Source of the DNA: Escherichia coli
GTDB taxonomy: Bacteria > Pseudomonadota > Gammaproteobacteria > Enterobacterales > Enterobacteriaceae
Direction: 5' to 3' (one strand)
DNA length: 64,000 nt
Assembly: GCF_048403405.1 (NCBI RefSeq)
Contig: NZ_CP183129.1
In this document: positions 1 to 64,000 of the stretch, in pieces
Numbering within the stretch: the stretch's first letter is position 1
Layout of the letters: the number at the start of each line of letters is the position of its first letter
Translations under genes and position numbers: made by a program
Notes under the pieces: generated by a model
The model's database searches: none
The model's input: the letters and a program-made list of their open reading frames with translations, nothing else
What the model was told of the DNA's origin: nothing

Positions 1-328
1 GCCAAAGACCTTTATTTGACACGAAACGCAGCGCTACCGCTTTATCGGCTTTACCCTTTGGCGGCGTCAATAAACAGTGTCCTGCCGTTAATGCCAGATT
101 GGGTGCAATCAGCGTCGCCGTACATAAATTGCCGCTGGCCGTTTCCAGTTGGCCAACCGCATCCCACGGTGATTGGGTCGTGTCATTCACTGGCACACGA
201 TCATCATGACCAAAAAACAGGGTGCTGACCTCATCGTTTGCCGATTTGGCAACGTCTGGTTTATCTGCAAACACAAAAGCAGACGTCAAACTAATTGCAC
301 CCAACACTACAGCAATGGTTGTACGCAT
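1..328 (-). CDS. ydgD: 5' portion of secreted trypsin-like serine protease (gene continues beyond window start)
   Basis: Reverse-strand translation from the ATG at 326-328 gives [21 protein letters not shown]... with a signal peptide and a TAGHC histidine active-site motif typical of S1 peptidases; position next to asr matches the K-12 neighbourhood. Not in the ORF track because it runs off the edge. Confidence 0.6.
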
Positions 329-603
329 ATCACACTCTGGTGGGTAATTATGATTATTAAAAGCAAACCCTCATAAATACTATAGACGGGACGGGATGAA
401 AGTGGGAGTAAAATCAGATAACTACGATCAGGAAAGATAAAAACGGGCGGCAATCAGTGCGCATAAAATAAGGATGATAAGAATGAACTCAAAGCGATAA
501 CGGCCCACCATACTACCCTCCGCTAAAGGCGGTGCTAAACGTTATCCGCTTAGCACCGTAATTTTCAGGCGCGAGGGGGCGCGCCAGCATTACTATTGAT
601 AAC

Positions 604-912
604 TTACGCTGCGGGTTGTGCAGCAGGTTTTGCCGGTTGCTGATGGCTGTGTTTCTTGGCGTGTTTCTTCGCTGCCTGCGCTTTTTGTTCAGGAGCTTTC
701 TGTTCAGCTTTGGCATTTTTATGATGCTTTTTAGCCGCCTGCGCTTTCTGGGCAGGTGCTGCTTTATGCTGTTTTTTATGATGTGTGGTTTTCGCCGGCG
801 CTGCTTTGGTGGTCGTCGCAGTCGGAGCAGGTGTGGTCGCAGTCTCTGCAGCAAAGGCAGCAGAAGACAGACCCATAGCAGCGGCAACAACCAGAGCTAA
901 TACTTTTTTCAT
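604..912 (-). CDS. asr: acid shock protein
   Basis: Track ORF 604..939; internal start [21 protein letters not shown] followed by Lys/Ala/His-rich repeats ([14 protein letters not shown]), 102 aa from that Met. Confidence 0.85.
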
Positions 913-1335
913 TGTCATACCCTCAATTTGTTTTTTCATTTAACCCCACTGCGGGGCCGTTGAAATAACTATATCCCTGGGAATGGCAGACTTCCGTGAG
1001 TGGTTGGTTTCAGCGTGTAACGATATGTACAAACGCTGAATAAATTACAGCGTTGATAATAACGTATTGTGACTTAAGGGAAATTTAGCTACCAATAATA
1101 GTAGTCTTGATCGGGTTAACTATTTTACTACTTACAAAGCGGTAGAATAACTGCGCATCAGTAATAAATGACACACAGCAAAATGAATCCGTTTATTTGG
1201 GTACTTATAATCCTGATGACACTAGATGCGCTGCGGGAATTGGCTGGCGCTTCGTCTATTTTAGGATGGCTATTAACGTTGGTTTGAGCAGACAATAAGT
1301 CCGGATGGGTATTTACCGCAGTCCGGACTTATTTT

Positions 1336-2589
1336 TCAGGCGTGCAGACGACGATGCAAACGCGTCCCGACCAGCAGAGCAATGACCAGCATCAGAGCAA
1401 TAAATGCGCCGACGCCGTTCCAGCCATAGTTATGCCAGAAAACACCACCCAGCGTCCCGGCAATACTCGACCCCAGATAGTAACTGAACAGATACAGCGA
1501 GGAGGCCTGGCCTTTAGCGCGTTTTGCTCGGGGGCCGATCCAGCTGCTGGCTACTGAGTGGGCTGCGAAGAATCCGGCTGAGAAGAGTAACATTCCGGCA
1601 AAGATCAGCCACAGCGAGCTAAATAAGGTCATCAGTAAACCAAACAGCATAACCCCCGTCGAAAACAACATCACCGGACCGCGCCCATAGCGGGTGGTCA
1701 TGGTTCCGGCTTTGGGTGAGCTCCATGTACCGGTCAAATAGGCCAGCGATAATAAGCCAACCACAGCCTGACTGACATGCCAGGGGGAGAGCATCAACCG
1801 ATAGCCGATGTAATTAAACAGCGTGACGAACGACCCCATCAGCAAAAAGCCTTCTGCGAACAATAACGGTAATCCCCGGTCACGCCAGTGCAGACGAAAG
1901 TTGATAAACAACGTCTTAGGTCGCAGCGAAGTCGGGCGAAAATGGCGTGATTCAGGGAGGATTTTCCAGAACATTAACGCCGAGGCCAGCGCGAAACAAC
2001 CGATTGCCGCCAGCGCAATTCGCCAGTTGAAAAAGTCCGTGAAGACACCGCTAATTAAGCGTCCGCTCATGCCGCCAATTGAGTTGCCGCTGATATACAA
2101 CCCCATCGAAAAGGCCACGAAACTGGGGTGGATTTCCTCACTAAGATAAGTCATGCCAACAGCTGCTACGCCACTTAACGAAAGCCCAATCAAGGCGCGC
2201 ATAATCAAAATGCCGTGCCAGCTGGTCATCATTGTTGAAAGTAATGTGCAAATGGAGGCCAACAGTAGCGCCGTTACCATCACTGGTTTGCGACCAATGG
2301 CATCGGATAGCGGGCCAGTAAACAGCAAACCGATAGCCAACATCGCCGTGGAAATGGACAGTGAAATACTACTGTTCGCGGGTGTTAAGCCAAACTCTTG
2401 TGAAAGCACCGGAAGGATAGGTTGCACACAATAGAGAAGTGCGAAGGTTGCCAGTCCGGCAGAGAACAGCGCCAGGGTGACGCGCATAAATTGCGGCGTA
2501 CCGCGTTTAATAAATTGATTTGGCTGAGAAATGCTTTGCTTGTCAGTGTCGCTTGCCGGAGCGCCATCAACAGTTGTAGTACGGCTCAC
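1336..2589 (-). CDS. ynfM: MFS transporter
   Basis: 417-aa ORF with about 12 hydrophobic segments and MFS-like loops; position matches ynfM. Confidence 0.85.
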   Translation of the reverse strand: MSRTTTVDGAPASDTDKQSISQPNQFIKRGTPQFMRVTLALFSAGLATFALLYCVQPILPVLSQEFGLTPANSSISLSISTAMLAIGLLFTGPLSDAIGRKPVMVTALLLASICTLLSTMMTSWHGILIMRALIGLSLSGVAAVGMTYLSEEIHPSFVAFSMGLYISGNSIGGMSGRLISGVFTDFFNWRIALAAIGCFALASALMFWKILPESRHFRPTSLRPKTLFINFRLHWRDRGLPLLFAEGFLLMGSFVTLFNYIGYRLMLSPWHVSQAVVGLLSLAYLTGTWSSPKAGTMTTRYGRGPVMLFSTGVMLFGLLMTLFSSLWLIFAGMLLFSAGFFAAHSVASSWIGPRAKRAKGQASSLYLFSYYLGSSIAGTLGGVFWHNYGWNGVGAFIALMLVIALLVGTRLHRRLHA

Positions 2590-2695
2590 TTGAAATCCTT
2601 GCTAAATATGCCTGTGGATCAGGCTTATGAATAGATTAGGAAAATCGAATTGTTCTGTCTAATATATTAATAATCTCAAATAAGATGTTTTAAAT

Positions 2696-3589
2696 ATGAA
2701 TATTGAACTTCGTCATCTGCGTTACTTTGTTGCGGTTGCAGAAGAGCTGCATTTCGGGCGCGCCGCTGCCCGCCTGAATATTTCGCAACCACCGCTAAGT
2801 CAACAGATTCAGGCGCTGGAGCAACAAATTGGTGCCCGACTGCTGGCACGGACCAATCGCAGTGTATTGCTGACGGCAGCAGGAAAACAGTTTCTTGTAG
2901 ATAGTCGGCAAATCCTGTCTATGGTGGATGATGCTGCCGCTCGCGCTGAAAGACTGCATCAGGGTGAAGCGGGGGAGTTGCGCATTGGTTTTACTTCGTC
3001 CGCTCCTTTTATTCGGGCGGTGTCCGATACGTTATCGCTGTTTCGCCGTGATTATCCCGATGTCCATTTACAAACCCGCGAAATGAACACTCGCGAGCAA
3101 ATCGCTCCGCTCATTGAAGGAACGCTGGATATGGGATTGCTGCGTAACACAGCGTTACCGGAGACGCTTGAACACGCAGTCATCGTCCATGAACCGCTTA
3201 TGGCGATGATCCCGCACGATCATCCCCTGGCAAATAACCCGAGTGTAACGCTGGCTGAACTGGCGAAAGAACCCTTTGTCTTTTTTGATCCGCACGTAGG
3301 GACAGGGCTGTATGACGATATTCTCGGGCTGATGCGACGTTACAATTTGACGCCCGTCATCACTCAGGAGGTGGGTGAGGCAATGACCATCATCGGTCTG
3401 GTTTCCGCTGGTCTGGGTGTTTCAATTTTGCCTGCGTCATTTAAACGTGTTCAGCTCAACGAAATGCGCTGGGTGCCGATTGCTGAAGAGGATGCGGTTT
3501 CTGAAATGTGGTTGGTCTGGCCGAAACACCATGAACAAAGTCCGGCTGCGCGTAACTTTCGTATTCATCTGCTGAATGCTCTCAGGTGA
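2696..3589 (+). CDS. ynfL: LysR-family transcriptional regulator
   Basis: N-terminal HTH MNIELRHLRYFVAVAEELHFGRAAARLNISQPPLSQQIQALE is the canonical LysR signature; divergent from ynfM. Confidence 0.88.
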   Translation: MNIELRHLRYFVAVAEELHFGRAAARLNISQPPLSQQIQALEQQIGARLLARTNRSVLLTAAGKQFLVDSRQILSMVDDAAARAERLHQGEAGELRIGFTSSAPFIRAVSDTLSLFRRDYPDVHLQTREMNTREQIAPLIEGTLDMGLLRNTALPETLEHAVIVHEPLMAMIPHDHPLANNPSVTLAELAKEPFVFFDPHVGTGLYDDILGLMRRYNLTPVITQEVGEAMTIIGLVSAGLGVSILPASFKRVQLNEMRWVPIAEEDAVSEMWLVWPKHHEQSPAARNFRIHLLNALR

Positions 3590-3723
3590 GGGAAATTTCA
3601 GCGAAAAAGCCCGAAAAATGTGCTGTTAATCACATGCCTAAGTAAAAATTTGACGACACGTATTGAAGTGCTTCACCATAGCCTACAGATTATTTCGGAG
3701 CGCGAAAATATAGGGAGTATGCG

Positions 3724-4944
3724 GTGGTTGCTGAAAATCAGCCTGGGCACATTGATCAAATAAAGCAGACCAACGCGGGCGCGGTTTATCGCCTGATTGA
3801 TCAGCTTGGTCCAGTCTCGCGTATCGATCTTTCCCGTCTGGCGCAGCTGGCTCCTGCCAGTATCACTAAAATTGTCCGTGAGATGCTCGAAGCACACCTG
3901 GTGCAAGAGCTGGAAATCAAAGAAGCGGGGAACCGTGGCCGTCCGGCAGTGGGGCTGGTGGTTGAAACTGAAGCCTGGCACTATCTTTCTCTGCGCATTA
4001 GTCGCGGGGAGATTTTCCTTGCTTTGCGCGATCTGAGCAGCAAACTGGTAGTGGAGGAGTCGCAGGAACTGGCGTTAAAAGATGATTCGCCATTGCTGGA
4101 TCGTATCATTTCCCATATCGATCAGTTTTTTATCCGCCACCAGAAAAAACTTGAGCGTCTGACTTCGATTGCCATTACCTTGCCGGGAATTATTGATACG
4201 GAAAATGGTATTGTACATCGCATGCCGTTCTACGAGGATGTAAAAGAGATGCCGCTCGGCGAGGCGCTGGAGCAGCATACCGGCGTACCGGTTTATATTC
4301 AGCATGATATCAGCGCATGGACGATGGCTGAGGCCTTGTTTGGTGCCTCACGCGGGGCGCGCGATGTGATTCAGGTAGTTATCGATCACAACGTGGGGGC
4401 GGGCGTCATTACCGATGGTCATCTGCTACACGCAGGCAGCAGTAGCCTCGTGGAAATAGGTCACACGCAGGTCGACCCGTATGGGAAACGCTGTTATTGC
4501 GGGAATCACGGCTGCCTCGAAACCATCGCCAGTGTGGACAGTATTCTTGAGCTGGCACAGCTGCGTCTTAATCAATCCATGAGCTCGATGTTACATGGAC
4601 AGCCGTTAACCGTGGACTCATTGTGTCAGGCGGCATTGCGCGGCGATCTACTGGCAAAAGACATCATTACCGGGGTGGGCGCGCATGTCGGGCGCATTCT
4701 TGCCATCATGGTGAATTTATTTAACCCACAAAAAATACTGATTGGCTCACCGTTAAGTAAAGCGGCAGATATCCTCTTCCCGGTCATCTCGGACAGCATC
4801 CGTCAGCAGGCCCTTCCTGCGTATAGTCAGCACATTAGCGTTGAGAGTACTCAGTTTTCTAACCAGGGCACGATGGCAGGCGCTGCGCTGGTAAAAGACG
4901 CGATGTATAACGGTTCTTTGTTGATTCGTCTGTTGCAGGGTTAA
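3724..4944 (+). CDS. mlc: ROK-family global repressor Mlc (DgsA)
   Basis: 406 aa; N-terminal winged-helix domain and ROK sugar-kinase-like core with the Zn motif CYCGNHGCLE. Confidence 0.9.
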   Translation: MVAENQPGHIDQIKQTNAGAVYRLIDQLGPVSRIDLSRLAQLAPASITKIVREMLEAHLVQELEIKEAGNRGRPAVGLVVETEAWHYLSLRISRGEIFLALRDLSSKLVVEESQELALKDDSPLLDRIISHIDQFFIRHQKKLERLTSIAITLPGIIDTENGIVHRMPFYEDVKEMPLGEALEQHTGVPVYIQHDISAWTMAEALFGASRGARDVIQVVIDHNVGAGVITDGHLLHAGSSSLVEIGHTQVDPYGKRCYCGNHGCLETIASVDSILELAQLRLNQSMSSMLHGQPLTVDSLCQAALRGDLLAKDIITGVGAHVGRILAIMVNLFNPQKILIGSPLSKAADILFPVISDSIRQQALPAYSQHISVESTQFSNQGTMAGAALVKDAMYNGSLLIRLLQG

Positions 4945-5068
4945 CATTTTTTAACTGTTCTACCAAAATTTGCGCTATCTCAATTTGGGCCAGGAAAGCA
5001 TAACTTAGACTTTCAAGGTTAATTATTTTCCTGGTTTATATTTGTGAAGCATAACGGTGGAGTTAGTG

Positions 5069-5764
5069 ATGCTGAAGCGTTTCTTTATTACCGGTACAGA
5101 CACTTCTGTAGGGAAAACGGTGGTTTCCCGCGCATTGCTACAAGCGTTAGCCTCCCAGGGAAAAACGGTTGCGGGATATAAACCCGTAGCGAAGGGGAGC
5201 AAAGAGACACCCGAAGGGCTGCGTAATAAAGATGCCCTGGTGTTGCAGAGTGTTTCAACCATCGAACTGCCTTATGAAGCAGTGAATCCTATCGCGTTAA
5301 GCGAAGAAGAAAGTAGCGTGGCGCACAGTTGCCCAATCAATTACACCCTCATTTCAAACGGCCTGGCAAACCTGACCGATAAAGTCGATCATGTGGTGGT
5401 AGAAGGGACTGGCGGCTGGCGCAGTCTGATGAATGATTTGCGTCCGCTCTCTGAATGGGTGGTGCAGGAACAACTGCCGGTGTTGATGGTTGTCGGTATT
5501 CAGGAAGGTTGCATTAACCATGCACTGCTAACAGCTCAGGCGATCGCCAACGACGGGCTACCGCTCATTGGCTGGGTGGCTAACCGAATCAACCCAGGAC
5601 TTGCGCATTATGCGGAAATCATTGATGTGCTCGGTAAAAAACTTCCGGCACCGCTCATTGGTGAACTGCCTTATCTGCCGCGCGCCGAACAGCGTGAACT
5701 GGGGCAATACATCCGCTTAGCTATGCTTCGCAGTGTGCTGGCGGTAGATAGAGTCACGGTGTAA
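5069..5764 (+). CDS. ynfK: dethiobiotin synthetase paralog (BioD-like ATPase)
   Basis: P-loop [12 protein letters not shown] near the N-terminus; 231 aa from the MLKRFF start; located between mlc and clcB. Confidence 0.85.
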
Positions 5765-6973
5765 CGTCCGCGAAATTACCGACGCAATTACGCAGGCAAT
5801 CAATAAACCGGGGAGTAGCTGATACTCCCCGGTCATTTCACATATCATCAACGTCGACATAATCGGCGCGTGCGTGGTTGCCGCCAACAGTGTCGCCATC
5901 CCGGTCAATCCGAGTAAAAGCGTAATTTCTTCGCCATCAGGGAACCATAATCCCAGGCTACGACCATACAACATGCCAATGGCAAGACCGATAAATAGCG
6001 TCGGTGTAAAGACACCACCGGGCGCGCCAGAACCACTACTCGCCAGCACGGCAAACAGTTTACAGAGGAAGATCCCGGCAATGATCATTAACAGTGGCGG
6101 AGCGGTTAAAAAGGATTGTACGGTGCTATAGCCGTTGCCCCACACTGCAGGTGTGAACAGGGAAAGCAGACCCACGATCAACCCGCCCAGTGCCAGTTGC
6201 CAGGGCGGCGCAAGCTTGAGACTTACAAATTCACGATGACAGGCGTTCATCAACGTTAACAACAGTGGTCCGCACAGACCTGCCAGCACACCTGTACTGA
6301 TAATCAGCGCATAGTCACGAGCCTGAACCGTCACTGAGAGTTGTACACTGTAGAGTAACGCGTCGCTATGATTAATCAGATTGCTAACCAGCAATGCCAC
6401 GACGGCGGAAATAATCACCGGGCCGAGAGAGGCCAACATCATAGTGCCAAACAGCACTTCGGCTATAAATAAACTGCCAGCAAGCGGGGCGCGATAGGCC
6501 GCAGCCATTCCCGCCGCAGCTCCACAGGCGATCCATAATTTCCACTCCTGGCGTGGCGTAAAACGTTGGGCAAAACAGGAGGCGGCAAGGGCAGCTAAAA
6601 GAATCATCGCACCTTCGCGACCAATTGCACTGCCGCTGGTTACTACCAGCAGAGAGGCAAGGGATTTAACCAGGCTTGCTGCGTAATCAAACTGCCCATC
6701 GGTTTGCAACGCTTCCATGTAATCGGTCGGCGCATGAGGGCGTTGCTGGGTAAATTTCTGCCAGCCCATCAGCAACAAACCCGCCGCCAGTCCGCCGAGC
6801 GCCGGAGTTAGCAGCCGTCGCCAGGGGGAAAGATTTGTCGCTGCATTGACCAGACTGCCCGAGTCATTATTGAGGAACAACCACTCCAGTAGCAGCATTG
6901 CATGACGAAACCCGGCAACGGCAAAGGCCGCAAGAATACCGACGACTGTTGCGATAAGCAGACGGCGGAACAT
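5717..6973 (-). CDS. clcB: ClC-family voltage-gated chloride channel
   Basis: Polytopic membrane protein with ClC selectivity motifs (GSAIGREGA, GxFxP-type GVFTPT); 418 aa from the [12 protein letters not shown] start. Confidence 0.88.
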
Positions 6974-7166
6974 AGTGCGCAGATCCGGATAGATGTGTAG
7001 ATGATGCATGAGCAGAAATGGGCAATGAAATACGGGCGACTATTTTGCGGCAAAAGAAGCCAGACGCAAAAGCAGTGCGTGCTTTAAGAGATAAAAAACG
7101 TGACACTGTAACCTATTATTGCCGAATTGCGCCTAATCGACACCATCCGGCAATATTACGGTGATC

Positions 7167-7781
7167 CTATCGAAAGAGTGGTTTAACCGCGACAGGAATT
7201 AACAGTTGTGATTGCCATTGCGCCAGCGTTAAGCGAGCCAGTTCACCCAGTGCACGGTAGAAAGGGTGTTCTGCTTTTTCGATAAAAACGTCAAGAAAAC
7301 GTGTTGACCACGGAAAAAGGTGCCATGCCAGCAATTCTTCGCATTCTGTCTGGCGACCATTCTCCGCCAACCACGCAGCCATCAACAGCAGTGAACCAAA
7401 ATGATCTTCCGGTTCGTTTTGCTTCATTTCAAACTGAATGCCTTTCTCGCGCATCCACTGACGAAGTGCCAATGTTGAATCGCCAAACAGCACAGATTCG
7501 CGATCCAGCCAGACCGACCCCCACGGCGGTGATGGCAGAGCCCACGGACCGACAAACAAACGCTGCCAGGCCTGGGCGCGAGTCTCTTCACTCTGTGCCT
7601 GAAAAGCCGTCACCAGCGGCGCTAATGACGCTTCTGGTAGAGGCCACTGAGTTTCCCAGCCGTCACGGGTGAGTACCGCAACCAGAGGTGCGGCTTCCGC
7701 ACTCTCTGGAGCGTAATAAAACAGCGCGCCCAACACGCGCGCCGCGACAGAAAAATTATCTTGCTGTGAAAAATGGGTCAT
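7167..7781 (-). CDS. dmsD: Tat proofreading chaperone DmsD
   Basis: 204-aa TorD/DmsD-family protein directly downstream of the ynfEFGH operon. Confidence 0.88.
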   Translation of the reverse strand: MTHFSQQDNFSVAARVLGALFYYAPESAEAAPLVAVLTRDGWETQWPLPEASLAPLVTAFQAQSEETRAQAWQRLFVGPWALPSPPWGSVWLDRESVLFGDSTLALRQWMREKGIQFEMKQNEPEDHFGSLLLMAAWLAENGRQTECEELLAWHLFPWSTRFLDVFIEKAEHPFYRALGELARLTLAQWQSQLLIPVAVKPLFR

Positions 7782-7823
7782 TCCTAACATCCTGAAATGT
7801 GCGGGTTGCCCCGCACCAATTTG

Positions 7824-8678
7824 TTAACCTGCAATAGCCATTCCTACCGTCATGTGCAGGCCATAAAAGAGCACACGCCCGATCATCTCACCGCCAAGTA
7901 TGAGGATTAGCCCCAGAACAAGTCCGGCAACGTGAGGTTCACGGCGACGAATGAGCGGACAAAGCCAGCATCCTAGACCTGCGCATAACAATACCACACG
8001 CCAGACCTGTAAGGAGGCGTAATCTGGTACCAGTGCGCTGGCTTGTTGTACGGATGAGTGAATAGACGCCAGAGACAAACCTTGCAGCACAATCACCCCG
8101 GCACAAGCGATCAGCGCCAGAACGCTAATGATGGCAAAGGGTGTGGTATTAAATGTAATGCGGGCTGCCCGCAGAATTGCGGCAGCAAGTATTGGACCGC
8201 TCAACAATACTGTCAGGAAGAAAGCCAGCGTAGTGTAACCGTTATGCCAGGTTGGCACTGTGTCGATTTGATACACGCAGGTCATCATCCAGACGAAAAT
8301 GACGCCGAGCGCCATGCTGACAAGTAACCAGAGTTTCCCCAACGCTTGCGGCATTTTACCGATGACTGCCACCAGCCACCATAATCCGCCAACGGCAAAA
8401 AATATTGAACCGGCAGCAATTTCGTTACTCAGACCAGAAGCACCGATTCGATTCAGCGAGTTAAACGCTCGCAGTGGCGATCCCAGGTGCATGACAGAGG
8501 CAATAAACCCGATGCCCATCAACAGCCAGAGGAAAAACATGCCACGGACAATACGCTGACGGTCTGCGTCATTATTGGCGGCGAACCAGCCAATTCCGCT
8601 AACAATCAGCGCGCCTACTACGCATTGACCCAATACGGTAAAGATAACCAGTGGCCATTCATGCCATCCATTTCCCAT
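7824..8678 (-). CDS. ynfH: DMSO-reductase-type membrane anchor subunit
   Basis: 284-aa hydrophobic DmsC-like protein starting MGNGWHEWPLVIF; overlaps the ynfG stop. Confidence 0.88.
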   Translation of the reverse strand: MGNGWHEWPLVIFTVLGQCVVGALIVSGIGWFAANNDADRQRIVRGMFFLWLLMGIGFIASVMHLGSPLRAFNSLNRIGASGLSNEIAAGSIFFAVGGLWWLVAVIGKMPQALGKLWLLVSMALGVIFVWMMTCVYQIDTVPTWHNGYTTLAFFLTVLLSGPILAAAILRAARITFNTTPFAIISVLALIACAGVIVLQGLSLASIHSSVQQASALVPDYASLQVWRVVLLCAGLGCWLCPLIRRREPHVAGLVLGLILILGGEMIGRVLFYGLHMTVGMAIAG

Positions 8679-8679
8679 T

Positions 8680-9297
8680 TTACACTTCCTCCGGATTAGC
8701 CAGATAACCAGTGGTATCGCCGGTCGGGCGGCTATTGGCGTTAGGTTTGATAACGATATTGGGTTTTGTGAAATGCGCGCGCGGCAGTGGCGCGACGGCA
8801 GCCAGAGTGCCGTGCTTCTGGCGCAGCTCTTCAATTGGACCGAACTCAAGTGCACGCAGCGGGCAGGATTCGACACATATGGGTTGTTTCCCCTCGGCGA
8901 CGCGCGAATAACAACCATCGCACTTCGTCATGTGCCCTTTTTCAGCATTGTACTGTGGCGCGCCGTACGGACAAGCCATGTGGCAGTAGCGGCAGCCGAT
9001 ACAAACATCTTCATCAACCACCACAAAGCCATCTTCACGCTTATGCATTGCGCCGCTGGGGCAGACTTTTGTACATGCGGGGTCATCGCAATGGTTACAG
9101 GAGATGGAGAGATAATAAGCGAACACGTTCTGGTGCCAGACGCCATTATCTTCCTGCCAGTCGCCGCCAGCATATTCATAAATACGGCGGAAACTGACTT
9201 CCGGGCCAAGATCTTTAAAATCTTTGCACGCCAGTTCGCAGGTTTTACAGCCAGTACAGCGGCTGGAATCGATAAAAAATCCATATTGTGTGGTCAT
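8680..9297 (-). CDS. ynfG: 4Fe-4S ferredoxin-type electron-transfer subunit (DmsB-like)
   Basis: 205 aa with four CxxCxxCxxxCP ferredoxin clusters. Confidence 0.9.
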   Translation of the reverse strand: MTTQYGFFIDSSRCTGCKTCELACKDFKDLGPEVSFRRIYEYAGGDWQEDNGVWHQNVFAYYLSISCNHCDDPACTKVCPSGAMHKREDGFVVVDEDVCIGCRYCHMACPYGAPQYNAEKGHMTKCDGCYSRVAEGKQPICVESCPLRALEFGPIEELRQKHGTLAAVAPLPRAHFTKPNIVIKPNANSRPTGDTTGYLANPEEV

Positions 9298-9307
9298 GGG
9301 CTACTCC

Positions 9308-11731
9308 TTAAACCTTTTCGATCTGGACAAGATTGCTGTGCGACGGGTTTCCCTTTGCCAGCGGTGAAGGGCGGTGAGAGGTCAGAATATTGATACTGCC
9401 GCCGTGATCGACCCGGTCACCAAACATATCCGCTTTAAGCCACGCACCTTGCCCGATGGCGGTAACGCCAGGCAGAATACGCGGAGTCACTTTTGCGGCA
9501 ATCAGCATTTCTCCATTATTGTTAAATACCCGCACGGTATCGCCATGACGGATACCGCGTGCCTGAGCATCAATAGGGTTGATCCACACCTCTTGTGGGC
9601 AGGCCTGCTGTAACACATCAATATTGCCGTAGCTGGAGTGGGTACGCGCTTTGTAGTGGAAGCCCGTTAGCTGCAGTGGATAGGTTTTCCGCAGGGGATC
9701 GTCCCAGCCATCAAAACCTGGGGTATACGCAGGAAGGGGATGAATAATTTCATCTTTTTTCAATTCCCAGGTATCCGCAATCGTCGCCAGTCGTTCAGAA
9801 TAAATTTCGATTTTCCCCGAAGGTGTTTTCAACGGGTTTGCCTGTGGATCTTCACGGAATGCGCGGAAAGCGACGTAGTGTTCTTCCGGGCATTTTTTCT
9901 TAAAGATCCCGGTCGTTTTCATCTCCTCGTAGTCGGGCATCTCAGGGTTACGTTCCTTCGTTTTCGCATGGAGATATTTGATCCATTCATGCTGACTGCG
10001 ACCTTCAGTAAAGGTTTGATAAACGTCTGGTCCTAAGCGTTTGGCGACTTCGCTCAGCATCCAGTAGATGGGTTTGCGTTCAAATTTTGCTGAGGTTGCG
10101 GGTTGGGCGAGGATCACATAGCCCATATTCCCGGCAGATTCGTGAGAGATAAGGTCTTCTTGCTCTGTTGGCATCAGGTCGGGCAACAGGATATCGCAAT
10201 ACTTAGCCGAGGCCGTCATGAAGTGGTCAATGCCAACAATCATCTCGCACTTGCTGTCATCCTGAAGCACCTCATGGGTGTGATTGATGTCGCCATGTTG
10301 ATTGATCAATGTGTTACTGGCGTAGCACCATAAAAACTTGATGGGGACATCCAGTTTTTCTTTTCCACGAACACCATCACGGGTCGCGGTCATTTCCGTA
10401 CCATGGTCGATGGCATCTGTCCATGTAAAGACGGAAATCTGCGTTTTAACAGGATTCTCAAGCATCGGGAACCATTCTACCCCCAGATCCCAGCTACCTT
10501 CGCGTACACCTGAGTTGCCGCCGTTTATGCCGACGTTACCGGTGAGAACGGAAAGCATGGCAATAGCGCGGGACGTTTGCTCGCCGTTGGAGTGTCGTTG
10601 TGGCCCCCAACCCTGACAAATATAAGCAGGTTTTGCTGAACCGATCTCTCGTGCCAACTGGATAATTTTTTCTGCCGGGATGCTGGTGATTTTTGCTGCC
10701 CATTCCGGCGTTTTAGCTATGCCGTCAGGCCCTTCGCCCAGAATATAGGCTTTATAATGCGCGTTACGTGGTGCGTTGGCGGGCAGCGTTTTTTCATCGT
10801 AACCAACACAATATTTGTCGAGAAATGGCTGATCGACCATGTTTTCAGTAATCAGTACCCAGGCAATCGCACAGGCCAGTGCGCCATCGGTGCCTGGGCG
10901 AATGGGCAGCCATTCATCTTCACGCCCGGCAGCAGTGTCGTTATAACGTGGATCGATGACGATCATGCGTGCGTTTGAACGTTCTCGGGCTTGCTCGACG
11001 TAGTAAGTGACACCACCGCCGCTCATCCGGGTTTCTGCCGGGTTATTTCCGAACATAACGACCAGTTTCGTATTGGCTATATCATCCGGGCTGTTGCCAT
11101 CATTGGCACCGAACATATAACTCATTGCGGCACTGATTTGAGCGGTACTGTAGCTGCCATAGCGACTGAGAAAACCACCGCAAGAGTTCATCAGACGGTA
11201 CGGGACGTTCGAGTTGGTGATGTTTCCGCCATCTACGCCTGTTCCGTACAGGACATGTACAGCCTCATTGCCGTATTCTTTCAGGATCCGCCGAAGATTA
11301 TCACTGATGGTATCCAGGGCTTCATCCCAACTTATCCGTTCAAATTTACCTTCACCGCGCTTGCCGACGCGCTTCATGGGATATTTCAACCTGTCAGGAT
11401 GATTCATCCGTCGGCGGATAGAGCGCCCGCGTAAACACGCCCGAACCTGATGATTACCGTAGACGTCGTCACCTGTCGTATCAGACTCCACCCAGTACAC
11501 GGTGTCATCTTTCACATGCAAACGTAACAGACAGCGGCTCCCGCAGTTAACGGTGCAGGAACTCCAGACCGCTTTCTCTTCTACCGGTGCCTCTGCCGCT
11601 CGGACCATTTGGGAAAATGGCAGAGTGAAAGCACTGCTTGCCAGCGCAAGACTGCCAAGTGCGGAGGTTTTCATCAGACTTCTACGGCTGATTTCAGCCT
11701 TCATGAGCGCCTCTGTGATATGGATTTTCAT
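9308..11731 (-). CDS. ynfF: molybdopterin oxidoreductase catalytic subunit (DmsA paralog)
   Basis: About 807 aa; twin-arginine signal SRRSLMKTSALGSLALA; Mo-bisMGD oxidoreductase domains. Confidence 0.9.
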   Translation of the reverse strand: MKIHITEALMKAEISRRSLMKTSALGSLALASSAFTLPFSQMVRAAEAPVEEKAVWSSCTVNCGSRCLLRLHVKDDTVYWVESDTTGDDVYGNHQVRACLRGRSIRRRMNHPDRLKYPMKRVGKRGEGKFERISWDEALDTISDNLRRILKEYGNEAVHVLYGTGVDGGNITNSNVPYRLMNSCGGFLSRYGSYSTAQISAAMSYMFGANDGNSPDDIANTKLVVMFGNNPAETRMSGGGVTYYVEQARERSNARMIVIDPRYNDTAAGREDEWLPIRPGTDGALACAIAWVLITENMVDQPFLDKYCVGYDEKTLPANAPRNAHYKAYILGEGPDGIAKTPEWAAKITSIPAEKIIQLAREIGSAKPAYICQGWGPQRHSNGEQTSRAIAMLSVLTGNVGINGGNSGVREGSWDLGVEWFPMLENPVKTQISVFTWTDAIDHGTEMTATRDGVRGKEKLDVPIKFLWCYASNTLINQHGDINHTHEVLQDDSKCEMIVGIDHFMTASAKYCDILLPDLMPTEQEDLISHESAGNMGYVILAQPATSAKFERKPIYWMLSEVAKRLGPDVYQTFTEGRSQHEWIKYLHAKTKERNPEMPDYEEMKTTGIFKKKCPEEHYVAFRAFREDPQANPLKTPSGKIEIYSERLATIADTWELKKDEIIHPLPAYTPGFDGWDDPLRKTYPLQLTGFHYKARTHSSYGNIDVLQQACPQEVWINPIDAQARGIRHGDTVRVFNNNGEMLIAAKVTPRILPGVTAIGQGAWLKADMFGDRVDHGGSINILTSHRPSPLAKGNPSHSNLVQIEKV

Positions 11732-11791
11732 CATTACTCACTTATTGCTTTTCAAACAAAATGTCATGTCAGAATTTATGGTTGTAGTGGG

Positions 11792-14218
11792 TTATATTTT
11801 TTCGATCTCGACCAGATTAGTGTGCTGCGGGTTTCCCTTCGCCAGTGGTGAAGGGCGCAGAGTGGTTAGCGTATTCACACAGCCGCCGTGGTCGATTTTA
11901 TCGCCAGACATATTGGCCTCGTGCCAGGCTCCCTGGCCCATAGCGCTAACCCCAGGGAGAATGCGTGGTGTTACTTTGGCTGGTAGCCGAACTTCGCCAC
12001 GATGGTTAAACACCCGCACCATATCGCCGTTGGCAATCCCACGTTTCTGTGCATCTATAGGGTTGATCCACACCTCCTGACGGCAGGCTGCCTTCAGGAC
12101 ATCAATATTGCCGTAGGTCGAGTGGGTACGGGATTTGTAATGGAAACCAAACAGTTGCAGTGGGAAGGTTCTACGTTCAGGGGAGTCCCAGCCTTCAAAG
12201 GTTGAGGCATAAACTGGCAGTGGGCTTATCACTTCATCTTTTTCCAGTTCCCAGGTACGGGCAATTTCCGCCAGCTTGCTGGAATAAATTTCAATCTTAC
12301 CGGAAGGCGTTTTAAGTGGATTTTCCTCGGGGTCGTCACGAAATGCTTTGTAGGCGACAAAATGACCATTGGGATCTTTACGCTTATAGATACCCATTTT
12401 TTTCAGTTCGTCGTAAGACGGTAACGCCGGATCTTTGGCAAGCATTTTGGCGTACAGATGTTGTAACCATTGTTCCTGCGTGCGACCTTCTGTGAACTTT
12501 TGATAGACGTCAGGTCCAAGACGTTTCGCGACCTCACTCAGGATCCAGTAAATCGGTTTGCGTTCGAATTTTTCGCTGGTGACTGGCTGGAGGAAAATGA
12601 GATATCCCATGTTACCGGCGTAGTCGTTAGGAATTATATCTTCCTGCTCAACGGTCATCAGGTCTGGCAGCAGAATGTCGGCATATTTTGCCGATGAGGT
12701 CATAAAGTTTTCGATGACCACAATCATTTCGCATTTCGATTCGTCCTGCAGAATTTCATGCGTTTTGTTGATGTCAGAATGCTGATTAACCAGGGTATTT
12801 CCCGCGTAGTTCCAGATGAACTTAATGGGCACATCCAGTTTATCTTTGCCCCGGACGCCGTCGCGGATTGCCGTCATTTGCGGGCCATGATCGATAGCAT
12901 CTGTCCAGCTGAAGCAGGAGATTGACGTTTTGACCGGATTATCCAGCACCGGTAGGCGTTCTATGGTAATGGTATAGGTCGATTCACGCGCGCCACTATT
13001 CCCGCCGCTGATGCCGACATTGCCCGTCAAAATAGGCAACATAGCAATAGCGCGTGCGGTCAGCTCACCGTTTGCCTGGCGTTGCGGCCCCCAACCCTGG
13101 CAGATATAAGCGGGTTTTGCTGTGCCAATTTCACGCGCCAGTTTGATGATACGGTCCACCGGGATACCGGTAATTTGCGAAGCCCACTGCGGCGTTTTCG
13201 CTGTTTTATCGTCACCTTCACCAAGAATATAGGCTTTATAGTGACCATTTTTTGGTGCATCTGCGGGTAAGGTTTTTTCGTCATAGCCGACGCAGTATTT
13301 ATCGAGAAAAGGTTGATCAACGAGATTTTCGTTAATCAATACCCAGGCAATACCCGCAACCAGCGCGGCATCGGTGCCCGGGCGAATAGGTAGCCATTCG
13401 TCTTCACGACCAGCAGCTGTATCGGTATATCGCGGATCGATAACAATCATTTTTGCGTTCGATTTCTCGCGCGCTTTTTCAAGAAGATAAGTGATGCCAC
13501 CGCCGCTCATGCGGGTTTCTGCCGGGTTGTTACCAAACATCACGACCAGCTTGCTGTTTTCAATATCCGTGGTGCTGTTGCCATCATTACTGCCGTAGGT
13601 GTAGGGCATGGCACAGGAAATTTGCGCGGTGCTGTAGGAGCCATACTGGTTGAGTGAACCGCCGTAGCAGTTCATCAGGCGTTTGACCGCCGAGGCGGAT
13701 GGCGAAGAGCGGGTCATATTGCCGCCAACGATCCCTGAAGAGTACTGAATATATACAGCCTCATTGCCATATTGTTCGACGGTTTTTTTCAGGCTACTGG
13801 CGATAGTATCCAGGGCTTCATCCCAGCTAATCCGTTCGAATTTGCCTTCGCCGCGTTTGCCCACGCGTTTCATTGGGTAATTCAAGCGATCGGGATGATT
13901 AATACGCCGACGGATGGAGCGACCGCGCAAACAGGCACGTACTTGATGATTGCCATACTCGTCGTTGCCGGTGTTGTCAGTTTCCACCCAGGTCACTTCA
14001 TTATCTTTAACATGCAGACGAAGTGCACAGCGGCTACCACAGTTGACGGAACAGGCACCCCAGACCACTTTCTCGCTGGCCTGCTGTACCGCTGCCGCTG
14101 CACTGCGCAGGGTGAACGGTAAAGAAAAACCGCCTGCAGCCAGCGCCAGAGAACCTATCGCGGTAGATTTAACGAGTGTTCTGCGGCTGATGCCCACCAT
14201 TTGTTCATTTTTGGACAT
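11792..14218 (-). CDS. ynfE: molybdopterin oxidoreductase catalytic subunit (DmsA paralog)
   Basis: 808 aa; Tat signal SRRTLVKSTAIGSLALAAG; highly similar to the adjacent ynfF product (tandem paralogs). Confidence 0.9.
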   Translation of the reverse strand: MSKNEQMVGISRRTLVKSTAIGSLALAAGGFSLPFTLRSAAAAVQQASEKVVWGACSVNCGSRCALRLHVKDNEVTWVETDNTGNDEYGNHQVRACLRGRSIRRRINHPDRLNYPMKRVGKRGEGKFERISWDEALDTIASSLKKTVEQYGNEAVYIQYSSGIVGGNMTRSSPSASAVKRLMNCYGGSLNQYGSYSTAQISCAMPYTYGSNDGNSTTDIENSKLVVMFGNNPAETRMSGGGITYLLEKAREKSNAKMIVIDPRYTDTAAGREDEWLPIRPGTDAALVAGIAWVLINENLVDQPFLDKYCVGYDEKTLPADAPKNGHYKAYILGEGDDKTAKTPQWASQITGIPVDRIIKLAREIGTAKPAYICQGWGPQRQANGELTARAIAMLPILTGNVGISGGNSGARESTYTITIERLPVLDNPVKTSISCFSWTDAIDHGPQMTAIRDGVRGKDKLDVPIKFIWNYAGNTLVNQHSDINKTHEILQDESKCEMIVVIENFMTSSAKYADILLPDLMTVEQEDIIPNDYAGNMGYLIFLQPVTSEKFERKPIYWILSEVAKRLGPDVYQKFTEGRTQEQWLQHLYAKMLAKDPALPSYDELKKMGIYKRKDPNGHFVAYKAFRDDPEENPLKTPSGKIEIYSSKLAEIARTWELEKDEVISPLPVYASTFEGWDSPERRTFPLQLFGFHYKSRTHSTYGNIDVLKAACRQEVWINPIDAQKRGIANGDMVRVFNHRGEVRLPAKVTPRILPGVSAMGQGAWHEANMSGDKIDHGGCVNTLTTLRPSPLAKGNPQHTNLVEIEKI

Positions 14219-14416
14219 AACTCACTCCCTGTTCTTTATCGTTATATAAAAGTTTATATATTGAATATTTAGCGCGCTAACAATAGAGGGAGTCTACCTA
14301 TTTTGGGTTAAGAATTATTAATCCATATCAATAGAAGGGTATGAGTAATAAGGTGGGATTATGTTGTATGTTCAAATCGCCGGATGTGTCGTATCCGGCG
14401 TGCAGTCGATAATGTA

Positions 14417-14722
14417 TTACTGCGGTTCGGCAGGCGCGCCATCCTGGGTAGACTGCGCGGGAGCAGAGACGTTACCGCTGGTGGTGCGGGTGTAGAGAAT
14501 TTTATGCGTATCATTAGCGCAATGCCCGACGACCTGGGAATCAGGCTGATCAACCTGGTCATTGGGTACAATACTTAACGTGAAGCTGCTTTCGGGAACG
14601 CCATTATTGATAATGCGCTGTGATATATCGCTCTGTATGCGCTCACAGGATCCCGGCGCGGCGAGTACCGCGGGTGAGGCGAGGGCGAGCAGAAGCGCGG
14701 CACAGCAGGTTGAGAGTTTCAT
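14417..14722 (-). CDS. ynfD: small secreted protein (DUF1161)
   Basis: 101 aa from MKLSTCCAALLLALASPAVLA, which carries a signal peptide. Confidence 0.8.
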   Translation of the reverse strand: MKLSTCCAALLLALASPAVLAAPGSCERIQSDISQRIINNGVPESSFTLSIVPNDQVDQPDSQVVGHCANDTHKILYTRTTSGNVSAPAQSTQDGAPAEPQ

Positions 14723-14829
14723 CATAAGCTCCTTACGCGAAGATAACTTCTTTAAGCATAGCATTTAACGTGTAAAGTACTGTATTTGCTACTATGATTG
14801 AGAATCATCTCTACTCTCTGGTGACTGTT

Positions 14830-15540
14830 GTGAAATACAAATTACTGCCATGCTTACTCGCGATATTCCTCACAGGATGTGACCGCACAGAGGTAACACT
14901 TTCATTTACCCCTGAGATGGCCAGTTTCTCTAATGAATTCGATTTTGATCCGCTGCGTGGTCCGGTAAAAGATTTCACTCAGACATTAATGGATGAGCAA
15001 GGTGAAGTGACGAAACGTGTTTCGGGGACTTTGTCGGAAGAAGGCTGTTTTGATTCACTCGAATTACTGGATCTGGAAAATAATACCGTGGTCGCTCTGG
15101 TACTGGACGCCAATTATTACCGTGATGCCCAGACACTGGAGAAAAGAGTTCGTTTGCAGGGAAAATGCCAGCTTGCTGAATTACCTTCTGCCGGGGTGAG
15201 CTGGGAAACCGATGATAATGGCTTTGTGATTAAAGCCAGCAGCAAACAGATGCAGATGGAATATCGCTATGATGATCAGGGGTATCCGCTGGGTAAAACC
15301 ACGAAAAGTAACGACAAAACATTATCTGTCAGCGCCACGCCATCAACGGATCCGATCAAAAAATTAGATTACACAGCGGTTACTTTACTGAATAATCAAC
15401 GGGTTGGTAATGTAAAACAGAGCTGCGAATATGACAGTCACGCCAATCCCGTGGACTGTCAGCTAATCATTGTTGATGAAGGAGTAAAACCCGCCGTCGA
15501 ACGGGTTTACACCATCAAAAATACTATCGATTATTATTAA
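14830..15540 (+). CDS. ynfC: UPF0257 lipoprotein
   Basis: Likely GTG start giving VKYKLLPCLLAIFLTGCD with lipobox LTGC; 236 aa. Confidence 0.8.
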   Translation: MKYKLLPCLLAIFLTGCDRTEVTLSFTPEMASFSNEFDFDPLRGPVKDFTQTLMDEQGEVTKRVSGTLSEEGCFDSLELLDLENNTVVALVLDANYYRDAQTLEKRVRLQGKCQLAELPSAGVSWETDDNGFVIKASSKQMQMEYRYDDQGYPLGKTTKSNDKTLSVSATPSTDPIKKLDYTAVTLLNNQRVGNVKQSCEYDSHANPVDCQLIIVDEGVKPAVERVYTIKNTIDYY

Positions 15541-15542
15541 TG

Positions 15543-16103
15543 CTATTGTGCGGTCGGCTTCAGTAGAGTCTGACCCGGTGTTTTGTGCTCTGCCAGATAC
15601 TGATGCTGGAATATGCACATGCGAATGGCATTACGATATTGACCATTAATAAAGAACTCGTGCATCAATTCACCTTCAACCGTAAAGCCAAGCTTGCGGT
15701 AAATGTGAATCGCTTTTTCATTCTCTTTATCGACGATCAGATACAGCTTATAGAGATTAAGAACGGTGAAGCCATAGTCCATTGCTAATTTTGCGGCACG
15801 CGTTGCCAGACCTTTCCCCTGATATTCCGGGGAGATAATTATCTGAAATTCTGCGCGGCGATGAACATGGTTAATTTCCACCAGCTCCACCAGACCGGCT
15901 TTTTCGCCGTCACATTCCACCACAAAGCGCCGTTCGCTCTGATCGTGAATATGCTTATCGTACAGATCAGAGAGTTCAACAAAGGCTTCGTAGGGTTCCT
16001 CAAACCAGTAACGCATCACACTGGCGTTATTGTCGAGTTGATGTACATAGCGTAAATCTTCACGCTCCAGCGGGCGTAGCTTAACACTGTGGGCGCTTGG
16101 CAT
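15543..16103 (-). CDS. speG: spermidine N1-acetyltransferase
   Basis: 186-aa GNAT acetyltransferase, [26 protein letters not shown]... Confidence 0.92.
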
Positions 16104-16137
16104 AACGTGTCCTTACATTCCTTAAATCAATAACAGG

Positions 16138-16479
16138 TTAGGGGGTAATAACGCGGCCAGTTCGACGGTCCAGGCAGCGCAAAGTATTTGGCTCCCAGTA
16201 GGCATTGATGTTGGCGCTTTGCTCACATTTATCGCGGTTATCAAAAGCGGCGTCGGCTTTATCCCACTCTTTTTCAGTGCGTTTATTCACTTTCTGGCGC
16301 AGATTGCGCGTGTCATTCCATTGCTCTTTTTCCATAGCGGCGTGCTGGCGGCTTTGTGCACTGTCGCCAGACTCAATCACCAGTTTGTTAGTTTCGGCAT
16401 GAACAGTTGTGCTCAATGCCAGTGTGCAAGGCAGCAGAAAAGCGAGCAGGCCAATTCGTTTGCTGAGAGTAATTTTCAT
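16138..16479 (-). CDS. ynfB: DUF1283 secreted protein
   Basis: 113 aa with signal peptide [28 protein letters not shown]. Confidence 0.8.
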
Positions 16480-16613
16480 AATTCATTCCCTATGTGAATG
16501 ATTAAAGGTGATTCTACACCATCCACTGCGAACGCAAAACGTACCAGGAGGATGTTTATATTGATGATATTATGTCGTCCTATAACTATACATGATGTCA
16601 ATAAGTGACAAAG

Positions 16614-16940
16614 ATGATTAAAACAACGTTACTATTTTTTGCTACTGCGCTGTGTGAAATTATTGGATGCTTTCTGCCCTGGTTGTGGTTAAAACGAAAC
16701 GCCAGTATCTGGCTGTTGCTTCCGGCGGGGATTTCTCTGGCACTGTTTGTCTGGTTGTTAACGTTGCATCCTGCGGCGAGTGGGCGTGTTTACGCGGCTT
16801 ATGGTGGCGTTTATGTCTGCACGGCGTTGATTTGGCTGCGCGTTGTGGATGGCGTGAAACTGAGTCTTTATGACTGGACGGGGGCGTTGATTGCGCTTTG
16901 CGGCATGTTGATCATTGTTGCGGGCTGGGGGCGCGCGTAA
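16614..16940 (+). CDS. ynfA: UPF0060 small inner-membrane protein
   Basis: 108 aa, four hydrophobic helices. Confidence 0.8.
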
Positions 16941-17145
16941 GGACATAAATCCATTTTATCAATAAGATACGAGGAAGTGTCAGCTGACAAAAGGTATTCT
17001 ATTTCATCTTTTGTCAACCATTCACGGCGTAAATATACGCCTTTTTTTGTGATCACTCCGGCTTTTTTTGATCTTCATACTTGTATGGTAGTAGCTCAGT
17101 TGCGTAGATTTCATGCATCACGACAAGCGATGCAAGGAATCGAAC

Positions 17146-18360
17146 ATGAAGATCGTAAAGGCTGAAGTTTTTGTTACCTGTCCGGGGCGTAATTTCGTCA
17201 CATTAAAAATCACCACTGAGGACGGTATTACGGGCCTTGGGGATGCCACCCTCAATGGACGTGAGCTTTCCGTGGCCTCTTATTTGCAGGATCACCTTTG
17301 TCCGCAGCTTATTGGTCGCGATGCACACCGTATCGAAGATATCTGGCAGTTTTTCTATAAAGGAGCTTACTGGCGTCGCGGCCCGGTGACGATGTCGGCC
17401 ATTTCAGCGGTTGATATGGCGCTGTGGGATATTAAAGCCAAAGCTGCCAACATGCCGCTTTACCAGTTACTCGGCGGCGCGTCTCGTGAAGGGGTGATGG
17501 TTTATTGCCATACCACCGGTCACAGTATTGATGAAGCTCTGGATGATTATGCTCGTCATCAGGAGCTGGGATTCAAAGCCATCCGCGTGCAGTGCGGAAT
17601 CCCTGGTATGAAAACCACCTACGGCATGTCGAAAGGTAAAGGTCTGGCTTATGAACCCGCAACCAAAGGACAGTGGCCGGAAGAGCAGCTGTGGTCGACG
17701 GAGAAATACCTCGATTTCATGCCGAAATTGTTTGACGCGGTACGTAACAAGTTTGGTTTTAATGAACATTTGCTGCATGACATGCACCATCGCTTAACGC
17801 CTATTGAAGCGGCGCGCTTTGGTAAAAGCATTGAAGATTATCGCATGTTCTGGATGGAAGACCCGACGCCTGCGGAAAACCAGGAATGCTTCCGTCTCAT
17901 TCGCCAACATACCGTCACACCCATCGCGGTGGGTGAAGTCTTCAACAGCATCTGGGACTGCAAGCAACTGATTGAAGAGCAACTTATCGATTATATCCGC
18001 ACCACGCTGACCCATGCAGGCGGAATTACCGGTATGCGCCGGATTGCCGATTTTGCTTCGTTGTATCAGGTACGTACTGGCTCACACGGTCCTTCCGATT
18101 TGTCACCAGTCTGCATGGCTGCGGCGCTGCACTTTGATCTGTGGGTCCCCAATTTCGGTGTTCAGGAGTACATGGGTTATTCCGAACAAATGCTTGAAGT
18201 CTTCCCGCACAACTGGACTTTCGATAACGGCTATATGCATCCGGGAGACAAACCGGGTCTTGGCATCGAATTCGATGAAAAGCTGGCGGCGAAATATCCC
18301 TATGAACCTGCTTATCTGCCAGTCGCACGTCTGGAAGATGGCACGCTGTGGAACTGGTAA
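17146..18360 (+). CDS. rspA: starvation-sensing protein RspA (enolase superfamily, mannonate dehydratase-like)
   Basis: 404 aa from [22 protein letters not shown]; enolase-superfamily fold. Confidence 0.9.
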
Positions 18361-18371
18361 GGAGTAAGATA

Positions 18372-19391
18372 ATGAAAAGCATTTTAATTGAAAAACCGAA
18401 TCAACTGGCAATTATCGAACGCGAAATACCCACCCCGTCAGCGGATGAAGTACGAGTAAAAGTGAAACTTGCCGGAATTTGTGGTTCGGATAGCCATATT
18501 TATCGTGGGCATAATCCTTTTGCGAAATATCCGCGCGTCATTGGTCATGAATTCTTTGGCGTCATTGATGCAGTGGGTGAAGGCGTGGAAAGCGCCAGAG
18601 TCGGTGAACGCGTTGCTGTCGATCCGGTGGTCAGCTGTGGGCATTGCTATCCGTGCTCTATAGGTAAGCCGAACGTTTGTACAACACTGGCTGTATTAGG
18701 TGTGCACGCTGACGGTGGTTTCAGTGAATATGCCGTGGTTCCGGCAAAAAATGCGTGGAAAATTCCTGAAGCAGTGGCCGATCAATATGCGGTGATGATC
18801 GAACCTTTTACCATTGCGGCGAACGTAACCGGTCATGGTCAACCGACTGAAAATGATACCGTTCTGGTTTACGGTGCCGGTCCAATCGGCCTGACGATCG
18901 TTCAGGTATTAAAAGGCGTCTATAACGTTAAAAATGTGATTGTTGCCGATCGCATTGATGAACGACTGGAAAAAGCGAAAGAGAGCGGGGCTGACTGGGC
19001 GATTAATAACAGCCAGACACCGCTTGGCGAGATTTTCGCTGAAAAAGGCATAAAGCCGACATTAATTATCGATGCGGCTTGCCATCCTTCAATCCTGAAA
19101 GAAGCCGTAACGCTGGCTTCTCCGGCGGCACGTATTGTATTGATGGGCTTCTCCAGTGAACCGTCTGAAGTGATTCAGCAAGGAATTACCGGAAAAGAAC
19201 TCTCTATTTTCTCTTCACGCTTAAATGCAAATAAATTCCCGGTCGTTATCGACTGGTTAAGTAAAGGGTTAATTAAACCAGAAAAATTAATTACCCATAC
19301 GTTTGATTTCCAGCATGTTGCTGATGCCATTAGTTTATTTGAACAGGATCAAAAACATTGCTGCAAAGTCTTACTCACTTTTTCTGAATAA
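18372..19391 (+). CDS. rspB: Zn-dependent alcohol dehydrogenase-family oxidoreductase RspB
   Basis: 339 aa; GHEFFG Zn-ADH motif and GAGPIG Rossmann motif; overlaps the rspA stop. Confidence 0.9.
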   Translation: MKSILIEKPNQLAIIEREIPTPSADEVRVKVKLAGICGSDSHIYRGHNPFAKYPRVIGHEFFGVIDAVGEGVESARVGERVAVDPVVSCGHCYPCSIGKPNVCTTLAVLGVHADGGFSEYAVVPAKNAWKIPEAVADQYAVMIEPFTIAANVTGHGQPTENDTVLVYGAGPIGLTIVQVLKGVYNVKNVIVADRIDERLEKAKESGADWAINNSQTPLGEIFAEKGIKPTLIIDAACHPSILKEAVTLASPAARIVLMGFSSEPSEVIQQGITGKELSIFSSRLNANKFPVVIDWLSKGLIKPEKLITHTFDFQHVADAISLFEQDQKHCCKVLLTFSE

Positions 19392-19448
19392 TACCAATAA
19401 CGGCGAGTAAGTAGTACGCATCTTACCTCTTTTTTAGAGATAACCATT

Positions 19449-19556
19449 ATGACAATAGAAAAACACGAAAGAAGCACTAAGGATTTGGTGAAAGCAGCAG
19501 TATCGGGATGGCTGGGCACAGCGCTTGAATTTATGGATTTCAAGAGTCATGCGTGT
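19449..19556 (+). pseudogene. ydfJ: 5' fragment of an MHS-family transporter gene interrupted by prophage insertion
   Basis: ATG at 19449 encodes MTIEKHERSTKDLVKAAVSGWLGTALEFMDF (metabolite:H+ symporter N-terminal G-x-x-LE-F/W-x-DF motif), then the frame ends within a few codons next to the integrase gene. Confidence 0.55.
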
Positions 19557-19578
19557 TAACTGTTTGATAAATATTAAA

Positions 19579-20874
19579 TTAATTTTTCATTGCTTCGTTA
19601 TGGGGCATGGTTGGGGCAAACTCGCTTAACTGTGTATTTAACAAAGCTACCTGTGCATTATTGTTTTCAGACATCCATTTTCCGTATACCTGAAATACCA
19701 TTTGCGCATCTGCATGGCCCATCTGGTTTGCTATAAATGCCGGGTTAGCACCAGCTGTCAGCGACCAGCAGGCATAAGTATGTCTCGACTGATATGATTT
19801 TCGATGGCGGAGTCCGGCACGTTTTATCGCTGCGTCCCACATCTGCCTTATTGAGTCAACGGTAAAATGGTCACCATAATTTTTTACTCTCGCTGACACT
19901 TCAGGTTGAAAAACAAAGGTGCATTTTTGTTTTTCTGTTCTGCCATACTCTCTGAGGTGAACATCAATGATATGCTCTTTGCTCAGTCTCGTTAATGTCA
20001 TCTGACTCCGGAGAGCGTCGATTGCTGGCTTAATAAGATGAATGACCCGATTGGTTCCCGCCTGTGTTTTTGGTACCGTGAAACGGTCTTTTGCTAAATT
20101 TCTCCTGATCATCATTGTTCCATTTTTCAGATCTATGTCCTCCCATCCAAGTGCACACAGCTCACCAGGGCGAACGCCAGTATAAACAGAAACACACCAT
20201 AAATTTTTGGCTTGCTGATTTCTGCACGCATCGATAAGACGGATGAATTCCTCCCGCGAAAGAGGATCCGGAATGGTTCTTGATTCCTTTAATGGCGAGA
20301 TCCCCTTAAACGGATTATCTGCCAGGTAACCGTTATCAACACCAAACTGGAACACGGCGTTAAGATTTGTCATGTAATTATTTACAGTTACAGCCGATCT
20401 CCCTGGTTGTGTAACAATATAGTTACTTTTGGGGATCTGGTATCCAGTCAGTAGCTCTTTACGAACCTCCAGTAATTTTTCTTTATTAATCGATGAGGCA
20501 AGATTTTTTTCACCGATTATGCTCAGGATATTTTTGATGACGGCACGGTATGTGTTGAGTGATGTTTTGGCGACTTCAGTTTCTTTCAGTGCCAGAAATT
20601 TTTCAGCCAGTTCTTTTATGGTTAAATCTTGTCGGGCCTCACCAAATTTTTCCAGATTGCGTGAGGAGGGAAACTGTTTTGCATAGTCGAAAACACCAGT
20701 TTTTATTGCGTAACAAACAGAGGAGCGTAGTTCACCTGCAACGCGCCTGTTTTTTGCTGTGTCAGGAACCCCCAGATTTTCCCTGACTCTTACGCCTTTA
20801 TAAACAAACCAGATACGTAATTTCCCTCCATGGTTTTCCACGCCTGTCGGATATTTCATTTCAACTTCTCTCAT
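19579..20874 (-). CDS. phage integrase (tyrosine recombinase)
   Basis: 431 aa; C-terminal catalytic region with RHTYACWSLTAGANPAFIANQMGHADAQMVFQVYGKW (R..H..Y signature). Confidence 0.88.
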   Translation of the reverse strand: MREVEMKYPTGVENHGGKLRIWFVYKGVRVRENLGVPDTAKNRRVAGELRSSVCYAIKTGVFDYAKQFPSSRNLEKFGEARQDLTIKELAEKFLALKETEVAKTSLNTYRAVIKNILSIIGEKNLASSINKEKLLEVRKELLTGYQIPKSNYIVTQPGRSAVTVNNYMTNLNAVFQFGVDNGYLADNPFKGISPLKESRTIPDPLSREEFIRLIDACRNQQAKNLWCVSVYTGVRPGELCALGWEDIDLKNGTMMIRRNLAKDRFTVPKTQAGTNRVIHLIKPAIDALRSQMTLTRLSKEHIIDVHLREYGRTEKQKCTFVFQPEVSARVKNYGDHFTVDSIRQMWDAAIKRAGLRHRKSYQSRHTYACWSLTAGANPAFIANQMGHADAQMVFQVYGKWMSENNNAQVALLNTQLSEFAPTMPHNEAMKN

Positions 20875-20893
20875 TAGTTAGTGTGGCTTTTAG

Positions 20894-21145
20894 TCAAGTA
20901 AGATGACGTCTTGGTCTCGCTGATGCCTGGCGCTCAATCCAGCGATCAATTTCTTCCAGGTTGTAAAAGCATGGACTGTTATCCCATGGCATACCGTCAT
21001 GAGCGACATGCTTATATTCCCTTCCTTCCATAAACGATTTTTCCCGGGCCTTTTTTAACGTACCTTTTTTTATTCCTTTCAGCGCAATTAACTGCTCTTC
21101 GGATACCCATTTGCCGGGAGAGACAATCATGATTACTTCGCTCAT
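20894..21145 (-). CDS. excisionase-like small DNA-binding protein
   Basis: 83-aa ORF immediately upstream of the integrase on the same strand; basic HTH-like core. Confidence 0.55.
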   Translation of the reverse strand: MSEVIMIVSPGKWVSEEQLIALKGIKKGTLKKAREKSFMEGREYKHVAHDGMPWDNSPCFYNLEEIDRWIERQASARPRRHLT

Positions 21146-21217
21146 CGATTTCTTTATCTCTTACATCAGACGAGCGCCGGTTGCAGAATACCAGTCACAA
21201 CCGGCGACAGTTGAACA

Positions 21218-23689
21218 TTAAGAATCAGCCTGACTCGGGATCAGTTTTTGCCAGATAACTGAAACGTATTTTGCCTGGTAACGGGCGTCATCAAGTGCAT
21301 TATGGCGCTCACCTTCGAATGGAATAGCCGTTCTGGCATCGAAGTCTATGGCTTTCCCCAGCTCAACGATTGTGCGTACATCGCGATCGTTGTAGTAACG
21401 CCACGGGCAGGGGATCCCCTGCCGTTCGTATGAACGGCGCAAAATCGTGTTGTCGAAGTTGGCTCCATTTCCCCAAACCTGAACAAAAAATTCACCGGAG
21501 TTTTCGTCGATAAATTCCCGCAATTGTAACAGTGCATCATCTAACGGGATTTCATCGGTCATAATGGCAGATTGCGCTTCGCGTGATTGCTTAAGCCACC
21601 ATTTAATGGTGTCCCGATCAATGACTCCGCCAGCAGTTTCCAGATCGATAGTCTTACTAAATTCCGGTCCCATATCTCCGGTTTGCGGATCGAAAAATAT
21701 TGCACCTATTGAGATGATCGGGGCATCAGGATTTTTTCCCATGGTTTCAAGGTCGATCATTAGATGGTCACACGTCCTGCTGGTGGATGTGATTTCGTGA
21801 TGACCGTTCACCTTAATTGGGTGATCTGCCGTCTCGCCAGTTTCATTATCGCTATTGTGATGCTGATTGCCGCCAGTGTTCTCCTTGTGTGGATGTTCAG
21901 CGCCTTCCATTTCCTCCGGATCATCTTCCTGAACTTCAACCTGATACTCTTCATCGAATGTTTCTTGGTATGTTGCGTCGCCCATCACCGCGCCACAATC
22001 AGGGCAGTTGCCGCCGCCGGTCTGACCGCAGGCGGTGCAGGCTTTTTCCACTTCCTGTTGCGCCACTGGTTCAGGCTGTTTCGTTTCTGGCTCGTTTTGT
22101 AACGCATTTGGACTGTTTTGTTCCGCTTTTTGGTAGTTCCGTTCCGATTCATGCTGGTTCTGGTTCACAGAATCGCGGGTCTGGATCCCCTTAACCCATT
22201 TCGGATCATTCGGGTCACTAATCCCTTCAACAAATTCACCACGTGATGCAGCAAGCAACTTATCGGCGTCAGGCTGGCTGATATTGGCTGCCTGCATAAT
22301 TTTGTTTACTTCGTCAGCGGTAACTTTTATCGGCTCTGGTTGTTCTGAATCTTCAGCGGTATCTACATTTTGCGGTAAGCCCGTGTATGTGCCATTTTTT
22401 CGGGCAAAATATTCTTCTTTTGTGATTTCAGTGGCGCCAGCAGCCAGTGCCTTATCCAGACCAGAAAGTTTGTTTGCGCGACCGTATTTTTCTCCGTCCT
22501 TATCTGCGAAGAGGAAATAGAACGGCCCCTCACGCTCTACAGATGGTTCAGTTTCCGGCGCGGTTTCATTTTTTGGGATATCAGATACCTCAGTTTCCAC
22601 TGCATCAGTTTGTGTTTCTGATGACTGGAGAACAGCAACAGTGCCCAGGTCTGTTTCTTCATTCTCAAACACGCCCTTTGTCGTCAGGTATTCGCAGATA
22701 TATTTGTTCAGTGCTACGGGATCTTTGTGAATGTCGATCGGACGCTCACGGACAAGGCCAAAAATAGTTTGGCGGTCGTAGCGAAGGGCATCAGGCTGTT
22801 TGCGTATTGATGCCGAGATACGCTTCCAGTCTTCGCGGTCGTTGTCGATAACTTCTTTTTTTGCCCAGCGATGGATGCTGCCGTCAATGTTTCCGGCATC
22901 CACATCACCAGGCCAGAGAGCGTAGGCCAGTTCGTCATCCAGTGTTTTCCATGTCTGCTTGTATTCGCGATGAATGGCAGCAATGACCGAGCTGATTTTT
23001 CCTGTTGAATTTTCAGTGTACTGTTGATTGGCTCTGGCGCGGGCGAGATCAACAACAGACGTGTATTTTCCGGTTTCCTTGCGTTCACCTTCGCGACGTT
23101 TTTTCCAGATGCGCATCTCTGCCTGAATTTCGGGCCATTTAGCACCAGGAATACATTTATGCTTAACCCACCCAATGGCGTGCAACTTAAGCTCCGGATA
23201 CATGGCGTTAACTTCTGGCATTTTCATCAACGCTTCAACGATATGTCCGTCGAATGTTGCCATGTCTTCCTGCAACAATTCCTGTGCGCTAATAACCATA
23301 TCAACGGTGATGTTTTCACATGTGTCGAACTTAACCATGACAGCGTTCTGTACTTCAGGGGCCAGCTTGTCAAAAGTGACGTTCATCGGATCGGATTCAG
23401 TCTCAACCGGGACAAAAGAAGCAGACTCCTCATCCCAGCGGTTTTCCTGCATATATTCAGCATCCCATGAATCGAGGGCAGGGCGGGGTATGCCAGGTTT
23501 ATCCTCGCAGACAATAAATTTATAAGCGCAGTCCTGAGCAGCCGGATAATGTTCCAGGAATTGCCAGTGAAATTTTGCTCGAGCACGGCGTTCGTCGCCA
23601 GCTTCAATGGCTGTGGCTACAGCCACAGCGCCTTCTTCCCTTGTTGCCAGTTCGTCAGGAATAGCGGCGCAAATAAAGACTTTACTCAT
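21218..23689 (-). CDS. large early protein with C-terminal DnaQ-like DEDDh 3'-5' exonuclease domain (full-length counterpart of the truncated K-12 ydfE)
   Basis: 823 aa; C-terminal motifs MIDLETMG (Exo I), WGNGANFDNTIL (Exo II), HNALDDARYQAKYV (Exo III); central acidic low-complexity region and a CxxC...CxxC zinc ribbon (ACTACGQTGGGNCPDCG). Confidence 0.7.
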   Translation of the reverse strand: MSKVFICAAIPDELATREEGAVAVATAIEAGDERRARAKFHWQFLEHYPAAQDCAYKFIVCEDKPGIPRPALDSWDAEYMQENRWDEESASFVPVETESDPMNVTFDKLAPEVQNAVMVKFDTCENITVDMVISAQELLQEDMATFDGHIVEALMKMPEVNAMYPELKLHAIGWVKHKCIPGAKWPEIQAEMRIWKKRREGERKETGKYTSVVDLARARANQQYTENSTGKISSVIAAIHREYKQTWKTLDDELAYALWPGDVDAGNIDGSIHRWAKKEVIDNDREDWKRISASIRKQPDALRYDRQTIFGLVRERPIDIHKDPVALNKYICEYLTTKGVFENEETDLGTVAVLQSSETQTDAVETEVSDIPKNETAPETEPSVEREGPFYFLFADKDGEKYGRANKLSGLDKALAAGATEITKEEYFARKNGTYTGLPQNVDTAEDSEQPEPIKVTADEVNKIMQAANISQPDADKLLAASRGEFVEGISDPNDPKWVKGIQTRDSVNQNQHESERNYQKAEQNSPNALQNEPETKQPEPVAQQEVEKACTACGQTGGGNCPDCGAVMGDATYQETFDEEYQVEVQEDDPEEMEGAEHPHKENTGGNQHHNSDNETGETADHPIKVNGHHEITSTSRTCDHLMIDLETMGKNPDAPIISIGAIFFDPQTGDMGPEFSKTIDLETAGGVIDRDTIKWWLKQSREAQSAIMTDEIPLDDALLQLREFIDENSGEFFVQVWGNGANFDNTILRRSYERQGIPCPWRYYNDRDVRTIVELGKAIDFDARTAIPFEGERHNALDDARYQAKYVSVIWQKLIPSQADS

Positions 23690-23782
23690 TTTGTTTTAAC
23701 CTCATGACAGATTTAAGGATGAACAAATCCCTGCCATTGCTGGAATATAAGAATGAAACCGGATATTTATTACGGAACTGTT

Positions 23783-23974
23783 TTAAAGACCTGCCGGGAT
23801 TTCGATATTATCCTGGTGAATAACTTTATCGACCGGGTAACAGTTACCGGGAATTTTCTGTTCGGTTGCTGCAGTCATACACTCCTGCATTGTCCTGTGA
23901 ACACTGACTGCAATATCAACTGGCACTCCGGAAACAAGAAAAACTGTCAGAACAAGCGCAAATGCTGAATTCAT
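23783..23974 (-). CDS. ydfD: small membrane-targeted lysis/toxic protein
   Basis: 63 aa from MNSAFALVLTVFLVSGVPVDIAVSVH..., N-terminal hydrophobic segment; directly downstream of dicB. Confidence 0.7.
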   Translation of the reverse strand: MNSAFALVLTVFLVSGVPVDIAVSVHRTMQECMTAATEQKIPGNCYPVDKVIHQDNIEIPAGL

Positions 23975-24159
23975 TGTGCACATCCTTTTGGCATCAGACG
24001 TAAACGAGCCAGCATTGAAACAATGCATATTTTATTTAATAGCTCCCGTTCTTGTTTTCTCTTGTTAATGGCATCTTCAGTAAATACAGGGTTACTGATA
24101 GTGACACCAATTTCAAAACAACCTTCAGACGTATTAACGTTTGGTAATAACGTTTTCAT
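23971..24159 (-). CDS. dicB: cell-division inhibitor DicB (MinC-dependent FtsZ-ring inhibitor)
   Basis: 62 aa, MKTLLPNVNTSEGCFEIGVTISNPVFTEDAINKRKQERELLNKICIVSMLARLRLMPKGCAQ; immediately downstream of dicF. Confidence 0.8.
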   Translation of the reverse strand: MKTLLPNVNTSEGCFEIGVTISNPVFTEDAINKRKQERELLNKICIVSMLARLRLMPKGCAQ

Positions 24160-24333
24160 TATCGCGTCCTCAACAATGAATTTTGTGATGCAGTGCCTGG
24201 TGCCTCCAGGTGACGTTAACCAGTTAACAATTAACGTCGGATACAGAGAATCCACCCATAACACTGTTTTTGGTTTTAACTGTTCCGCGTGCGCTTAGCC
24301 GCATTCACCGCATCACAAAATTCACTTTAAAAA

Positions 24334-24386
24334 CGGCGGCAGAGCAGTCACGGAGTAAAACTGATACCGCCAAACGTCACCAGAAA
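24334..24386 (-). ncRNA. dicF: DicF small regulatory RNA (antisense inhibitor of ftsZ mRNA)
   Basis: Minus strand reads ...UUUCUGGUGACGUUUGGCGGUAUCAGUUUUACUCCGUGACUGCUCUGCCGCCG followed by a U tract, matching my recollection of the 53-nt DicF sequence except at the last two bases. Confidence 0.8.
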
Positions 24387-24663
24387 ATTGATAACAGAGG
24401 GCGTTGCAGCGGGGTTGTCACTTAAGCGTATGGTCAACCTGACAACTCGGTGTCCTCAACGGGGAAGGAATAACCCCGCCATACTTACCGCCGCGCCATT
24501 TTGCGGGTTGCCACAACCGGAAGCGCACGGTCGAATTAAATTTAACGACACCGTACAGTGAGACGAACTTCGCCGTGCGCTTTCGTGTTGTGTGCCTGCT
24601 TTTAACCACGTCAGGCGAGGTGGTATCCTTAAAATCACCACAGTTTTAAGGATTCATTAAGCA

Positions 24664-24984
24664 ATGTCGCAACCACCAATAAATCCGCTTAAGAACATGA
24701 AAATTGATTACTGGTATAAAGCGCTTACAGTTGTTGGCGCTGCGTTGTTTGTCTTTAATGGAACGTCTTTTTTTGACAGATATCCCGTTGTTCCATTGGG
24801 TTTTTTGTCCTCCGGCATCTTTTTTATTGGTTTGGGGGAGTGGATTAATCACCCTCTCAAAGTGAGATTTATTGGTCCTGGAGTTTGGACTCGTGGATAT
24901 AATCGTTCTTCGTGCGCACTCGGTATCATCTTCGACATACTTGGTTGTTTCCTGATTGTTACAGGAGTCGTCAAGTTCTTCTGA
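24664..24984 (+). CDS. hypothetical small membrane protein (3 predicted TM helices)
   Basis: ATG preceded by AAGGA at -8; hydrophobic segments YKALTVVGAALFVF, GFLSSGIFFIGLGEWI, ALGIIFDILGCFLIVTGVV. Overlaps a long minus-strand ORF, so the assignment is ambiguous. Confidence 0.35.
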   Translation: MSQPPINPLKNMKIDYWYKALTVVGAALFVFNGTSFFDRYPVVPLGFLSSGIFFIGLGEWINHPLKVRFIGPGVWTRGYNRSSCALGIIFDILGCFLIVTGVVKFF

Positions 24985-24989
24985 TGTAA

Positions 24990-25221
24990 AACCGCAAATG
25001 GGGCACGTAACGGGAATTTTGAAAAGCGTTTCTCCGGGTTCCAGAACAAAATTTTCTGCGGTCTGATTTTGCTTCTCATATTTGTGCTCCGCGTCATTGT
25101 GAGAGCACATTCTTATTCTGAGTGCCTGTTTAAACTCACTGAAGCTGAGAGCTTCTTCGCCTTCGGCAAGGCCTTCGAAGTATTCTTCGTAAGCCTTTTC
25201 CATGATTGTGTCGAAATCCAT
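24990..25221 (-). CDS. hypothetical acidic early protein with CxxC motif (ydfB/ydfC position); 3' boundary uncertain
   Basis: N-terminal part of minus ORF 24646..25263: MDFDTIMEKAYEEYFEGLAEGEE...TCPICGF looks protein-like; the remainder of the ORF is antisense to the plus-strand membrane ORF and looks spurious. Confidence 0.3.
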
Positions 25222-25222
25222 A

Positions 25223-25378
25223 TCACTCACCTGAGTTTCTTTCCAGCCAGCGACGGGCACCATTTTCGGTTTTAAACGTTTTGCTTTTGGTATACGTCAT
25301 CGCGGTGAACGTGCCGTCCTGGTTGGGGAACACGCCACATACCAGAGATTCGCTGTTGCCAAGATCGATAGTATCCAT
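25223..25378 (-). CDS. hypothetical small early protein (ydfA-like, 51 aa)
   Basis: Internal Met of ORF 25223..25432: MDTIDLGNSESLVCGVFPNQDGTFTAMTYTKSKTFKTENGARRWLERNSGE; first gene downstream of dicA, as ydfA is in Qin. Confidence 0.4.
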   Translation of the reverse strand: MDTIDLGNSESLVCGVFPNQDGTFTAMTYTKSKTFKTENGARRWLERNSGE

Positions 25379-25491
25379 GCTGACCTCATTTCCCCTTAAC
25401 GCCGGGGTCGCGGAACTGTTTGCTGAGAACACCGTGCGGTGTCTTGATGGAAAGTAATTTAGAATAACCTAACATGAGAGGCAAGTGTTTT

Positions 25492-25511
25492 TTGTTAGAT
25501 TGATCTAACAA
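25492..25511. promoter_or_regulatory. candidate operator (OL-like) - near-perfect palindrome TTGTTAGATTGATCTAACAA
   Basis: 8-bp inverted arms TTGTTAGA/TCTAACAA just downstream of dicA; the TTAGA...TCTAA half-site recurs in the dicA-dicC intergenic region. Confidence 0.5.
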
Positions 25512-25546
25512 AAAGAGTGGGCGCAACTAATCACTTGAAAAGAATG

Positions 25547-25954
25547 TTATTTTATTGATTTATTTTTACGCGCTTTAAGCATTTCTTCGAAGAGTTTGTT
25601 GAAGTTTTCTACTCTTGCGCGCATTTCAGACAGCAAGGCTTCCTGCTCGGAAGATGGAAGAGCATCGAATAATTCGATCAATTCTTTGTGGTTGGGAGTT
25701 AGCTCTGTTTCCACATGAAGTTCTTGTGCAGGCACTGGTGCCTTGTCTTCGTCACCAAACATTAGCCATGTAGGTGAGCACTTCAGAGCATCCGCTAAAG
25801 CAAACAATCGTTTTCCGACTGGCTGGGTTTCGTCTCTTTCCCATTGTGAAATTGTGACGTGAGCAACTCCAGCGAGGCGCGCAGCTTCTCGTTGTGTTAA
25901 GCGTAATTCTTTTCGTCGCGCCAGAACTCGCTGGCCTAGGGTTCTTGTATCCAT
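25547..25954 (-). CDS. dicA: immunity repressor, HTH_XRE family (DicA-like)
   Basis: 135 aa; HTH LTQREAARLAGVAHVTISQWERDETQP; divergent from a Cro-like gene. Confidence 0.75.
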   Translation of the reverse strand: MDTRTLGQRVLARRKELRLTQREAARLAGVAHVTISQWERDETQPVGKRLFALADALKCSPTWLMFGDEDKAPVPAQELHVETELTPNHKELIELFDALPSSEQEALLSEMRARVENFNKLFEEMLKARKNKSIK

Positions 25955-25955
25955 A

Positions 25956-26025
25956 GTTAGGTAATTCTAATTTTTCTTGACTTAGGTATCCCGCGCACAA
26001 TAATGTTAGAAAAGTCTAACAAGAG
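25956..26025. promoter_or_regulatory. divergent promoter/operator region between dicA and dicC (OR-like)
   Basis: Inverted repeats TTAGGTAATTCTAA (25956-25969) and TGTTAGAAAAGTCTAACA (26004-26021) plus a TTGACT -35-like hexamer between the divergent repressor genes. Confidence 0.5.
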
Positions 26026-26034
26026 GGGGCTTTG

Positions 26035-26262
26035 ATGCTTAAAGTTGACGCAATTACTTTTTTTGGCAGCAAAACAAAGCTTGCCAATGCCGCAGGAGTG
26101 AGACTGGCAAGTGTTGCTGCTTGGGGGATACTGGTTCCTGAAGGTCGCGCGATGCGTCTACAGGAGGCATCTGGCGGGGAGCTTCAGTATGATCCCAAAG
26201 TTTATGACGAATATCGTAAGACGAAGCGGGCGGGGCGGTTGAACAATGAAAATCACTCCTGA
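26035..26262 (+). CDS. dicC: Cro-like small HTH regulator (DicC-like)
   Basis: About 76 aa, HTH KTKLANAAGVRLASVAAWG; good RBS (AGAGGGGGC) before the ATG. Confidence 0.7.
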   Translation: MLKVDAITFFGSKTKLANAAGVRLASVAAWGILVPEGRAMRLQEASGGELQYDPKVYDEYRKTKRAGRLNNENHS

Positions 26263-26767
26263 ACAGGCTCGTGAGGCTCTGGATGCCTGGATATGTCGAC
26301 CAGGAATGACACAGGAGCAGGCGACGATATTAATCACTGAAGCATTCTGGGCTTTGAAAGAGCGCCCGAACATCGATGTTCAGCGTGTCACATATGAAGG
26401 TGGCGCGGTTGATCAGCGAGCGCTTAGCGTTAATCGAGTGAAGATATTCGAACGCTGGAAGGCTATCGACACCAGGGATAAGCGTGAAAAGTTCACAGCG
26501 CTAGTGCCTGCAATTATGGAGGCTATCCGGATTAGTGATTTCAGGTTGTATCGTGAGATCAGTGATGGAAAAAGTATTACGTACATGATCGCCGGGTTAA
26601 ATAAAGAATATGGCGATGTGGTGGAATCCGGACTGCTTTTTGCAGATCCTGCCGTTGTAGATCGTGAAACTGACGAACTTATAGAAAAAGCAATTGCTTT
26701 CAAGCTTGCGTATCGACAGCAATACCAACAAAAAGCTGGATGGAATTATGAGTCTTCTTTTTGCTGA
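26246..26767 (+). CDS. hypothetical early protein (cII/YdaT-like position)
   Basis: 173-aa ORF between the cro-like and replication genes; no recognisable catalytic motif. Confidence 0.5.
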   Translation: MKITPEQAREALDAWICRPGMTQEQATILITEAFWALKERPNIDVQRVTYEGGAVDQRALSVNRVKIFERWKAIDTRDKREKFTALVPAIMEAIRISDFRLYREISDGKSITYMIAGLNKEYGDVVESGLLFADPAVVDRETDELIEKAIAFKLAYRQQYQQKAGWNYESSFC

Positions 26768-27713
26768 ACGCCCACTGGTTATAAACACGCAGCTGGCAAT
26801 GAAAATCGGCTTAAACGAAGCCATTGTTTTGCAACAACTGCACTACTGGTTGAGAGATACCAACTCCGGTATGGAATGTGATGGTGTTCGCTGGATTTAT
26901 AACACAACGGAACAATGGCTGGAACAGTTCCCATTCTGGTCAGAGTCAACGTTAAAGCGCGCGTTTGCAAGTCTGAAAACGCTGGGGCTTTTGCGTTGTG
27001 AAAAGCTCAATAAATCAAAGCGCGATATGACCAATTTCTACACGATCAACTATGGGAGCGAGCTTTTAGATGGTGGCAAATTGAACGAATCCATCGGTTC
27101 AAAATGCGCCGCTCCATCAGGTCAAAATGACACGATGGAAGAGGTCAAAATGAAACGCTCCATTGGTTCAAAACGACCCAATGTCATCGGGTCAAAATGG
27201 CCTGATGATCTTACAGAGAATACAACAGAGATTACTACAGAGAATAAAAACACTTTTCGTCCGGAAGCTTCGCAACCGGACCCGCAGACGACTGAACAGG
27301 ATTTTTTAACCCGGAACCCCGACGCGGTTGTGTTTAGTGTGAAAAAACGCCAGTGGGGTAGCAGGGAGGATTTGGCGTGTGCGCAGTGGATTTGGGGGCG
27401 GATCGTGAACCTTTACGAACAGGCTGCCAGCGACGATGGAGAGATCATGCGACCAAAAGAGCCTAACTGGACAGCCTGGGCCAATGACGTGCGCACAATG
27501 CGGATGCTGGATGGCAGAAGCCACAGACAAATTTGCGAAATGTTTGGTCGGGTACAGCGGGATCCATTCTGGGTAAAAAACATCATGAGCCCGTCAAAAC
27601 TCCGCGAAAAATGGGACGAACTGGTCATCCGCCTGGGACGTTCACCTGTACAGCGTTGTGTTAATCATATTTCTGAACCGGATACAGAAATTCCGCCTGG
27701 TTTCAGGGGATAA
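26748..27713 (+). CDS. phage replication initiator / replisome organiser (O-like) with internal origin
   Basis: N-terminal winged-helix-like region; the mid-gene DNA carries five iterons, so the protein shows the periodic IGSK/IGSKW motif. Confidence 0.7.
   Translation: MSLLFAERPLVINTQLAMKIGLNEAIVLQQLHYWLRDTNSGMECDGVRWIYNTTEQWLEQFPFWSESTLKRAFASLKTLGLLRCEKLNKSKRDMTNFYTINYGSELLDGGKLNESIGSKCAAPSGQNDTMEEVKMKRSIGSKRPNVIGSKWPDDLTENTTEITTENKNTFRPEASQPDPQTTEQDFLTRNPDAVVFSVKKRQWGSREDLACAQWIWGRIVNLYEQAASDDGEIMRPKEPNWTAWANDVRTMRMLDGRSHRQICEMFGRVQRDPFWVKNIMSPSKLREKWDELVIRLGRSPVQRCVNHISEPDTEIPPGFRG
27090..27200 (+). repeat. origin iterons: five direct repeats of ~TCGGTTCAAAATG spaced 23-25 bp
   Basis: ATCGGTTCAAAATG (27091), ATCAGGTCAAAATG (27115), GAGGTCAAAATG (27141), ATTGGTTCAAAACG (27162), ATCGGGTCAAAATG (27186), followed by an A+T-rich repeat-containing stretch to about 27270. 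Confidence 0.75.
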
Positions 27714-27753
27714 GTGTTGATTTCAGGTCATGAGATAATTTTAAGGGGGACTT

Positions 27754-28155
27754 GTGGCAAAAGTTTTTACACAAGAAGAGCGGGAAAAAATTAAAGGGCA
27801 GGTTGTTGAACTCGTACGCCGGAGTGGGCGTGAGACGTTACGGCAACTGGAAGTCAAGACAGGTGCGACAAGATATCTGATGAGCGTTCTCGCAAGAGAG
27901 CTGGTTGCCAGCGGCGATGTATACAACTCTGGTTACGGGTTATTCCCGTCTGAACAGGCGCGTAAGGACTGGCAAAATGCCCGTAAAAAGCTCTCAAGGG
28001 CAAAGCTGAAGAAACCATCTGCGGTTGATCCGGACCTTATCTGGTCATTACCTGACGGAGAAATACGTCGCTACGACAGGCGTCAGAACATAATCTGCCG
28101 CGAGTGCCGGAAGAGTGAAGTTATGCAGCGCATACTGGCATTTTATCAGGGATAA
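27754..28155 (+). CDS. hypothetical protein
   Basis: 133-aa ORF with RBS; basic, contains CRECRK; immediately upstream of the AT-rich island. Confidence 0.45.
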   Translation: MAKVFTQEEREKIKGQVVELVRRSGRETLRQLEVKTGATRYLMSVLARELVASGDVYNSGYGLFPSEQARKDWQNARKKLSRAKLKKPSAVDPDLIWSLPDGEIRRYDRRQNIICRECRKSEVMQRILAFYQG

Positions 28156-28636
28156 TGTTAGGTATTTTAGACGTTACTAGATTAAAAAGCATTAGTTCAG
28201 GAGTGAATTGACATTCTCATTTTTCATGGCACAGGGTAGATCTGGCGTGGTTGTCCGCTTTGTGCCAACAGCGGACGTTACTAACGAAACTGTGAGTTAA
28301 AAACGGGAGCTGGTCACCTCCATCCCGCGAAATGGAATTCAAAAATGCCCTCATGTACGGTACTTCTAGTCTGATGTGAGCATTTTCGTGGATTTTTTCG
28401 AGCCACTCCAACGAATGATTACATTCAGTTTCGGGCACTAAAACGTCATAAATCCGCAAGTTGAGGAGTAGCGATCAGCCAATTGGTTAAAAAACAGCTT
28501 TAATTCCCTTTTTCAAGCAGGCTCCTTGTCGCACGTCTGGTGCATCCAATTCATTTCAGTTACCCTGATGCCATACTGGCACGGACTAGCTCTCTTAATT
28601 GGCGCTGGTTTGTTAACCTTGTCCGCTGTCGGGTCT

Positions 28637-28667
28637 TTGTAAGTTGTAATTCCTAAACTAGCATAAT
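28637..28667 (+). promoter_or_regulatory. candidate sigma70 promoter for the RelA/SpoT-domain gene
   Basis: TTGTAA (28637-28642), 19-bp spacer, CATAAT (28662-28667), about 20 bp upstream of the ATG at 28689. Confidence 0.35.
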
Positions 28668-28688
28668 TTTATTATAAGGCCTCTTACT

Positions 28689-29714
28689 ATGCACATTTTA
28701 TCTGTTTCAAAAAAGGAAGTTGGAAGAGCTGGGGATAGATTAGTTTCTCAGTTTGGTACAGGTGAAAAATATAAAGAGGAAGATGTACAAATTCTTCATG
28801 AGTGGAGGATGTTGCATTTATATCCTTTAAGTAAAATACAATTTTATATGGAAAGAGAGGCTATTTCCTTAAACAAAAATGCGTTACTATCCTCTAGAAT
28901 TAAGAGGATGCCTTCCATTGTTACTAAGCTTTCTAGATTTCCTGATATGAAGTTAAATAAGATGCAGGATCTTGGTGGGTGCCGGGCTATTTTAAATAAT
29001 CTGGATCAAGTGTATGATTTAGTTAATAAAATAAAATCATCTAAATTCTCACATGAACTAGTTAGAATGGATGATTACATGATAGACGTGAAAGATTCTG
29101 GTTATAGAAGCTTTCATATGGTCTATTCATTCCAAAATAAAAAATTTCCATCTTTAAATGGGTTGCGCATTGAAATGCAAATAAGAACAGCTATTCAACA
29201 TAGCTGGGCTACAGCAGTTGAAATGGTTGGTTTGTTTCGAAAGGAATCATTGAAATCTGGTTTTGGTGATGCAAGATGGCTTAGGTTTTTTGAATTGGTA
29301 TCAGAGCTTTTTTATAAACTTGAGTATGAAAAAGAACCATCTGGGAGTTATATAAAAATATCAGAAGAATTAAGTTATTTATCCGTCGAGTTGAATGTTT
29401 TCGATATATTAGCTGCTTACAATGCCGTAGTTAGCCATATTGAGGGTAGCAAAAAATATGATAAAGGACTTTGCATAATTGTTGTTGATACCATAAAGCG
29501 GAATATAAATATAAAGAGCTTCGAAAATCACAATCATGCGAAGGCGGCAGAAGCTTATGTCGAGTCTGAAAAATACTGCGCGGAAAATAAAGGCTGTGAA
29601 GTGGCTATGGTTTCTGTTAGTTCAATTAGTGAATTAAAAAATGCATATCCTGCTTACTTTTTAGATACGAAAACTTTTTTAAATTATCTCAGTAGGTATG
29701 TTTTTATAAAATAA
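28689..29714 (+). CDS. RelA/SpoT-domain nucleotidyltransferase (small-alarmone-synthetase / toxSAS-like) with uncharacterised C-terminal domain
   Basis: 341 aa. All synthetase-fold motifs present in order: RIKRMPSIVTK, DLGGCRAIL, YRSFHMVY, EMQIRTAIQHSWATAVE. C-terminal ~150 aa unrecognised. The gene lies in a conspicuously AT-rich island. Confidence 0.8.
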   Translation: MHILSVSKKEVGRAGDRLVSQFGTGEKYKEEDVQILHEWRMLHLYPLSKIQFYMEREAISLNKNALLSSRIKRMPSIVTKLSRFPDMKLNKMQDLGGCRAILNNLDQVYDLVNKIKSSKFSHELVRMDDYMIDVKDSGYRSFHMVYSFQNKKFPSLNGLRIEMQIRTAIQHSWATAVEMVGLFRKESLKSGFGDARWLRFFELVSELFYKLEYEKEPSGSYIKISEELSYLSVELNVFDILAAYNAVVSHIEGSKKYDKGLCIIVVDTIKRNINIKSFENHNHAKAAEAYVESEKYCAENKGCEVAMVSVSSISELKNAYPAYFLDTKTFLNYLSRYVFIK

Positions 29715-30448
29715 AAAATGTTATCTGGAGTGGTCTGAATTCTACTAACTTAGTTTTTTCAGACCGCTTCTGACCACAATGGCCTGTGAGGTTCTGCTGC
29801 TAGTCAACATAAAATAACAAAGCCGGCAGGTGGTGGTTGTTGTAAAGTTATTCAATGACATTCATGGAGGCTTAAGCGAATTATTTGTCCCTGGTCGGTA
29901 TGGTGGCAACAGCTTGTTGCGAGAATTTGGCTAATTTGGACTGACTTCCGCTCCTTGCTCAAAGCGGACTAGAAGGTTAGCTTGTGTCGGACTTTGCGTA
30001 TTAAAAGAAGTGCTGGTGGTGACTAGTGGTTGAGCCCCATTTCCACAGAAAAAATCAGAGAAACTATACCCAATAGTTGTATTGAATCACTGACGAGACA
30101 GCCTCATATTCATCAGGACTGGTGTACGTCCAATACAGGAGGTTGTGGTGCTGGTTCTCAAATGTGCGCTGGCTATTACGGCTGTAATGGCGATTTATTG
30201 TCTTGCTATTGTTCTTATGGATCGCCTTTCTGACTGATTTCATATTGGCGAGGTAAAGGTAGTTAAGTAGAATGGCTGCGGGTGCTTGAGGCTATCTGCC
30301 TCGGGCATGAACACCAAAGGCAGATAGAGAAAAGCCCCAGTTAACATTACGCGTCCTGCAAGACGCTTAACATTAATCTGAGGCCAATTTCATGCTAGAC
30401 ACATGTAGGTTAGCCTCTTACGTGCCGGAAGGCAAGGAGAAGCAGGCT

Positions 30449-30604
30449 ATGAAGCAGCAAAAGGCGATGTTAATCGCCCTGATCGTCATCTGTTTAACCG
30501 TCATAGTGACGGCACTGGTAACGAGGAAAGACCTCTGCGAGGTACGAATCCGAACCGGCCAGACGGAGGTCGCTGTCTTCACAGCTTACGAACCTGAGGA
30601 GTAA
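30449..30604 (+). CDS. hokD: Hok/Gef-family membrane toxin (type I toxin)
   Basis: 51 aa, MKQQKAMLIALIVICLTVIVTALVTRKDLCEVRIRTGQTEVAVFTAYEPEE; embedded in a longer mok-like upstream ORF (30392..). Confidence 0.85.
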   Translation: MKQQKAMLIALIVICLTVIVTALVTRKDLCEVRIRTGQTEVAVFTAYEPEE

Positions 30605-30672
30605 GAGACCCGGCGAGGGAGAAATCCCTCGCCACCTCTGATGTGGCAGGCATCCTCAACGCACCCGCACTT

Positions 30673-30699
30673 AACCCGCTTCGGCGGGTTTTTGTTTTT
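30673..30699 (+). terminator. intrinsic terminator downstream of hok
   Basis: AACCCGCTTCGGCGGGTT hairpin followed by TTTTGTTTTT. Confidence 0.7.
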
Positions 30700-30820
30700 A
30701 TTTTCAACGCGTTTGAAGTTCTGGACGGTGCCGGAATAGAATCAAAAATACTTAAGTAGCGCGCAGGGATAAGAGGGATGGTCCCTTAAAGGGGAGAGCT
30801 AATTATCCGGAAGAATTCTG

Positions 30821-31072
30821 ATGATGAACATCGAAGAACTGCGTAAAATTTTTTGTGAAGATGGCCTCTATGCTGTGTGCGTTGAAAATGGAAATCTTGT
30901 TAGTCATTACCGCATTATGTGTTTGCGAAAGAATGGGGCTGCGTTAATTAATTTTGTGGATGGTCGAGTGACAGACGGATTTATCTTGCGCGAAGGTGAG
31001 TTTGTCACTTCATTACAGGCACTGAAAGAGATCGGAATAAAAGCAGGCTTTTCAGCTTTTGCAGAAGAATAA
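30821..31072 (+). CDS. hypothetical 83-aa protein (position and length of Qin rem)
   Basis: 83-aa ORF with RBS; between hok and the DUF968 gene, as rem is in Qin. Confidence 0.5.
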   Translation: MMNIEELRKIFCEDGLYAVCVENGNLVSHYRIMCLRKNGAALINFVDGRVTDGFILREGEFVTSLQALKEIGIKAGFSAFAEE

Positions 31073-31138
31073 ACTCATCTACAATCTTGCGCGGGGCTGA
31101 ACTCCCGCTGAGTAACACCGTGCCACCGGAGAAAACCG

Positions 31139-31417
31139 ATGGCACGCAACGTAAAATATTACAATTCTGATAATTCGCCCGTTCTTGCCTGCACGCACGG
31201 GCGGTATTCTCACGCATTCAAGTCTGAATGGTTCCAGCACCCTCCATGCACTGCAGAACAGGCCGAATGGCTGATTCATTCTTACCGCAGGCGCGGGTTC
31301 GAGGTTAAGAAAGCTCTCAGTCTCGACTATCGGCACTGGATAATCTCTGTCAGGCTGCCTTATTCCGAACGCCCACCACGTGCGTCCCGCACTTTCCAGC
31401 AACGGATCTGGAGGTAA
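31139..31417 (+). CDS. hypothetical protein
   Basis: 92-aa ORF with GGAG RBS; its stop abuts the GTG start of the next gene. Confidence 0.5.
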   Translation: MARNVKYYNSDNSPVLACTHGRYSHAFKSEWFQHPPCTAEQAEWLIHSYRRRGFEVKKALSLDYRHWIISVRLPYSERPPRASRTFQQRIWR

Positions 31418-31418
31418 C

Positions 31419-32468
31419 GTGCGGGTATTACTTAGACCTGTTCTGGTGCCTGAGCTTGGGCTGGTGGTCCTTAAGCCGGGCCGTGAATCCATACAGATAT
31501 TTCATAATCCTCGAGTGCTGGTGGAACCGGAACCAAAAAGCATGCGTAATCTGCCATCCGGAGTCGTTCCTGCCGTTCGCCAGCCGCTGGCGGAAGACAA
31601 AACATTGCTGCCGTTTTTTAGTAACGAACGGGTGATTCGTGCTGCTGGCGGCGTTGGCGCATTGTCTGACTGGCTATTACGTCATGTTACATCCTGCCAG
31701 TGGCCTAATGGCGATTACCATCACACTGAAACAGTCATTCACCGTTATGGTACCGGCGCAATGGTGTTGTGCTGGCACTGCGACAACCAACTGCGTGACC
31801 AGACATCGGAATCACTGGAGCTGCTTGCTCAACAAAATCTGACAGCATGGGTGATTGACGTCATCCGTCACGCAATAAGCGGTACGCAGGAGCGGGAATT
31901 ATCTTTGGCTGAATTATCCTGGTGGGCGGTCTGCAATCAGGTGGTGGATGCACTACCTGAGGCTGTATCGCGTCGTTCGCTGGGATTACCAGCGGAAAAA
32001 ATCTGCTCGGTGTACCGCGAAAGCGACATCGTACCGGGAGAGCAGACCGCCACCAGCATATTGAAACAACGCACAAAAAATCTTGCACCGTTGCCTTACG
32101 CCCACCAGCAACAAAAACCACCACAGGAAAAGACGGTGGTAAGCATCAACGTTGATCCAGAGTCTCCGGAATCTTTCATGAAGCTGCCTAAACGTCGCCG
32201 CTGGGTTAAGGAGAAATACACTCGTTGGGTTAAGACACAGCCGTGTGCTTGCTGCGGTATGCCAGCCGACGATCCGCATCATCTGATTGGTCACGGGCAG
32301 GGCGGAATGGGAACAAAAGCACATGATCTCTTTGTGTTGCCTTTGTGCAGAAAGCATCACAACGAGCTGCATACGGATACAGTGGCATTTGAAGAGAAGT
32401 ATGGCTCCCAACTGGAGCTGATATTTCGTTTTATCGATCGCGCGCTGGCAACTGGCGTACTGGCGTAA
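31419..32468 (+). CDS. DUF968-family protein with HNH-like motif (YdfU-like)
   Basis: 349 aa from a GTG start with GGAGG RBS; C-terminal CACCGMPADDPHHLIGHG...CRKHHNELH Zn/HNH-like motif; located just upstream of Q. Confidence 0.7.
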   Translation: MRVLLRPVLVPELGLVVLKPGRESIQIFHNPRVLVEPEPKSMRNLPSGVVPAVRQPLAEDKTLLPFFSNERVIRAAGGVGALSDWLLRHVTSCQWPNGDYHHTETVIHRYGTGAMVLCWHCDNQLRDQTSESLELLAQQNLTAWVIDVIRHAISGTQERELSLAELSWWAVCNQVVDALPEAVSRRSLGLPAEKICSVYRESDIVPGEQTATSILKQRTKNLAPLPYAHQQQKPPQEKTVVSINVDPESPESFMKLPKRRRWVKEKYTRWVKTQPCACCGMPADDPHHLIGHGQGGMGTKAHDLFVLPLCRKHHNELHTDTVAFEEKYGSQLELIFRFIDRALATGVLA

Positions 32469-32481
32469 GTGGAGAACGAGC

Positions 32482-33234
32482 ATGAACCTTGAAGCCTTAC
32501 CAAAATATTACTCCCCAAAATCTCTAAAATTGAGCGATGACGCTCCAGCGACAGGCACCGGTTGTTTAACAATTACGGATGTAATGGCAGCGCAGGGGAT
32601 GGTGCAGTCGAAAGCACCACTTGGGTTGGCCTTATTTCTGGCAAAAGTTGGTGTTCAGGACCCTCAGTTTGCGATTGAAGGCCTGCTAAATTACGCGATG
32701 GCACTGGATAACCCGACATTGAACAAATTGAGTGAAGAAAGCCGGTTACAGATTATTCCTTACCTCGTGAATTTTGCCTTTGCTGATTACTCCAGGTCTG
32801 CGGCAAGTAAGGCTCGCTGTGAGCATTGTTCAGGTACGGGATTTTATAATGTATTGCGCGAAGTGGTGAAACACTACAGACGCGGGGAATCTGTAATCAA
32901 GGAAGAATGGGTAAAGGAACTATGTCAGCATTGCCATGGTAAGGGCGAAGTCAGCACAGCGTGCAGAGGGTGTAAGGGTAAAGGGATTGTTCTGGATGAA
33001 AAAAGAACCCGGTTTCATGGCGTACCGGTATATAAGATTTGTGGGCGTTGTAATGGAAACCGGTTTAGTCGTTTACCGACCACGCTGGCACGACGTCATG
33101 TCCAGAAGCTGGTACCAGACCTGACCGATTATCAGTGGTATAAGGGGTATGCGGACGTCATTGATAAACTGGTAACAAAGTGCTGGCAGGAAGAAGCATA
33201 CGCGGAAGCGCAATTGAGGAAGGTGACGAGATAA
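32482..33234 (+). CDS. late-gene antitermination protein Q
   Basis: 250 aa; zinc-binding CxxC clusters ([34 protein letters not shown]) typical of Q antiterminators. Confidence 0.8.
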
Positions 33235-33341
33235 ATGATTTTTGCTGAAGATGGCGACATGATGTTTGCATTTTTCAAAAAACATGGATAAGATTTTCTC
33301 AACGATGGGCTTTGTGTATCCGACGTTTAGAAAAAAGTAGA

Positions 33342-33367
33342 AAACCCGCTTATAAGCGGGTTTTTGT
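33342..33367 (+). terminator. intrinsic terminator (tR'-like) about 110 bp downstream of Q
   Basis: AAACCCGCT-TATA-AGCGGGTTT hairpin plus T tract. Confidence 0.6.
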
Positions 33368-33404
33368 GCTTTAAATGGGGCAATAGAGATATTGAATCTC
33401 ATCC

Positions 33405-33589
33405 CGGGATAAACATTGGCAGTTGAAGGTCCACGCGAACCATTTATCCGGCAAAATTCCACGCGTAATCCTGTGGTAATTTCTTCTGCATCTCGAAGAT
33501 TGAGAGCTGAAACGTGAAGCTGGGCATCGATACGCCATCGGATGGGAATATAAGACCTTTGCTGCTTTTGTAGTCAAAGTTTTTGACAA
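33405..33589 (-). pseudogene. degraded cold-shock protein gene (cspF-like remnant)
   Basis: Minus-strand frame encodes ...[42 protein letters not shown] (Csp C-terminal half) but the N-terminus is in another frame and no stop follows the expected end. Confidence 0.5.
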
Positions 33590-33909
33590 TTCCTGTCATT
33601 TTAGGGGACAGAAAAACTCCTTAATACTGATAACCTGGTGCACCATACACACGTTCCTGGAGAAAACTACTTTTTTGATAGGGTTGAAGGTGGCTGGATG
33701 TCTAAAATAAACATTGCTTCATATGTTCAACTATGAGTTAATGACTGCGTCGGTTTGAAGAACAGACGATATACGAAGTAGTTTACTAAAGCAGTTCTCA
33801 TTTCAGGTGTTATTCACTTATTCCTTCTTTGAGTCTCTCCAATTAAGTACGAAGTCGTTTCTGTTATGCAAACCATTTATGCCGAAAGGCTCAAGTTAAG
33901 GAATGTAGA

Positions 33910-34125
33910 ATGTCAAATAAAATGACTGGTTTAGTAAAATGGTTTAACGCTGATAAAGGTTTCGGCTTTATTTCTCCTGTTGATGGTAGTAAAGATGTGT
34001 TTGTGCATTTTTCTGCGATTCAGAATGATAATTATCGAACCTTATTTGAAGGTCAAAAGGTTACCTTCTCTATAGAGAGTGGTGCTAAAGGTCCTGCAGC
34101 AGCAAATGTCATCATTACTGATTAA
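33910..34125 (+). CDS. cspB: cold-shock protein (CspA family)
   Basis: 71 aa, [38 protein letters not shown]... with RNP1/RNP2 motifs; long 5' leader typical of csp genes. Confidence 0.8.
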
Positions 34126-34406
34126 AATTCATCGCTCGTCTGTATACGATAACGAAGAAGGCTGATGCCTGAGTAGAGATACGGACAGAGTAGTGAATAT
34201 TGGATCTCTTTAATAAAAAGTAAGGAGGTCCAATACATGAAACAATGGCCAGCATATTTGGCAAAATCTTAATCAGGAAAAGTATGCTAACCATTGTGGT
34301 GAAGTGCAGGTTTGCTGCATGAATAGTTTCACAGCAGAAGCTAACTGCTGGCATCGCAAAACAAAGTGCGTAAGTGGATGACTCCCACAAAAAGCACCAC
34401 AATCTC

Positions 34407-34430
34407 AAACCCGCTCAGGCGGGTTTTTTA
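34407..34430 (+). terminator. intrinsic terminator downstream of the csp gene
   Basis: AAACCCGC-TCAG-GCGGGTTT followed by TTTTTATT. Confidence 0.7.
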
Positions 34431-34488
34431 TTATCTGCTTTAAATATATTATTAAAATATAAAAAATACTTGTTACTAATAAAATCAA

Positions 34489-34659
34489 TCAGGCTACAGC
34501 TTTAAGATTTGTCTGGAATACTTTGTTGCAATGAGGGCAGATCAAAAGGGCACCTTTTTGTACTCTTGAAAAACTGTGTTCTGACTCTTGGGTGCAGTTT
34601 GGGCAGGAACATTTAACGAGATAATTACGGCGTGATTTTGAGTCTTTACGTTCTGACAT
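34489..34659 (-). CDS. small C4 zinc-ribbon protein
   Basis: 56 aa from MSERKDSKSRRNYLVKCSCPNCTQESEHSFSRVQKGALLICPHCNKVFQTNLKAVA; strong RBS (AGGAAAAG) before this Met. Confidence 0.5.
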   Translation of the reverse strand: MSERKDSKSRRNYLVKCSCPNCTQESEHSFSRVQKGALLICPHCNKVFQTNLKAVA

Positions 34660-34878
34660 AGGCTTTTCCTGTATAAATGGCCGTATACAGTACACTAAAT
34701 ATGAAAACATTTCTCGTATTATTATTTTATATGTGACTTTCTTTCAAAATAATTACCCACATTTTTAATGTGTATGTTTTTTTAGCGCCGTTGAGAACAA
34801 CGTGTGCTGTCAAAACTACCCCGTAGACTCCGATCTTTTCAAACATATTGCACCATCCGTGTACATCGGGGTGAGGAT

Positions 34879-35094
34879 ATGAAATCAATGGATAAGTTAA
34901 CAACAGGTGTTGCCTATGGCACATCGGCGGGTAATGCTGGTTTCTGGGCATTGCAGTTACTCGATAAAGTAACTCCGTCACAGTGGGCTGCAATCGGTGT
35001 GCTGGGTAGCCTGGTTTTTGGCCTGCTGACGTATCTGACAAATCTTTATTTCAAGATTAAAGAAGACAGGCGTAAGGCTGCGAGAGGAGAGTAA
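34879..35094 (+). CDS. essQ: class II pinholin (phage 21 S-like) with dual-start motif
   Basis: [71 protein letters not shown]; two TM helices; Met1/Met4 dual start. Confidence 0.85.
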
Positions 35095-35098
35095 TCCA

Positions 35099-35650
35099 AT
35101 GACTCAAGACTATGAACTGGTTGTGAAAGGAGTCCGTAATTTTGAGAATAAAGTTACGGTAACTGTAGCCTTACGGGACAAAAAACACTTTGACGGTGAA
35201 ATTTTTGACCTGGACATCTCGCTGGACCGTGTTGAAGGTGCCGCGCTGGAGTTTTATGAGGCAGCAGCCAGAAGGAGCATCAGACAGGTCTTCCTGGATG
35301 TTGCTGCCGGGTTATGTGAAGGGGATGAGCAGTCGCCGGAAAAGCGCCCCATAATTTTAGAGGCGCAGAATGTGTGGATAACCTACAAAGGAAAGCTACC
35401 GGGAAGAATTACTGGTTCTCTGAAGACGCCACCGACGGCATTGCGGTCAGAAAAAGATGATATTGAATCGCCCATTGAAAAACTGGAGGGCAGCGTCGCT
35501 GATCTGAATAAAAAATTGTCGGTGCTGATTCCTTCTGAAGATGAAAAAAAACGCCGCGATGAGCAGTTTGCGGCGTTTTACGATTATTGCATTGAAGTTA
35601 CTCGCAGGAATTTTGTGAAGATTTTTGAGGAGGGTAAATCTCTTCAGTAA
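35099..35650 (+). CDS. hypothetical protein inserted between holin and endolysin
   Basis: 183-aa ORF with GAGGAG RBS directly after the holin stop; no recognisable motif. Confidence 0.55.
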   Translation: MTQDYELVVKGVRNFENKVTVTVALRDKKHFDGEIFDLDISLDRVEGAALEFYEAAARRSIRQVFLDVAAGLCEGDEQSPEKRPIILEAQNVWITYKGKLPGRITGSLKTPPTALRSEKDDIESPIEKLEGSVADLNKKLSVLIPSEDEKKRRDEQFAAFYDYCIEVTRRNFVKIFEEGKSLQ

Positions 35651-35858
35651 GCTTATTGGCGGACGCTGCAATTAATTCAGGAAGGTCCGCAAGGTCATCT
35701 GTCAGTGGATATGATGAAAAATCGGCGGCAGTTCTGTTAAGAAGCGCTTTAACTAATTCCTTTTCCTTCTCCGGCAACAAGTTGATTAGAGCTACGACTG
35801 CTTGCCTGAGTGCGATTAAATCAGCAAAAGTTTGTTTAGGTAGATTTGTGTAATCCAT
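35598..35858 (-). CDS. hypothetical protein, convergent to the lysis operon
   Basis: 86-aa ORF with GAGG RBS 8 nt upstream of its ATG; helical, acidic; overlaps the previous gene's 3' end by 53 nt. Confidence 0.45.
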   Translation of the reverse strand: MDYTNLPKQTFADLIALRQAVVALINLLPEKEKELVKALLNRTAADFSSYPLTDDLADLPELIAASANKLTEEIYPPQKSSQNSCE

Positions 35859-35971
35859 AGTCGCCTCTGTGTTTATCAGATTGACATCCTCCTCCCGCCA
35901 GTGCCCATCACTGGTGAGGTAAGATTTAACATATCCGGGGATTTGAAGCCGATAAATCCTGATAAATATCC

Positions 35972-36999
<1,028 letters not shown>

Positions 37000-37362
37000 A
37001 TTAATATTAAATCGGATTATTTTTAGCGCTGAATGTGAAATTTAAATAAAAAGGACTCTTCCATGAGTCAAAATCCTTGAAATCTTAAGGGTAAGATAAA
37101 AGGTCATTAGACAGAATGACACGTTTTATTAATAAATAAAGCTATTGTTTCATTCGTGTGTTTTTCTTTACAAAAGTAATCCTTGCTATGGTTGGTTAAT
37201 CATGCGTTAATGGTGTTCTGGTTTGTTACAAAATTATCTGAAGCAGTCATTGTTATAATTTTATTATTTGTACCTCTTGAGATTTCCTTGTTGGTTTTTC
37301 TCTCTGATATTTTTTTTCGGACCATTCTGCCCAAGGGCTAACTTCTTCAAAAGGTAATAATG

Positions 37363-37575
37363 ATGTCTAACAAAATGACTGGTTTAGTGAAATGGTTTAA
37401 CCCTGAAAAAGGTTTTGGTTTCATCACGCCGAAAGATGGTAGCAAAGATGTGTTTGTCCATTTCTCAGCTATTCAGAGCAACGATTTCAAAACGTTAACT
37501 GAGAATCAGGAAGTCGAATTTGGTATTGAGAACGGACCTAAAGGCCCCGCGGCTGTTCATGTTGTGGCACTTTGA
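37363..37575 (+). CDS. cold-shock protein (CspA family; cspI-like position after the lysis cassette)
   Basis: [45 protein letters not shown]... Confidence 0.8.
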
Positions 37576-37779
37576 GGTAGATAATATTACAAACCATATT
37601 CACTTTAGATGCCCGTGTTGCCATGGTTCTCAGTATAGAACATCATCTTTTGATGTTTCTGACAGGAATCCTTTCGGGGCAAAATGTATCTTTTGTAAAT
37701 CAATGATGATTACATTTGATAATATTTCACAATACTTAAATGTTAGCCGTCTATCGTTAGATTTAAGAAAGTGAAAATG

Positions 37780-37804
37780 AAGGCTCCTTCGGGAGCTTTT
37801 TTTC
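37780..37804 (+). terminator. intrinsic terminator
   Basis: AAGGCTCC-TTCG-GGAGCTT followed by TTTTTTT. Confidence 0.65.
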
Positions 37805-37846
37805 TTAGTGTCTAGTCGATGGATACTCACATAATACGGTAACATT

Positions 37847-38077
37847 ATGAAAAAAATAATAGTTTTTTTTAACTCTGAACCAGCAATGGTAGTGCCAGTG
37901 ATGACCGGAGTTAACACCATCATGCGTGAATATCCAAATGGCGAAACAACACACCTCACTGTAATGGCTGCAGGGTTTCCATCTCTGACCGGAGATCATA
38001 AAATCATTTATGTAGCAGCGGATCGACATGTAACTTCAGAAGAAATTCTGGAAGCAGCAATGAGACTCTTGAATTGA
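37847..38077 (+). CDS. hypothetical protein (moron region)
   Basis: 76-aa ORF in an AT-rich region between csp and gnsB. Confidence 0.45.
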   Translation: MKKIIVFFNSEPAMVVPVMTGVNTIMREYPNGETTHLTVMAAGFPSLTGDHKIIYVAADRHVTSEEILEAAMRLLN

Positions 38078-38249
38078 TTTGATTCTAATGCATTGATAAT
38101 AAATGATAATCATCTTTATCTGTTTGTGTGAAATTTAGACCGTCGTATGTTGATTATTGCGATGTTTCATCTTATCTTTTATACGTTTGCTCCATATAAT
38201 TGACACTACTGTGTACCAGGAAAGTCATAACAGACTAAAAGAGGAAATG

Positions 38250-38423
38250 ATGAACATTGAAGAGTTAAAAACAAAAACAGAAGCAGATATTTCTGAATAT
38301 ATAACAAAAAAAATCATTGAGCTTAAGAAAAAGACCGGGAAAGAAGTTACCAGTATCCAGTTTACTGCACGGGAAAAAATGACTGGTCTTGAAAGCTATG
38401 ATATCAAGATTGATTTAATCTAG
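38250..38423 (+). CDS. gnsB: GnsA/GnsB-family protein
   Basis: 57 aa, MNIEELKTKTEADISEYITKKIIELKKKTGKEVTSIQFTAREKMTGLESYDIKIDLI; RBS AAAGAGGAAA. Confidence 0.7.
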   Translation: MNIEELKTKTEADISEYITKKIIELKKKTGKEVTSIQFTAREKMTGLESYDIKIDLI

Positions 38424-38716
38424 TCTGTTTAGTATTAGCATCAATTTCTCATCAGATGCTATTCAACAATACAAATTACCCATAAACCTCGTTTTTACGG
38501 GGTTTTGTTATATTTAAACATTACCGAATAGGTATAAATCTCGATTGTCGATGGTATTGGTTGTGTGACAATACCTAGTCTTTCCGGTATGCCTGATGAG
38601 AATACAAACGACAGATTATGTAAGGGAAACGCGCTGAATCTTTAACTCTTTCATGCTGAGTGATTTGACGTTATATTTTTAGCCGTAAGTGAAGAGCAAA
38701 CGCATGGAGCGACAAA

Positions 38717-38923
38717 ATGCATAAAGATCAATACACTGATGCCCCCTCCCAGGAGCAGGTTCGTGTAAAAACTATGCTTAATAGCACCATTTCGATGGGT
38801 TACCCGGATGTTGTAATTGCATGTATAGAACATCAAGTGTCTCTGGAAGCATTCAGGGCAATTGAGGCCGCGTTAGTAAAGCACGATAAGAATACGAAGG
38901 ATTATTCCCTGGTGGTTGACTGA
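38717..38923 (+). CDS. hypothetical protein
   Basis: 68-aa ORF; weak support. Confidence 0.3.
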
Positions 38924-39284
38924 TCACCATAACTGCTAACCATTCTGACCATTTCACAAGTGACAGAGTCAATATCGTATTCTGTCACTGTCAGGCTAAT
39001 ACAGCAATGCAATTCAACTACAGCAATGCCTCGTATTTAGGTGAATTTACAATATCGTCCAGTTCGGATGCCGGCTGCATTTCTGAAGATAAGGCATTTC
39101 GGTTCTCGTATTTTCCCCTCATGCTCGTCAGTCCTGCGCGTAGTAAGAAACAGGACACTCACACTAATTTGTGTGGGCATGCTGTGATGTCCTTCTGAAT
39201 TATCCCCATGCCATTATGTAAAGCTCTGTTAAAGATGCTCGTCACGGTTGTCAGGCTGTCGGGTCCTCCCAGTGGGGGGCCCTG

Positions 39285-39310
39285 CCACGGGGCGGGAGCG
39301 TCGCGGAAAA
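39285..39310. other. candidate cos site (cosN-like) upstream of the terminase genes
   Basis: ACGGGGCGGGAGCGTCGCGG closely resembles the lambda cosN region ACGGGGCGGCGACCTCGCGG as I recall it; about 180 bp upstream of the small terminase gene. Confidence 0.55.
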
Positions 39311-39485
39311 AGGCTAGTTTTTGCATTTCCATGGCGGCGGCAGCATGTTTGGTAATTTATTGATAATTAAAAGTTATTTCCCTTTTCACCTGTACAATAT
39401 TTTTTTCTTCCTGTCATTAGACCAGTTTGCAATTAATTGAAATATATAAATAAACCTGATTTTCACCTGCCAGATGGAGTTGCTT

Positions 39486-40013
39486 ATGTCAAATGTGAGC
39501 GGGATCGGTGATGCTTATTACTGGAGTGTTTTTAAAATCGCCGAGGCCTTTGGGCTTCACCGGGACACAGTAAAAAAACGGCTCCTCGCGGCCAACACTC
39601 CTGTGGCTGCGACTGTCAGGGGGAACCCCGTTTACGCCCTGCAGCATGTCGGGCCCGCCCTGTTTAGTGTGAAGCATGAGGCAGCAGACTCTGTTCATGA
39701 TCCATCCCGTATGGAGCCGAAAGAGAGAAAGGACTGGTACCAGTCTGAAAATGAAAGGATCAAGCTGGAAAAGGAGCAGCGAAAACTCATCCCAGTTGAT
39801 GAAGTAGTCATCGTCTATTCGTCCATGAGAAAGGCTGTCGTCCAGGTTCTGGAGACAATTCCGGATGTTCTTGAACGCGATTGCGCTCTGACTCCTCAGG
39901 CCGTCGGCGTTGTACAGCAGGCCATTGATGACCTGCGATACACTCTTCAGGAAAAATCCTACGAGGCTTGTGCTGCTGAATTAATTCCTGATGAGGAAGG
40001 AGAGAGTCTCTAG
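39486..40013 (+). CDS. terminase small subunit (Nu1-like)
   Basis: N-terminal winged-HTH SVFKIAEAFGLHRDTVKKRL; immediately upstream of the large terminase. Confidence 0.75.
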   Translation: MSNVSGIGDAYYWSVFKIAEAFGLHRDTVKKRLLAANTPVAATVRGNPVYALQHVGPALFSVKHEAADSVHDPSRMEPKERKDWYQSENERIKLEKEQRKLIPVDEVVIVYSSMRKAVVQVLETIPDVLERDCALTPQAVGVVQQAIDDLRYTLQEKSYEACAAELIPDEEGESL

Positions 40014-40021
40014 GAGGAATA

Positions 40022-42121
40022 ATGGGTTTTTCATCAGCCCGAAATTTGGGAAGGGACATATCGGCAGGATTTTCCCCACCACGTCGCATGCCGATTTCGG
40101 AGGCTGTTAAAAAATTCATGCGTGTTCCCAAGGGGGCTGGTAACTCGGTGCCATGGGATCCTGAACTGACACCCTACATCATTGAGCCCATGAACTGCCT
40201 GGCATCGCGTGAATACGATGCGGTGATTTTTGTTGGTCCTGCGCGAACAGGGAAGACCATTGGTCTGATCGATGGATGGATTGTCTATACCATCGTTTGC
40301 GATCCTTCGGACATGCTCGTTGTGCAGATGACCGAAGATAAGGCCCGCGAGCATTCTAAAAAGCGCCTCGACAGAACGTTCAGAAGCAGTGCGGCGGTAA
40401 AGAAAAGAATGAGTCCACGTCGTAACGACAATAATGTCCATGATAAGACGTTCAGGGATGGCTCGTTCCTTAAAATTGGTTGGCCCTCGGTCAACATTAT
40501 GTCGTCGTCGGATTACCGGTTTGTCGCCTTAACCGATTACGACCGTTTTCCGGAGAATATCGACAGCGAGGGTGATGGTTTCTCCCTGGCCTCAAAACGT
40601 ACCACCACATTTATGTCCGCCGGGATGACTCTGGTGGAGAGCTCGCCGGGACGTGACATCTGCGACAGCAAATGGCGACGTAAGTCGCCTCATGAAGCGC
40701 CACCGACGACTGGTATTCTTTCCCTTTACAATCGTGGTGACCGCCGCCGCTGGTACTGGCCATGTCCGCACTGCGGTGAATATTTTCAGCCAGCTATGGA
40801 TGCCATGACCGGCTACCGTAATGAACCGGATCCCTTTAAAGCCAGTGAGGCGGCGTATCTACTTTGCCCGCACTGCAGCGGCATTATCACTGCGGAGAAA
40901 AAGCGTGAGCTCAATAGTGCAGGAGTCTGGTTGCGTGAAGGTCAGGTCATTGATCGTAACGGCAACGTTTCCGGTGAACCGCGCCGCTCCCGTATCGCCA
41001 GTTTCTGGATGGAAGGGCCAGCTGCTGCGTATCAGACCTGGGCGCAACTGGTTTACAAATTACTGACTGCAGAACAGGAGTATGAAGCGACAGGAAGCGA
41101 AGAAACACTCAGGGCGGTTATCAACACCGACTGGGGATTGCCTTATCTTCCTCGTGCCAGCATGGAGCAACGAAAAAGTGAACTGCTTGAGCAGCGGGCA
41201 GAGCCAGTTCCTTCCTGCAGTGTGCCGGATGGCGTTAATTTCCTTGTGGCGACAGTGGATGTGCAGGCGGGACGTCATCGCCGTTTTGTGGTTCAGGTAA
41301 CTGGCTATGGCAGTCGTGGCGAACGCTGGATTATTGATCGTTACAATATCACGCAGTCATTGCGCAGTGACTGCGACGGGGAGAGCCAGCGAATTGATCC
41401 GGCCAGCTATCCGGAAGACTGGGATGTCCTGCTGACGGATGTTTTTCATAAAAGCTGGCCGCTGGCCTCCGATCCTTCTCAACAAATGCGACTGATGGCA
41501 ATGGCGGTGGACTCCGGCGGTGAAGACGGGGTCACTGATAATGCCTATAAATTCTGGCGTCGTTGCCGTCGTGATGGCCTTGGTAAACGTATTTACCTGT
41601 TTAAGGGCGACAGCATCCGGCGCGCAAAACTGATCACCCGTACATTCCCTGATAACACCGGACGAACGGGCCGACGGGCGCAGGCCGCAGGTGATGTGCC
41701 GCTCTGGCTTCTTCAGACGGATGCACTGAAAGACCGGGTGAATAACGCGTTATGGCGTGACTCGCCAGGTCCCGGCTATGTGCATTTCCCTGACTGGCTG
41801 GGGAGCTGGTTTTACGACGAACTGACGTATGAAGAGCGGAGCAGTGACGGGAAATGGAGTAAGCCGGGTCGCGGTGCCAACGAAGCTTTTGACCTGATGG
41901 TGTATGCCGAGGCTCTGGTCATTCTGCATGGATACGAAAAGATCCGCTGGCCGGATGCACCGGAGTGGGCGAGCCGGGAAACCTGGCTGGAGTGTGTCCC
42001 GGACAGTACCGAACCGTCACCCTCACCGGAACCGGTATCCACGCCTGTTAAAAAACAAAAACGGAAGAAAACAGTAACTGACGATGTTAACCCCTGGCTG
42101 ACTTCCGGAGGATGGTTATGA
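40022..42121 (+). CDS. terminase large subunit (GpA-like)
   Basis: 699 aa; Walker A VIFVGPARTGKT; AGGAGG RBS. Confidence 0.88.
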   Translation: MGFSSARNLGRDISAGFSPPRRMPISEAVKKFMRVPKGAGNSVPWDPELTPYIIEPMNCLASREYDAVIFVGPARTGKTIGLIDGWIVYTIVCDPSDMLVVQMTEDKAREHSKKRLDRTFRSSAAVKKRMSPRRNDNNVHDKTFRDGSFLKIGWPSVNIMSSSDYRFVALTDYDRFPENIDSEGDGFSLASKRTTTFMSAGMTLVESSPGRDICDSKWRRKSPHEAPPTTGILSLYNRGDRRRWYWPCPHCGEYFQPAMDAMTGYRNEPDPFKASEAAYLLCPHCSGIITAEKKRELNSAGVWLREGQVIDRNGNVSGEPRRSRIASFWMEGPAAAYQTWAQLVYKLLTAEQEYEATGSEETLRAVINTDWGLPYLPRASMEQRKSELLEQRAEPVPSCSVPDGVNFLVATVDVQAGRHRRFVVQVTGYGSRGERWIIDRYNITQSLRSDCDGESQRIDPASYPEDWDVLLTDVFHKSWPLASDPSQQMRLMAMAVDSGGEDGVTDNAYKFWRRCRRDGLGKRIYLFKGDSIRRAKLITRTFPDNTGRTGRRAQAAGDVPLWLLQTDALKDRVNNALWRDSPGPGYVHFPDWLGSWFYDELTYEERSSDGKWSKPGRGANEAFDLMVYAEALVILHGYEKIRWPDAPEWASRETWLECVPDSTEPSPSPEPVSTPVKKQKRKKTVTDDVNPWLTSGGWL

Positions 42122-42330
42122 ACCAGAATGATATCGAAGCCATGATTCAGCGTTATACGGAAGCTGAAATGGCGGTGCTGGACGGAAAATCCGTCACCTT
42201 TAATGGTCAGCAGATGACCATGGAAAACTTATCTGAGATCCGGCAGGGACGGCAGGAGTGGGAGCGCCGCCTTGCGGCTCTGATTACACGACGACGGGGG
42301 CATCCCGGGTACCGGCTGGCGAGGTTCTGA
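42118..42330 (+). CDS. head-tail joining protein (gpW-like)
   Basis: About 70 aa between terminase and portal; overlaps both neighbours. Confidence 0.7.
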   Translation: MNQNDIEAMIQRYTEAEMAVLDGKSVTFNGQQMTMENLSEIRQGRQEWERRLAALITRRRGHPGYRLARF

Positions 42331-43838
42331 TGGCAATTCTTGATGATGTGATTGGCGTTTTTTCACCAGGATGGAAAGCGGCAAGGCTGCGTTCCCGGGC
42401 GGTGATCCAGGCTTATGAGGCCGTAAAAACGACGCGGACACACAAAGCCCGGCGGGAAAACCGAACTGCCGACCAGTTAAGCCTCTACGGGGCCGTGTCG
42501 TTACGTGAGCAGGCCCGTTACCTTGATAACAACCACGATCTGGTCATTGGTGTATTTGACAAGCTGGAAGAACGGGTGGTGGGGAAAAACGGGATTATTG
42601 TCGAGCCACATCCGGTATTACGCAATGGGGCCATTGCCCGTGATCTGGCAGCGGAGATACGCACCCGATGGAGTGAATGGTCTGTCAGTCCGGAAGTTAC
42701 CGGGCAGTTTACCCGTCCGATGCTGGAACGTCTGATGCTGCGTACCTGGCTGCGCGATGGTGAGGTGTTTGCCCAGATGGTTTCCGGGCGCATAAACAGC
42801 CTGACGCCTTCTGCCGGTGTTCATTTCTGGCTGGAGGCACTCGAGCCAGACTTTATTCCCATGACCAGTGATGAGAGCAACAGGCTGAATCAGGGCGTGT
42901 TTGTTGATGACTGGGGGCGTCCCGAAAAATATCTGGTGTATAAAAGTCGTCCTGTATCCGGACGGCAGATGGAAACCAAAGAAGTGGATGCAGAGCGAAT
43001 GCTGCATCTTAAATTTGTTCGCCGTCTGCACCAGATGCGCGGGACGTCTTTATTGTCCGGTGTGCTGATCCGCCTCAGTGCCCTGAAAGAATATGAAGAT
43101 TCTGAGCTGACTGCAGCAAGGATCGCTGCTGCTCTGGGGATGTACATCCGCAAAGGCGACGGACAGAGCTATGAAACGGATGGTAATGACAGCAAGGAGA
43201 ATGAACGCGAGCTTACCATTCAGCCAGGCATTATTTACGACGATCTGAAACCCGGCGAAGAAATCGGAATGGTGAAGTCGGATCGCCCCAATCCTAACCT
43301 TGAAACTTTTCGTAATGGTCAGTTGCGTGCCGTGGCGGCGGGCAGTCGTCTGAGTTTTTCCAGTACAGCGCGCAACTATAACGGCACTTACAGCGCCCAG
43401 CGTCAGGAGCTGGTTGAATCCACTGATGGCTACCTGATCCTGCAGGACTGGTTTATTGGTGCCGTCACCCGCCCGATGTATCGTGCCTGGCTGAAACAGG
43501 CTGTGGCATCCGGTGTTATCAGGCTACCCCGCGATCTTGACCGTTCTTCACTGTATACCGCGGTGTATTCCGGACCGGTGATGCCGTGGATTGACCCTGT
43601 TAAGGAGGCTGAGGCCTGGAAAATTCAGATTCGTGGTGGAGCGGCGACAGAATCAGACTGGGTACGTGCAGGTGGTCGTAATCCGGATGATGTCAAACGT
43701 CGGCGCAAGGCAGAAATTGATGAAAACCGCAAGCTGGATCTGGTATTTGATACCGATCCGGCCAGTGATAAAGGAGGCAGCAGTGCCGCAACGAAACGAC
43801 AGGAGCCGCAGCACACCGACGACCAGTCCGAAGAATAA
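42330..43838 (+). CDS. portal protein
   Basis: About 500 aa starting MAILDDVIGVFSPGWKAARLRSRAV; lambda-B-like position and size. Confidence 0.85.
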   Translation: MAILDDVIGVFSPGWKAARLRSRAVIQAYEAVKTTRTHKARRENRTADQLSLYGAVSLREQARYLDNNHDLVIGVFDKLEERVVGKNGIIVEPHPVLRNGAIARDLAAEIRTRWSEWSVSPEVTGQFTRPMLERLMLRTWLRDGEVFAQMVSGRINSLTPSAGVHFWLEALEPDFIPMTSDESNRLNQGVFVDDWGRPEKYLVYKSRPVSGRQMETKEVDAERMLHLKFVRRLHQMRGTSLLSGVLIRLSALKEYEDSELTAARIAAALGMYIRKGDGQSYETDGNDSKENERELTIQPGIIYDDLKPGEEIGMVKSDRPNPNLETFRNGQLRAVAAGSRLSFSSTARNYNGTYSAQRQELVESTDGYLILQDWFIGAVTRPMYRAWLKQAVASGVIRLPRDLDRSSLYTAVYSGPVMPWIDPVKEAEAWKIQIRGGAATESDWVRAGGRNPDDVKRRRKAEIDENRKLDLVFDTDPASDKGGSSAATKRQEPQHTDDQSEE

Positions 43839-43851
43839 TTCCTGGTTCAGG

Positions 43852-45810
43852 ATGCAGGCTGGTCACCAGAGTGACGCGGATATTTATATTTATGACGAGA
43901 TTGGTTTCTGGGGTGTTACAGCGAAGCAGTTTATCAGTGATCTGAATGCACTGGGCGATATCACCCACATTAATCTCCATATCAATTCACCGGGTGGCGA
44001 TGTCTTTGAAGGCATCGCCATTTTTAATGCGCTGAAAACACATGGTGCGTCCATTACCGTTTATGTCGACGGTGTGGCGGCGTCAATGGCGTCGGTCATT
44101 GCGATGGTGGGAAACCCGGTCATTATGCCGGAAAACACCTTCATGATGATTCATAAACCATTTGGCTTTACGGGCGGTGATGCGGAGGACATGCGCACCT
44201 ATGCCGACCTGCTCGATAAGGTTGAGGCGGTTCTGTTACCCGCTTATGCACAGAAAACCGGGAAAACCACCGATGAAATTGCTGCCATGCTGGCGGATGA
44301 GACCTGGATGTCCGGTGCCGAATGTCTGGCACATGGATTTGCTGATCAGGTGACGCCAGCCGTTAAGGCAATGGCATGTATTCAGTCAAAACGTACAGAG
44401 GAATTTAAAAAGATGCCGGAATCCATTCGAAACATGATTACTCCGCCACGCAACAGTGCTCCACGCGTACAGGATGATGAACCTGCAGCCTCCCGGACGC
44501 CAGTGCAGGCAGCAGCACCCGTGGTGGATGAAAACAGTATCCGTGCGCAGGTACTGGCAGAGCAAAAAGCGCGTGTAAACGGTATTAATGATCTGTTTGC
44601 CATGTTTGGCGGGCGTTATCAGACGCTGCAGGCTCAGTGTCTTGCCGATCCTGAGTGTTCGCTGGAGCAGGCCCGCGAAAAGCTGTTGAACGAGATGGGG
44701 CGCGAGTCCACGCCATCCAATAAAAATACACCGGCTCATATTTATGCTGGTAACGGTAATTTTGTGGGGGACGGGATCCGCCAGGCGCTGATGGCGCGTG
44801 CCGGATTTGAAAAAACCGAACGTGATAATGTCTACAACGGGATGACCCTGCGTGAATATGCCCGTATGTCACTGACTGAACGGGGTATTGGGGTTTCCGG
44901 TTATAACCCGATGCAGATGGTCGGTGCGGCGTTCACCCACAGTACGTCTGACTTCGGTAATATTCTGCTGGATGTTGCGAACAAAGCCATTCTGCAGGGC
45001 TGGGAAGATGCTCCTGAAACCTATGAACAATGGACGCGGAAAGGTCAGTTGTCTGATTTTAAAATTGCCCATCGTGTGGGTATGGGGGGCTTCAGTGCTC
45101 TGCGTCAGGTGCGTGAAGGGGCGGAATATAAATACGTCACCACCGGAGATAAACAGGCCACTATTGCACTGGCGACCTATGGCGAGCTGTTCAGTATCAC
45201 CCGTCAGGCCATTATCAATGATGATCTGAATATGCTGACCGATGTCCCGATGAAACTGGGCCGTGCGGCGAAATCCACTATTGCCGATCTGGTTTATGCC
45301 ATTCTGACGTCTAACCCGAAAATCTCCACAGATAATGTAAGTCTGTTCGATAAAGCGAAACATGCAAACGTACTGGAGAGCGCTGCAATGGACGTGGCAT
45401 CGCTGGATAAAGCCCGCCAGTTGATGCGCGTTCAGAAAGAGGGGGAGCGTCATCTGAATATTCGTCCTGCGTTCGTACTGGTACCGACGGCGATGGAGTC
45501 TGTTGCTAACCAGGTCATTCGCTCCTCAAGTGTCAAGGGGGCTGACATTAACGCCGGTATTATTAACCCGGTGAAAGATTTTGCGACCGTTATTGCAGAG
45601 CCTCGTCTTGATGATAACAGCCAGACCACCTTCTACCTGGCTGCGTCAAAAGGCTCCGATACGATTGAAGTGGCTTATCTCAACGGTGTGGATACGCCAT
45701 ATATTGATCAGATGGAGGGCTTCAGTGTGGATGGCGTGACAACGAAAGTGCGTATTGACGCCGGTGTCGCGCCAGTTGATCACCGCGGTCTGGTGAAATG
45801 TACGGCGTAA
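43852..45810 (+). CDS. fused prohead protease (ClpP/S49-like) - scaffold - major capsid protein
   Basis: N-terminal ClpP-like domain (YIYDEIGFWGVT...INSPGGDVFEGIAIFNAL...ASMASVIAMVG), a middle Ala/Gln-rich region and a C-terminal capsid-like domain in one 652-aa frame. Confidence 0.8.
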   Translation: MQAGHQSDADIYIYDEIGFWGVTAKQFISDLNALGDITHINLHINSPGGDVFEGIAIFNALKTHGASITVYVDGVAASMASVIAMVGNPVIMPENTFMMIHKPFGFTGGDAEDMRTYADLLDKVEAVLLPAYAQKTGKTTDEIAAMLADETWMSGAECLAHGFADQVTPAVKAMACIQSKRTEEFKKMPESIRNMITPPRNSAPRVQDDEPAASRTPVQAAAPVVDENSIRAQVLAEQKARVNGINDLFAMFGGRYQTLQAQCLADPECSLEQAREKLLNEMGRESTPSNKNTPAHIYAGNGNFVGDGIRQALMARAGFEKTERDNVYNGMTLREYARMSLTERGIGVSGYNPMQMVGAAFTHSTSDFGNILLDVANKAILQGWEDAPETYEQWTRKGQLSDFKIAHRVGMGGFSALRQVREGAEYKYVTTGDKQATIALATYGELFSITRQAIINDDLNMLTDVPMKLGRAAKSTIADLVYAILTSNPKISTDNVSLFDKAKHANVLESAAMDVASLDKARQLMRVQKEGERHLNIRPAFVLVPTAMESVANQVIRSSSVKGADINAGIINPVKDFATVIAEPRLDDNSQTTFYLAASKGSDTIEVAYLNGVDTPYIDQMEGFSVDGVTTKVRIDAGVAPVDHRGLVKCTA

Positions 45811-45832
45811 ACGTCGCAGACAACAACTCTGA

Positions 45833-45853
45833 TGGCCCGTAAGGGCTTTTTTT
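45833..45853 (+). terminator. intrinsic terminator after the capsid gene
   Basis: GGCCCGTAAGGGC followed by TTTTTTT. Confidence 0.6.
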
Positions 45854-45896
45854 GTACCTGAAATCAGCCCCTGAACGGGGCTGTGCGGAGACAGTT

Positions 45897-46220
45897 ATGG
45901 CAAAGAATTTTGTAGAAGAAGGAAAAACGGTGGCGATTGTTGCCAGTGCAGCCATCAGCAGCGGAGAGCTGGTGCAGGTGGGTGATGTTTTTGCGGTGGC
46001 GCTGACCGATATTCCACAGGGTGAAACAGGCGACGGCATGACCGAAGGTGTGTTTATGCTGCCTAAGCTGAAAACGGATGACATGAAAACGGGTAAGAAG
46101 GTTTATCTGAAGTCCGGAAAAGTTCAGCTGACTAACAGCGGCTCTGATCCGCTGGTCGGGGTTGTCTGGGCAGATGCCGGAACCAGTGCAGAAGAAGTGC
46201 CGGTAAAACTCAATGTCTGA
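45897..46220 (+). CDS. head completion / decoration-like protein (DUF2190-like)
   Basis: About 107 aa from MAKNFVEEGKTVAIVASAAISSGELVQVGDVFAVAL... Confidence 0.6.
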   Translation: MAKNFVEEGKTVAIVASAAISSGELVQVGDVFAVALTDIPQGETGDGMTEGVFMLPKLKTDDMKTGKKVYLKSGKVQLTNSGSDPLVGVVWADAGTSAEEVPVKLNV

Positions 46221-46488
46221 TCCCTTTTCCCGGCTGGCAGCGCGTATGGATGCGATCACGGTCAGAAAGATGGGAAAGACAGCCTCGATTAATGATGTCG
46301 ATATGACTGTGATCCCGGGAGAAACACTGGCAGAGCTGAATGCTCTGTCCGGACCTGCGGTCTCTCTGGTGGTGTTTTCTTCGGGATACCGCCCACGGCG
46401 CGGGGATCGCGTTGTTTATGACGGACAACAATGGACGGTCACACGGCATGAACGCTTTAACGGTAAGCCAATGATCTTTATTGAGTAA
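46213..46488 (+). CDS. head-tail connector (gpFII-like)
   Basis: 91 aa; gene-order position. Confidence 0.6.
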   Translation: MSDPFSRLAARMDAITVRKMGKTASINDVDMTVIPGETLAELNALSGPAVSLVVFSSGYRPRRGDRVVYDGQQWTVTRHERFNGKPMIFIE

Positions 46489-46499
46489 AGAGGTGTGGG

Positions 46500-47090
46500 A
46501 TGAAGGGGCTTGAGAATGCCATCCGCAATCTGAACAGCCTTGATACCCGTATGGTGCCACAGGCCAGCGCATGGGCGATAAACCGTGTGGCACAGAAAGC
46601 GGTCTCGGTTGCCACCCGGCAGGTTGCCGGGAATATCGTTGCGGGAGATAACCAGGTGAAAGGGATCCCCCTGAAACTGGTACGTCAGCGTGTCCGGGTG
46701 TTTAAAGCCAGTCCGTCAGGAAAAATGACGGCCAGGATCCGCGTTAACCGGGGCAATCTGCCCGCCATCAAACTGAACACAACACGGCGGCGTGCTGGTG
46801 AAGGACTGAGAGTGGGAAAATACTTTTTCCGGGGGGCATTTGTTCAGCAACTGGCGAATGGCCGCTGGCATGTTCTGAGGCGTCTTCCTGAAGCGCGTTT
46901 TGCAACAGGGCATGACCATCAGGGCAGGCCAAGAAAAAATCGTCTTCCTGTGGAGGTAGTGAAAATCCCGCTGTCCGGACCGCTGACACAGGCATTTGAA
47001 GATGCCCGCGACCACATCATTGCTGCGGAAATGCCGAAACAGCTGGGGTATGCACTGAAACAACAACTGAGGTTATGGCTGACCCGATGA
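46500..47090 (+). CDS. tail completion protein (gpZ-like)
   Basis: 196 aa; position and size match lambda Z. Confidence 0.7.
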   Translation: MKGLENAIRNLNSLDTRMVPQASAWAINRVAQKAVSVATRQVAGNIVAGDNQVKGIPLKLVRQRVRVFKASPSGKMTARIRVNRGNLPAIKLNTTRRRAGEGLRVGKYFFRGAFVQQLANGRWHVLRRLPEARFATGHDHQGRPRKNRLPVEVVKIPLSGPLTQAFEDARDHIIAAEMPKQLGYALKQQLRLWLTR

Positions 47091-47488
47091 ACCGACATAC
47101 ACAAATCCGCCAGGTCGTACTGGCACGCCTTCGGGAACAGTGTGGAGACAGCGCCACGTTTTTTGACGGGCTTCCGGCATTTATTGATGCGCAGGAACTG
47201 CCTGCCGTGGCGGTGTGGCTGAGTGATGCTCAGTACACCGGAAAAATGACGGATGAAGATGACTGGCAGGCTGTTCTGCATATTGCCGTCTTCATCCGGG
47301 CACAGGCACCGGATTCAGAGCTGGATATGTGGATGGAGAGCACCATTTTTCCGGCCCTGAATGATGTACCGGCACTTTCCGGACTCATCGACACCCTGAA
47401 CCCACTCGGTTTTAACTATCAACGTGATAATGAGATGGCCACCTGGGCGATGGCGGAAATCACGTACCAGATCACGTACACGAATTAA
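47087..47488 (+). CDS. tail terminator protein (gpU-like)
   Basis: Lambda U-like core ATFFDG.PAF.D....PAVAVWL.......DSELDMWMES. Confidence 0.8.
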   Translation: MNRHTQIRQVVLARLREQCGDSATFFDGLPAFIDAQELPAVAVWLSDAQYTGKMTDEDDWQAVLHIAVFIRAQAPDSELDMWMESTIFPALNDVPALSGLIDTLNPLGFNYQRDNEMATWAMAEITYQITYTN

Positions 47489-47498
47489 GGAGGTGGTA

Positions 47499-48242
47499 AT
47501 GACCACACCAAATCCACTGGCAAAGACGAAAGGTGCGGGGACGACGTTCTGGATGTATACCGGCAACGGCGATGCGTTTGCGAACCCTTTGTCGGACACT
47601 GACTGGCTGCGTCTTGCGATGGTGAAGGATCTGCAACCTGGCGAAATGACCGCTGATGCAGAAGATGACACTTATCTCGATGATGAAGATGCAGACTGGA
47701 AAACGACAACCCAGGGGCAGAAATCCGTTGGTGATACTTCGGCGACGCTGGCCTGGCGTCCGGGTGACAGCGGGCAGAAAAAACTGGTTCAGTTGTTCGA
47801 CTCCGGTGAAGTCTGCGCGTTTCGTATCAAATATCCCAACGGCACTGTTGATGTTTTCCGTGGCTGGCTGAGCTCACTGGGTAAAACCATTGCCTCAAAA
47901 GACGTGATGACCCGCACTGTGAAAATCAGCGGTGTGGGGCGTCCGTATCTGGCAGAGGAAGGCACTGAAACCGTGAGCGTTACCGGGCTGACAGTATCAC
48001 CGGCGTCTGCCAGTGTAAAAGTGGGAGCAACCACCACGCTGACCTTTACAGTAAAACCTGACGGAGCCAGTGACAAAGCGATCAGTGTGCATTCGTCAGA
48101 TCCACAGACTGCCACGGTTACCCTGAACGGACTTGTGGCCACGGTAAAAGGCGTGAAGCAGGGCAGTGTCAGCATTGTGGGCATGACCGCTGACGGGAAT
48201 TTTGTGGCTGTGACTGCGGTGACTGTCAGCGCAGCAGGTTAA
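47499..48242 (+). CDS. major tail protein (gpV-like) with C-terminal Ig-like domain
   Basis: MTTPNPLAKTKGAGTTFWMYTGNGDAFANPLSDTDW...; C-terminal Big_2-like region. Confidence 0.88.
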   Translation: MTTPNPLAKTKGAGTTFWMYTGNGDAFANPLSDTDWLRLAMVKDLQPGEMTADAEDDTYLDDEDADWKTTTQGQKSVGDTSATLAWRPGDSGQKKLVQLFDSGEVCAFRIKYPNGTVDVFRGWLSSLGKTIASKDVMTRTVKISGVGRPYLAEEGTETVSVTGLTVSPASASVKVGATTTLTFTVKPDGASDKAISVHSSDPQTATVTLNGLVATVKGVKQGSVSIVGMTADGNFVAVTAVTVSAAG

Positions 48243-48262
48243 CAGGACGATACTCATCATTT

Positions 48263-48286
48263 GCCCCGGTTATGCGGGGCTTTTTT
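48263..48286 (+). terminator. hairpin with U tract between V and G (possible attenuator)
   Basis: GCCCCG-GTTAT-GCGGGGC followed by TTTTTT. Confidence 0.5.
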
Positions 48287-48299
48287 GCAGGTGGAGAAC

Positions 48300-48689
48300 A
48301 TGATGTTTCTGAAACAGGACACGTTTAATTATGAAAAACAGTCCGTGGTGCTCAGTGAGCTGTCCGGGCTGCAGAGAATTGAATATCTGACGTTTGTTCA
48401 GCAGCGAACGGCAAAGTTTGATGCCGTGGAGGGAGAACTGCCGGAGGCTGAACGACAGATTGCTTTTCTGCGGATGGGGATGGATATCAATGCCTGGCTG
48501 GTTTCCCGCTCACTGTGGAATGCGGATCAGTCTAAGGATGTAGAGACGCTTTGCGCATCCGTTATTACAACATGGTCGTATGATGCCCTGGGTGCGGGGG
48601 CGGAGATGGTTCTGTCGCTGAGCGGTATGGGGGCCATTGATAATGCCGTGGATGATGAGCATGAGGCGCTGACGCCGGAAAAGTCCTGA
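48300..48689 (+). CDS. tail assembly chaperone (gpG-like)
   Basis: About 130 aa from MMFLKQDTFNYEKQSVVLSELSGLQRIEYL. Confidence 0.85.
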   Translation: MMFLKQDTFNYEKQSVVLSELSGLQRIEYLTFVQQRTAKFDAVEGELPEAERQIAFLRMGMDINAWLVSRSLWNADQSKDVETLCASVITTWSYDALGAGAEMVLSLSGMGAIDNAVDDEHEALTPEKS

Positions 48690-49027
48690 CGCGGGAAATG
48701 CAGTTTGTCATGCGGCTTGCCCGGGAGTTCCGGCGGGCAGACTGGCGGCGGATGCTGTCGGAAATGTCGGCCACTGAGCTTGGTGAGTGGGGCGATTATT
48801 TCCGGATGCAGAGCTTCAGTGATGTGTGGATGGATGCGCAGTTTGCCTCGCTGAAGGCATTGATCGTGAGAATGGTGTCCGGCAGCAGTGATGCTGCGGT
48901 GGCTGATTTCAGCCTTTTACCGGAAGAGAACGGGATACCGGAGCGAACGGACGAAGAACTGATGCATCTTGGGGAAGGTATTTCCGGAGGTGTGCGTTAT
49001 GGACCAGATAGCCAACCTGGTCATTGA
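48677..49027 (+). CDS. gpT-like extension, expressed as a G-T fusion by programmed -1 frameshift
   Basis: Heptamer GGAAAAG (48677-48683) at the end of G; the -1 frame is open from here to the stop at 49027. Confidence 0.65.
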   Translation, partial: GKVLTREMQFVMRLAREFRRADWRRMLSEMSATELGEWGDYFRMQSFSDVWMDAQFASLKALIVRMVSGSSDAAVADFSLLPEENGIPERTDEELMHLGEGISGGVRYGPDSQPGH

Positions 49028-52000
49028 TTTGGGGATTGATGCGGCAGAGTTTAAAAATGAAATTCCCCGTATCAAAAACCTTCTGAATGGTGCAGCCAGC
49101 GATGCAGAACGGTCTTCTGCCCGTATGCAGCGTTTTATGGAGCGTCAGACTCAGGCCGCCCGGCAGACAACGCAGGCAGCTTCTTCGGCTGCAACAGCCG
49201 CATCCGTCCATGCGCAGACGGTGGAGAAGAACGCACAGGCTCATGAACGCATGGCCCGCGAGGTGGAGAAAACCCGCCAGCGCATGGAGGCACTGAGCCA
49301 GAAAATGCGCGAGGAACAGGCGCAGGCCATCGCTCTGGCGGAGGCTCAGGATAAAGCGGCTGCTGCGTTTTATCGTCAGATTGACAGTGTGAAACAGGCC
49401 AGTGCGGGGCTGCAGGAATTACAGCGTATTCAGCAGCAGATCCGACAGGCCAGAAACAGTGGCGGGATTGGTCAGCAGGATTATCTGGCGCTGATTTCTG
49501 AGGTTACGGCGAAAACCCGTGTTCTTACGCAGGCTGAGGCAGAGGCTACCCGACAGAAAGTGGCGTTTATCCGTCAGCTTAAAGAGCAGGCAACCCGCCA
49601 GAATCTTTCTTCTTCTGAGTTGCTTCGTGCCAGGGCTGCCCAGCTGGGGGTAAGCAGTGCTGCAGAAGTGTATATCCGCAAAATGGAGCGGGCAGGAAAA
49701 GCCACGCATTCGCTGGGTCTGAAAAGTGCAGCGGCCCGCCAGGAGATAGGCGTTCTGATAGGTGAACTGGCCCGCGGCAATTTAGGGGCGCTGAGGGGAT
49801 CCGGGATAACGCTGGCTAACCGTGCCGGATGGATAGACACACTGATGTCACCGAAAGGCATGATGCTGGGCGGGGTTATTGGCGGTATTACCGCGGCCGT
49901 CTATGGTCTGGGTAAAGCCTGGTATGACGGTCAGAAGGAGGGGGAAGAATTTAACCGCCAGCTGTCGCTGACGGGGCATTATGCCGGAGTCACTGCCGGG
50001 CAACTGTGGACGCTCAGTCGTGCTATTTCCGGGAATGGTATCACGCAACATGCTGCAGCCGGTGCGCTGGCTCAGGTGGTGGGGAGTGGTGCATTTCGTG
50101 GAAACGATATCGGTATGGTGGCGAGAGCTGCCGCACAGATGGAGCGATCGGTTGGCCAGTCGGTCAGCGATACCATAAATCAGTTTAAGCGGCTGAAGGA
50201 TGATCCTGTAAATGCCGCGAAGTCTCTGGACAATGAGCTGCATTTTCTTACTGCCACTCAGCTTGAGCAGATACGCGTCCTTGGAGAGCAGGGGCGGTCC
50301 AGTGATGCGGCACGGATAGCCATGTCTGCACTGGCAGAGGAAACCGGTCGGCGTACTGCGGATATTGATAATAACCTCAATGCGCTGGGCAGTACGCTGC
50401 AAACTTTGTCTGACTGGTGGAAGCAGTTCTGGGATGCGGCCATGAATATTGGTCGTGAAGATTCGCTGGATGCGCAGATTGCCACTTTGCAGGAGAAAGT
50501 GTCGCGGGCGAAAAGACTCCCCTGGACGGCATCATCTTCTCAGGTTGAATACGATCAGCAGCGTCTTAACGATCTTCAGGAGAAAAAACGCCAGAAGGAT
50601 TTGCAGGATGCAAAAGAGCAGGCAGAGCGGAATTATCAGGAGCAACAGAAACGCCGTAATGCTGAAAATGCTGCACTGAACCGGATGAATGAAACGGAAG
50701 CTGCACGACATCAGCGTGAAATTGCGCGTATTAATGCCATGCAGTACGCCGATCAGGCTGTCAGGGATGCGGCGATACAACGTGAAAATGAACGTTACGA
50801 GAAAGCCCTGGCATCCGGTAAGAAAAAAACACGCGAAACCCGTAATGATGAGGCCACCCGGTTATTGCTGCAGTACAGTCAGCAACAGGCACAGGTGGAA
50901 GGACAGATTGCTGCTGCCAGACAGTCAGCAGGCATTGCCACGGAAAGGATGACAGAAGCGCATAAACAGCTCCTGGCTCTGCAGCAGCGCATCAGCGACC
51001 TGGACGGGAAAAAACTGACGGCAGATGAAAAGAGTGTGCTGGCCCGTAAAGATGAACTGATTCAGGCACTGACGCTGCTGGATGTAAAACAGCAGGAGCT
51101 TCAGAAACAGACGGCACTCAACGAGCTGAAGAAAAAAACAATTCAGCTGACCAGTCAACTGGCTGAAGAAGAGCGCGCTCAGCGTCAGCAACATGACCTG
51201 GATATCGCCACGGTGGGTATGGGTGATCAGCAGCGACAGCGATATCAGGTACAACTGAGTCTTCGCCAGAAATACCAGCAACAGCTGGAGCAGTTGAGGC
51301 GGGATAGTGAGCAGAAAGGGACATATAACACGGATGACTACAGAAAGGCCGAGCAGGCGCTGACGGAGAGCCTGAACCGACAACTGAATGAGAATCGCCG
51401 TTACTGGCAACAGCTTGAAGTTGTGCAGGGTAACTGGAAAAACGGAGTCCTGCGTGCATTTCAGGATTTTACCGTGGATGCAGATAATACGGCAGAAACA
51501 GCAGAACAGGTGTTCTCGTCAGCCTTCAGCAACATGGGAAATGGCCTGGCAACTTTTGTCACTACCGGCAAACTCAATTTCAAATCCTTCACCTCTTCTG
51601 TGCTGTCAGATATGGCGAAAATCCTGGCGCAGGCAACCATGATGAAATCGATAAAAGGGATTGGCAGTGTACTGGGATTTGATCTCAGCAGCCTTTCCCT
51701 GAATGCCAATGGGGGGATTTATCAGTCTGCTGATTTGAGTCGTTACAGTGGCACGGTGGTTAACCGTCCGACGTTTTTTGCTTTTGCAAAAGGCGCGGGT
51801 GTGATGGGGGAAGCGGGACCTGAAGCCATTCTGCCATTGCGTCGTGGTGCTGACGGTAAGCTGGGGGTTGTGGCGGATATTGGGGGTTCAGGTATGGCGA
51901 TGTTTTCCCCGCAGTACAACATCGAGATCAATAACGATGGCACGAACGGGCAGATAGGTCCGGCTGCCCTGAAGGCGGTTTATGACCTCGGGAAAAAAGC

Positions 52001-52064
52001 GGCAGCGGACTTTATGCAACAGCAGGCCCGTGATGGTGGTCGGTTAAGTGGAGCATATCGGTAA
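48999..52064 (+). CDS. tail tape measure protein (gpH-like)
   Basis: About 1020 aa, long coiled-coil Ala/Gln-rich protein with a C-terminal Gly-rich region. Confidence 0.88.
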   Translation: MDQIANLVIDLGIDAAEFKNEIPRIKNLLNGAASDAERSSARMQRFMERQTQAARQTTQAASSAATAASVHAQTVEKNAQAHERMAREVEKTRQRMEALSQKMREEQAQAIALAEAQDKAAAAFYRQIDSVKQASAGLQELQRIQQQIRQARNSGGIGQQDYLALISEVTAKTRVLTQAEAEATRQKVAFIRQLKEQATRQNLSSSELLRARAAQLGVSSAAEVYIRKMERAGKATHSLGLKSAAARQEIGVLIGELARGNLGALRGSGITLANRAGWIDTLMSPKGMMLGGVIGGITAAVYGLGKAWYDGQKEGEEFNRQLSLTGHYAGVTAGQLWTLSRAISGNGITQHAAAGALAQVVGSGAFRGNDIGMVARAAAQMERSVGQSVSDTINQFKRLKDDPVNAAKSLDNELHFLTATQLEQIRVLGEQGRSSDAARIAMSALAEETGRRTADIDNNLNALGSTLQTLSDWWKQFWDAAMNIGREDSLDAQIATLQEKVSRAKRLPWTASSSQVEYDQQRLNDLQEKKRQKDLQDAKEQAERNYQEQQKRRNAENAALNRMNETEAARHQREIARINAMQYADQAVRDAAIQRENERYEKALASGKKKTRETRNDEATRLLLQYSQQQAQVEGQIAAARQSAGIATERMTEAHKQLLALQQRISDLDGKKLTADEKSVLARKDELIQALTLLDVKQQELQKQTALNELKKKTIQLTSQLAEEERAQRQQHDLDIATVGMGDQQRQRYQVQLSLRQKYQQQLEQLRRDSEQKGTYNTDDYRKAEQALTESLNRQLNENRRYWQQLEVVQGNWKNGVLRAFQDFTVDADNTAETAEQVFSSAFSNMGNGLATFVTTGKLNFKSFTSSVLSDMAKILAQATMMKSIKGIGSVLGFDLSSLSLNANGGIYQSADLSRYSGTVVNRPTFFAFAKGAGVMGEAGPEAILPLRRGADGKLGVVADIGGSGMAMFSPQYNIEINNDGTNGQIGPAALKAVYDLGKKAAADFMQQQARDGGRLSGAYR

Positions 52065-52393
52065 TGGAGACGTTTCACTGGAAAGTGCGCCCGGATATGA
52101 ATGTGGTATCAGAGCCGAAAGTGGTGACAGTGAAGCTGGGCGATGGTTATGAACAGCGTCGTGCGGCGGGACTGAATAACCAGTTGTCGACTTACAGCGT
52201 GACGATACGTGTTCGTAAATGTGAACACCCATCTTTAAAAGCCTTTCTGGAACGGCACGGTGGCGTCCGTGCATTTCAGTGGACGCCACCTTATGACTGG
52301 AAACCGATCAGGGTGGTTTGTCGTAAATGGTCGGCAAGCGTGGGGGCGCTGTGGGTAACCATAACGGCAGATTTTGAACAGGTCGTGGCATAG
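52064..52393 (+). CDS. minor tail protein M
   Basis: 109 aa, METFHWKVRPDMNVVSEPKVVTVKLGDGYEQRRAAGLN. Confidence 0.88.
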   Translation: METFHWKVRPDMNVVSEPKVVTVKLGDGYEQRRAAGLNNQLSTYSVTIRVRKCEHPSLKAFLERHGGVRAFQWTPPYDWKPIRVVCRKWSASVGALWVTITADFEQVVA

Positions 52394-52402
52394 GAGGCTC
52401 TG

Positions 52403-53101
52403 ATGCAGGATATTCCACAGGAAACACATCATGAGACGACACGCCTCACTCAGTCAGCCCAGGTGGTGCTCTGGGAAATCGATCTGACAGAGGTCGGTGG
52501 TGAACGTTATTTTTTCTGTAATGAGCAGAACGAAAAAGGTGAGCCGGTTACCTGGCAGGGGCGGCAGTATCAGGCATACCCCATTCAGGGGACGGGATTT
52601 GAACTGAACGGCAAGGGCAGTGCTGCCCGTCCGACACTGACGGTTTCTAACCTGCACGGAATGGTCACCGGGATGGCGGAAGACCTGCAGAGTCTGGTCG
52701 GCGGAACGGTGGTCAGGCGTAAGGTTTACGCCCGTTTTCTGGATGCGGTGAACTTCGTCAACGGAAACAGTGACGCCGATCCGGAGCAGGAGGTGATCAG
52801 CCGCTGGCGCATCGAGCAGTGCAGCGAACTGAGCGCGGTCAGTGCCTCTTTTGTACTGTCCACGCCGACGGAAACGGACGGTGCTGTTTTTCCGGGGCGC
52901 ATCATGCTGGCTAATACCTGCACCTGGACCTATCGCGGTGATGAGTGCGGTTATCACGGTCCGGCGGTCGCGGATGAATATGACCAGCCGACGTCCGATA
53001 TCACGAAGGATAAATGCAGCAAATGCCTGAGTGGTTGTAAGTTTCGCAATAACGTCGGCAACTTTGGCGGCTTCCTTTCCATTAACAAACTTTCGCAGTG
53101 A
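52403..53101 (+). CDS. minor tail protein L
   Basis: 232 aa; C-terminal cysteine cluster CSKCLSGCKFRNN. Confidence 0.88.
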   Translation: MQDIPQETHHETTRLTQSAQVVLWEIDLTEVGGERYFFCNEQNEKGEPVTWQGRQYQAYPIQGTGFELNGKGSAARPTLTVSNLHGMVTGMAEDLQSLVGGTVVRRKVYARFLDAVNFVNGNSDADPEQEVISRWRIEQCSELSAVSASFVLSTPTETDGAVFPGRIMLANTCTWTYRGDECGYHGPAVADEYDQPTSDITKDKCSKCLSGCKFRNNVGNFGGFLSINKLSQ

Positions 53102-53850
53102 ATCCCATGACAGAGACAGAATCAGCGATTCTGGCGCACGCCCGGCGATGTGCGCCAGCGGAGTCGTGCGGCTTCGTGGTGAGAACACCGGAGGGGGAAA
53201 GATATTTTCCCTGCGTGAATATCTCCGGTGAGCCGGAGGAGTATTTCCGGATGTCGCCGGAGGACTGGCTGCGGGCAGAGATGCAGGGTGAGATTGTGGC
53301 GCTGGTCCACAGCCACCCCGGTGGTATGCCCTGGCTGAGTGAGACCGACCGGCGGCTGCAGGTGCAGAGTGATTTGCCGTGGTGGCTGGTTTGCCGGGGA
53401 GCGATTCACAAGTTCCGCTGTGTGCCACATCTTTCCGGGCGGCGCTTTGAGCACGGGGTGACGGACTGTTACACGCTGTTCCGGGATGCTTACCATCTGG
53501 CGGGGATTGAGATGCCGGATTTTCATCGCGAGGATGACTGGTGGCGTAACGGTCAGAATCTCTATCTGGATAATCTGGAGGCCACAGGGCTGTATCAGGT
53601 GCCGTTGTCAGCGGCGCAGCCGGGCGATGTGCTGCTGTGCTGTTTTGGTTCATCGGTGCCGAATCATGCCGCCATTTACTGTGGTGACAGCGAGCTGCTG
53701 CACCATATTCCTGAACAACTGAGCAAACGAGAGAGGTACACCGACAAATGGCAGCGACGCACACACTCCCTCTGGCGTCACCGGGCATGGCACGCATCTG
53801 CCTTTACGGGGATTTACAACGATTTGGCCGTCGCATCGACCTTCGAGTGA
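53098..53850 (+). CDS. tail assembly protein K (MPN/JAB plus NlpC/P60 peptidase)
   Basis: JAMM motif HSHPGG; NlpC/P60-like Cys-His region. Confidence 0.85.
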   Translation: MNPMTETESAILAHARRCAPAESCGFVVRTPEGERYFPCVNISGEPEEYFRMSPEDWLRAEMQGEIVALVHSHPGGMPWLSETDRRLQVQSDLPWWLVCRGAIHKFRCVPHLSGRRFEHGVTDCYTLFRDAYHLAGIEMPDFHREDDWWRNGQNLYLDNLEATGLYQVPLSAAQPGDVLLCCFGSSVPNHAAIYCGDSELLHHIPEQLSKRERYTDKWQRRTHSLWRHRAWHASAFTGIYNDLAVASTFE

Positions 53851-54395
53851 AAACGGGGTCCGAAGCCATCCGGGCGCTGGCCATGCAGATCCCGGCGTTT
53901 CGTCAGAAACTGAGCGACGGCTGGTACCAGGTACGCATTGCCGGGCGTGATGCCGGTGAAACCGAATTGTCTGCCCGTCTTAATGAGCCGCTGGCAAATG
54001 GTGCCGTGATCCACATCGTGCCGCGTCTGGCGGGAGCTAAAAGTGGCGGTGTGTTTCAGGTGGTGCTGGGGGCGGCGCTGATTGCGGTGGCATGGTGGAA
54101 CCCTGTGGGCTGGCTGGGAGCCGCGGCTGTATCGGGTATGTATGCGGCAGGGGCCAGTATGATCCTGGGCGGAGTGGCGCAGATGCTGGCACCGAAAGCC
54201 AGGACGCCCACGGCAGCAAGTACAGATAACGGCAAACAGAACACCTATTTCTCCTCACTGGATAACATGGTTGCCCAGGGCAATGTTCTGCCCGTTCTGT
54301 ACGGTGAAATGCGCGTGGGGTCGCGGGTGGTCTCTCAGGAGATCAGCACGGCAGACGAAGGGGATGGTGGTCAGGTTGTGGTGATTGGTCGCTGA
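53748..54395 (+). CDS. tail assembly protein I
   Basis: MAATHTLPLASPGMARICLYGDLQRFGRRIDLRVKTG...; overlaps the K 3' end. Confidence 0.85.
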   Translation: MAATHTLPLASPGMARICLYGDLQRFGRRIDLRVKTGSEAIRALAMQIPAFRQKLSDGWYQVRIAGRDAGETELSARLNEPLANGAVIHIVPRLAGAKSGGVFQVVLGAALIAVAWWNPVGWLGAAAVSGMYAAGASMILGGVAQMLAPKARTPTAASTDNGKQNTYFSSLDNMVAQGNVLPVLYGEMRVGSRVVSQEISTADEGDGGQVVVIGR

Positions 54396-54398
54396 TGA

Positions 54399-57850
<3,452 letters not shown>

Positions 57851-57868
57851 ATTTTATAACCCATATAC

Positions 57869-57893
57869 GGGCGCCAGAAATGGCGCCTTTTTT
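57869..57893 (+). terminator. intrinsic terminator after J
   Basis: GGCGCC-AGAAAT-GGCGCC followed by TTTTTT. Confidence 0.75.
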
Positions 57894-57917
57894 ATTGCAG
57901 AAAAGCGAGAGGTAATT

Positions 57918-58517
57918 ATGCGTAAAGTTTGTGCAGCCATTTTGTCCGCAGCCATCTGTCTGTCCGTATCCGGTGCGCCTGCATGGGCATCTGAACATCA
58001 GTCCACGCTGAGCGCGGGGTATCTTCATGCCTCGACGAACGTTCCCGGCAGCGATGATCTTAACGGGATTAACGTGAAATACCGTTATGAGTTTACGGAC
58101 ACACTGGGGCTGGTGACGTCATTCAGCTATGCAGGAGACAAGAATCGCCAGCTTACCCGTTACAGCAATACCCGCTGGCATGAAGATTCCGTGCGTAACC
58201 GCTGGTTCAGCGTGATGGTGGGGCCGTCTGTGCGCGTGAATGAATGGTTCAGCGCGTATGCGATGGCGGGTATGGCTTACAGCCGTGTGTCGACCTTCTC
58301 CGGGGATTATCTCCGCGTAACTGACAACAAGGGGAAAACGCACGATGTGCTGACCGGAAGTGATGACGGTCGCCACAGCAACACGTCTCTGGCGTGGGGG
58401 GCTGGCGTGCAGTTTAACCCGACCGAATCCGTGGCCATTGACCTTGCTTATGAAGGTTCCGGCAGTGGTGACTGGCGCACTGACGGTTTCATCGTGGGTG
58501 TCGGTTATAAATTCTGA
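57918..58517 (+). CDS. lom: Ail/Lom-family outer-membrane protein
   Basis: Signal peptide [24 protein letters not shown]; beta-barrel repeats ending [10 protein letters not shown]. Confidence 0.88.
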
Positions 58518-58543
58518 TTAGCCAGGTAACACAGTGTTATGAC

Positions 58544-58571
58544 AGCCCGCCGGTTCAGGCGGGCTTTTTTG
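58544..58571 (+). terminator. intrinsic terminator after lom
   Basis: AGCCCGCC-GGTTC-AGGCGGGCT followed by TTTTTT. Confidence 0.75.
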
Positions 58572-58581
58572 TGGAGTGGAT

Positions 58582-60987
58582 ATGGCAGCAGTAAAAATCT
58601 CAGGTGTGCTGAAAGATGGTGCGGGAAAACCAATACAGAACTGCACTATTCAACTGAAGGCAAAGCGTAACAGCACCACGGTACTGGTGAACACGGTGGC
58701 CTCTGAAAATCCGGATGAAGCCGGGCGTTACAGCATGGATGTTGAGTATGGCCAGTACAGCGTTATCCTGCTTGTTGAAGGTTTTCCGCCTTCACATGCC
58801 GGAACCATTACCGTCTATGAAGGTTCCAGACCAGGTACGCTGAATGATTTTCTCGGTGCCATGACGGAAGATGATGTCATGCCGGAGGCATTGCGTCGTT
58901 TTGAGGAAATGGTGGAAGAAGCGGCACGCAACGCCGAAGCCGCCTCTCAGAGCGCAGCGGCGGCAAAGAAATCCGAAACTGCAGCGGCATCATCAAAGAA
59001 CGCGGCGAAAACCTCAGAAACGAATGCAGCTAATAGTGCACAGGCGGCAGCGACCTCAAAGACTGCATCGGCAAACTCCGCGACAGCAGCCAAAAAATCA
59101 GAAACCAACGCGAAAAATAGCGAGACAGCCGCAAAGACGAGCGAAACCAACGCAAAGTCCAGCCAGACGGCAGCGAAAACCAGCGAAACGAATGCCAAAG
59201 CCAGTGAAACTGCGGCAAAAAACAGCCAGGTTGCAGCAGCCCAAAGCGAGAGCGCGGCAGCCGGTTCTGCGACTTCAGCAGCTGGATCAGCAACTGCTGC
59301 GGCTAACAGCCAGAAAGCTGCGAAGACGAGTGAAACTAACGCAAAGTCCAGCCAGACGGCAGCGAAGACCAGCGAAACGAATGCCAAAGCCAGTGAAACT
59401 GCGGCGAAAAGCAGTCAGGATGCAGCGGCCCAAAGCGAGAGTGCCGCAGCCAGTTCTGCAAGCGCGGCGGCTGCTTCTGCCACTGCATCAGCTAACAGTC
59501 AAAAAGCAGCAAAAACCAGTGAAACCAACGCAAAGGCGAGCGAGACTGCGGCGGCGAACTCGGCGCAAGCATCGGCAGCAAGCCAGACAGCAGCTAAAGC
59601 AAGTGAAGACGCAGCCAGAGAGTATGCAAGCCAGGCAGCGGAGCCGTATAAACAAGTTTTGCAGCCGTTGCCCGATGTGTGGATACCGTTTAATGATTCA
59701 CTGGATATGATTACGGGCTTTTCGCCATCATATAAAAAAATTGTTATTGGCGACGATGAAATAACAATGCCTGGCGACAAGATTGTAAAGTTTAAACGCG
59801 CATCGAAAGCAACTTACATTAATAAATCTGGTGTGCTGACAGAGGCTGCCATTGACGAGCCACGATTTGAACGTGATGGCCTGCTTATTGAGGGGCAAAG
59901 AACTAACCTGCTAATCAATTCAACAAATCCGACTAAATGGAACAAGTCGTCAAATATGATCTTAAGTGCATCAGGTGTAGATGATTTCGGATTCCAGTAC
60001 GCAAAATTTACATTAAAACCAGAAATGGTAGGGCAAATTTCAGCGATTAACATAGTAACCGTTTCCGGCAGTAAAGGTTTTGATGTAACAGGCGGAGAAA
60101 AGTATGTAACCATATCATGCAGGGTGCAAAGTGGCACTCCAAATTTAAGATGCCGATTACGATTTGAAAACTATGATGGTTCTACCTACACATTCTTAGG
60201 TGACGCTTACTTAAATACGACAGATTTATCTATTGATAAGACGGGTGGTGCCGCTAATCGCATTACTGCAAGGGCTGTTAAAGATGAAGCAAGCAAATGG
60301 ATCTTTTTTGAGGCGACAATTAAGGCACTTGATACAGAAAATATGATAGGTGGAATGGTTCAGTATGCCCCGGCAAAAGGAGTGGGCACTGGCGCGGATG
60401 ATTATATTTATATTGCGACCCCTCAAGTTGAAGGTGGGGCGTGCGCTTCATCGTTTATTATAACAGGCGCATCCCCTGTAACACGCGCCAGCGATATTGT
60501 AACGGTCCCCATTTCTCTAAATTGGTGCAATCCCGCTATTAGTTCATTAGCAGAAGTTAATACCAATTGGGATGAATCGCCAAACAAAGAAGGTAGCGCA
60601 CGTATTCTTAATATTTCCACTACGGGAGATACAACTGAAATTGCAGATGAAAGTTATATGTATTTGGGGTATACATCTTTGGGAGCACGCGCAATCATTA
60701 CAAATGGTAAAGGCACTAAAATAGAATATAAAAGCGTTATAGAACGACCAGAGAGAAAAAGCATTATCGGCTTTAGATTCACAGAAAGTCGAGAATTGTG
60801 TGTTGTGGTTAACGGTAATATTGGTGCTAAGGTAGTTTCTCCTTATAAAAAACACAAATATACAGGAGGCTTCATTAATATTGGTGGTCAATCATCATCC
60901 GGCAACCGTCACCTATTTGGACACGTTCGAAATCTGCGTATTTGGCACAAGGCATTGACTGATGCTCAGATGGGGGAGTCAATCTAA
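58582..60987 (+). CDS. side tail fibre protein (lambda Stf-like N-terminus, Ala/Ser/Thr-rich repeat shaft, divergent AT-rich C-terminal receptor-binding region)
   Basis: N-terminus MAAVKISGVLKDGAGKPIQNCTIQLKAKRNSTT...; repeat shaft; C-terminal ~430 aa from an AT-rich segment ending ...GHVRNLRIWHKALTDAQMGESI (lectin/LamG-like ending). Confidence 0.85.
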   Translation: MAAVKISGVLKDGAGKPIQNCTIQLKAKRNSTTVLVNTVASENPDEAGRYSMDVEYGQYSVILLVEGFPPSHAGTITVYEGSRPGTLNDFLGAMTEDDVMPEALRRFEEMVEEAARNAEAASQSAAAAKKSETAAASSKNAAKTSETNAANSAQAAATSKTASANSATAAKKSETNAKNSETAAKTSETNAKSSQTAAKTSETNAKASETAAKNSQVAAAQSESAAAGSATSAAGSATAAANSQKAAKTSETNAKSSQTAAKTSETNAKASETAAKSSQDAAAQSESAAASSASAAAASATASANSQKAAKTSETNAKASETAAANSAQASAASQTAAKASEDAAREYASQAAEPYKQVLQPLPDVWIPFNDSLDMITGFSPSYKKIVIGDDEITMPGDKIVKFKRASKATYINKSGVLTEAAIDEPRFERDGLLIEGQRTNLLINSTNPTKWNKSSNMILSASGVDDFGFQYAKFTLKPEMVGQISAINIVTVSGSKGFDVTGGEKYVTISCRVQSGTPNLRCRLRFENYDGSTYTFLGDAYLNTTDLSIDKTGGAANRITARAVKDEASKWIFFEATIKALDTENMIGGMVQYAPAKGVGTGADDYIYIATPQVEGGACASSFIITGASPVTRASDIVTVPISLNWCNPAISSLAEVNTNWDESPNKEGSARILNISTTGDTTEIADESYMYLGYTSLGARAIITNGKGTKIEYKSVIERPERKSIIGFRFTESRELCVVVNGNIGAKVVSPYKKHKYTGGFINIGGQSSSGNRHLFGHVRNLRIWHKALTDAQMGESI
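59141..59518 (+). repeat. tandem direct repeat, 2 x 189 bp (63-aa unit), within the tail-fibre shaft region
   Basis: 59141-59329 and 59330-59518 are nearly identical (GAAAC-AACGCAAAGTCCAGCCAGACGGCAGCGAA-ACCAGCGAAACGAATGCCAAAGCCAGTGAAACTGCGGC...); a partial third copy follows. Confidence 0.8.
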
Positions 60988-61268
60988 TGAAAGATTTAAC
61001 ACTCAAATTTGCCGACAGGGCCGACTTTTCGGCCTTTATGGGAAGTATTGGCTATTATAATGACGAGTCGATGCAGGATGATATTCTGATTGATGTGATA
61101 GGTAACGTGTACAAAGAAACCGGAGAGCTGACTGAAGATGGCGAACCGGTATGTGTTAAGGAAGATGGATATTTTGTAAACGTGCGCATCATTAAGGATA
61201 CGCAAATATCGTCATTATTCGATGAATACGTGGTTGCTGTTGAGCATCAACTTCGTGGCTGGATGTGA
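60987..61268 (+). CDS. hypothetical protein (tail-fibre assembly chaperone position)
   Basis: 93-aa ORF overlapping the stf stop by 1 nt (TAATG); AT-rich. Confidence 0.45.
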   Translation: MKDLTLKFADRADFSAFMGSIGYYNDESMQDDILIDVIGNVYKETGELTEDGEPVCVKEDGYFVNVRIIKDTQISSLFDEYVVAVEHQLRGWM

Positions 61269-61277
61269 GGAAGAAAA

Positions 61278-62318
61278 ATGGCTACATCGACAGTAATTCC
61301 TGATGACATCAAAACGCTAAAATCCGACGTTAGCAAATTAAAAAACGATCAAGGAAGCTACGCAACAAAATTATATGTAGACAGCAAAGATGAAATCGTT
61401 GGTGACTGGTCTGCTTCATGGTATCAGCAGGTATTGCCAACTAGCGGAGCTATATTTGGGAGAAAACTCCGCTCAACTCACAGGACGGCAGGTGTTGAGG
61501 ATGCGTATTGCGAACTATACCTCAAAAAATGGATAGACAGTCCAGGTAACGCAATGGCGCGCCTTAACCTGAACGATAACGGGACAAACATTTGCTGGGA
61601 CTTTACCAACCTTTATGGCGGTACGATGATTTTTCCCGGTGACAGCGGATACCTCAAAATGGGTAACTGCCTTATGTCATACAGCAAGCGTGGAAGTAAC
61701 GCGCTTATTAAATTTGATTACACCGACACATTACAGATCAAATATGCCAATCATGGGTCAACCATGACATTAAACACACAGGGAACCGCTTATGCTGGTG
61801 TTACTGCTCAATTGTGGGGCAACTCCAGCCGTCCTGTTGTTTATGAAGTCGGTGTTGATGGTGGCGCTTATATGTTCTATGCGCAAAAAAATACCGATAA
61901 CACCTATATGTTAAGCGTTAATGGTGCATGTCATGCCACCGCATTTAACCAGCATTCCGACCGGGATCTGAAAGACAACATTCAGGTGATCGATAATGCA
62001 ACCGACCGCATCCGTAAAATGAACGGCTATACATACACGCTTAAAGAAAACGGTATGCCCTATGCTGGTGTCATTGCACAGGAAGCTCTGGAAGCAATCC
62101 CAGAAGTTGTAGGTTCCGCAATGAAATATCAGGACGGCGCAAGCGGATCGGAAGGTGAAGAAGGTGAACGTTATTACACAGTAGATTATTCTGGTGTTAC
62201 TGGCTTGCTTGTTCAGGTAGCCAGAGAGTCAGACGACAGAATAACAGCACTGGAAGAAGAAAACGCAGAATTAAGACAAAGATTATCTGCAATTGAGGCG
62301 GCGCTTGCGTCTAAATAA
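61278..62318 (+). CDS. second tail fibre / tail spike protein with C-terminal intramolecular chaperone (peptidase S74-like) domain
   Basis: 346 aa; C-terminus ...SDRDLKDNIQVIDNATDRIRKMNGYTYTLKEN...GVIAQEALEAIPEVV... plus a terminal coiled coil, typical of the auto-cleaving chaperone domain of phage fibres. Confidence 0.7.
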   Translation: MATSTVIPDDIKTLKSDVSKLKNDQGSYATKLYVDSKDEIVGDWSASWYQQVLPTSGAIFGRKLRSTHRTAGVEDAYCELYLKKWIDSPGNAMARLNLNDNGTNICWDFTNLYGGTMIFPGDSGYLKMGNCLMSYSKRGSNALIKFDYTDTLQIKYANHGSTMTLNTQGTAYAGVTAQLWGNSSRPVVYEVGVDGGAYMFYAQKNTDNTYMLSVNGACHATAFNQHSDRDLKDNIQVIDNATDRIRKMNGYTYTLKENGMPYAGVIAQEALEAIPEVVGSAMKYQDGASGSEGEEGERYYTVDYSGVTGLLVQVARESDDRITALEEENAELRQRLSAIEAALASK

Positions 62319-62324
62319 TATCAA

Positions 62325-62345
62325 GGGGCCGAGCGCCCCGTTTTA
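62325..62345 (+). terminator. intrinsic terminator after the second fibre gene
   Basis: GGGGCCGAGCGCCCCG followed by TTTTATT. Confidence 0.6.
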
Positions 62346-62354
62346 TTGGGTAGG

Positions 62355-62654
62355 ATGAAAATGGATATAACACCTTTCCTTCATGCGCTTTGTGCTGTGG
62401 CTGCGCAGCTACTGGTTGGTCTTTTTACCGGGAACTGGGCTTACGGGGCGATAGCCGGTTGTACGTTCTTCATTGCGCGTGAACACACCCAGGCGGAATA
62501 TCGCTGGATTGAAATGTTTGGGCATGGCAAGAGGATTAACATGCCGTGGTGGGGCGGTTTTGATCCGCGCGTGTGGGATGTGGCAAGCCTGATGGATTTT
62601 GCTGTGCCGGTGGTGGCGTGTCTGCTGGTCTGGCTGTTGGTTAATCGTGGGTGA
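62355..62654 (+). CDS. hypothetical small membrane protein
   Basis: About 100 aa with two hydrophobic helices (LHALCAVAAQLLVGLF, FAVPVVACLLVWLLV). Confidence 0.5.
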   Translation: MKMDITPFLHALCAVAAQLLVGLFTGNWAYGAIAGCTFFIAREHTQAEYRWIEMFGHGKRINMPWWGGFDPRVWDVASLMDFAVPVVACLLVWLLVNRG

Positions 62655-62881
62655 AAAAAGGTGAGCTGTATATGCAACGGAGGAAGAAACCCCGTTGCTG
62701 GAAGCCTGGAAAAAGTATCGGGTGTTGCTGAACCGTGTTGATACGTCAACTGCACAGGATATTGAATGGCCAGCACTGCCGTAGGGTAAAACATATAAAT
62801 TCTATAATTAGATGTATCTTTCCATTTACGGCAAGGAAGGGGGCTTGGAAGACGTAAAGCATCTCACACCGAGATTATTTT

Positions 62882-63472
62882 TTATATGTCAGGTGTCTGA
62901 AGTTTTGCTTTGGCTCTTAAAATGGTTTGCCGCGAGGTTTTGAATTCCCGGGCAATGGCACTTATACTTACACCTGACTTAATTCGTTCGAATACCACCT
63001 GTTTCTGTTCTTCATTTAACACAGGTGGTCGACCAAAACGTTTCCCTGCGCCCCGGGCTCTTACTATCCCGGAATGAGTGCGTTCAAGTAAAAGGTCTCG
63101 TTCAAATTCAGCGACTGCTGAAATTACTTGCATCATCATTTTTCCTGTTGGACTGGTCAGGTCAATGCCCCCCAATGCTAAGCAATGCACTCTGATACCT
63201 GTTTCGGTCAGTTGTTCCACTGTTTTCCTGATATCCATTGCATTACAACCAAGGCGATCCAGTTTTGTCACAATCAATTGATCACCACATTTCAGGCGAG
63301 CAAGCAACCGGTTAAAACCAGGACGCTCACTGGTTGCTGCTGAGCCGCTAATGTGTTCTTCGATTATTTGCTGAGGTTTGATTTTAAAACCTGCACTTTC
63401 GATTTCCCGGCGTTGATTTTCGGTGGTCTGATCCAGCGTTGATATCCGACAGTAAGCAAAAATTCGAGACAT
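62882..63472 (-). CDS. serine recombinase (DNA invertase/resolvase family)
   Basis: 196 aa; N-terminal catalytic motif YCRISTLDQ; C-terminal HTH; adjacent to the tail-fibre genes. Confidence 0.85.
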
Positions 63473-64000
63473 AGTGAGACTCTATACGAAATTGGTGTTC
63501 ATATCATAATGCATCTCAGAAAATAATTTTGATTATTTTTGTGCATGTTTGTATGTACACGTTCGAAAATAAACGAATGCGTATGCAACCCCGTAATTTT
63601 GGTGAGACCCAAAATCGATTTTGTGAAAAATGGCTTTAACTCGGTTTGTTTTTCGAGTTCCGGGCGGACTCAAGGAAGAAGAATAGTGTTGCGTGTTATT
63701 TTAACCAGATTTCAAGTTGTTTGGTCGTGGAAAAGTGGAGCAAAATGTTGTTAAAGTGGAAAAATGATAAAAAAGTAAGTTTATTATATTACATTTTACC
63801 ATTTAAATTTTGGTTGTCTTTAAGAACTGATATCGCTGTTTGTAATAATTCTTTGTTATCCAGCCATGACTTTTTCTTTATGTTTCCTTCAATGTAATCA
63901 AGCAATGTTCTGGTATTGATAGGTCTTCCCTGTTTTGCCACTTCCACGACAGCATCTCCCAGGATAATTCTGACTTCAGGAAGCTGCGCAGGGAACCACT

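What the first reader, a model, noticed from the sequence alone, without database searches (positions are those of the whole stretch)
48670..48700. Candidate G/T programmed -1 frameshift site (GGAAAAG)
The G chaperone frame ends at 48689 while the -1 frame is open from about 48674 through gpT to 49027. The heptamer at 48677-48683 is a one-base variant of the lambda G GGA AAG slippery sequence and permits tRNA-Lys AAG-to-AAA slippage.
Basis: partly seen in the sequence, partly recalled or inferred. Interest (0 to 1): 0.4.

Follow-up and report, generated by a model that had tools for sequence, protein, structure and literature searches.

The report
Phage tail-chaperone G/GT frameshift site
This is the ordinary programmed -1 ribosomal frameshift signal by which a lambda-like E. 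coli prophage makes a little G-T fusion tail-assembly chaperone alongside plain G; the same GGAAAAG signal is already annotated at the same place in phages N15 and phi80.

Summary
Gene G (48303..48689, lambda gpG equivalog) ends at TGA 48687-48689. The -1 frame is open from 48665 (not 48674) to 49027 and encodes a lambda gpT equivalog. The only in-register shift-prone motif in the 25-nt overlap is G_GAA_AAG at 48677-48683. It aligns codon for codon with lambda's G_GGA_AAG.

The heptamer is kept in 43 of 48 distinct relatives, down to about 47% protein identity, including Gifsy-1, Gifsy-2, Fels-1, phi80 and N15-like phages. At the site the codon choice is fixed: GAA 43/43 and AAG 43/48, against 51% and 37% elsewhere in G.

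Many relatives have no start codon at all in the T frame. The window's ATG 48698, which databases use as the T start, has no Shine-Dalgarno sequence and is Leu in most relatives. T-family homology begins upstream of it.

GGAAAAG is already annotated as the slippery sequence in the N15 and phi80 GenBank records, so the finding is correct but ordinary.

No conserved downstream RNA structure exists. A weak Shine-Dalgarno-like GAGG lies 10 nt upstream. It recurs in the cdtI/Gifsy clade and might stimulate shifting on this intrinsically weak heptamer, but this is unproven.

The parts
47499..48242 (+). Major tail protein gene (lambda V homolog with a C-terminal Ig-like domain), immediately upstream of G
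   Evidence: PF16461 Phage_TTP_12 at 5e-67 and Big_2. Annotated as major tail protein in mEp460 and PhiR55_1.
48263..48290 (+). Rho-independent terminator-like hairpin plus T-run in the V-G intergenic space (context only, not part of the shift signal)
   Evidence: GCCCCGGTTATGCGGGGC TTTTTT found. The same position is annotated as a terminator in mEp460 and N15.
48303..48689 (+). Gene G, tail assembly chaperone (128 aa; an alternative ATG lies at 48300), zero frame, stop TGA 48687-48689
   Evidence: TIGR01674 phage_lambda_G equivalog, 182 bits against a cutoff of 74. PF06894 at 6e-40. A GGTGGAG Shine-Dalgarno sequence lies upstream. PGAP names it gpG.
48663..48666 (+). GAGG, a weak Shine-Dalgarno-like motif 10 nt upstream of the heptamer; candidate stimulator, not established
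   Evidence: -5.6 kcal/mol against the anti-SD, a value reached at 17% of window positions. An SD-like core recurs at the same distance in every distinct cdtI/Gifsy-clade relative, up to AAGGAGGTG at -14.5 kcal/mol. It is absent in phi80, N15-like phages and lambda.
48665..48689 (+). Overlap of the G frame and the open -1 (T) frame, the only stretch where a productive shift can occur
   Evidence: overlap 25 nt.
48677..48683 (+). Slippery heptamer G_GAA_AAG (P-site Glu codon GAA, A-site Lys codon AAG); -1 codons GGA AAA
   Evidence: Kept in 43 of 48 distinct relatives. Annotated as the slippery sequence in phi80 and N15.
48683..49027 (+). T segment read in the -1 frame after the shift (114 codons plus stop TGA 49025-49027). 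The GT fusion is 48303..48683 joined to 48683..49027, 241 aa
   Evidence: TIGR01715 phage_lam_T equivalog, 137 bits, matching from residue 5, which lies upstream of ATG 48698. PF06223. phrog_32165, a 290-position profile, is matched by G at positions 1-119 and by T at 141-252.
48698..48700 (+). ATG used by database annotations as an independent start of T; probably just an internal Met codon of GT
   Evidence: Annotated as the T start in mEp460, PhiR55_1 and PGAP records. No Shine-Dalgarno sequence. Leu or another residue in Gifsy-1, Gifsy-2, Fels-1, phi80 and lambda.
48999..52064 (+). Tape measure protein gene (lambda H homolog), overlapping the end of T by 29 nt, with a strong GGAGGTG Shine-Dalgarno sequence inside T
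   Evidence: PF06791, PF09718 and PF24622. SD at -13.3 kcal/mol.

Best explanation
This is the programmed -1 ribosomal frameshift site of a lambda-type G/GT tail assembly chaperone gene pair, in an mEp460/cdtI-like E. coli prophage.

Most ribosomes read ...CCG GAA AAG UCC UGA and release the 128-aa protein G. A small fraction slip back one nucleotide while tRNA-Glu and tRNA-Lys occupy GAA and AAG. tRNA-Lys (anticodon mnm5s2UUU, the only Lys tRNA in E. coli) re-pairs from AAG to AAA. tRNA-Glu re-pairs from GAA to GGA, keeping its first- and third-position pairs and leaving a G.U pair in the middle. Reading then continues GUC CUG ACG CGG GAA AUG... to 49027, giving a 241-aa GT fusion with the junction ...ALTPEK-VLTREMQF....

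By analogy with lambda, the G part of both proteins coats the tape measure protein and the T part recruits the major tail protein. The low shift frequency sets the G:GT ratio.

Shown here:
- the gene identities, the frame geometry and the homologous position of the heptamer;
- nucleotide-level conservation of the heptamer;
- lack of a conserved or SD-equipped independent T start;
- absence of a conserved downstream RNA structure.

Inferred, not shown:
- that the shift occurs, and how efficiently;
- which tRNAs slip;
- the roles of G and GT.
For: 1. Identity and synteny. The order V, G, T(-1), H is as in lambda. G and T are equivalog matches. The region is 100% identical to an E. coli chromosome and 99% identical to phage mEp460.

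2. Homologous position. The shift-site Lys is an invariant column in the alignment of GT fusions from the window, Gifsy-1, Fels-1, Gifsy-2 and lambda.

3. Conservation.
- All four of window, Gifsy-1, Fels-1 and Gifsy-2 (about 70% nt identity) carry CCGGAAAAG(T/C)CCTGA, while the preceding acidic tail of G is hypervariable.
- 43 of 48 distinct contexts have G_GAA_AAG as the single in-register A/T tetramer in the overlap.
- The 80 lambda-clade loci use G_GGA_AAG, and two of them A_AAA_AAG, at the same spot.
- Synonymous choice is fixed at the site: GAA 43/43 and AAG 43/48, against GAA 51% and AAG 37% elsewhere in the same G genes.
- The codon before the heptamer varies (CCG, GCG, CTG) but always ends in G.

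4. T cannot stand alone. Several clades (Gifsy-2 type, phi80, mEp213, L083-86, L066, L068) have no ATG/GTG/TTG in the T frame before LAREF. The window's ATG 48698 lacks a Shine-Dalgarno sequence. An invariant Glu, and the start of the TIGR01715 match, lie upstream of it.

5. Precedent.
- GGAAAAG is annotated as 'slippery sequence for -1 translational frameshift' in phi80 FN582354, with a joined gpG-T CDS, and in N15 NC_001901.
- Gifsy-1 and Gifsy-2 T are annotated as frameshift extensions of G.
- A_AAG is the most shift-prone tetramer in E. coli (PMC4066793) and is used naturally, as in IS1222 G_CGA_AAG (PMC5009743).
- The GAA-to-GGA re-pairing through G.U is discussed for about a thousand annotated actinophage chaperone frameshifts at GGGGGAA (PMC10885494).
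Against: No experiment on this locus exists, and no GT protein was observed.

G_GAA_AAG is not a canonical X_XXY_YYZ heptamer. In a reconstituted E. coli system AUG GAA AAG was chosen as the 'less slippery' sequence and gave mainly zero-frame product (PMC6924986). The A_AAG tetramer alone was barely above background in vivo (about 0.15%) and reached 5.6% only with a strong pseudoknot (PMC4066793).

No conserved downstream structure is present to compensate. The alignment fold gives -2.4 kcal/mol with no covariation, and the window's own fold has z = -1.2. The efficiency may therefore be well below lambda's roughly 1 in 30.

Public annotations of the near-identical records (mEp460, PhiR55_1, PGAP) treat T as a separate gene starting at ATG 48698. 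Termination-reinitiation 8 nt after the G stop cannot be excluded for this sub-clade.
Confidence: 0.9

Rival explanations
1. T is made as a separate 109-aa protein from ATG 48698, as databases annotate it. This could be by translational coupling or re-initiation after termination of G at 48689. On this reading the heptamer is irrelevant.
For: An ATG exists 8 nt after the G stop, and an ATG at this position is present in the E. coli cdtI/mEp460 sub-clade and a few others. The mEp460, PhiR55_1 and RefSeq/PGAP records annotate T this way.
Against: There is no Shine-Dalgarno sequence (-3.3 kcal/mol, against -7 to -13 for neighbouring genes). The codon is Leu, Arg or Lys in Gifsy-1, Gifsy-2, Fels-1, phi80, N15-like phages and lambda, and several clades have no start codon at all in the T frame. 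Conserved T-frame residues, including an invariant Glu and the start of the TIGR01715 match, lie upstream of the ATG. This reading does not explain the fixed synonymous choices GAA and AAG. From my own knowledge of the lambda work by Xu, Hendrix and Duda (cited in PMC5009743), lambda needs T fused to G, because the G part tethers T to the tape measure protein.
Confidence: 0.05
2. The shift is real but is a single-tRNA event on the A_AAG tetramer: tRNA-Lys alone re-pairs, in the A site or in the P site while UCC or UGA waits. The upstream Shine-Dalgarno-like GAGG, rather than P-site re-pairing of tRNA-Glu, supplies the extra push, as in dnaX.
For: The part of the motif common to every variant in the family is A_AAR: G_GGA_AAG, G_GAA_AAG, A_AAA_AAG, G_GCA_AAA and G_GAA_AAA. 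In G_GCA_AAA the P-site tRNA-Ala cannot re-pair well, so tandem re-pairing is not obligatory in the family. An SD-like core sits 6-14 nt upstream in every distinct cdtI/Gifsy-clade context despite differing amino acids. The family mean is -5.8 kcal/mol against a -3.4 background, and some members carry a full AAGGAGGTG. The range 6-17 nt upstream is the experimentally validated one for SD stimulators (PMC4066793).
Against: The first heptamer base always equals the first base of the P-site codon (G with GAA, GGA and GCA; A with AAA), whatever the preceding codon. That is the signature of P-site first-position re-pairing. The window's own GAGG is weak and matched by 17% of window positions. Relatives that use the same heptamer (phi80, N15, mEp213, mEp237) have no SD-like motif there (-1.0 to +0.4 kcal/mol). 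The permutation test treated related sequences as independent, so it overstates significance.
Confidence: 0.3
3. The heptamer is a chance occurrence and T is a decaying or unexpressed remnant in a defective prophage.
For: GGAAAAG is common in the window, with 14 copies against 10.8 expected.
Against: The T frame is intact, scores as an equivalog, and is conserved in viable phages such as mEp460, cdtI, Tritos and HannyBb at 97-99.9% identity. The site is conserved across hundreds of loci.
Confidence: 0.01

Closest known systems
Bacteriophage lambda G / GT programmed -1 frameshift (G_GGA_AAG; Levin, Hendrix and Casjens 1993; Xu, Hendrix and Duda 2004, 2013, 2014, as cited in PMC5009743)
   Same: The gene order V-G-T-H is the same. 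G and T are equivalog homologs (35% identity over GT). The shift site is at the homologous codon near the G C-terminus. The A-site Lys AAG-to-AAA re-pairing is the same. No conserved downstream structure is present.
   Different: The third heptamer base is A instead of G, so the P-site codon is GAA (Glu) rather than GGA (Gly) and re-pairing leaves a G.U in the middle position. The zero-frame stop follows after one codon instead of five. T is shorter (114 against 144 codons). The junction residues differ between frames here (E-K against G-K), so the junction is experimentally resolvable, unlike in lambda.
Phage N15 genes 14/15 and phage phi80 G / G-T, where GGAAAAG is annotated as the 'slippery sequence for -1 translational frameshift'
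   Same: The heptamer G_GAA_AAG is identical, in the same register and at the homologous position. The protein families are the same.
   Different: Protein identity is only about 37%. The preceding codon is GCG rather than CCG. The zero-frame stop is five codons downstream, as in lambda. There is no SD-like motif upstream and no ATG in the T frame near the site.
Salmonella prophages Gifsy-1, Gifsy-2 and Fels-1, G / T (annotated as frameshift-extended chaperone)
   Same: These are the closest non-E. coli relatives (about 70% nt and 56-62% aa identity). They share CCGGAAAAG(T/C)CCTGA, the stop position and an SD-like purine motif about 10 nt upstream.
   Different: They lack the ATG that the window has at 48698 (CTG Leu instead), which makes the frameshift reading unavoidable there.
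E. coli dnaX (A_AAA_AAG with an upstream SD-like element and a downstream stem-loop), and A_AAG tetramer sites (IS1222 G_CGA_AAG, Bacillus cdd A_CGA_AAG)
   Same: All depend on tRNA-Lys slipping from AAG to AAA. A possible upstream anti-SD pairing lies at about 10 nt.
   Different: No downstream stem-loop is conserved here. The SD-like element is weak and unproven. The product is an extension rather than a truncation. The gene families are unrelated.

Membership tests
Lambda-type G/GT tail assembly chaperone with programmed -1 frameshift | The upstream ORF is a gpG-family chaperone | tested here: met
   TIGR01674 equivalog, 182 bits against a cutoff of 74. PF06894 at 5.9e-40. phrog_42.
Lambda-type G/GT tail assembly chaperone with programmed -1 frameshift | The downstream segment is a gpT-family sequence in the -1 frame, overlapping the 3' end of G | tested here: met
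   TIGR01715 equivalog, 137 bits against a cutoff of 77. PF06223. The -1 frame is open 48665-49027, giving a 25-nt overlap.
Lambda-type G/GT tail assembly chaperone with programmed -1 frameshift | Location between the major tail (tube) protein gene and the tape measure protein gene | tested here: met
   V homolog at 47499-48242 and H homolog at 48999-52064.
Lambda-type G/GT tail assembly chaperone with programmed -1 frameshift | An in-register shift-prone sequence inside the overlap, at the position homologous to lambda's, conserved among relatives | tested here: met
   G_GAA_AAG at 48677-48683. The Lys column is invariant against lambda. 43 of 48 distinct contexts keep it.
Lambda-type G/GT tail assembly chaperone with programmed -1 frameshift | Strict X_XXY_YYZ heptamer (three identical bases, then three identical bases) | tested here: not met
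   GGA-AAA-G has XXX = GGA. Only the Z_ZZN half (A_AAG) is canonical, and P-site re-pairing needs a middle G.U pair. This is a feature of the textbook motif, not of the family: N15 and phi80 are accepted members with the same heptamer.
Lambda-type G/GT tail assembly chaperone with programmed -1 frameshift | T has no independent translation start | tested here: inconclusive
   The window does have ATG 48698, but without a Shine-Dalgarno sequence. The ATG is not conserved, and many relatives have no start codon at all. Sequence alone cannot exclude re-initiation.
Lambda-type G/GT tail assembly chaperone with programmed -1 frameshift | A GT fusion protein is produced at a low fixed ratio to G, and both are needed for tail assembly | not testable with these tools
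   This needs proteomics, reporter assays or genetics. The lambda ratio of about 30:1 comes from PMC5009743.
dnaX-type stimulated -1 frameshift (upstream SD-like element plus downstream stem-loop) | SD-like sequence 6-17 nt upstream of the shift site | tested here: inconclusive
   GAGG at 48663-66, 10 nt upstream, -5.6 kcal/mol. It is common by chance (17% of positions) but positionally recurrent in the clade. It is absent in phi80 and N15.
dnaX-type stimulated -1 frameshift (upstream SD-like element plus downstream stem-loop) | Conserved stable RNA structure 5-9 nt downstream | tested here: not met
   Window folds give z = -1.2 and -0.8. The consensus fold of 20 relatives is -2.4 kcal/mol with 0 compensatory pairs. 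No Rfam hit.

The most novel reading that the evidence does not exclude
G_GAA_AAG is the heptamer that ribosome biochemists use as the 'less slippery' comparison sequence. In the clades sampled here it is the usual natural G/GT shift site outside lambda's own close relatives. In the cdtI/mEp460/Gifsy clade its weakness may be offset by a positionally conserved Shine-Dalgarno-like element about 10 nt upstream, ranging from GAGG to a full AAGGAGGTG, and perhaps by the stop codon one codon downstream. If so, the G:GT ratio in these phages is tuned by rRNA-mRNA pairing rather than by the heptamer alone. The graded natural series (no SD in phi80 and N15, weak SD here, strong SD in L033/L039) would then be a ready-made test set.
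Probability: 0.3. Interest if true: 0.35.

Novelty: already known. Interest (0 to 1): 0.12.

Why it matters
The value is mainly practical. The near-identical public records (mEp460, PhiR55_1 and the RefSeq/PGAP annotation of E. coli Ecol_316, which the other RefSeq matches echo in their feature names) list T as a free-standing gene from ATG 48698. That is almost certainly wrong: the true product is a 241-aa GT fusion joined at 48683.

For the recoding field there is a modest point. A heptamer regarded as poorly slippery is under clear purifying selection as a natural shift site, and here the two frames give different junction residues (E-K against G-K). This family could therefore reveal where the shift takes place, which lambda itself cannot.

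Tried and rejected
1. Downstream stimulatory structure. I folded 48684-48790 and 48640-48740 (z = -1.2 and -0.8) and ran RNAalifold on 20 diverse relatives (-2.4 kcal/mol, no covariation). Rejected.

2. Rfam scan of 48200-49100. Only chance-level eukaryotic hits.

3. Independent T start. The SD energy scan and a survey of start codons in relatives both argue against it as the main route.

4. Other sites in the window with the same geometry. The two hits, at minus-strand 8943 and 22729, lie in spurious alternative-frame ORFs inside real genes. Rejected.

5. Transcriptional slippage. A run of only four A is far shorter than known slippage tracts (my own knowledge). Not pursued.

6. Literature search for GGAAAAG as a tail-chaperone shift site. 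Nothing turned up in open-access text except its use as a weak control (PMC6924986). Xu et al. 2004 is not held. The precedent was found in the GenBank annotations of N15 and phi80 instead.

7. Shine-Dalgarno-like stimulator. Tested by energy profile and permutation. It is suggestive at clade level and not significant for the window alone, so it is kept only as the novel case.

Full report
**What is in the sequence**

Window 47.4-54.4 kb is a lambda-like tail gene block on the + strand:
- major tail protein, 47499-48242 (PF16461 plus an Ig-like Big_2 domain);
- a terminator-like hairpin, 48263-48290;
- G, 48303-48689;
- a -1-frame ORF running to 49027;
- tape measure protein, 48999-52064 (PF06791, PF09718);
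- homologs of M, L, K and I.

An 800-nt query spanning this G-T stretch is 100% identical to the chromosome of E. coli Ecol_316. It is 97-99.9% identical to phages mEp460, cdtI, PhiR55_1, Tritos and others, and is present in 1,845 of 5,426 complete E. coli genomes.

**Check of the observation**

In the G frame the end reads CTG ACG CCG GAA AAG TCC TGA (L T P E K S stop), with the stop at 48687-48689. The -1 frame has its last stop at 48662-48664 and then reads G A D A G K V L T R E M Q F V M R L A R E F..., continuing to TGA 49025-49027.

The -1 frame opens at 48665, not about 48674. The overlap is 25 nt.

GGAAAAG lies at 48677-48683 in the register G|GAA|AAG. As a string it is unremarkable: 14 copies against 10.8 +/- 3.3 expected. 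It is, however, the only in-register A/T-type tetramer in the overlap. It is also the only copy in the window with the geometry of a long ORF upstream, an imminent stop and a long -1 continuation within genuine genes.

**Identity of the two proteins**

G matches NCBIfam equivalog TIGR01674 phage_lambda_G (182 bits, cutoff 74) and PF06894. The -1-frame peptide matches TIGR01715 phage_lam_T (137 bits, cutoff 77) and PF06223.

The T profile match starts at residue 5 of the peptide counted from 48683. That residue is the Glu codon at 48695-48697, upstream of the ATG at 48698. A 290-position PHROG profile (phrog_32165) is matched by G at positions 1-119 and by T at 141-252, so it looks like a profile of fused GT proteins.

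**Homology of the site with lambda**

I built GT fusions for the window, Gifsy-1, Fels-1, Gifsy-2 and lambda and aligned them. The Lys of the heptamer is an invariant column: lambda ...SAGK|VFDGELSFALKLAREM against window ...TPEK|VLTREMQFVMRLAREF. The following Glu, Phe and LARE are also invariant.

The window's heptamer is thus lambda's G_GGA_AAG with one G-to-A change, in the same register and at the same codon.

**Conservation among relatives**

Gifsy-1, Fels-1 and Gifsy-2 share about 70% nt identity with the window. All carry CCGGAAAAG(T/C)CCTGA, although the preceding acidic tail of G is completely different in each.

Across 79 IMG/VR loci plus phage records, 48 distinct 300-nt contexts were recovered. 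In every one there is a single in-register A/T tetramer in the overlap:

| Heptamer | Distinct contexts |
|---|---|
| G_GAA_AAG | 43 |
| G_GCA_AAA (followed directly by TAG) | 4 |
| G_GAA_AAA (followed directly by TAG) | 1 |
| G_GGA_AAG (lambda) | 1 |

The first three rows count each locus's in-register A_AAN heptamer, so they sum to 48. Lambda's locus scores once as G_GAA_AAG by that criterion, and its own G_GGA_AAG site is listed separately in the last row.

A second scan seeded on lambda, phi80 and N15-like sequences returned 80 loci close to lambda. All of those with an intact junction have G_GGA_AAG, except two with A_AAA_AAG.

The constraint is at the nucleotide level:
- At the site Glu is GAA in 43 of 43 cases and Lys is AAG in 43 of 48.
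- Elsewhere in the same G genes GAA is 51% and AAG 37%.
- The codon before the heptamer is CCG, GCG or CTG but always ends in G.
- The flanking Thr and Ser/Pro codons vary freely.

The first heptamer base always equals the first base of the P-site codon (G with GAA, GGA and GCA; A with AAA). This is what tandem re-pairing with a preserved first-position pair predicts.

**Is T independently translated?**

Databases annotate T from ATG 48698. Three observations count against that:
- The best anti-SD pairing upstream of that ATG is -3.3 kcal/mol. The values for G, H and L are -7.0, -13.3 and -10.2.
- The codon is CTG (Leu) in Gifsy-1, Gifsy-2, Fels-1, phi80, N15-like phages and lambda.
- Several clades have no ATG, GTG or TTG anywhere in the T frame between its opening and LAREF: Gifsy-2 type, phi80, mEp213, L083-L086, L066 and L068.

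Together with the conserved T-frame residues upstream of the ATG, this makes independent initiation an unlikely main route. Low-level re-initiation in this sub-clade cannot be excluded from sequence.

**Precedent**

The phi80 record FN582354 carries a joined gpG-T CDS and a misc_feature 'slippery sequence for -1 translational frameshift'. Its bases are GGAAAAG. The N15 record NC_001901 marks the same heptamer the same way. Gifsy-1 and Gifsy-2 T are annotated as frameshift extensions of G and cite cdtI as their closest relative.

Both the phenomenon and this exact heptamer variant are therefore already known in the family. What is missing is only the annotation in the mEp460/cdtI-type records.

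**Mechanism**

Established knowledge is summarised in PMC5009743 and PMC4066793:
- E. coli has a single tRNA-Lys.
- AAG-to-AAA re-pairing makes A_AAG the most shift-prone tetramer.
- G_GGA_AAG is among the best heptamers.

In G_GAA_AAG the P-site tRNA-Glu must re-pair with GGA, which leaves a second-position G.U. Peng et al. used AUG GAA AAG precisely as their 'less slippery' sequence and obtained mainly zero-frame product (PMC6924986). The bare A_AAG tetramer gave about 0.15% in vivo, and 5.6% with a pseudoknot.

The PRFect authors point out the same GAA-to-GGA G.U re-pairing for the GGGGGAA motif of about a thousand annotated actinophage chaperone frameshifts (PMC10885494).

I therefore expect a low shift frequency here, probably below lambda's roughly 1 in 30. 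The frequency could not be measured.

**Stimulators**

There is no conserved downstream structure and no Rfam match.

Upstream, the window has GAGG at 48663-48666, 10 nt before the heptamer. That is inside the 6-17 nt range used for validated SD stimulators (PMC4066793). On its own it is weak: -5.6 kcal/mol, a value reached at 17% of window positions.

However, every distinct cdtI/Gifsy-clade context has an SD-like core at the same distance despite different amino acids. Examples are CAGG, AAGGA, GAGGA, GGAGG and AAGGAGGTG at -14.5 kcal/mol. The family mean is -5.8 against a background of -3.4. The permutation p is below 0.0002, but it treats relatives as independent.

phi80, N15-like phages, mEp213 and lambda have nothing at that position. 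I regard an SD-like stimulator as possible (about 30%) but unproven.

**Verdict**

It is an ordinary, already known kind of feature. It has a minor annotation consequence and a modest mechanistic side question.

Noticed in passing
window 48698-49027, and loci L001, L002, L004: Public records of near-identical sequence (mEp460, PhiR55_1, and RefSeq/PGAP for E. coli Ecol_316) annotate T as a separate 109-aa protein from ATG 48698, with no ribosomal slippage. N15 and phi80 mark the homologous GGAAAAG as the slippery site. This is probably a systematic mis-annotation of the GT fusion in this prophage family.
   Followed up: yes
window 48663-48666; L033/L039 and L191 (AAGGAGGTG); L063, L190, L242 (GGAGG): A Shine-Dalgarno-like purine motif recurs about 10 nt upstream of the heptamer in all distinct cdtI/Gifsy-clade relatives, despite differing amino acids. 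It is absent in phi80, N15 and lambda. It may be a dnaX-like stimulator.
   Followed up: partly
L064, L065, L068, L070 (CTG GCA AAA TAG); L066 (CTG GAA AAA TAG): A small clade of relatives has the shift motif G_GCA_AAA or G_GAA_AAA directly abutting the zero-frame stop TAG. P-site re-pairing of tRNA-Ala is poor there, which suggests a 'shifty stop' single-tRNA-Lys slip.
   Followed up: no
L159, L160: Two lambda-clade relatives carry A_AAA_AAG (ACG GCA/GTA AAA AAG) at the homologous G/T position. That is the dnaX-type heptamer, so the first half of the motif has been exchanged several times in the family.
   Followed up: no
window 48263-48290: A strong terminator-like hairpin (GCCCCGG TTAT GCGGGGC plus T6) lies between the major tail protein gene and G. 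It is annotated likewise in mEp460 and N15. It presumably lowers transcription of G, T and H relative to the abundant tube protein.
   Followed up: partly
window 43591-45810: A 739-aa ORF upstream of the tail genes corresponds to the mEp460 'putative protease/scaffold protein' (ClpP-type protease region fused to a long C-terminal part). It was not analysed further.
   Followed up: no
window 7824-11734, minus strand: ORFs resembling a molybdopterin oxidoreductase with Fe-S and membrane-anchor subunits (DMSO-reductase-like, judged from the translations only) suggest that this part of the window is host chromosome rather than prophage. The in-register GAAAAAG at 8943 (minus strand) is in a spurious alternative frame.
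   Followed up: partly
window 48985-49027: The tape measure gene starts at 48999, inside the end of T (29-nt overlap). Its strong GGAGGTG Shine-Dalgarno sequence is encoded within T. H is in the same reading frame as G.
   Followed up: no

Follow-up and report, generated by a model that had tools for sequence, protein, structure and literature searches.

In the window, by which we mean the whole 64,000-nucleotide stretch of Escherichia coli DNA analyzed here, the shaft of a lambda Stf-type side tail fibre is encoded in part by two adjacent 189-bp units. The units lie in frame and each specifies 63 amino acids, exactly nine heptads. They very probably go back to an old, now fixed tandem duplication in the proximal coiled-coil shaft of a lambdoid-prophage fibre, which lengthened the shaft while keeping its heptad register. 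The fibre gene, its neighbors and the parts of its repeat region are arranged as follows:

about 54411-57850, plus strand: J-type central fibre gene, upstream of lom
57918-58517, plus strand: lom (Ail/Lom; PF06316, 400 bits), between J and the fibre gene
58582-60987, plus strand: lambda Stf-like side-tail-fibre gene, assigned from its ORF, PF08400, PHROG 1419 and its position after J and lom
58588-58866, plus strand: N-terminal collar domain, the anchor of the fibre to the tail tip, assigned from a match to PDB 9e7m/9mgh
58897-59646, plus strand: unbroken heptad array, aa ~108-357, about 35 heptads, from its layout in sevens, Fourier analysis and AlphaFold2
59128-59316, plus strand: copy 1 of the 189-bp, 63-aa, nine-heptad unit in the heptad-aligned phase (59141-59329 in the sequence-only reading)
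59317-59505, plus strand: copy 2 of the 189-bp unit in the heptad-aligned phase (59330-59518 in the sequence-only reading)
59506-59553, plus strand: partial third copy comprising the unit's first two heptads (AAKTSET NAKASET), from the 2.3 copies reported by Tandem Repeats Finder and the heptad layout
59647-60984, plus strand: C-terminal, presumed receptor-binding half, mosaic, from NF048003, PHROG 5939 and coliphage matches
within 60987-62654: 93-aa ORF (phrog_1361, function unknown), with no Pfam or NCBIfam match
61278-62318: 346-aa tail-fibre protein ending in a Peptidase_S74 intramolecular-chaperone domain
within 60987-62654: 102-aa ORF (phrog_1443, function unknown), with no Pfam or NCBIfam match

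Both the domain makeup and the neighborhood identify the gene. The program-called ORF opens at a GTG at 58576 (803 aa); the ATG at 58582 (801 aa), which is annotated in related phages, is likely the start codon. The N-terminus of the protein is a PF08400 domain ('prophage tail fibre N-terminal'; E=6e-67, 224 bits, cutoff 26.6), and residues 5-97 match residues 2-94 of the 'Tail fiber protein' in PDB 9e7m/9mgh (E=1.6e-49). In Ur-lambda, this collar domain is gpStfN and sits on the gpV/gpM junction (PMC12617516). The similarity extends further: lambda orf-401, the N-terminal part of Stf, is 61% identical to the fibre protein over 285 aa, and the PHROG 1419 'tail protein' profile (793 positions) covers residues 4-803, end to end. 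The order J-lom-fibre gene is also annotated in EcPNK004, 2G7b, IdasGreatGrand and lambda. The sequence-only reading had assigned the repeat to a prophage tail-fibre shaft, and J and lom upstream, the PF08400/lambda Stf collar domain and the heptad array all bear this out. This side tail fibre is common in E. coli prophages, and public databases already contain it in abundance.

Laid out in sevens, the array follows the consensus [A/N]-A-[K/A]-x-S-[E/Q/A]-T (type A-A-K-x-S-E-T) with no break in register. Across 36 frames, position 2 is Ala in 32, position 3 Lys or Ala in 33, position 5 Ser in 32, position 6 Glu, Gln or Ala in 32 and position 7 Thr in 20, and Fourier analysis of the array sequence peaks at 7.0 and 3.5 residues. 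The near-invariant Ala and Ser, with their 3-4 spacing, fit the core positions a and d, to which we presume they correspond. We modeled the monomer with AlphaFold2 without an alignment and used the model, which has a mean pLDDT of 66 and a pTM of 0.27, for secondary structure only. It shows helices at residues 100-226 and 235-357 (pLDDT 72-89) and a poorly modeled N-terminal domain. The helices are separated by a low-confidence break at residues 227-234, located at the Gly-containing heptads that end copy 1, and this break is probably an artefact of the monomer folding back on itself.

In the Ur-lambda particle, cryo-EM and cryo-ET show Stf as a trimer with a collar (residues 1-91), a flexible linker (92-101) and a proximal coiled coil (102-393) (PMC12617516). 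The heptad array aligns in register with this proximal coiled-coil segment. Homology, periodicity and the monomer model together thus point to a trimeric alpha-helical coiled coil. At 0.148 nm per residue, the 250-residue array would form a rod of about 37 nm, of which the duplication would account for about 9.3 nm (63 x 0.148 nm). A unit made up of complete heptads leaves the coiled-coil register intact.

A smaller duplication lies inside copy 1. Its 3' part (~59254-59295, aa 227-240) contains the mini-duplicated Gly heptads AAAGSAT SAAGSAT, which are absent from copy 2 and coincide with the sole low-confidence break of the predicted helix. Judged from the model, these heptads could form a flexible point in the shaft.

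Two further ORFs overlap the array, one in an alternative frame (58871-59710, plus strand, 279 aa, Arg/Gln-rich) and one antisense (58947-59387, minus strand, 146 aa, Ala/Phe/Val-rich). We rejected both as genes; most likely, both arise incidentally from the periodic, GCN-rich coding sequence. In lambda, a comparable antisense frame, orf206b, is annotated within stf.

Tandem Repeats Finder reports the repeat at 59119-59553, with a period of 189, 2.3 copies, 83% matches and zero indels. Together with direct comparison, it confirms the positions that the sequence-only reading had given for the two units, as well as the longer region of degenerate repeats around them, in which nested 21- and 42-nt periods are detected in and around the 189-nt array. 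The description of the units as near-perfect or almost identical did not hold: in that phase only 159 of 189 positions match (84.1%), and in the best phase (59128/59317) the count rises to 161 of 189 (85%). At the protein level 56 of 63 residues are the same, and the codon differences divide into 17 synonymous and 7 non-synonymous ones. Similarity is unevenly distributed along the unit, with 99 matches in the first 108 nt and 62 in the remaining 81 nt; no exact in-register match between the copies is longer than the 38 nt at 59179-59216.

As a control for the heptad background, we put the array's 34 heptads into random order 500 times and scored the best 189-nt self-match of each shuffled array. 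These matches averaged 115 positions (sd 4.1) and reached at most 131, compared with 161 in the actual array. The duplication is thus real and stands well above the array's own repetitiveness.

To date the duplication relative to the lineages that carry it, we aligned nine alleles copy by copy. Copy 1 matches its counterparts in six other genomes and phages at 94-100% identity, with the RIVM_C036569 allele as the exception (65-68%), and copy 2 units are 92-100% identical among the aligned alleles. Comparing copy 1 with copy 2 in the standard alleles invariably gives 83-87% identity. This pattern, in which each copy is conserved across lineages at a level that the two copies do not share with one another, indicates that the duplication predates the divergence of the lineages and that the copies have not evolved in concert. 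On the sequence comparisons, among them the predominance of synonymous codon differences between the copies (17 against 7), the duplication is old, fixed and not undergoing homogenization. It would have originated by unequal recombination or replication slippage between heptad repeats, and its sole functional effect would be on the length or reach of the fibre. Our literature search on heptad duplications in tail fibres found no relevant report.

The two-copy length is the ordinary one. Among the matches listed, all 40 complete E. coli genomes carry the full 2,412-nt gene at unchanged length and 99.2-99.7% identity, and of 5,426 complete E. coli genomes, 967 match the 901-nt repeat region over at least 80% of its length. 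From the region matches that cover at least 97% of the query we sampled 27 at even spacing, of which 26 lack a net indel; the exception, ATCC 43886, is one heptad (21 nt) short. Six independently sequenced phages (2G7b, Tritos, HannyBb, ev207, PhiR49_1 and PhiR63_1) have arrays of identical length, with two copies and 95-97% nucleotide identity across the array; they differ from the array in the window by point substitutions only, and their C-terminal parts diverge past gene nt ~1300. These counts dispose of the earlier suspicion that the repeat marks a site of assembly collapse. Such an artefact, with the repeat mis-expanded or mis-collapsed, could be suspected from the repetitive, low-complexity sequence, from the many database relatives that are labeled 'partial' and cut at contig ends, and from odd lengths in some singleton variants of draft assemblies. 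However, dozens of the listed complete genomes and the six phages, from different laboratories, share both the length and the copy-specific sequence; the copies differ at 28-30 of 189 positions and have no exact run longer than 38 nt, so that reads and the usual k-mers separate them; and the contigs of the partial relatives break at aa ~480-630, downstream of the repeat. We found neither exact repeats longer than reads or k-mers nor a copy number that is inconsistent between assemblies. The artefact explanation is effectively refuted, and the two-copy form is ordinary rather than misassembled.

Length variants do exist, and they bear on whether the array is an actively variable length switch, in which frequent unequal recombination would alter the length of the fibre and the polymorphism would be kept up by selection on how far the fibre reaches through O-antigen or capsule. 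Phage IdasGreatGrand has exactly 189 nt (63 aa) fewer, with a single unit of the copy-2 type, and a one-copy query retrieved single-piece matches of 712 nt in the complete genomes CB209 and MSB1_4I, as well as an EFF60 allele that is 84 nt (4 heptads) shorter. CB209 (NZ_CM144249.1) carries a one-copy allele (1328802-1329513) and a two-copy allele (1526251-1527151) in separate prophages. With the allele that is one heptad short, these cases are what a switch would produce, and the first 108 nt of the units, at 92% identity and with exact runs of 29 and 38 nt, are similar enough for occasional homologous exchange. Yet two copies are by far the prevailing state, identity over the whole unit is only 84%, and copy-specific substitutions are common to the lineages, with no sign of homogenization. 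Nor did a three-copy allele appear, either among 120 protein clusters or among the 60 best matches in complete E. coli genomes to a synthetic 1-1-2 query with flanks; all 60 span 901 nt (two copies), and alleles below ~95% identity would rank lower in this search and may be missed. The near-identical units, varying in number among close relatives, of a hypervariable contingency-type locus are not what we see here. We therefore regard an active switch as very unlikely. Of the earlier proposal that the repeats allow length variation by unequal recombination, the part that stands is the existence of whole-unit and whole-heptad variants; these are real but rare, and the conservation of copy-specific differences argues against ongoing switching. 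The comparison across related prophages that the sequence-only reading had suggested accordingly yields a dominant two-copy form and rare shorter alleles. Under the reading we prefer, an old and fixed duplication, the shorter alleles would be rare later unequal exchanges or deletions, and the one-copy form may be either ancestral or a secondary deletion.

The anchor-to-anchor lengths of the 120 protein clusters describe the same variation at the protein level. Lengths of 272 (45 entries, including the protein in the window), 259 (58 entries, in which the C-terminal junction differs) and 209 (7 entries, equivalent to -63) are accompanied by singletons or pairs at -7, -14 and -28 aa. A few variants of -4, -5, -12, -30 and -41 aa, all from draft assemblies, are not multiples of seven; they may reflect either genuine stutter-like discontinuities or mistakes in assembly. 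They are not what a strict constraint on register predicts, and to that extent they count against the explanation we favor.

A different role for the array is suggested by the mosaic structure of the gene. Phages are well known to swap fibre tips across conserved stretches of the shaft, and the mosaicism of the array fits such modular exchange. The similarity of relatives breaks off at several points within the array (window ~59051, 59066, 59208 and 59472) and at its end, 59628. From there onward, gene nt 1053-1928 (window 59628-60503) are ~86% identical to the tail-fibre genes of the non-lambdoid coliphages tuinn, swan01, JLBYU10, KurtStettler and BUCT632. In RIVM_C036569, copy 1 is swapped for the 65-68%-identical sequence, which is still exactly 189 nt long. 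Engineered chimeras of the lambda Stf N-terminus with a foreign C-terminus are functional (PMC11338833). These observations would suit an array that serves mainly as conserved DNA for exchanging C-terminal receptor-binding modules, with the duplication as a by-product, and we consider this possible but doubtful as the main account: it explains the mosaicism of the gene, but not a nine-heptad duplication that was then kept unchanged. Rather than excluding an old, fixed duplication, module exchange is compatible with it.

Selection on shaft length itself is unlikely, in our estimate, although it would give the duplication a function, with a nine-heptad (~9 nm) step tuning how far the side fibre reaches compared with the central J fibre or with the depth of the O-antigen or capsule layer. 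The idea derives from the RIVM_C036569 allele, which keeps 189 nt despite its replaced copy 1, and from the fact that most length variants are whole heptads. If it is true, the one- and two-copy alleles are functionally distinct adsorption variants. In either case, the natural one- and two-copy alleles are a ready pair for testing the effect of ~9 nm of fibre length on adsorption, and the pair may interest engineers of lambda-type particles with chimeric Stf fibres. Beyond this, the duplication has little significance other than for annotation hygiene, as Stf-type heptad coiled-coil shafts have already been described structurally.

Comparison with known fibres places the shaft in the Stf family. 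Stf of (Ur-)lambda (PDB 9e7m/9mgh; PMC12617516) is encoded at the same place after J and lom and has a near-identical collar that is likewise followed by a long Ala/Ser/Thr/Lys/Glu heptad array, of about 290 aa compared with about 250 aa here. By contrast, lambda Stf lacks the nine-heptad duplication in the form found here, and the distal halves are unrelated, with a gp37-like part in lambda Stf and an NF048003 spike-fibre domain here. The tail protein of IdasGreatGrand (PP925829.1) belongs to the same family, at about 90% nucleotide identity over 80% of the gene, and its single unit resembles copy 2 (94-97% identical) more closely than copy 1 (85-86%). Klebsiella phage depolymerases (DpK2, PDB 7LZJ; 7VZ3 and 7VYV) contain short AKTSE / NAKSS heptad stretches that match at E about 2e-3 (for DpK2, a weak E=0.0017). 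Their N-terminal triple-helical bundle, which in DpK2 was seen at low resolution and without an atomic model (PMC8552709), is much shorter than the array and precedes a beta-helix enzyme rather than a fibre tip.

Downstream of the shaft, the NCBIfam domain NF048003 ('phage head spike fiber') spans aa 435-636 of the fibre and PHROG 5939 matches aa 370-801. Pfam, NCBIfam and PHROG searches of the ORFs downstream of the fibre gene found no Tfa-type chaperone gene, a difference from lambda that bears on the distal module and leaves the shaft untouched. Instead, the gene is followed by the 93-aa ORF and the 346-aa S74-domain fibre protein, and the gene order downstream of the fibre is identical in phage 2G7b. 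This S74-bearing set suggests a second, possibly branched, fibre component.

In RefSeq, the fibre gene is incomplete, a pseudogene or split in EcPNK004 (locus positions 6007-8010), EC17GD31 and CE10, despite full-length DNA alignment; the alignment of the EcPNK004 gene is 99.7% identical and gapless. These incomplete annotations may come from frameshifts or from truncation of annotation models in the repetitive region.

The J gene of the window is 3,395 nt long (54456-57850) and has one C fewer in a C-run at ~57470, which reads TTTCCCCGGG; in the intact gpJ gene of EcPNK004 (3,396 nt), the run reads TTTCCCCCGGG. As a result of this single-nucleotide loss, the J frame stops at 57632. The coding sequence for the receptor-binding C-terminus, the final ~125 codons, continues in a different frame (ORF 57569-57850). 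Either the homopolymer was misread in sequencing or the frameshift is genuine and inactivating, and in the latter case the prophage would be defective.

On the far side of the fibre genes, a serine recombinase/DNA invertase (Resolvase and HTH_7 domains; 62882-63472, minus strand) corresponds to pinQ of the Qin region. In comparison with EcPNK004, the sequence beyond pinQ continues with ydfK, ynfT and a truncated ydfJ. The prophage thus adjoins the Qin region and borders Qin-remnant DNA.

Follow-up and report, generated by a model that had tools for sequence, protein, structure and literature searches.

What takes the place of the classical Tfa chaperone gene when a lambdoid side tail fibre gene ends in foreign sequence and is followed by two further fibre-related genes? 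We analyzed such a locus in the window, a 64-kb stretch of Escherichia coli DNA (coordinates are those of the window; all features with a strand lie on the plus strand, except one invertase gene). We favour, as the probable though far from certain explanation of the whole, a mobile three-gene receptor-binding cassette that provides a two-module side fibre and would have been exchanged for the distal third of a lambdoid stf gene and most of tfa.

The stf gene (58576..60987) encodes 803 aa ending in NLRIWHKALTDAQMGESI, and its product matches phrog_1419 ('tail protein') over the full length. The open reading frames named in the earlier note (stf, 93 aa and 346 aa) and the stf C-terminus quoted there are exactly as described. 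Stf aa 5-134 (58588..58977) are the prophage tail fibre N-terminal domain (Pfam PF08400, E 6e-67), which is the lineage-specific attachment to the lambdoid tail, and this domain together with the gene order J-lom-stf is that of a lambda-type Stf. The 5' 1.08 kb of stf is 86-98% identical to many lambdoid phages with different fibre ends. Stf aa ~110-355 (58903..59640) form an Ala/Ser/Thr/Lys/Glu-rich repeat shaft, presumably a coiled coil, built of the direct repeat families D1-D3 with a 21-nt periodicity, a 189-nt higher-order repeat and strong AT skew. The hybrid Stf retains the lambdoid N-terminal anchor and this Ala-rich shaft.

The GC content drops from 0.55 to 0.41 at 59,641-59,662 (5' part of stf 0.547, 3' part 0.410, orf93 0.418, orf346 0.445). 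The step between 400 nt on the left and 400 nt on the right is 0.18 at 59,641-59,651, the second largest within the window, so the composition is not uniform and the abrupt change from GC-rich lambda-like to AT-rich sequence that had been placed near 59650 is real. The step is meaningful because it coincides with a homology breakpoint, the similarity to virulent Nonagvirus ESCO3 beginning at 59,662; the left recombination junction (59641..59662) is defined by the GC step and by the point where homology to the cassette of non-lambdoid phages sets in. Low GC content by itself is commonplace here, with 13% of the 1-kb windows at or below 0.43.

On the right, the AT-rich block and the fibre operon end at an intrinsic-terminator-like hairpin, GGGGCCGAGCGCCCC, located at 62,325-62,339 and followed by a T-run (feature 62325..62347). 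From ~62,672 on, the sequence is 98-99% identical at the nucleotide level to the 3' end of classical, intact tfa genes, and the right recombination junction is marked by a tfa 3'-end remnant of the last 35 codons plus stop (62673..62784), recognized by translation, nucleotide identity and matches to Tfa PHROGs 105/188/136 (E 1e-11 to 1e-14). The earlier note had drawn the mosaic end at 59640-62318; its left edge stands, while the right edge has to be moved, as the AT-rich block reaches the hairpin and the whole replaced segment reaches ~62,672. It had also noted the lack of a classical Tfa, and downstream of stf we found no cognate Tfa (Caudo_TAP) gene, just the 35-codon remnant, which shows that the cassette supplanted the former stf end and the bulk of tfa. 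The stf locus is a genuine mosaic.

The foreign module of Stf starts with a conserved proximal part detected by sequence comparison, aa 363-444 (59662..59907, QPLPDVWIPFNDSLDMITGF...), which is 89-97% identical at the nucleotide level to ESCO3 and Tritos, the next ~970 nt being divergent. This part has 73-100% aa identity across 80 loci and is common to many among 2812 relatives. Stf aa 437-638 (59884..60489) are a GTA head-spike-fibre-like beta-sandwich domain (NCBIfam NF048003, 61.2 bits, above the curated cutoff of 36; PDB 6tb9, Rcc01080, matches Stf with E 5e-5). Identity between Stf alleles is only 31-70% in this domain, which is the variable and presumably receptor-binding part. Stf aa ~650-803 (60523..60984), with the conserved end RHLFGHVRNLRIWHKALTDAQ, are a Laminin_G_3 / concanavalin-A-like lectin domain by profile match and jelly-roll lectin fold, as the earlier reading of a lectin/LamG-type C-terminus had it. 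Each Stf chain tip carries these two globular beta-sandwich domains, one GTA-head-spike-fibre-like and variable, one lectin-like, and they most likely bind surface polysaccharide, namely O-antigen, LPS core or capsule.

The stop codon of stf and the start codon of the second gene, orf93 (60987..61268, 93 aa, phrog_1361), overlap as TAATG, and orf93 is translationally coupled to stf. A phrog_1361-type protein, traced in 181 phage records, is always encoded directly 3' of the LamG-type fibre end (the two adjoin in ~180-200 phage records). The obligate partner of this fibre end is orf93, acting either as an assembly factor (chaperone) or as a structural adaptor. The records with the LamG end adjoining the small protein include rV5-like myoviruses. 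No match to orf93 was found in PDB, Pfam, NCBIfam or PADLOC. In Lambda_2E9-type phages the LamG-ended Stf and the 92-aa protein are retained but there is no second fibre, so orf93 has a role apart from orf346, and the second fibre can be dispensed with. It is possible, although we lean against it, that orf93 serves the LamG-ended Stf as a dedicated, non-structural Tfa-like chaperone and not as an adaptor, with orf346 docking directly on Stf or having no need of orf93. Its location at the tfa position with coupling to stf, its presence in Lambda_2E9 without a second fibre, and its small size and acidity, as in many fibre chaperones, are in line with such a role. However, orf93 resembles neither a Tfa/Caudo_TAP family nor a solved structure, and its homologue was annotated 'tail fiber protein' by the IrisVonRoten depositors. 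In addition, the Stf tip was modelled confidently as a monomer (pTM 0.86), suggesting that its globular domains fold by themselves and may do without a dedicated chaperone.

The third gene, orf346 (61278..62318, 346 aa, phrog_4563), starts 9 nt past orf93 behind a Shine-Dalgarno sequence GAGGAAG and encodes a second fibre with a C-terminal intramolecular chaperone. The Peptidase_S74 core covers aa 227-278 (61956..62111; Pfam PF13884, E 1.5e-13), and the orf346-family profile matches the intramolecular chaperone (IMC) of S16 gp37 (6f45) with E 6e-8 and MYRF with 0.045. The residues SDRDLK (aa 227-232) align to SDRRIK of 6f45 and include the Ser-Lys dyad, with K232 (61971-61973) five residues after S227 (61956-61958); S227, D228, R229, L231 and K232 are each at least 90% conserved in 27 homologues. 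The S74-type chaperone domain proposed before for the 346-aa protein is borne out by these matches and the near-invariant S227 and K232. The monomer model of orf346 was poor (pLDDT 58), and the fold search with that model was not significant. The orf346 product would form a second, short trimeric fibre, in which the S74 domain folds the trimer and then cleaves itself off after Ser227, the predicted cleavage site, leaving a ~25-kDa mature protein.

The trio, made up of a fibre that ends in RHLFGHVRNxRIWHK, a protein of ~92 aa and a fibre whose first residues are MxTxTxIPxDIxxLK, was found in Tritos and other lambdoid phages, in Nonagvirus ESCO3, Seuratvirus VogelGryff and Tequintavirus IrisVonRoten, and on T1-like and T5-like contigs. 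In each of these lineages the fibre N-terminus is lineage-specific and the fibre end is common. The horizontal acquisition suggested earlier is supported by the same cassette in unrelated phage lineages, with protein identity up to 92-99.7%. Among IMG/VR loci that are related and reach past orf93, a motif-starting ORF lies 13 nt downstream in 77/77; the 80 IMG/VR loci are close relatives, and these are not 77 independent observations. The second fibre at the 77 loci belongs to one of two unrelated alleles, ~346 aa and ~234 aa, and both alleles occur in six of at least 11 Stf-tip clusters, including a locus with Stf identical to that of the window. At the sequence level the Stf tip and the second fibre reassort.

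The first 16 residues of orf346, MATSTVIPDDIKTLKS (61278..61325), are the conserved N-terminal motif and the proposed docking peptide. Sequence sharing places it also in IrisVonRoten Gp24, VogelGryff gp24, L004, L006, L007 and the 234-aa allele, the bodies being otherwise unrelated; in Gp24 and gp24 the part common with orf346 is the first ~16 aa only. Because unrelated second fibres have only this motif in common, and the Stf tip and the second fibre reassort, we suggest that the N-terminal peptide (MATSTVIPDDIKTLK) and a short coiled coil dock on the co-transferred Stf end or on orf93. The resulting side fibre would have two independent, separately exchangeable receptor-binding modules and potentially dual specificity. 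Members of PHROG 3299 and 6578 are single long fibres that have these distal parts within one chain, so the arrangement could be end-to-end and not branched.

Attachment of orf346 as an independent fibre, directly to the tail tip or baseplate rather than to Stf or orf93, is very unlikely in our view. The second fibre has a gene and a start of its own and a trimerising coiled coil, and several independently attached fibres per phage are frequent, but its N-terminal motif spans lambdoid, T1-like, T5-like and Queuovirinae phages with unrelated tail tips. The N-terminus of the upstream fibre varies by lineage, the sole partner common to all being the co-transferred fibre end with the 92-aa protein, and the second fibre has no separate attachment site in DT57C cryo-EM (PMC10713586). 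Returning to docking on the co-transferred partner, a bolder and tentative extension, which we put below even chances, is a universal plug-and-socket joint made of the ~35 C-terminal residues of the LamG-ended fibre, the ~92-aa protein and the 16-residue peptide M-x-T-x-T-x-I-P-x-D-I-x-x-L-K. Structurally unrelated distal fibres (346-aa, 234-aa and T-shaped 574-aa) would be swapped through it onto proximal fibres in five or more lineages of temperate and virulent phages, possibly with rV5-like myoviruses, and the 92-aa protein would represent a novel type of structural fibre adaptor, not a chaperone.

The J gene of this prophage has a 1-nt deletion in comparison with an intact homologue (97% identical), and the fibre apparatus may never be assembled in this prophage. 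The frameshift falls within a homopolymer-like run and may stem from a sequencing error. The J deletion and the past rearrangement recorded by the tfa remnant would fit an inert relic, a defective prophage with an intact but unused cassette, or even orf346 as the distal remainder of an earlier single-chain fibre, given the single-chain fibres of PHROGs 6578 and 3299 and the truncated orf346 (lengths 90-323) at several related loci. We consider this unlikely, since all three cassette genes (stf, orf93, orf346) are intact, the orf346 protein matches that of the deposited phage Tritos at 99.7% identity, and its cluster has >2000 full-length members; orf346 also has its own Shine-Dalgarno sequence and start codon and an N-terminus conserved across several lineages.

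Between the hairpin and the tfa remnant lies orf102 (62346..62654, phrog_1443, GC 0.54), encoding a small hydrophobic, moron-like protein of probably 97 aa from the ATG at 62361. It is 95% identical to Lambda_2E9 orf97, has no Pfam or PADLOC match, and belongs to the lambdoid context, outside the transferable cassette. A Pin/Hin-type serine DNA invertase (62882..63472, minus strand; phrog_125, E 7e-69; PinR in the Tritos annotation) is encoded 230 bp downstream of the tfa remnant, likewise in Tritos, raising the question of whether it switches alternative fibre ends, as in the Mu G, P1 C and e14 P segments, the cassette being one orientation of an invertible element. This is scarcely credible: no inverted repeats of significance were found in 57.5-64 kb (best 22 nt at 73%), there is no gix/hix-type core near the fibre genes, and no fibre or tfa copies in opposite orientation occur among the ORFs. 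Lacking flanking inverted crossover sites and inverted fibre/tfa copies, the locus is not such a segment.

Side tail fibres set the O-antigen and capsule types that a lambdoid phage can pass and so shape the strains open to lysogeny. The locus is a clear case of a portable receptor-binding cassette common to temperate and virulent coliphages, with exact junctions and a tfa scar. The conserved joint (fibre end, orf93 and N-terminal motif) with two independently reassorting modules, binding by prediction, offers a handle for host-range engineering and for specificity prediction from sequence. Beyond the role of the 92-aa protein, all this is expected phage mosaicism.

The Stf of phage lambda Stf-Tfa has the same N-terminal domain, is likewise encoded behind J-lom and also serves as an accessory adsorption fibre. 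In the Stf described here, by contrast, the distal ~440 aa are unrelated, functional Tfa is absent, and lectin-type globular domains together with a second fibre make up the tip. The RcGTA head spike fibre Rcc01080 (PDB 6TB9; PMC7296036, PMC10218006) is homologous to Stf aa ~407-648 (NF048003, E 1.8e-16) and binds capsule polysaccharide (PMC10218006); it decorates gene transfer agent capsid vertices, while the domain here is fused to a tail fibre end and followed by the LamG domain. The orf346 product shares with endosialidase-type chaperones (K1F endoNF, T5 pb1, S16 gp37, MYRF) the Pfam match, Ser-x4-Lys dyad, C-terminal position and terminal helix, but its passenger is very short (~227 aa) and has no enzymatic domain, and its cleavage is predicted.

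The L-shaped, branched LtfA/LtfB fibres of the T5-like phages DT57C and DT571/2 are likewise two-protein siphovirus lateral fibres, in which the second protein has no tail anchor and rides on the first (PMC4728585, PMC10713586), as proposed here. In DT57C, two O-antigen specificities of these fibres were demonstrated genetically (PMC4728585). Both systems have S74 autocleaving chaperone domains (cleavage here predicted) and fibres dispensable on rough hosts. The LtfB N-terminus (MSRPLMPKSG...) is unrelated and has no orf346 motif, the likeness of LtfA to Stf is confined to the Ala-rich shaft, LtfA ends in an S74 domain and not LamG, and no 92-aa gene lies between ltfA and ltfB. The phiEco32 gp15-like N-terminus and the LtfA docking region of the DT57C-type family are absent here, making that family a functional analogue only.

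The closest known system is homologous and syntenic, the lateral tail fibre trio bas32_0022-0024 (Gp22-Gp24) of IrisVonRoten (Bas32). Stf aa 133-803 are 45% identical to Gp22, including the end RHLFGH(V/I)RNFRIWHK, and orf93 is 38% identical to the small protein Gp23; orf346 and Gp24 have in common the N-terminal motif M(A/V)T(S/K)TVIP.DI..LK and the class of C-terminal IMC, with no BLAST-detectable relation beyond the first ~16 aa (346 aa here vs 574 aa). In the published model, Gp22 is the proximal fibre and carries the T-shaped Gp24 fibre with its IMC, and the galectin-like domain at the Gp22 C-terminus is suggested as an extra receptor-binding domain (bioRxiv 10.1101/2024.09.12.612763). 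The anchor is lambdoid here (PF08400) and T5 Ltf/LtfC in IrisVonRoten, and unlike in IrisVonRoten the cassette sits in a temperate phage and has displaced tfa. The cassette is an ordinary member of a module catalogued already (PHROGs 1419/1361/4563; IrisVonRoten Gp22-24) and common among coliphages.

The side tail fibre gene stf (58576..60987, plus strand; 803 aa, C-terminus ...NLRIWHKALTDAQMGESI), orf93 (60987..61268, plus strand; 93 aa) and orf346 (61278..62318, plus strand; 346 aa) are one tight unit. The stf stop and the orf93 start overlap as TAATG, a gap of 9 nt separates orf93 from orf346, a GAGGAAG Shine-Dalgarno sequence precedes orf346, and a G+C-rich hairpin with a T-run (62,325-62,347) ends the unit. 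The ORF calls agree, in coordinates and in the stf C-terminus, with the three-ORF layout described in the earlier note. The abrupt change from GC-rich to AT-rich sequence that it reported within stf was also reproduced: the computed composition is not uniform, falling from 0.547 over the first 1.07 kb of stf to 0.410 over the last 1.34 kb, with 0.418 in orf93 and 0.445 in orf346. The step at 59,641-59,651 (0.18 between flanking 400-nt blocks) ranks second sharpest in the window. Low GC by itself was rejected as proof of foreign origin, since 13% of 1-kb windows across the same stretch are equally low; the stf step is meaningful because a homology breakpoint falls at the same place. The sharpest step, 0.205 between flanking 400-nt blocks at ~36,900-37,000, is probably another mosaic junction, in the prophage early or lysis region.

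The GC-rich 5' part of stf has 86-98% nucleotide identity to many lambdoid phages with other fibre ends, among them mEp460, which carries a classical tfa, the assembly gene of this fibre. At 59,662 the relatives change: from there on the virulent Nonagvirus vB_EcoS_ESCO3 matches at 89-91%, and the sequence is also found in the lambdoid Tritos, 2G7b, HannyBb, and PhiR63_1. Inside the block, 59,662-59,907 and 60,879-62,254 are conserved, and 59,908-60,878 (Stf aa ~445-768) is too divergent for blastn. On the right flank, 62,673-62,880 corresponds, at 98-99% identity, to the final ~110 nt of tfa and its downstream sequence in phages whose tfa is intact (Turner, PhiR42_1, mEp460_ev081, 2H10), and the peptide encoded by the remnant gives E-values of 1e-11 to 1e-14 against PHROGs 105, 188, and 136, which are tail-fibre-assembly families. 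The replacement therefore removed the former 3' end of stf together with most of tfa, leaving a scar of 35 codons (62,673-62,784) at the right junction; the classical Tfa is absent, as had been claimed, and this scar of it remains.

Stf starts with a prophage tail-fibre N-terminal domain (aa 5-134; PF08400, E 6e-67), followed at aa ~110-355 by an Ala/Ser/Thr/Lys/Glu-rich repeat shaft with a 21-nt periodicity. For aa 360-803, 2812 relatives were gathered and 43 aligned, and the AF2 model of this part is confident (pLDDT 88, pTM 0.86). The tip is two beta-sandwich domains. We detected a GTA head-spike-fibre domain at aa 437-638 (NF048003, 61.2 bits against a curated NCBIfam cutoff of 36), which aligns with Rcc01080 of RcGTA (PDB 6TB9) at E 5e-5. 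The Pfam domain Laminin_G_3 matches aa 741-798 weakly (E 0.0027) and is found at 1e-3 or below in 13 of the 43 homologues (best 1.9e-11), supporting the proposed LamG/lectin-like nature of this C-terminus. Glycan binding has indirect support: capsular polysaccharide is bound by the head spike fibre of RcGTA (PMC10218006), O-antigen or core sugars are the targets of the lambda and Gifsy-1 side fibres, and the structural neighbours of the Stf tip are carbohydrate-binding modules.

The product of orf346, the second fibre, matches Peptidase_S74 at aa 227-278 (E 1.5e-13), and its Ser-Lys dyad, SDRDLK (aa 227-232), is at least 90% conserved in 27 homologues, in agreement with the S74-type chaperone end assigned to this protein earlier. 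The family profile matches the intramolecular chaperone of Salmonella phage S16 gp37 (E 6e-8), a repeat of T4 gp34 (E 1e-7, aa ~171-224), and MYRF (E 0.045). Predicted cleavage after S227 would give a mature protein of 227 aa and release 119 aa. With a pLDDT of 58, the AF2 monomer model is of poor quality, which is no surprise for an interdigitated trimer; only its secondary structure was used, namely a helix near the N-terminus (aa 9-27), a middle rich in beta structure, and a long helix at the C-terminus. A Foldseek search with this model returned nothing significant (best E 0.03, T4 gp34). Within the family, the beta-rich proximal segment aa 31-105 (61,368-61,592) is variable (39-55% conservation), whereas aa 106-330 are conserved, reaching 73-95% at aa 106-226 beside the cleavage site. 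Because the variability is proximal and not beside the cleavage site, specificity may be determined by a lateral domain instead of the distal tip.

The orf93 product belongs to phrog_1361 (E 1e-44), an unnamed family with no function given, and had no match in NCBIfam, in PDB by profile, or in PADLOC; the small proteins of the locus matched none of the known defence families in PADLOC. Of the records in the phage collection, 181 contain the small protein and 203 the LamG-type end; their taxon breakdowns are nearly identical, and the two adjoin directly in every comparable row, rV5-like myoviruses included. In Lambda_2E9-type phages, Stf and the small protein are present and the second fibre is absent, which links orf93 to the LamG-ended fibre and not to the second fibre. 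The orf93 protein may act as a chaperone and not as an adaptor. The rV5-like myoviruses (~136 kb; MiataMamis, JeffSchatz, APECc02, and others) have a LamG-type fibre end and, directly after it, a shorter protein related to the ~92-aa one, with a match over aa 1-66. The same genes were found in several records labelled 'Campylobacter phage' (C14, C2, C12, A12a), which resemble genomes of rV5-like coliphages.

Between the AT-rich block and the tfa scar, past the operon terminator, lies orf102 (62,346-62,654), which encodes a small hydrophobic protein of 97-102 aa (phrog_1443); the start is probably the ATG at 62,361, giving 97 aa. Its GC is 0.54 vs 0.43 for the three-gene cassette, it is conserved in lambdoid phages, with 95% identity to the gene after the Lambda_2E9 fibre genes, and the protein has no Pfam or PADLOC match. 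It is a separate, moron-like module, which may serve lysogenic conversion or exclusion. In locus L010 (Escherichia virus Lambda_2E9; 1983-4585), the orf102 homologue accompanies a LamG-ended Stf and the 92-aa protein, a second fibre is missing, and the sitABCD manganese-transporter genes lie just downstream.

The order large fibre, 91-93-aa protein, fibre with a C-terminal S74 domain is shared by phages with unrelated tails, the large fibre ending in the consensus ...GGQ..G.RHLFGH(V/I)RN(F/L)R(I/V)W(H/F)K.LTD. We found the trio in the lambdoid Tritos and its relatives, in Nonagvirus ESCO3 and Seuratvirus VogelGryff, in T1-like contigs, where the large fibre begins MAIYRQGQASMDAQGY, and in T5-like genomes with LtfC upstream, including IrisVonRoten (bas32_0022-0024). 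Identity to the window proteins is 42-57% for the large fibre (shaft to end) and 38-55% for the small protein; among metagenomic contigs of T1-like and T5-like phages, the second fibre is ~40% identical to orf346. The module is a common one: the orf346 cluster alone has more than 2000 member sequences, each of the three genes has a full-length PHROG, and the architecture has been modelled in a homologous T5-like phage.

BLAST similarity of the IrisVonRoten (574 aa) and VogelGryff (388 aa) second fibres to orf346 is limited to the first ~16 residues, MVTKTVIPTDITKLK and ..KTITNIPKDITNLK, respectively, vs MATSTVIPDDIKTLK in orf346. We analyzed 80 IMG/VR loci, close relatives of one another, with an orf93 88-99% identical to that of the window. 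In all 77 that extend past orf93, the last orf93 codon is followed 13 nt later by the start of an ORF beginning MA(T/I)STVIP, and these ORFs divide into the 346-aa allele and one of ~234 aa. The latter (L011 at 5292-5996, L028, L035, L053, and 28 further loci) shares the N-terminal motif; its coiled coil is longer, a tip domain is almost absent, and the end is S74-like. Its body matches the C-terminus of 1385-aa fibres (phrog_3299), with an SSIRYK dyad at aa 116. Clustering at 90% identity puts the Stf tips of the 80 loci into at least 11 groups, and both alleles occur in six of these; L011 has a Stf aa 363-803 region identical to that of the window, yet carries the 234-aa allele. A short N-terminus kept on unrelated proteins, beside the same partners and across different tails, is as expected if it docks on a co-transferred partner, and from these sequences we infer such docking on the fibre end or the small protein. 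The LamG fibre end, the ~92-aa protein, and the N-terminal motif could be read as a candidate universal joint.

A Pin/Hin-family serine invertase (62,882-63,472, minus strand; phrog_125), present also in Tritos as PinR, raised the alternative of an invertible fibre segment. This was rejected: near the fibre genes we found no convincing inverted repeats, no gix/hix core, and no inverted fibre or tfa copies, and the enzyme appears to be an orphan invertase not acting on the fibre genes. The tail-tip gene J is in two frames (54411..57632 and 57569..57850) via a 1-nt deletion near 57,475 (57,470-57,480), with TTTCCCCGG-GACT vs TTTCCCCCGTGACT in the intact homologue of E. coli Ecol_316 (97% identical overall), which puts the C-terminal receptor-binding part out of frame. 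The frameshift reflects either a defective prophage or a sequencing error, and the fibre apparatus may be idle in this genome.

Taken together, the finding is real, and the interpretation in the earlier note was essentially right. Among described systems, IrisVonRoten comes closest; for it, AlphaFold-Multimer models attach the Gp24 fibre to the proximal fibre Gp22, whose C-terminal 'galectin-like' domain was proposed as an extra receptor-binding domain (bioRxiv 10.1101/2024.09.12.612763; second BASEL paper). The window locus is a homologous trio, but it sits on a lambdoid anchor, and its second fibre differs and is shorter. The experimentally supported functional analogue is LtfA/LtfB of DT57C, a branched two-protein lateral fibre with two O-antigen specificities and an S74 domain in both proteins (PMC4728585, PMC10713586). 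Membership in that family was rejected, since the LtfB N-terminus is unrelated, LtfA resembles Stf in the Ala-rich shaft only, and ltfA and ltfB are not separated by a small gene.

Follow-up and report, generated by a model that had tools for sequence, protein, structure and literature searches.

Does the small serine recombinase encoded beside the tail-fibre genes of an E. coli prophage invert those genes? The question was raised by a preliminary description of a 64,000-nt stretch of Escherichia coli DNA (contig NZ_CP183129.1; hereafter the window), in which the enzyme was proposed to act as a host-range switch of the Gin/Cin/Pin type, inverting the adjacent tail-fibre segment, with a palindrome at 63638–63659 as one crossover site and its partner possibly lying past position 64000. 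In favour of such a switch, the gene lies beside tail-fibre genes, as do gin of phage Mu, cin of P1 and pinE of e14, and PHROGs labels its protein family 'DNA invertase'.

The recombinase gene and its prophage setting

According to Pfam, the 196-aa ORF encodes a Resolvase domain (4.5e-36) and an HTH_7 domain (8.6e-11). The predicted protein is identical to PinR of K-12 (196/196 residues) and 99% identical to PinQ (194/196), and the copy of the gene in NZ_CP135719 is annotated pinQ. The gene is the already named E. coli prophage recombinase PinR/PinQ and is not new; we refer to it as pinR. Both the near-identical protein and the tfa–pinR–ydfK/ynaE right-end module place it with PinR/PinQ of E. 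coli lambdoid prophages, a recombinase found in roughly one of every two complete E. coli genomes. The ORF was intact and free of stop codons in all 24 full-length prophage and phage copies examined. An NCBIfam search returned only sub-threshold matches (85 bits for Mpi invertase, for which the cut-off is 272), and searches of the range in question yielded no match in PADLOC and nothing in Rfam.

The preliminary description correctly placed a small serine recombinase after the fibre genes, with tail-fibre PHROGs at 58576–60987 and 61278–62318. The 196-aa ORF that it reported is real, but the start that it gave for the recombinase span, 62346, belongs to another ORF (97/102 aa, phrog_1443). The 97-aa product of the latter had no match in PADLOC or NCBIfam.

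The host element is a full-length lambdoid prophage of ~45 kb, integrated at the Qin (ydfJ) site. At its right end, the order is stf, tail-fibre genes, a tfa 3′ remnant, pinR, ydfK, ynfT, attR and truncated host ydfJ, such that pinR occupies the 'b region' of the prophage, between the tail-fibre genes and attR (Table 1). The pinR–ydfK arrangement is common to K-12 Qin, K-12 Rac and phage mEp460. The locus shares with those of K-12 PinR (Rac) and PinQ (Qin) its neighbours (tfa 3′ end, ydfK/ynaE, ynfT/ynaM), its orientation and an identical upstream region, including the palindrome; its integration site is that of Qin. By contrast, the K-12 loci are prophage remnants, and in the full-length prophage studied here a different fibre set has replaced the stf/tfa cassette, leaving the last 111 bp of tfa.

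Table 1. Features of the pinR locus and its surroundings, in window coordinates
Feature	Position	Strand	Basis or remark
Tail-fibre cassette (803-aa Stf, 93-aa ORF, 346-aa tail-fibre-domain protein)	58576–62318	+	ORFs, PHROGs and annotation; precedes the module
97-aa hypothetical protein, phrog_1443	62361–62654	+	Swapped-in fibre cassette; outside the recombinase module
tfa (tail-fibre assembly) 3′ remnant	62674–62784	+	Partial tfa pseudogene in the annotation of L001; left boundary of the tfa3′–pinR–ydfK module
pinR/pinQ-type small serine recombinase gene, 196 aa	62882–63472	−	ORF; Pfam Resolvase/HTH_7
Codon 76, TGT (Cys), at the catalytic-arginine position (Tn3/gamma-delta R71; motif LDRLGR)	63245–63247	−	Alignments to Gin, gamma-delta, PinE and transposon/plasmid relatives
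Codon 11, TCA (Ser), nucleophile serine, retained	63440–63442	−	Alignment to gamma-delta S10
Putative res subsite III region, beside the pinR −10-like element	63483–63504	−	Alignment, half-site scores
pinR −10-like element, TATGAT, overlapping the distal end of the subsite III region	63503–63508	−	Sequence
Putative res subsite II, decayed remnant, 32 bp	63514–63545	−	Alignment with Tn3-family relatives
Putative res subsite I, decayed remnant, 26 bp: CATACGCATTCG TT TATTTTCGAACG	63560–63585	−	Column-for-column alignment with the tnpA–tnpR intergenic region
Perfect 14-bp palindrome CAAAATCGATTTTG	63610–63623		Inverted-repeat scan; prophage copies only
Palindrome of the preliminary description, AACTCGGTTTGTTTTTCGAGTT, 6-bp perfect arms, 10-nt spacer	63638–63659		Judged a chance feature
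ydfK, encoding cold-shock protein YdfK; the window ends within the gene	63789–64000	−	Annotation of L001 (13490–13723); co-oriented upstream neighbour of pinR

No local tail-fibre inversion by PinR

The proposed crossover palindrome was found exactly as claimed, 165 nt upstream of the start codon of pinR. Perfect inverted repeats with 6-bp arms and a loop of ≤12 nt number 321 in the window, or ~5 per kb. The 316-bp intergenic region contains eight 6-bp-arm seed positions, some of them nested in one palindrome, together with stronger inverted repeats, namely the 14-bp perfect palindrome and a repeat with 8-bp arms at 63520–63539. In prophages of the L009 class, the 14-bp palindrome occurs as the variant AAAAATCGATTTTT, in which changes in both arms keep the symmetry. 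In plasmid locus L005, which carries the nearest homologous plasmid sequence, the site of the 63638–63659 palindrome is homologous but non-palindromic. This palindrome lies outside, and upstream of, the conserved res-like region described below. A reading as a terminator was rejected: it has no T-run, and a terminator scan did not report it. We judged the palindrome to be no more than chance would give, and it would have no role in the history that we propose for the locus.

No partner for the palindrome was detected. As first reported, the window holds no second copy, even with ≤3 mismatches. A 99.7%-identical genome, of which 25.7 kb were searched, including 12 kb that lie past the window end, has none either. 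The lack of a partner site within several kb is the outcome that the preliminary description itself had named as speaking against a host-range switch. The gix, hix and pix sites that it suggested for comparison were missing too: no pix, gix or hix consensus is present in the window. The ~26-bp Din-type crossover consensus TTATCNNAAACCNNGGTTTNNGATAA had no match in the window with ≤3 mismatches. A search of the window with pix, TTGGTTTGGGAGAAGG, yielded nothing above chance, the one match to the pix core being at chance level and far off, at 24827. Inverted-repeat scans of 56000–64000 and of 8000–16500 in L001 returned chance-level pairs only. The single pair with an arm in the region upstream of pinR, 61104–61120/63547–63563 (17 nt, 88%), was considered as a candidate crossover pair and rejected: the inverted junction that it predicts was constructed and is carried by 0 of 5,426 genomes.

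The organization of the locus is likewise invariant. The order and orientation of tfa3′, pinR and ydfK were identical in 29/29 phage and prophage loci, in all of which the tfa remnant is conserved and convergent with pinR, and the complete E. coli genomes that carry the module as one colinear block number 2,677. There is one fibre set plus the tfa remnant, all on the + strand, and no alternative fibre C-terminus/tfa set in the opposite orientation. On the other side of the gene, judging from the near-identical genome, the prophage ends <1 kb past the window; ydfK and ynfT are the only genes that separate pinR from the prophage end, and truncated ydfJ follows. A published BLAST survey likewise reported no inversions in Qin or Rac (PMC12529663).

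PinR resembles Gin (Mu), Cin (P1), Hin (Salmonella) and PinE (e14) in its small serine recombinase fold, its C-terminal HTH and the location of its gene near tail-fibre genes. It differs from these systems in that pinR has no flanking 26-bp inverted sites, no duplicate fibre/tfa set and no orientation polymorphism, and in that the 3′ end of the gene, rather than its 5′ end, faces the fibre genes. PinR scored 105 bits against Gin, as compared to 312 bits for the true invertase PinE, with which it shares 39% identity and from which its HTH differs throughout. That PinR/PinQ can stand in for these invertases is claimed in PMC12529663 alone. Paired sites, close kinship to Gin, Cin, Hin or PinE, both orientations and alternative fibre sets, the marks of Din-type inversion, were all absent. 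Overall, these data demonstrate that PinR does not serve a local tail-fibre inversion system, and leave the switch first proposed for this locus with next to no probability.

PinR descends from a Tn3-type transposon resolvase

The closest diverged relatives of PinR (72–84% amino acid identity) are TnpR resolvases, most of them encoded 160 bp from a Tn3-family transposase. These relatives occur in 1,858 plasmid records as against 13 phage records, 11 of the latter being E. coli lambdoids at least 95% identical. The gene for relative P0014 (84%) lies 160 bp from, and divergent to, that of an intact 994-aa DUF4158+DDE_Tnp_Tn3 transposase in seven of eight places. For P0100 (78%), the same arrangement was seen in six of eight places, the other two having a truncated N-terminal transposase remnant, and locus L006 also has divergent transposase and resolvase genes. 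At the DNA level, 63552–62843 of the window is 82% identical over 710 bp to a transposon with this arrangement, a match that reaches 80 bp past the upstream end of the gene and 39 bp past its downstream end. Both the amino acid and the DNA identities place PinR within the TnpR clade.

Compared with TnpR loci of Tn3-family transposons, such as those on E. coli and Klebsiella plasmids (L006, L034, L043), the prophage locus is homologous in its promoter/res region and keeps the spacing of the three subsites (26 bp, 32 bp, proximal site), and the recognition helix of the HTH is nearly unchanged. It differs in having no transposase, degenerate half-sites, lost dyad symmetry and Cys in place of the catalytic Arg, and in that the gene lies in the b region of a phage rather than in a transposon. 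No transposase remnant was detected in the window (tblastn with TnpA, nothing at E <1). Estimates of dN/dS rise from 0.13–0.15 between prophage and plasmid copies to 0.38–0.41 between the two prophage lineages. In a literature search on PinR, Tn3 and resolvase, the only papers containing all three terms were clinical-isolate genomics surveys. The data demonstrate that PinR is an orphan resolvase descended from the Tn3-transposon/plasmid type, tnpA–res–tnpR. This ancestry agrees with the alternative allowed for in the preliminary description, a resolvase with some other role.

Site I of Tn3 is 28 bp; in the PinR family, site I is 26 bp with a GT/AC centre. Tn3/gamma-delta resolvase (solved structures 1GDT, 1ZR4) has the same domain order as PinR. 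Its res separates the divergent genes tnpA and tnpR, an arrangement common to the relatives of PinR, in which the crossover site is at the far end from tnpR. In the transposon intergenic region, the 26-bp site I, the 32-bp site II and the proximal site III are built from TGTCCGAAA half-sites. Homology to this three-subsite res extends over the ~125 bp in front of pinR, where layout and spacing are kept and several half-sites retain TTTCG. By contrast, dyad matches in site I number 5/12 here (5–6/12 in prophage copies) versus 9–11/12 in transposon, plasmid and Erwinia-phage relatives, and outer dyad matches in site II number 5/10 (5–7/10 in prophage copies) versus 8–9/10. The inner positions flanking the crossover in site I read CCG GT CGG in the relatives and TCG TT TAT in the prophage.

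The res of the prophage may also have diverged without having lost its activity. An Erwinia phage homologue (61% amino acid identity) has the same res layout with a co-varied half-site, TGTACTAAA. A comparable change of specificity, as opposed to decay, was considered for the prophage sites and rejected as the main reading: their half-sites are mutually inconsistent, the dyads are lost and the recognition helix is unchanged. A scan of the whole window for transposon-type res dyads (TGTCCGAAA-N2-18-TTTCGGACA) found six, which is not above chance, since shuffled sequences averaged 3.5 and reached 6; none of those near the fibre genes was convincing.

PinR keeps Y7, R9, S11 and R73, carries E38 for D36 of Tn3 resolvase and Cys76 for R71, and so does not have the complete Tn3 catalytic set (Y6, R8, S10, D36, R68, R71). 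Among the Tn3/gamma-delta residues, Y6, R8, S10, Q14, Q19 and R68 are conserved, and the replacement of D36 by Glu is conservative; the score against gamma-delta resolvase is only ~82 bits, and the R71 equivalent is missing. Position 76 is Arg in 115 of 120 homologue cluster representatives, and the five with Cys are all PinR/PinQ lineages; the codon is TGT in 24/24 full-length prophage and phage copies. R71 ranks among the six residues on which catalysis by Tn3 resolvase depends most: the R71A and R71K substitutions abolished recombination in vivo and reduced cleavage ~1000-fold, leaving binding intact (PMC2794168). By analogy with these Ala and Lys mutants, PinR is probably catalytically weakened.

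PinR might nevertheless be a working cis resolvase with a diverged but functional res, resolving phage or prophage multimers or recombining with res-like sites in other prophages. The retained subsite layout, spacing and TTTCG motifs are consistent with such an activity, as is the intact and widespread ORF. Against it stand the lost symmetry of sites I and II, the changed crossover-flanking positions and the missing catalytic Arg. Moreover, genomes with two to seven copies have no reported rearrangements at the site, and lambdoid phages are not known to require a resolvase. We consider a cis resolvase highly improbable.

Candidate activities of PinR/PinQ

An activity in trans has been reported for PinQ of K-12. 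Kirigo et al. (NAR 2025, PMC12529663) found that over-produced PinQ lifts inversion of the e14 P segment from ~30% to 88% and that deletion of pinQ reduces inversion. This dependence on PinQ dosage suggests that PinQ may retain useful activity despite Cys76. If PinR/PinQ were a fully competent trans invertase at the pix sites of e14, it would generate the chimeric StfE2 that blocks adsorption of phage T2 (PMC12529663). Consistent with this possibility, the P segment is inverted in survivors of T2, and deletion of stfP, stfE or e14 removes the effect (PMC12529663). PinR also scores a little higher against Gin (105 bits) than against gamma-delta resolvase (82 bits). Further, the cognate site I of the PinR family has AAACC-containing half-sites, a likeness to the Din-family invertases: by eye, the half-site TGTCCGAAACC matches the pix half-site TCTCGAAAACC at 8/11 positions, sharing the outer T-TC and the inner AAACC, so cross-recognition of pix by PinR is not implausible.

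Other observations argue against a fully competent trans invertase. Besides Cys76 and the distance of PinR from Gin and PinE, including the different HTH, the cognate site I has one extra bp per side between AAACC and the centre relative to pix, and the window contains no pix site. In a pinE single mutant, the P segment is locked despite the presence of pinQ and pinR (PMC12529663). A term search of the main text of that report found no catalytic-serine mutant, no assay of purified protein and no test of PinQ in a pinE-null background. We regard full competence at pix as possible but rather doubtful.

Alternatively, PinR may be a domesticated, non-catalytic DNA-binding protein, acting either as an autorepressor or local regulator or as an accessory subunit that biases inversion by PinE. 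Substitutions of R71 do not strongly inhibit binding of site I by Tn3 resolvase (PMC2794168), and the conserved HTH, intact ORF and dN/dS <1 are consistent with a protein kept for DNA binding. Also in favour of this reading, PinQ dosage shifts the orientation of the P segment even though the segment stays locked when pinE is missing (PMC12529663). On the other side, the operator-like sites of PinR itself are degenerate, and dN/dS is relaxed. This reading overlaps with the one that we favour and, as a complete account, is somewhat unlikely. Tentatively, PinR/PinQ could be a natural arginine-deficient serine recombinase, derived from a Tn3-type resolvase and kept as a non-catalytic binder that, for example, aids PinE at pix.

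The explanation that we favour, and hold to be likely, is that PinR/PinQ is an orphan Tn3-type resolvase by descent, with a decayed res, Cys76 and no cis substrate, and is at best a weak recombinase. It derives from a tnpA–res–tnpR unit in which the transposase has been lost, the dyads of the three-subsite res have disappeared and the R71 equivalent is Cys. Some function of PinR is probably under selection, since the ORF is intact in all of the full-length copies and dN/dS is <1. As the recognition helix is essentially that of the transposon relatives, any remaining activity probably depends on DNA binding. PinR could repress its own promoter region, or it could act in trans on AAACC-type sites elsewhere, as has been reported for the e14 P segment of K-12.

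The finding is in itself ordinary: the gene already has a name in well-studied E. coli prophages, the palindrome is a chance feature, and the locus is no candidate for a host-range switch. Three points may be of use to those who study serine recombinases or the phage-defence role claimed for PinQ as an invertase in 2025: the nearest relatives of PinR are transposon resolvases, not phage invertases; its res is decayed; and every prophage copy examined has Cys where Tn3 resolvase needs Arg for catalysis. If PinR/PinQ is a non-catalytic factor, the reported phage-defence mechanism in which PinQ inverts e14 would need re-interpretation.

Genomic setting of pinR/pinQ

The final part of the window holds a lambdoid prophage's right arm. 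In a megablast search of 5,426 complete E. coli genomes, the region was matched at 99.7% identity in strain TUM1226, where the gene is annotated pinQ. Next to it are ydfK, ynfT and then ydfJ, a truncated host gene that identifies the site of integration as that of Qin. The 196-aa protein is identical to K-12 PinR of Rac (196/196 residues) and matches PinQ of Qin at 194/196. Functional phages, mEp460, 2H10 and Tritos among them, have this gene at the same position, with tfa on one side and ydfK/attP/int on the other. The ORF is the known, already named and ordinary gene pinR/pinQ. In E. coli AW1.7 (NZ_CP073624.1 2451375-2453478, match H98), an IS1 element interrupts it, showing that this strain, at least, can do without it.

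Features of the window
Feature	Position	Strand	Remarks
Four Rfam matches	24334-24385, 30280-30454, 33749-34141, 37205-37621		gathering-score matches
J	54411-57850		frameshifted in window copy
lom	57918-58517
Side tail fibre, 803 aa	58576-60987		repeats at 58950-59700
93-aa ORF	between the 803-aa and 346-aa proteins
Tail-fibre-domain protein, 346 aa	61278-62318
97-aa ORF	62361-62654		function unknown
tfa remnant	62674-62784		last 111 bp
pinR/pinQ, 196 aa	62882-63472	minus	Pfam Resolvase + HTH_7
Cys76 codon, TGT	63245-63247		aligned to LDRLGR motif
Counterpart of proximal subsite	63483-63504		in relatives, overlaps TATAAT box
Counterpart of second subsite	63514-63545		in relatives, 32-bp dyad
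Counterpart of tnpR-distal subsite	63560-63585		in relatives, 26-bp dyad (12 + 2 + 12), centre GT/AC
7-bp-arm inverted repeat	63596-63615
14-bp perfect palindrome	63610-63623
Imperfect palindrome	63638-63659

The long J ORF (54411..57632) departs from the J frame near 57470, and the conserved C-terminus (...ATAGISIS) runs on in another frame as far as 57850; gpJ of the near-identical TUM1226 prophage is intact (1159 aa). The frameshift means either that the prophage is defective or that the sequence contains an error. The translated side tail fibre shows long near-periodic repeats rich in Ala/Ser/Thr/Lys (KTSETNAKSSQTAAK...), and these produce long spurious ORFs in other frames. The Rfam matches are to DicF sRNA, to the antitoxin RNA sok and to two thermoregulator leaders of the cspA type, typical cargo of Qin-type prophages (cold-shock paralogues and a hok/sok-like module).

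The remnant of tfa, the tail-fibre assembly gene, sits between pinR and the new fibre cassette. In 29/29 loci the tfa-pinR-ydfK module is bounded on its left by this 3′ end, a pattern that suggests exchange of fibre cassettes through homologous recombination, with this conserved block as the anchor. In the prophage lineage of 85% identity, a second tfa 3′-end fragment occurs ∼1.4 kb beyond ydfK (IMG/VR prophage contigs, L024 82-156 and L027 2-36) in direct orientation to the pinR-adjacent one, such that a short direct repeat brackets the ydfK-pinR block.

Tests for local inversion

The preliminary description suggested a host-range inversion switch of the Gin/Cin/Pin type, with the palindrome AACTCGGTTTGTTTTTCGAGTT as candidate crossover site and a partner perhaps beyond 64000, or else a resolvase serving another function. 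The palindrome is exactly where it was placed, 165 nt upstream of the pinR start, and is unchanged in both K-12 prophages (Rac and Qin). The lack of a second copy was likewise confirmed, with 3 mismatches allowed, over the window and 25.7 kb of the near-identical genome. Perfect inverted repeats with 6-bp arms and loops of at most 12 nt number 321 in the window (5 per kb), and the intergenic region upstream of pinR alone holds eight such seed positions, stronger ones included. A terminator check rejected the palindrome as a terminator, and its two arms are not complementary in a plasmid locus (L005) that is homologous across this stretch. On these grounds, it is a chance feature without meaning.

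Just upstream of the res remnant described below, a 14-bp perfect palindrome, CAAAATCGATTTTG, lies beside a 7-bp-arm inverted repeat. Its counterpart in prophages of a diverged class (L009, L019 and L023) is AAAAATCGATTTTT, with both arms altered and the palindrome retained; the element is possibly a protein-binding site.

No pix or gix/hix-type sites were found in the window, and inverted-repeat scans of 56000-64000 and of the near-identical locus (L001 8000-16500) yielded chance-level pairs only. One of these pairs has an arm upstream of pinR, and the inversion junction predicted from it occurred in 0 of 5,426 genomes. The order and orientation of ydfK, the upstream region, pinR and the tfa 3′ end were identical in all 29 phage and prophage loci, and the 1.3-kb module was one colinear piece in 2,677 genomes. 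The side of pinR towards the fibre genes is its 3′ end rather than its 5′ end, and no second fibre/tfa set in opposite orientation is present. Consistent with these data, a BLAST survey in a 2025 study of PinQ detected no inversion in either Qin or Rac (Kirigo et al., PMC12529663). Nor could an invertible segment extend far past 64000: the prophage ends <1 kb beyond the window, leaving space for only two small genes. The preliminary description had itself named the lack of a second site within several kb and of orientation heterogeneity in reads as what would count against a local switch; no partner site was found and orientation was the same in all loci compared, which disposes of that proposal. 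Overall, pinR in this prophage has no inversion substrate in cis, and fails every testable comparison with Din-type inversion systems.

Resolvase ancestry and the upstream region

Compared with Gin, PinE scored 312 bits and PinR 105 bits; PinR scored 82 bits against γδ resolvase and shares 39% identity with PinE. These alignments place PinR outside the Gin/Cin/Hin/Pin subfamily. Its closest diverged relatives (72-84% amino acid identity) are overwhelmingly plasmid-borne (1,858 plasmid versus 13 phage records), 11 of the 13 phage records being near-identical E. coli lambdoids. We examined the neighbouring genes on contigs encoding two of these relatives, P0014 and P0100, at eight places each. 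P0014 lay 160 bp from a divergent 994-aa DUF4158 + DDE_Tnp_Tn3 transposase in 7/8 places; P0100 had the same arrangement in 6/8 and a truncated transposase remnant in the other two. Transposon locus L006 shares the divergent layout of P0014, and all three correspond to the classic tnpA-res-tnpR. The window matches such a transposon at 82% DNA identity from 80 bp upstream through 39 bp downstream of pinR, and contains no transposase remnant. Resolvase-type kinship together with this absence identifies PinR as an orphan tnpR, and its ancestry is that of a Tn3-type resolvase.

We then compared, by alignment, the sequences upstream of the gene in transposon, plasmid and prophage copies. The relatives' res comprises three subsites made of the half-site TGTCCGAAA / TTTCGGACA. 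In Erwinia phage LS-2018a, whose homologue is 61% identical, the layout is unchanged and all half-sites have co-varied to TGTACTAAA, good comparative evidence that the protein binds at these half-sites. This homologue (CP013974; L051 5870-6603) retains the catalytic Arg and a well-preserved three-subsite res, and looks like a functional phage-borne family member. In the window, the spacing of the three subsites is kept but their sequence is not. Summed over sites I and II, mismatches to the half-site number 12, versus 1-2 in the transposons, and dyad symmetry is 5/12 and 5/10, versus 9-11/12 and 8-9/10 in the relatives. The recognition helix of PinR is almost equal to that of the transposon TnpRs while res has diverged, indicating that the protein has not tracked the DNA. 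The region upstream of pinR thus reads as a decayed, degenerate res site.

Cys76 and a possible role in trans

Gin, PinE, γδ/Tn3 resolvase and the transposon relatives share the motif LDRLGR, which in PinR reads LDRLGC. By alignment, the predicted catalytic Arg is replaced by Cys76, and the remaining catalytic residues are retained. Arg occupies this position in 115 of the 120 best homologue cluster representatives and Cys in five, all PinR/PinQ lineages. The TGT codon is present in 24/24 full-length prophage/phage copies, including a second prophage lineage of only 85% protein identity. In Tn3 resolvase, the equivalent R71 is among six residues whose substitution abolishes recombination in vivo; strand cleavage is ∼1000-fold lower and site I binding is not strongly inhibited (PMC2794168). 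The dN/dS ratio was 0.13-0.15 for prophage versus plasmid copies and 0.38-0.41 between the two prophage lineages, indicating that constraint is relaxed, not absent. The gene descends from a Tn3-family TnpR/res module and resembles one in how it works, but differs from a functional one in that it has no transposase, its res is degraded and its catalytic set is incomplete.

PinR would at best be a weak recombinase that lacks its own site in the prophage, and its remaining role may be DNA binding, either in the region of its promoter or at other sites. The main evidence against a weak enzyme is the only experimental report, in which PinQ/PinR are given a role in trans. They are reported to invert the P segment of e14 at its pix sites, and the product, StfE2, blocks adsorption of T2 (Kirigo et al., NAR 2025, PMC12529663). 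Direct catalysis of this inversion by PinQ/PinR seems unlikely to us. The PinR-family half-site TGTCCGAAACC does resemble the pix half-site TCTCGAAAACC at 8/11 positions, but the catalytic arginine has given way to Cys76, and PinR differs greatly from PinE in its DNA-binding domain. Moreover, in the same study the P segment was locked in a pinE mutant despite the presence of pinQ and pinR, and a term search of its main text returned neither a catalytic mutant nor an assay in vitro. If PinR/PinQ acted as a non-catalytic accessory or regulator, the published and present data would be reconciled.

In the literature searched we found no mention of the link to transposon resolvases, of the decay of res or of the change to Cys76. 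These three points are modestly interesting and bear on the recent mechanistic claim for PinQ, their value being a testable caveat on its catalytic competence.
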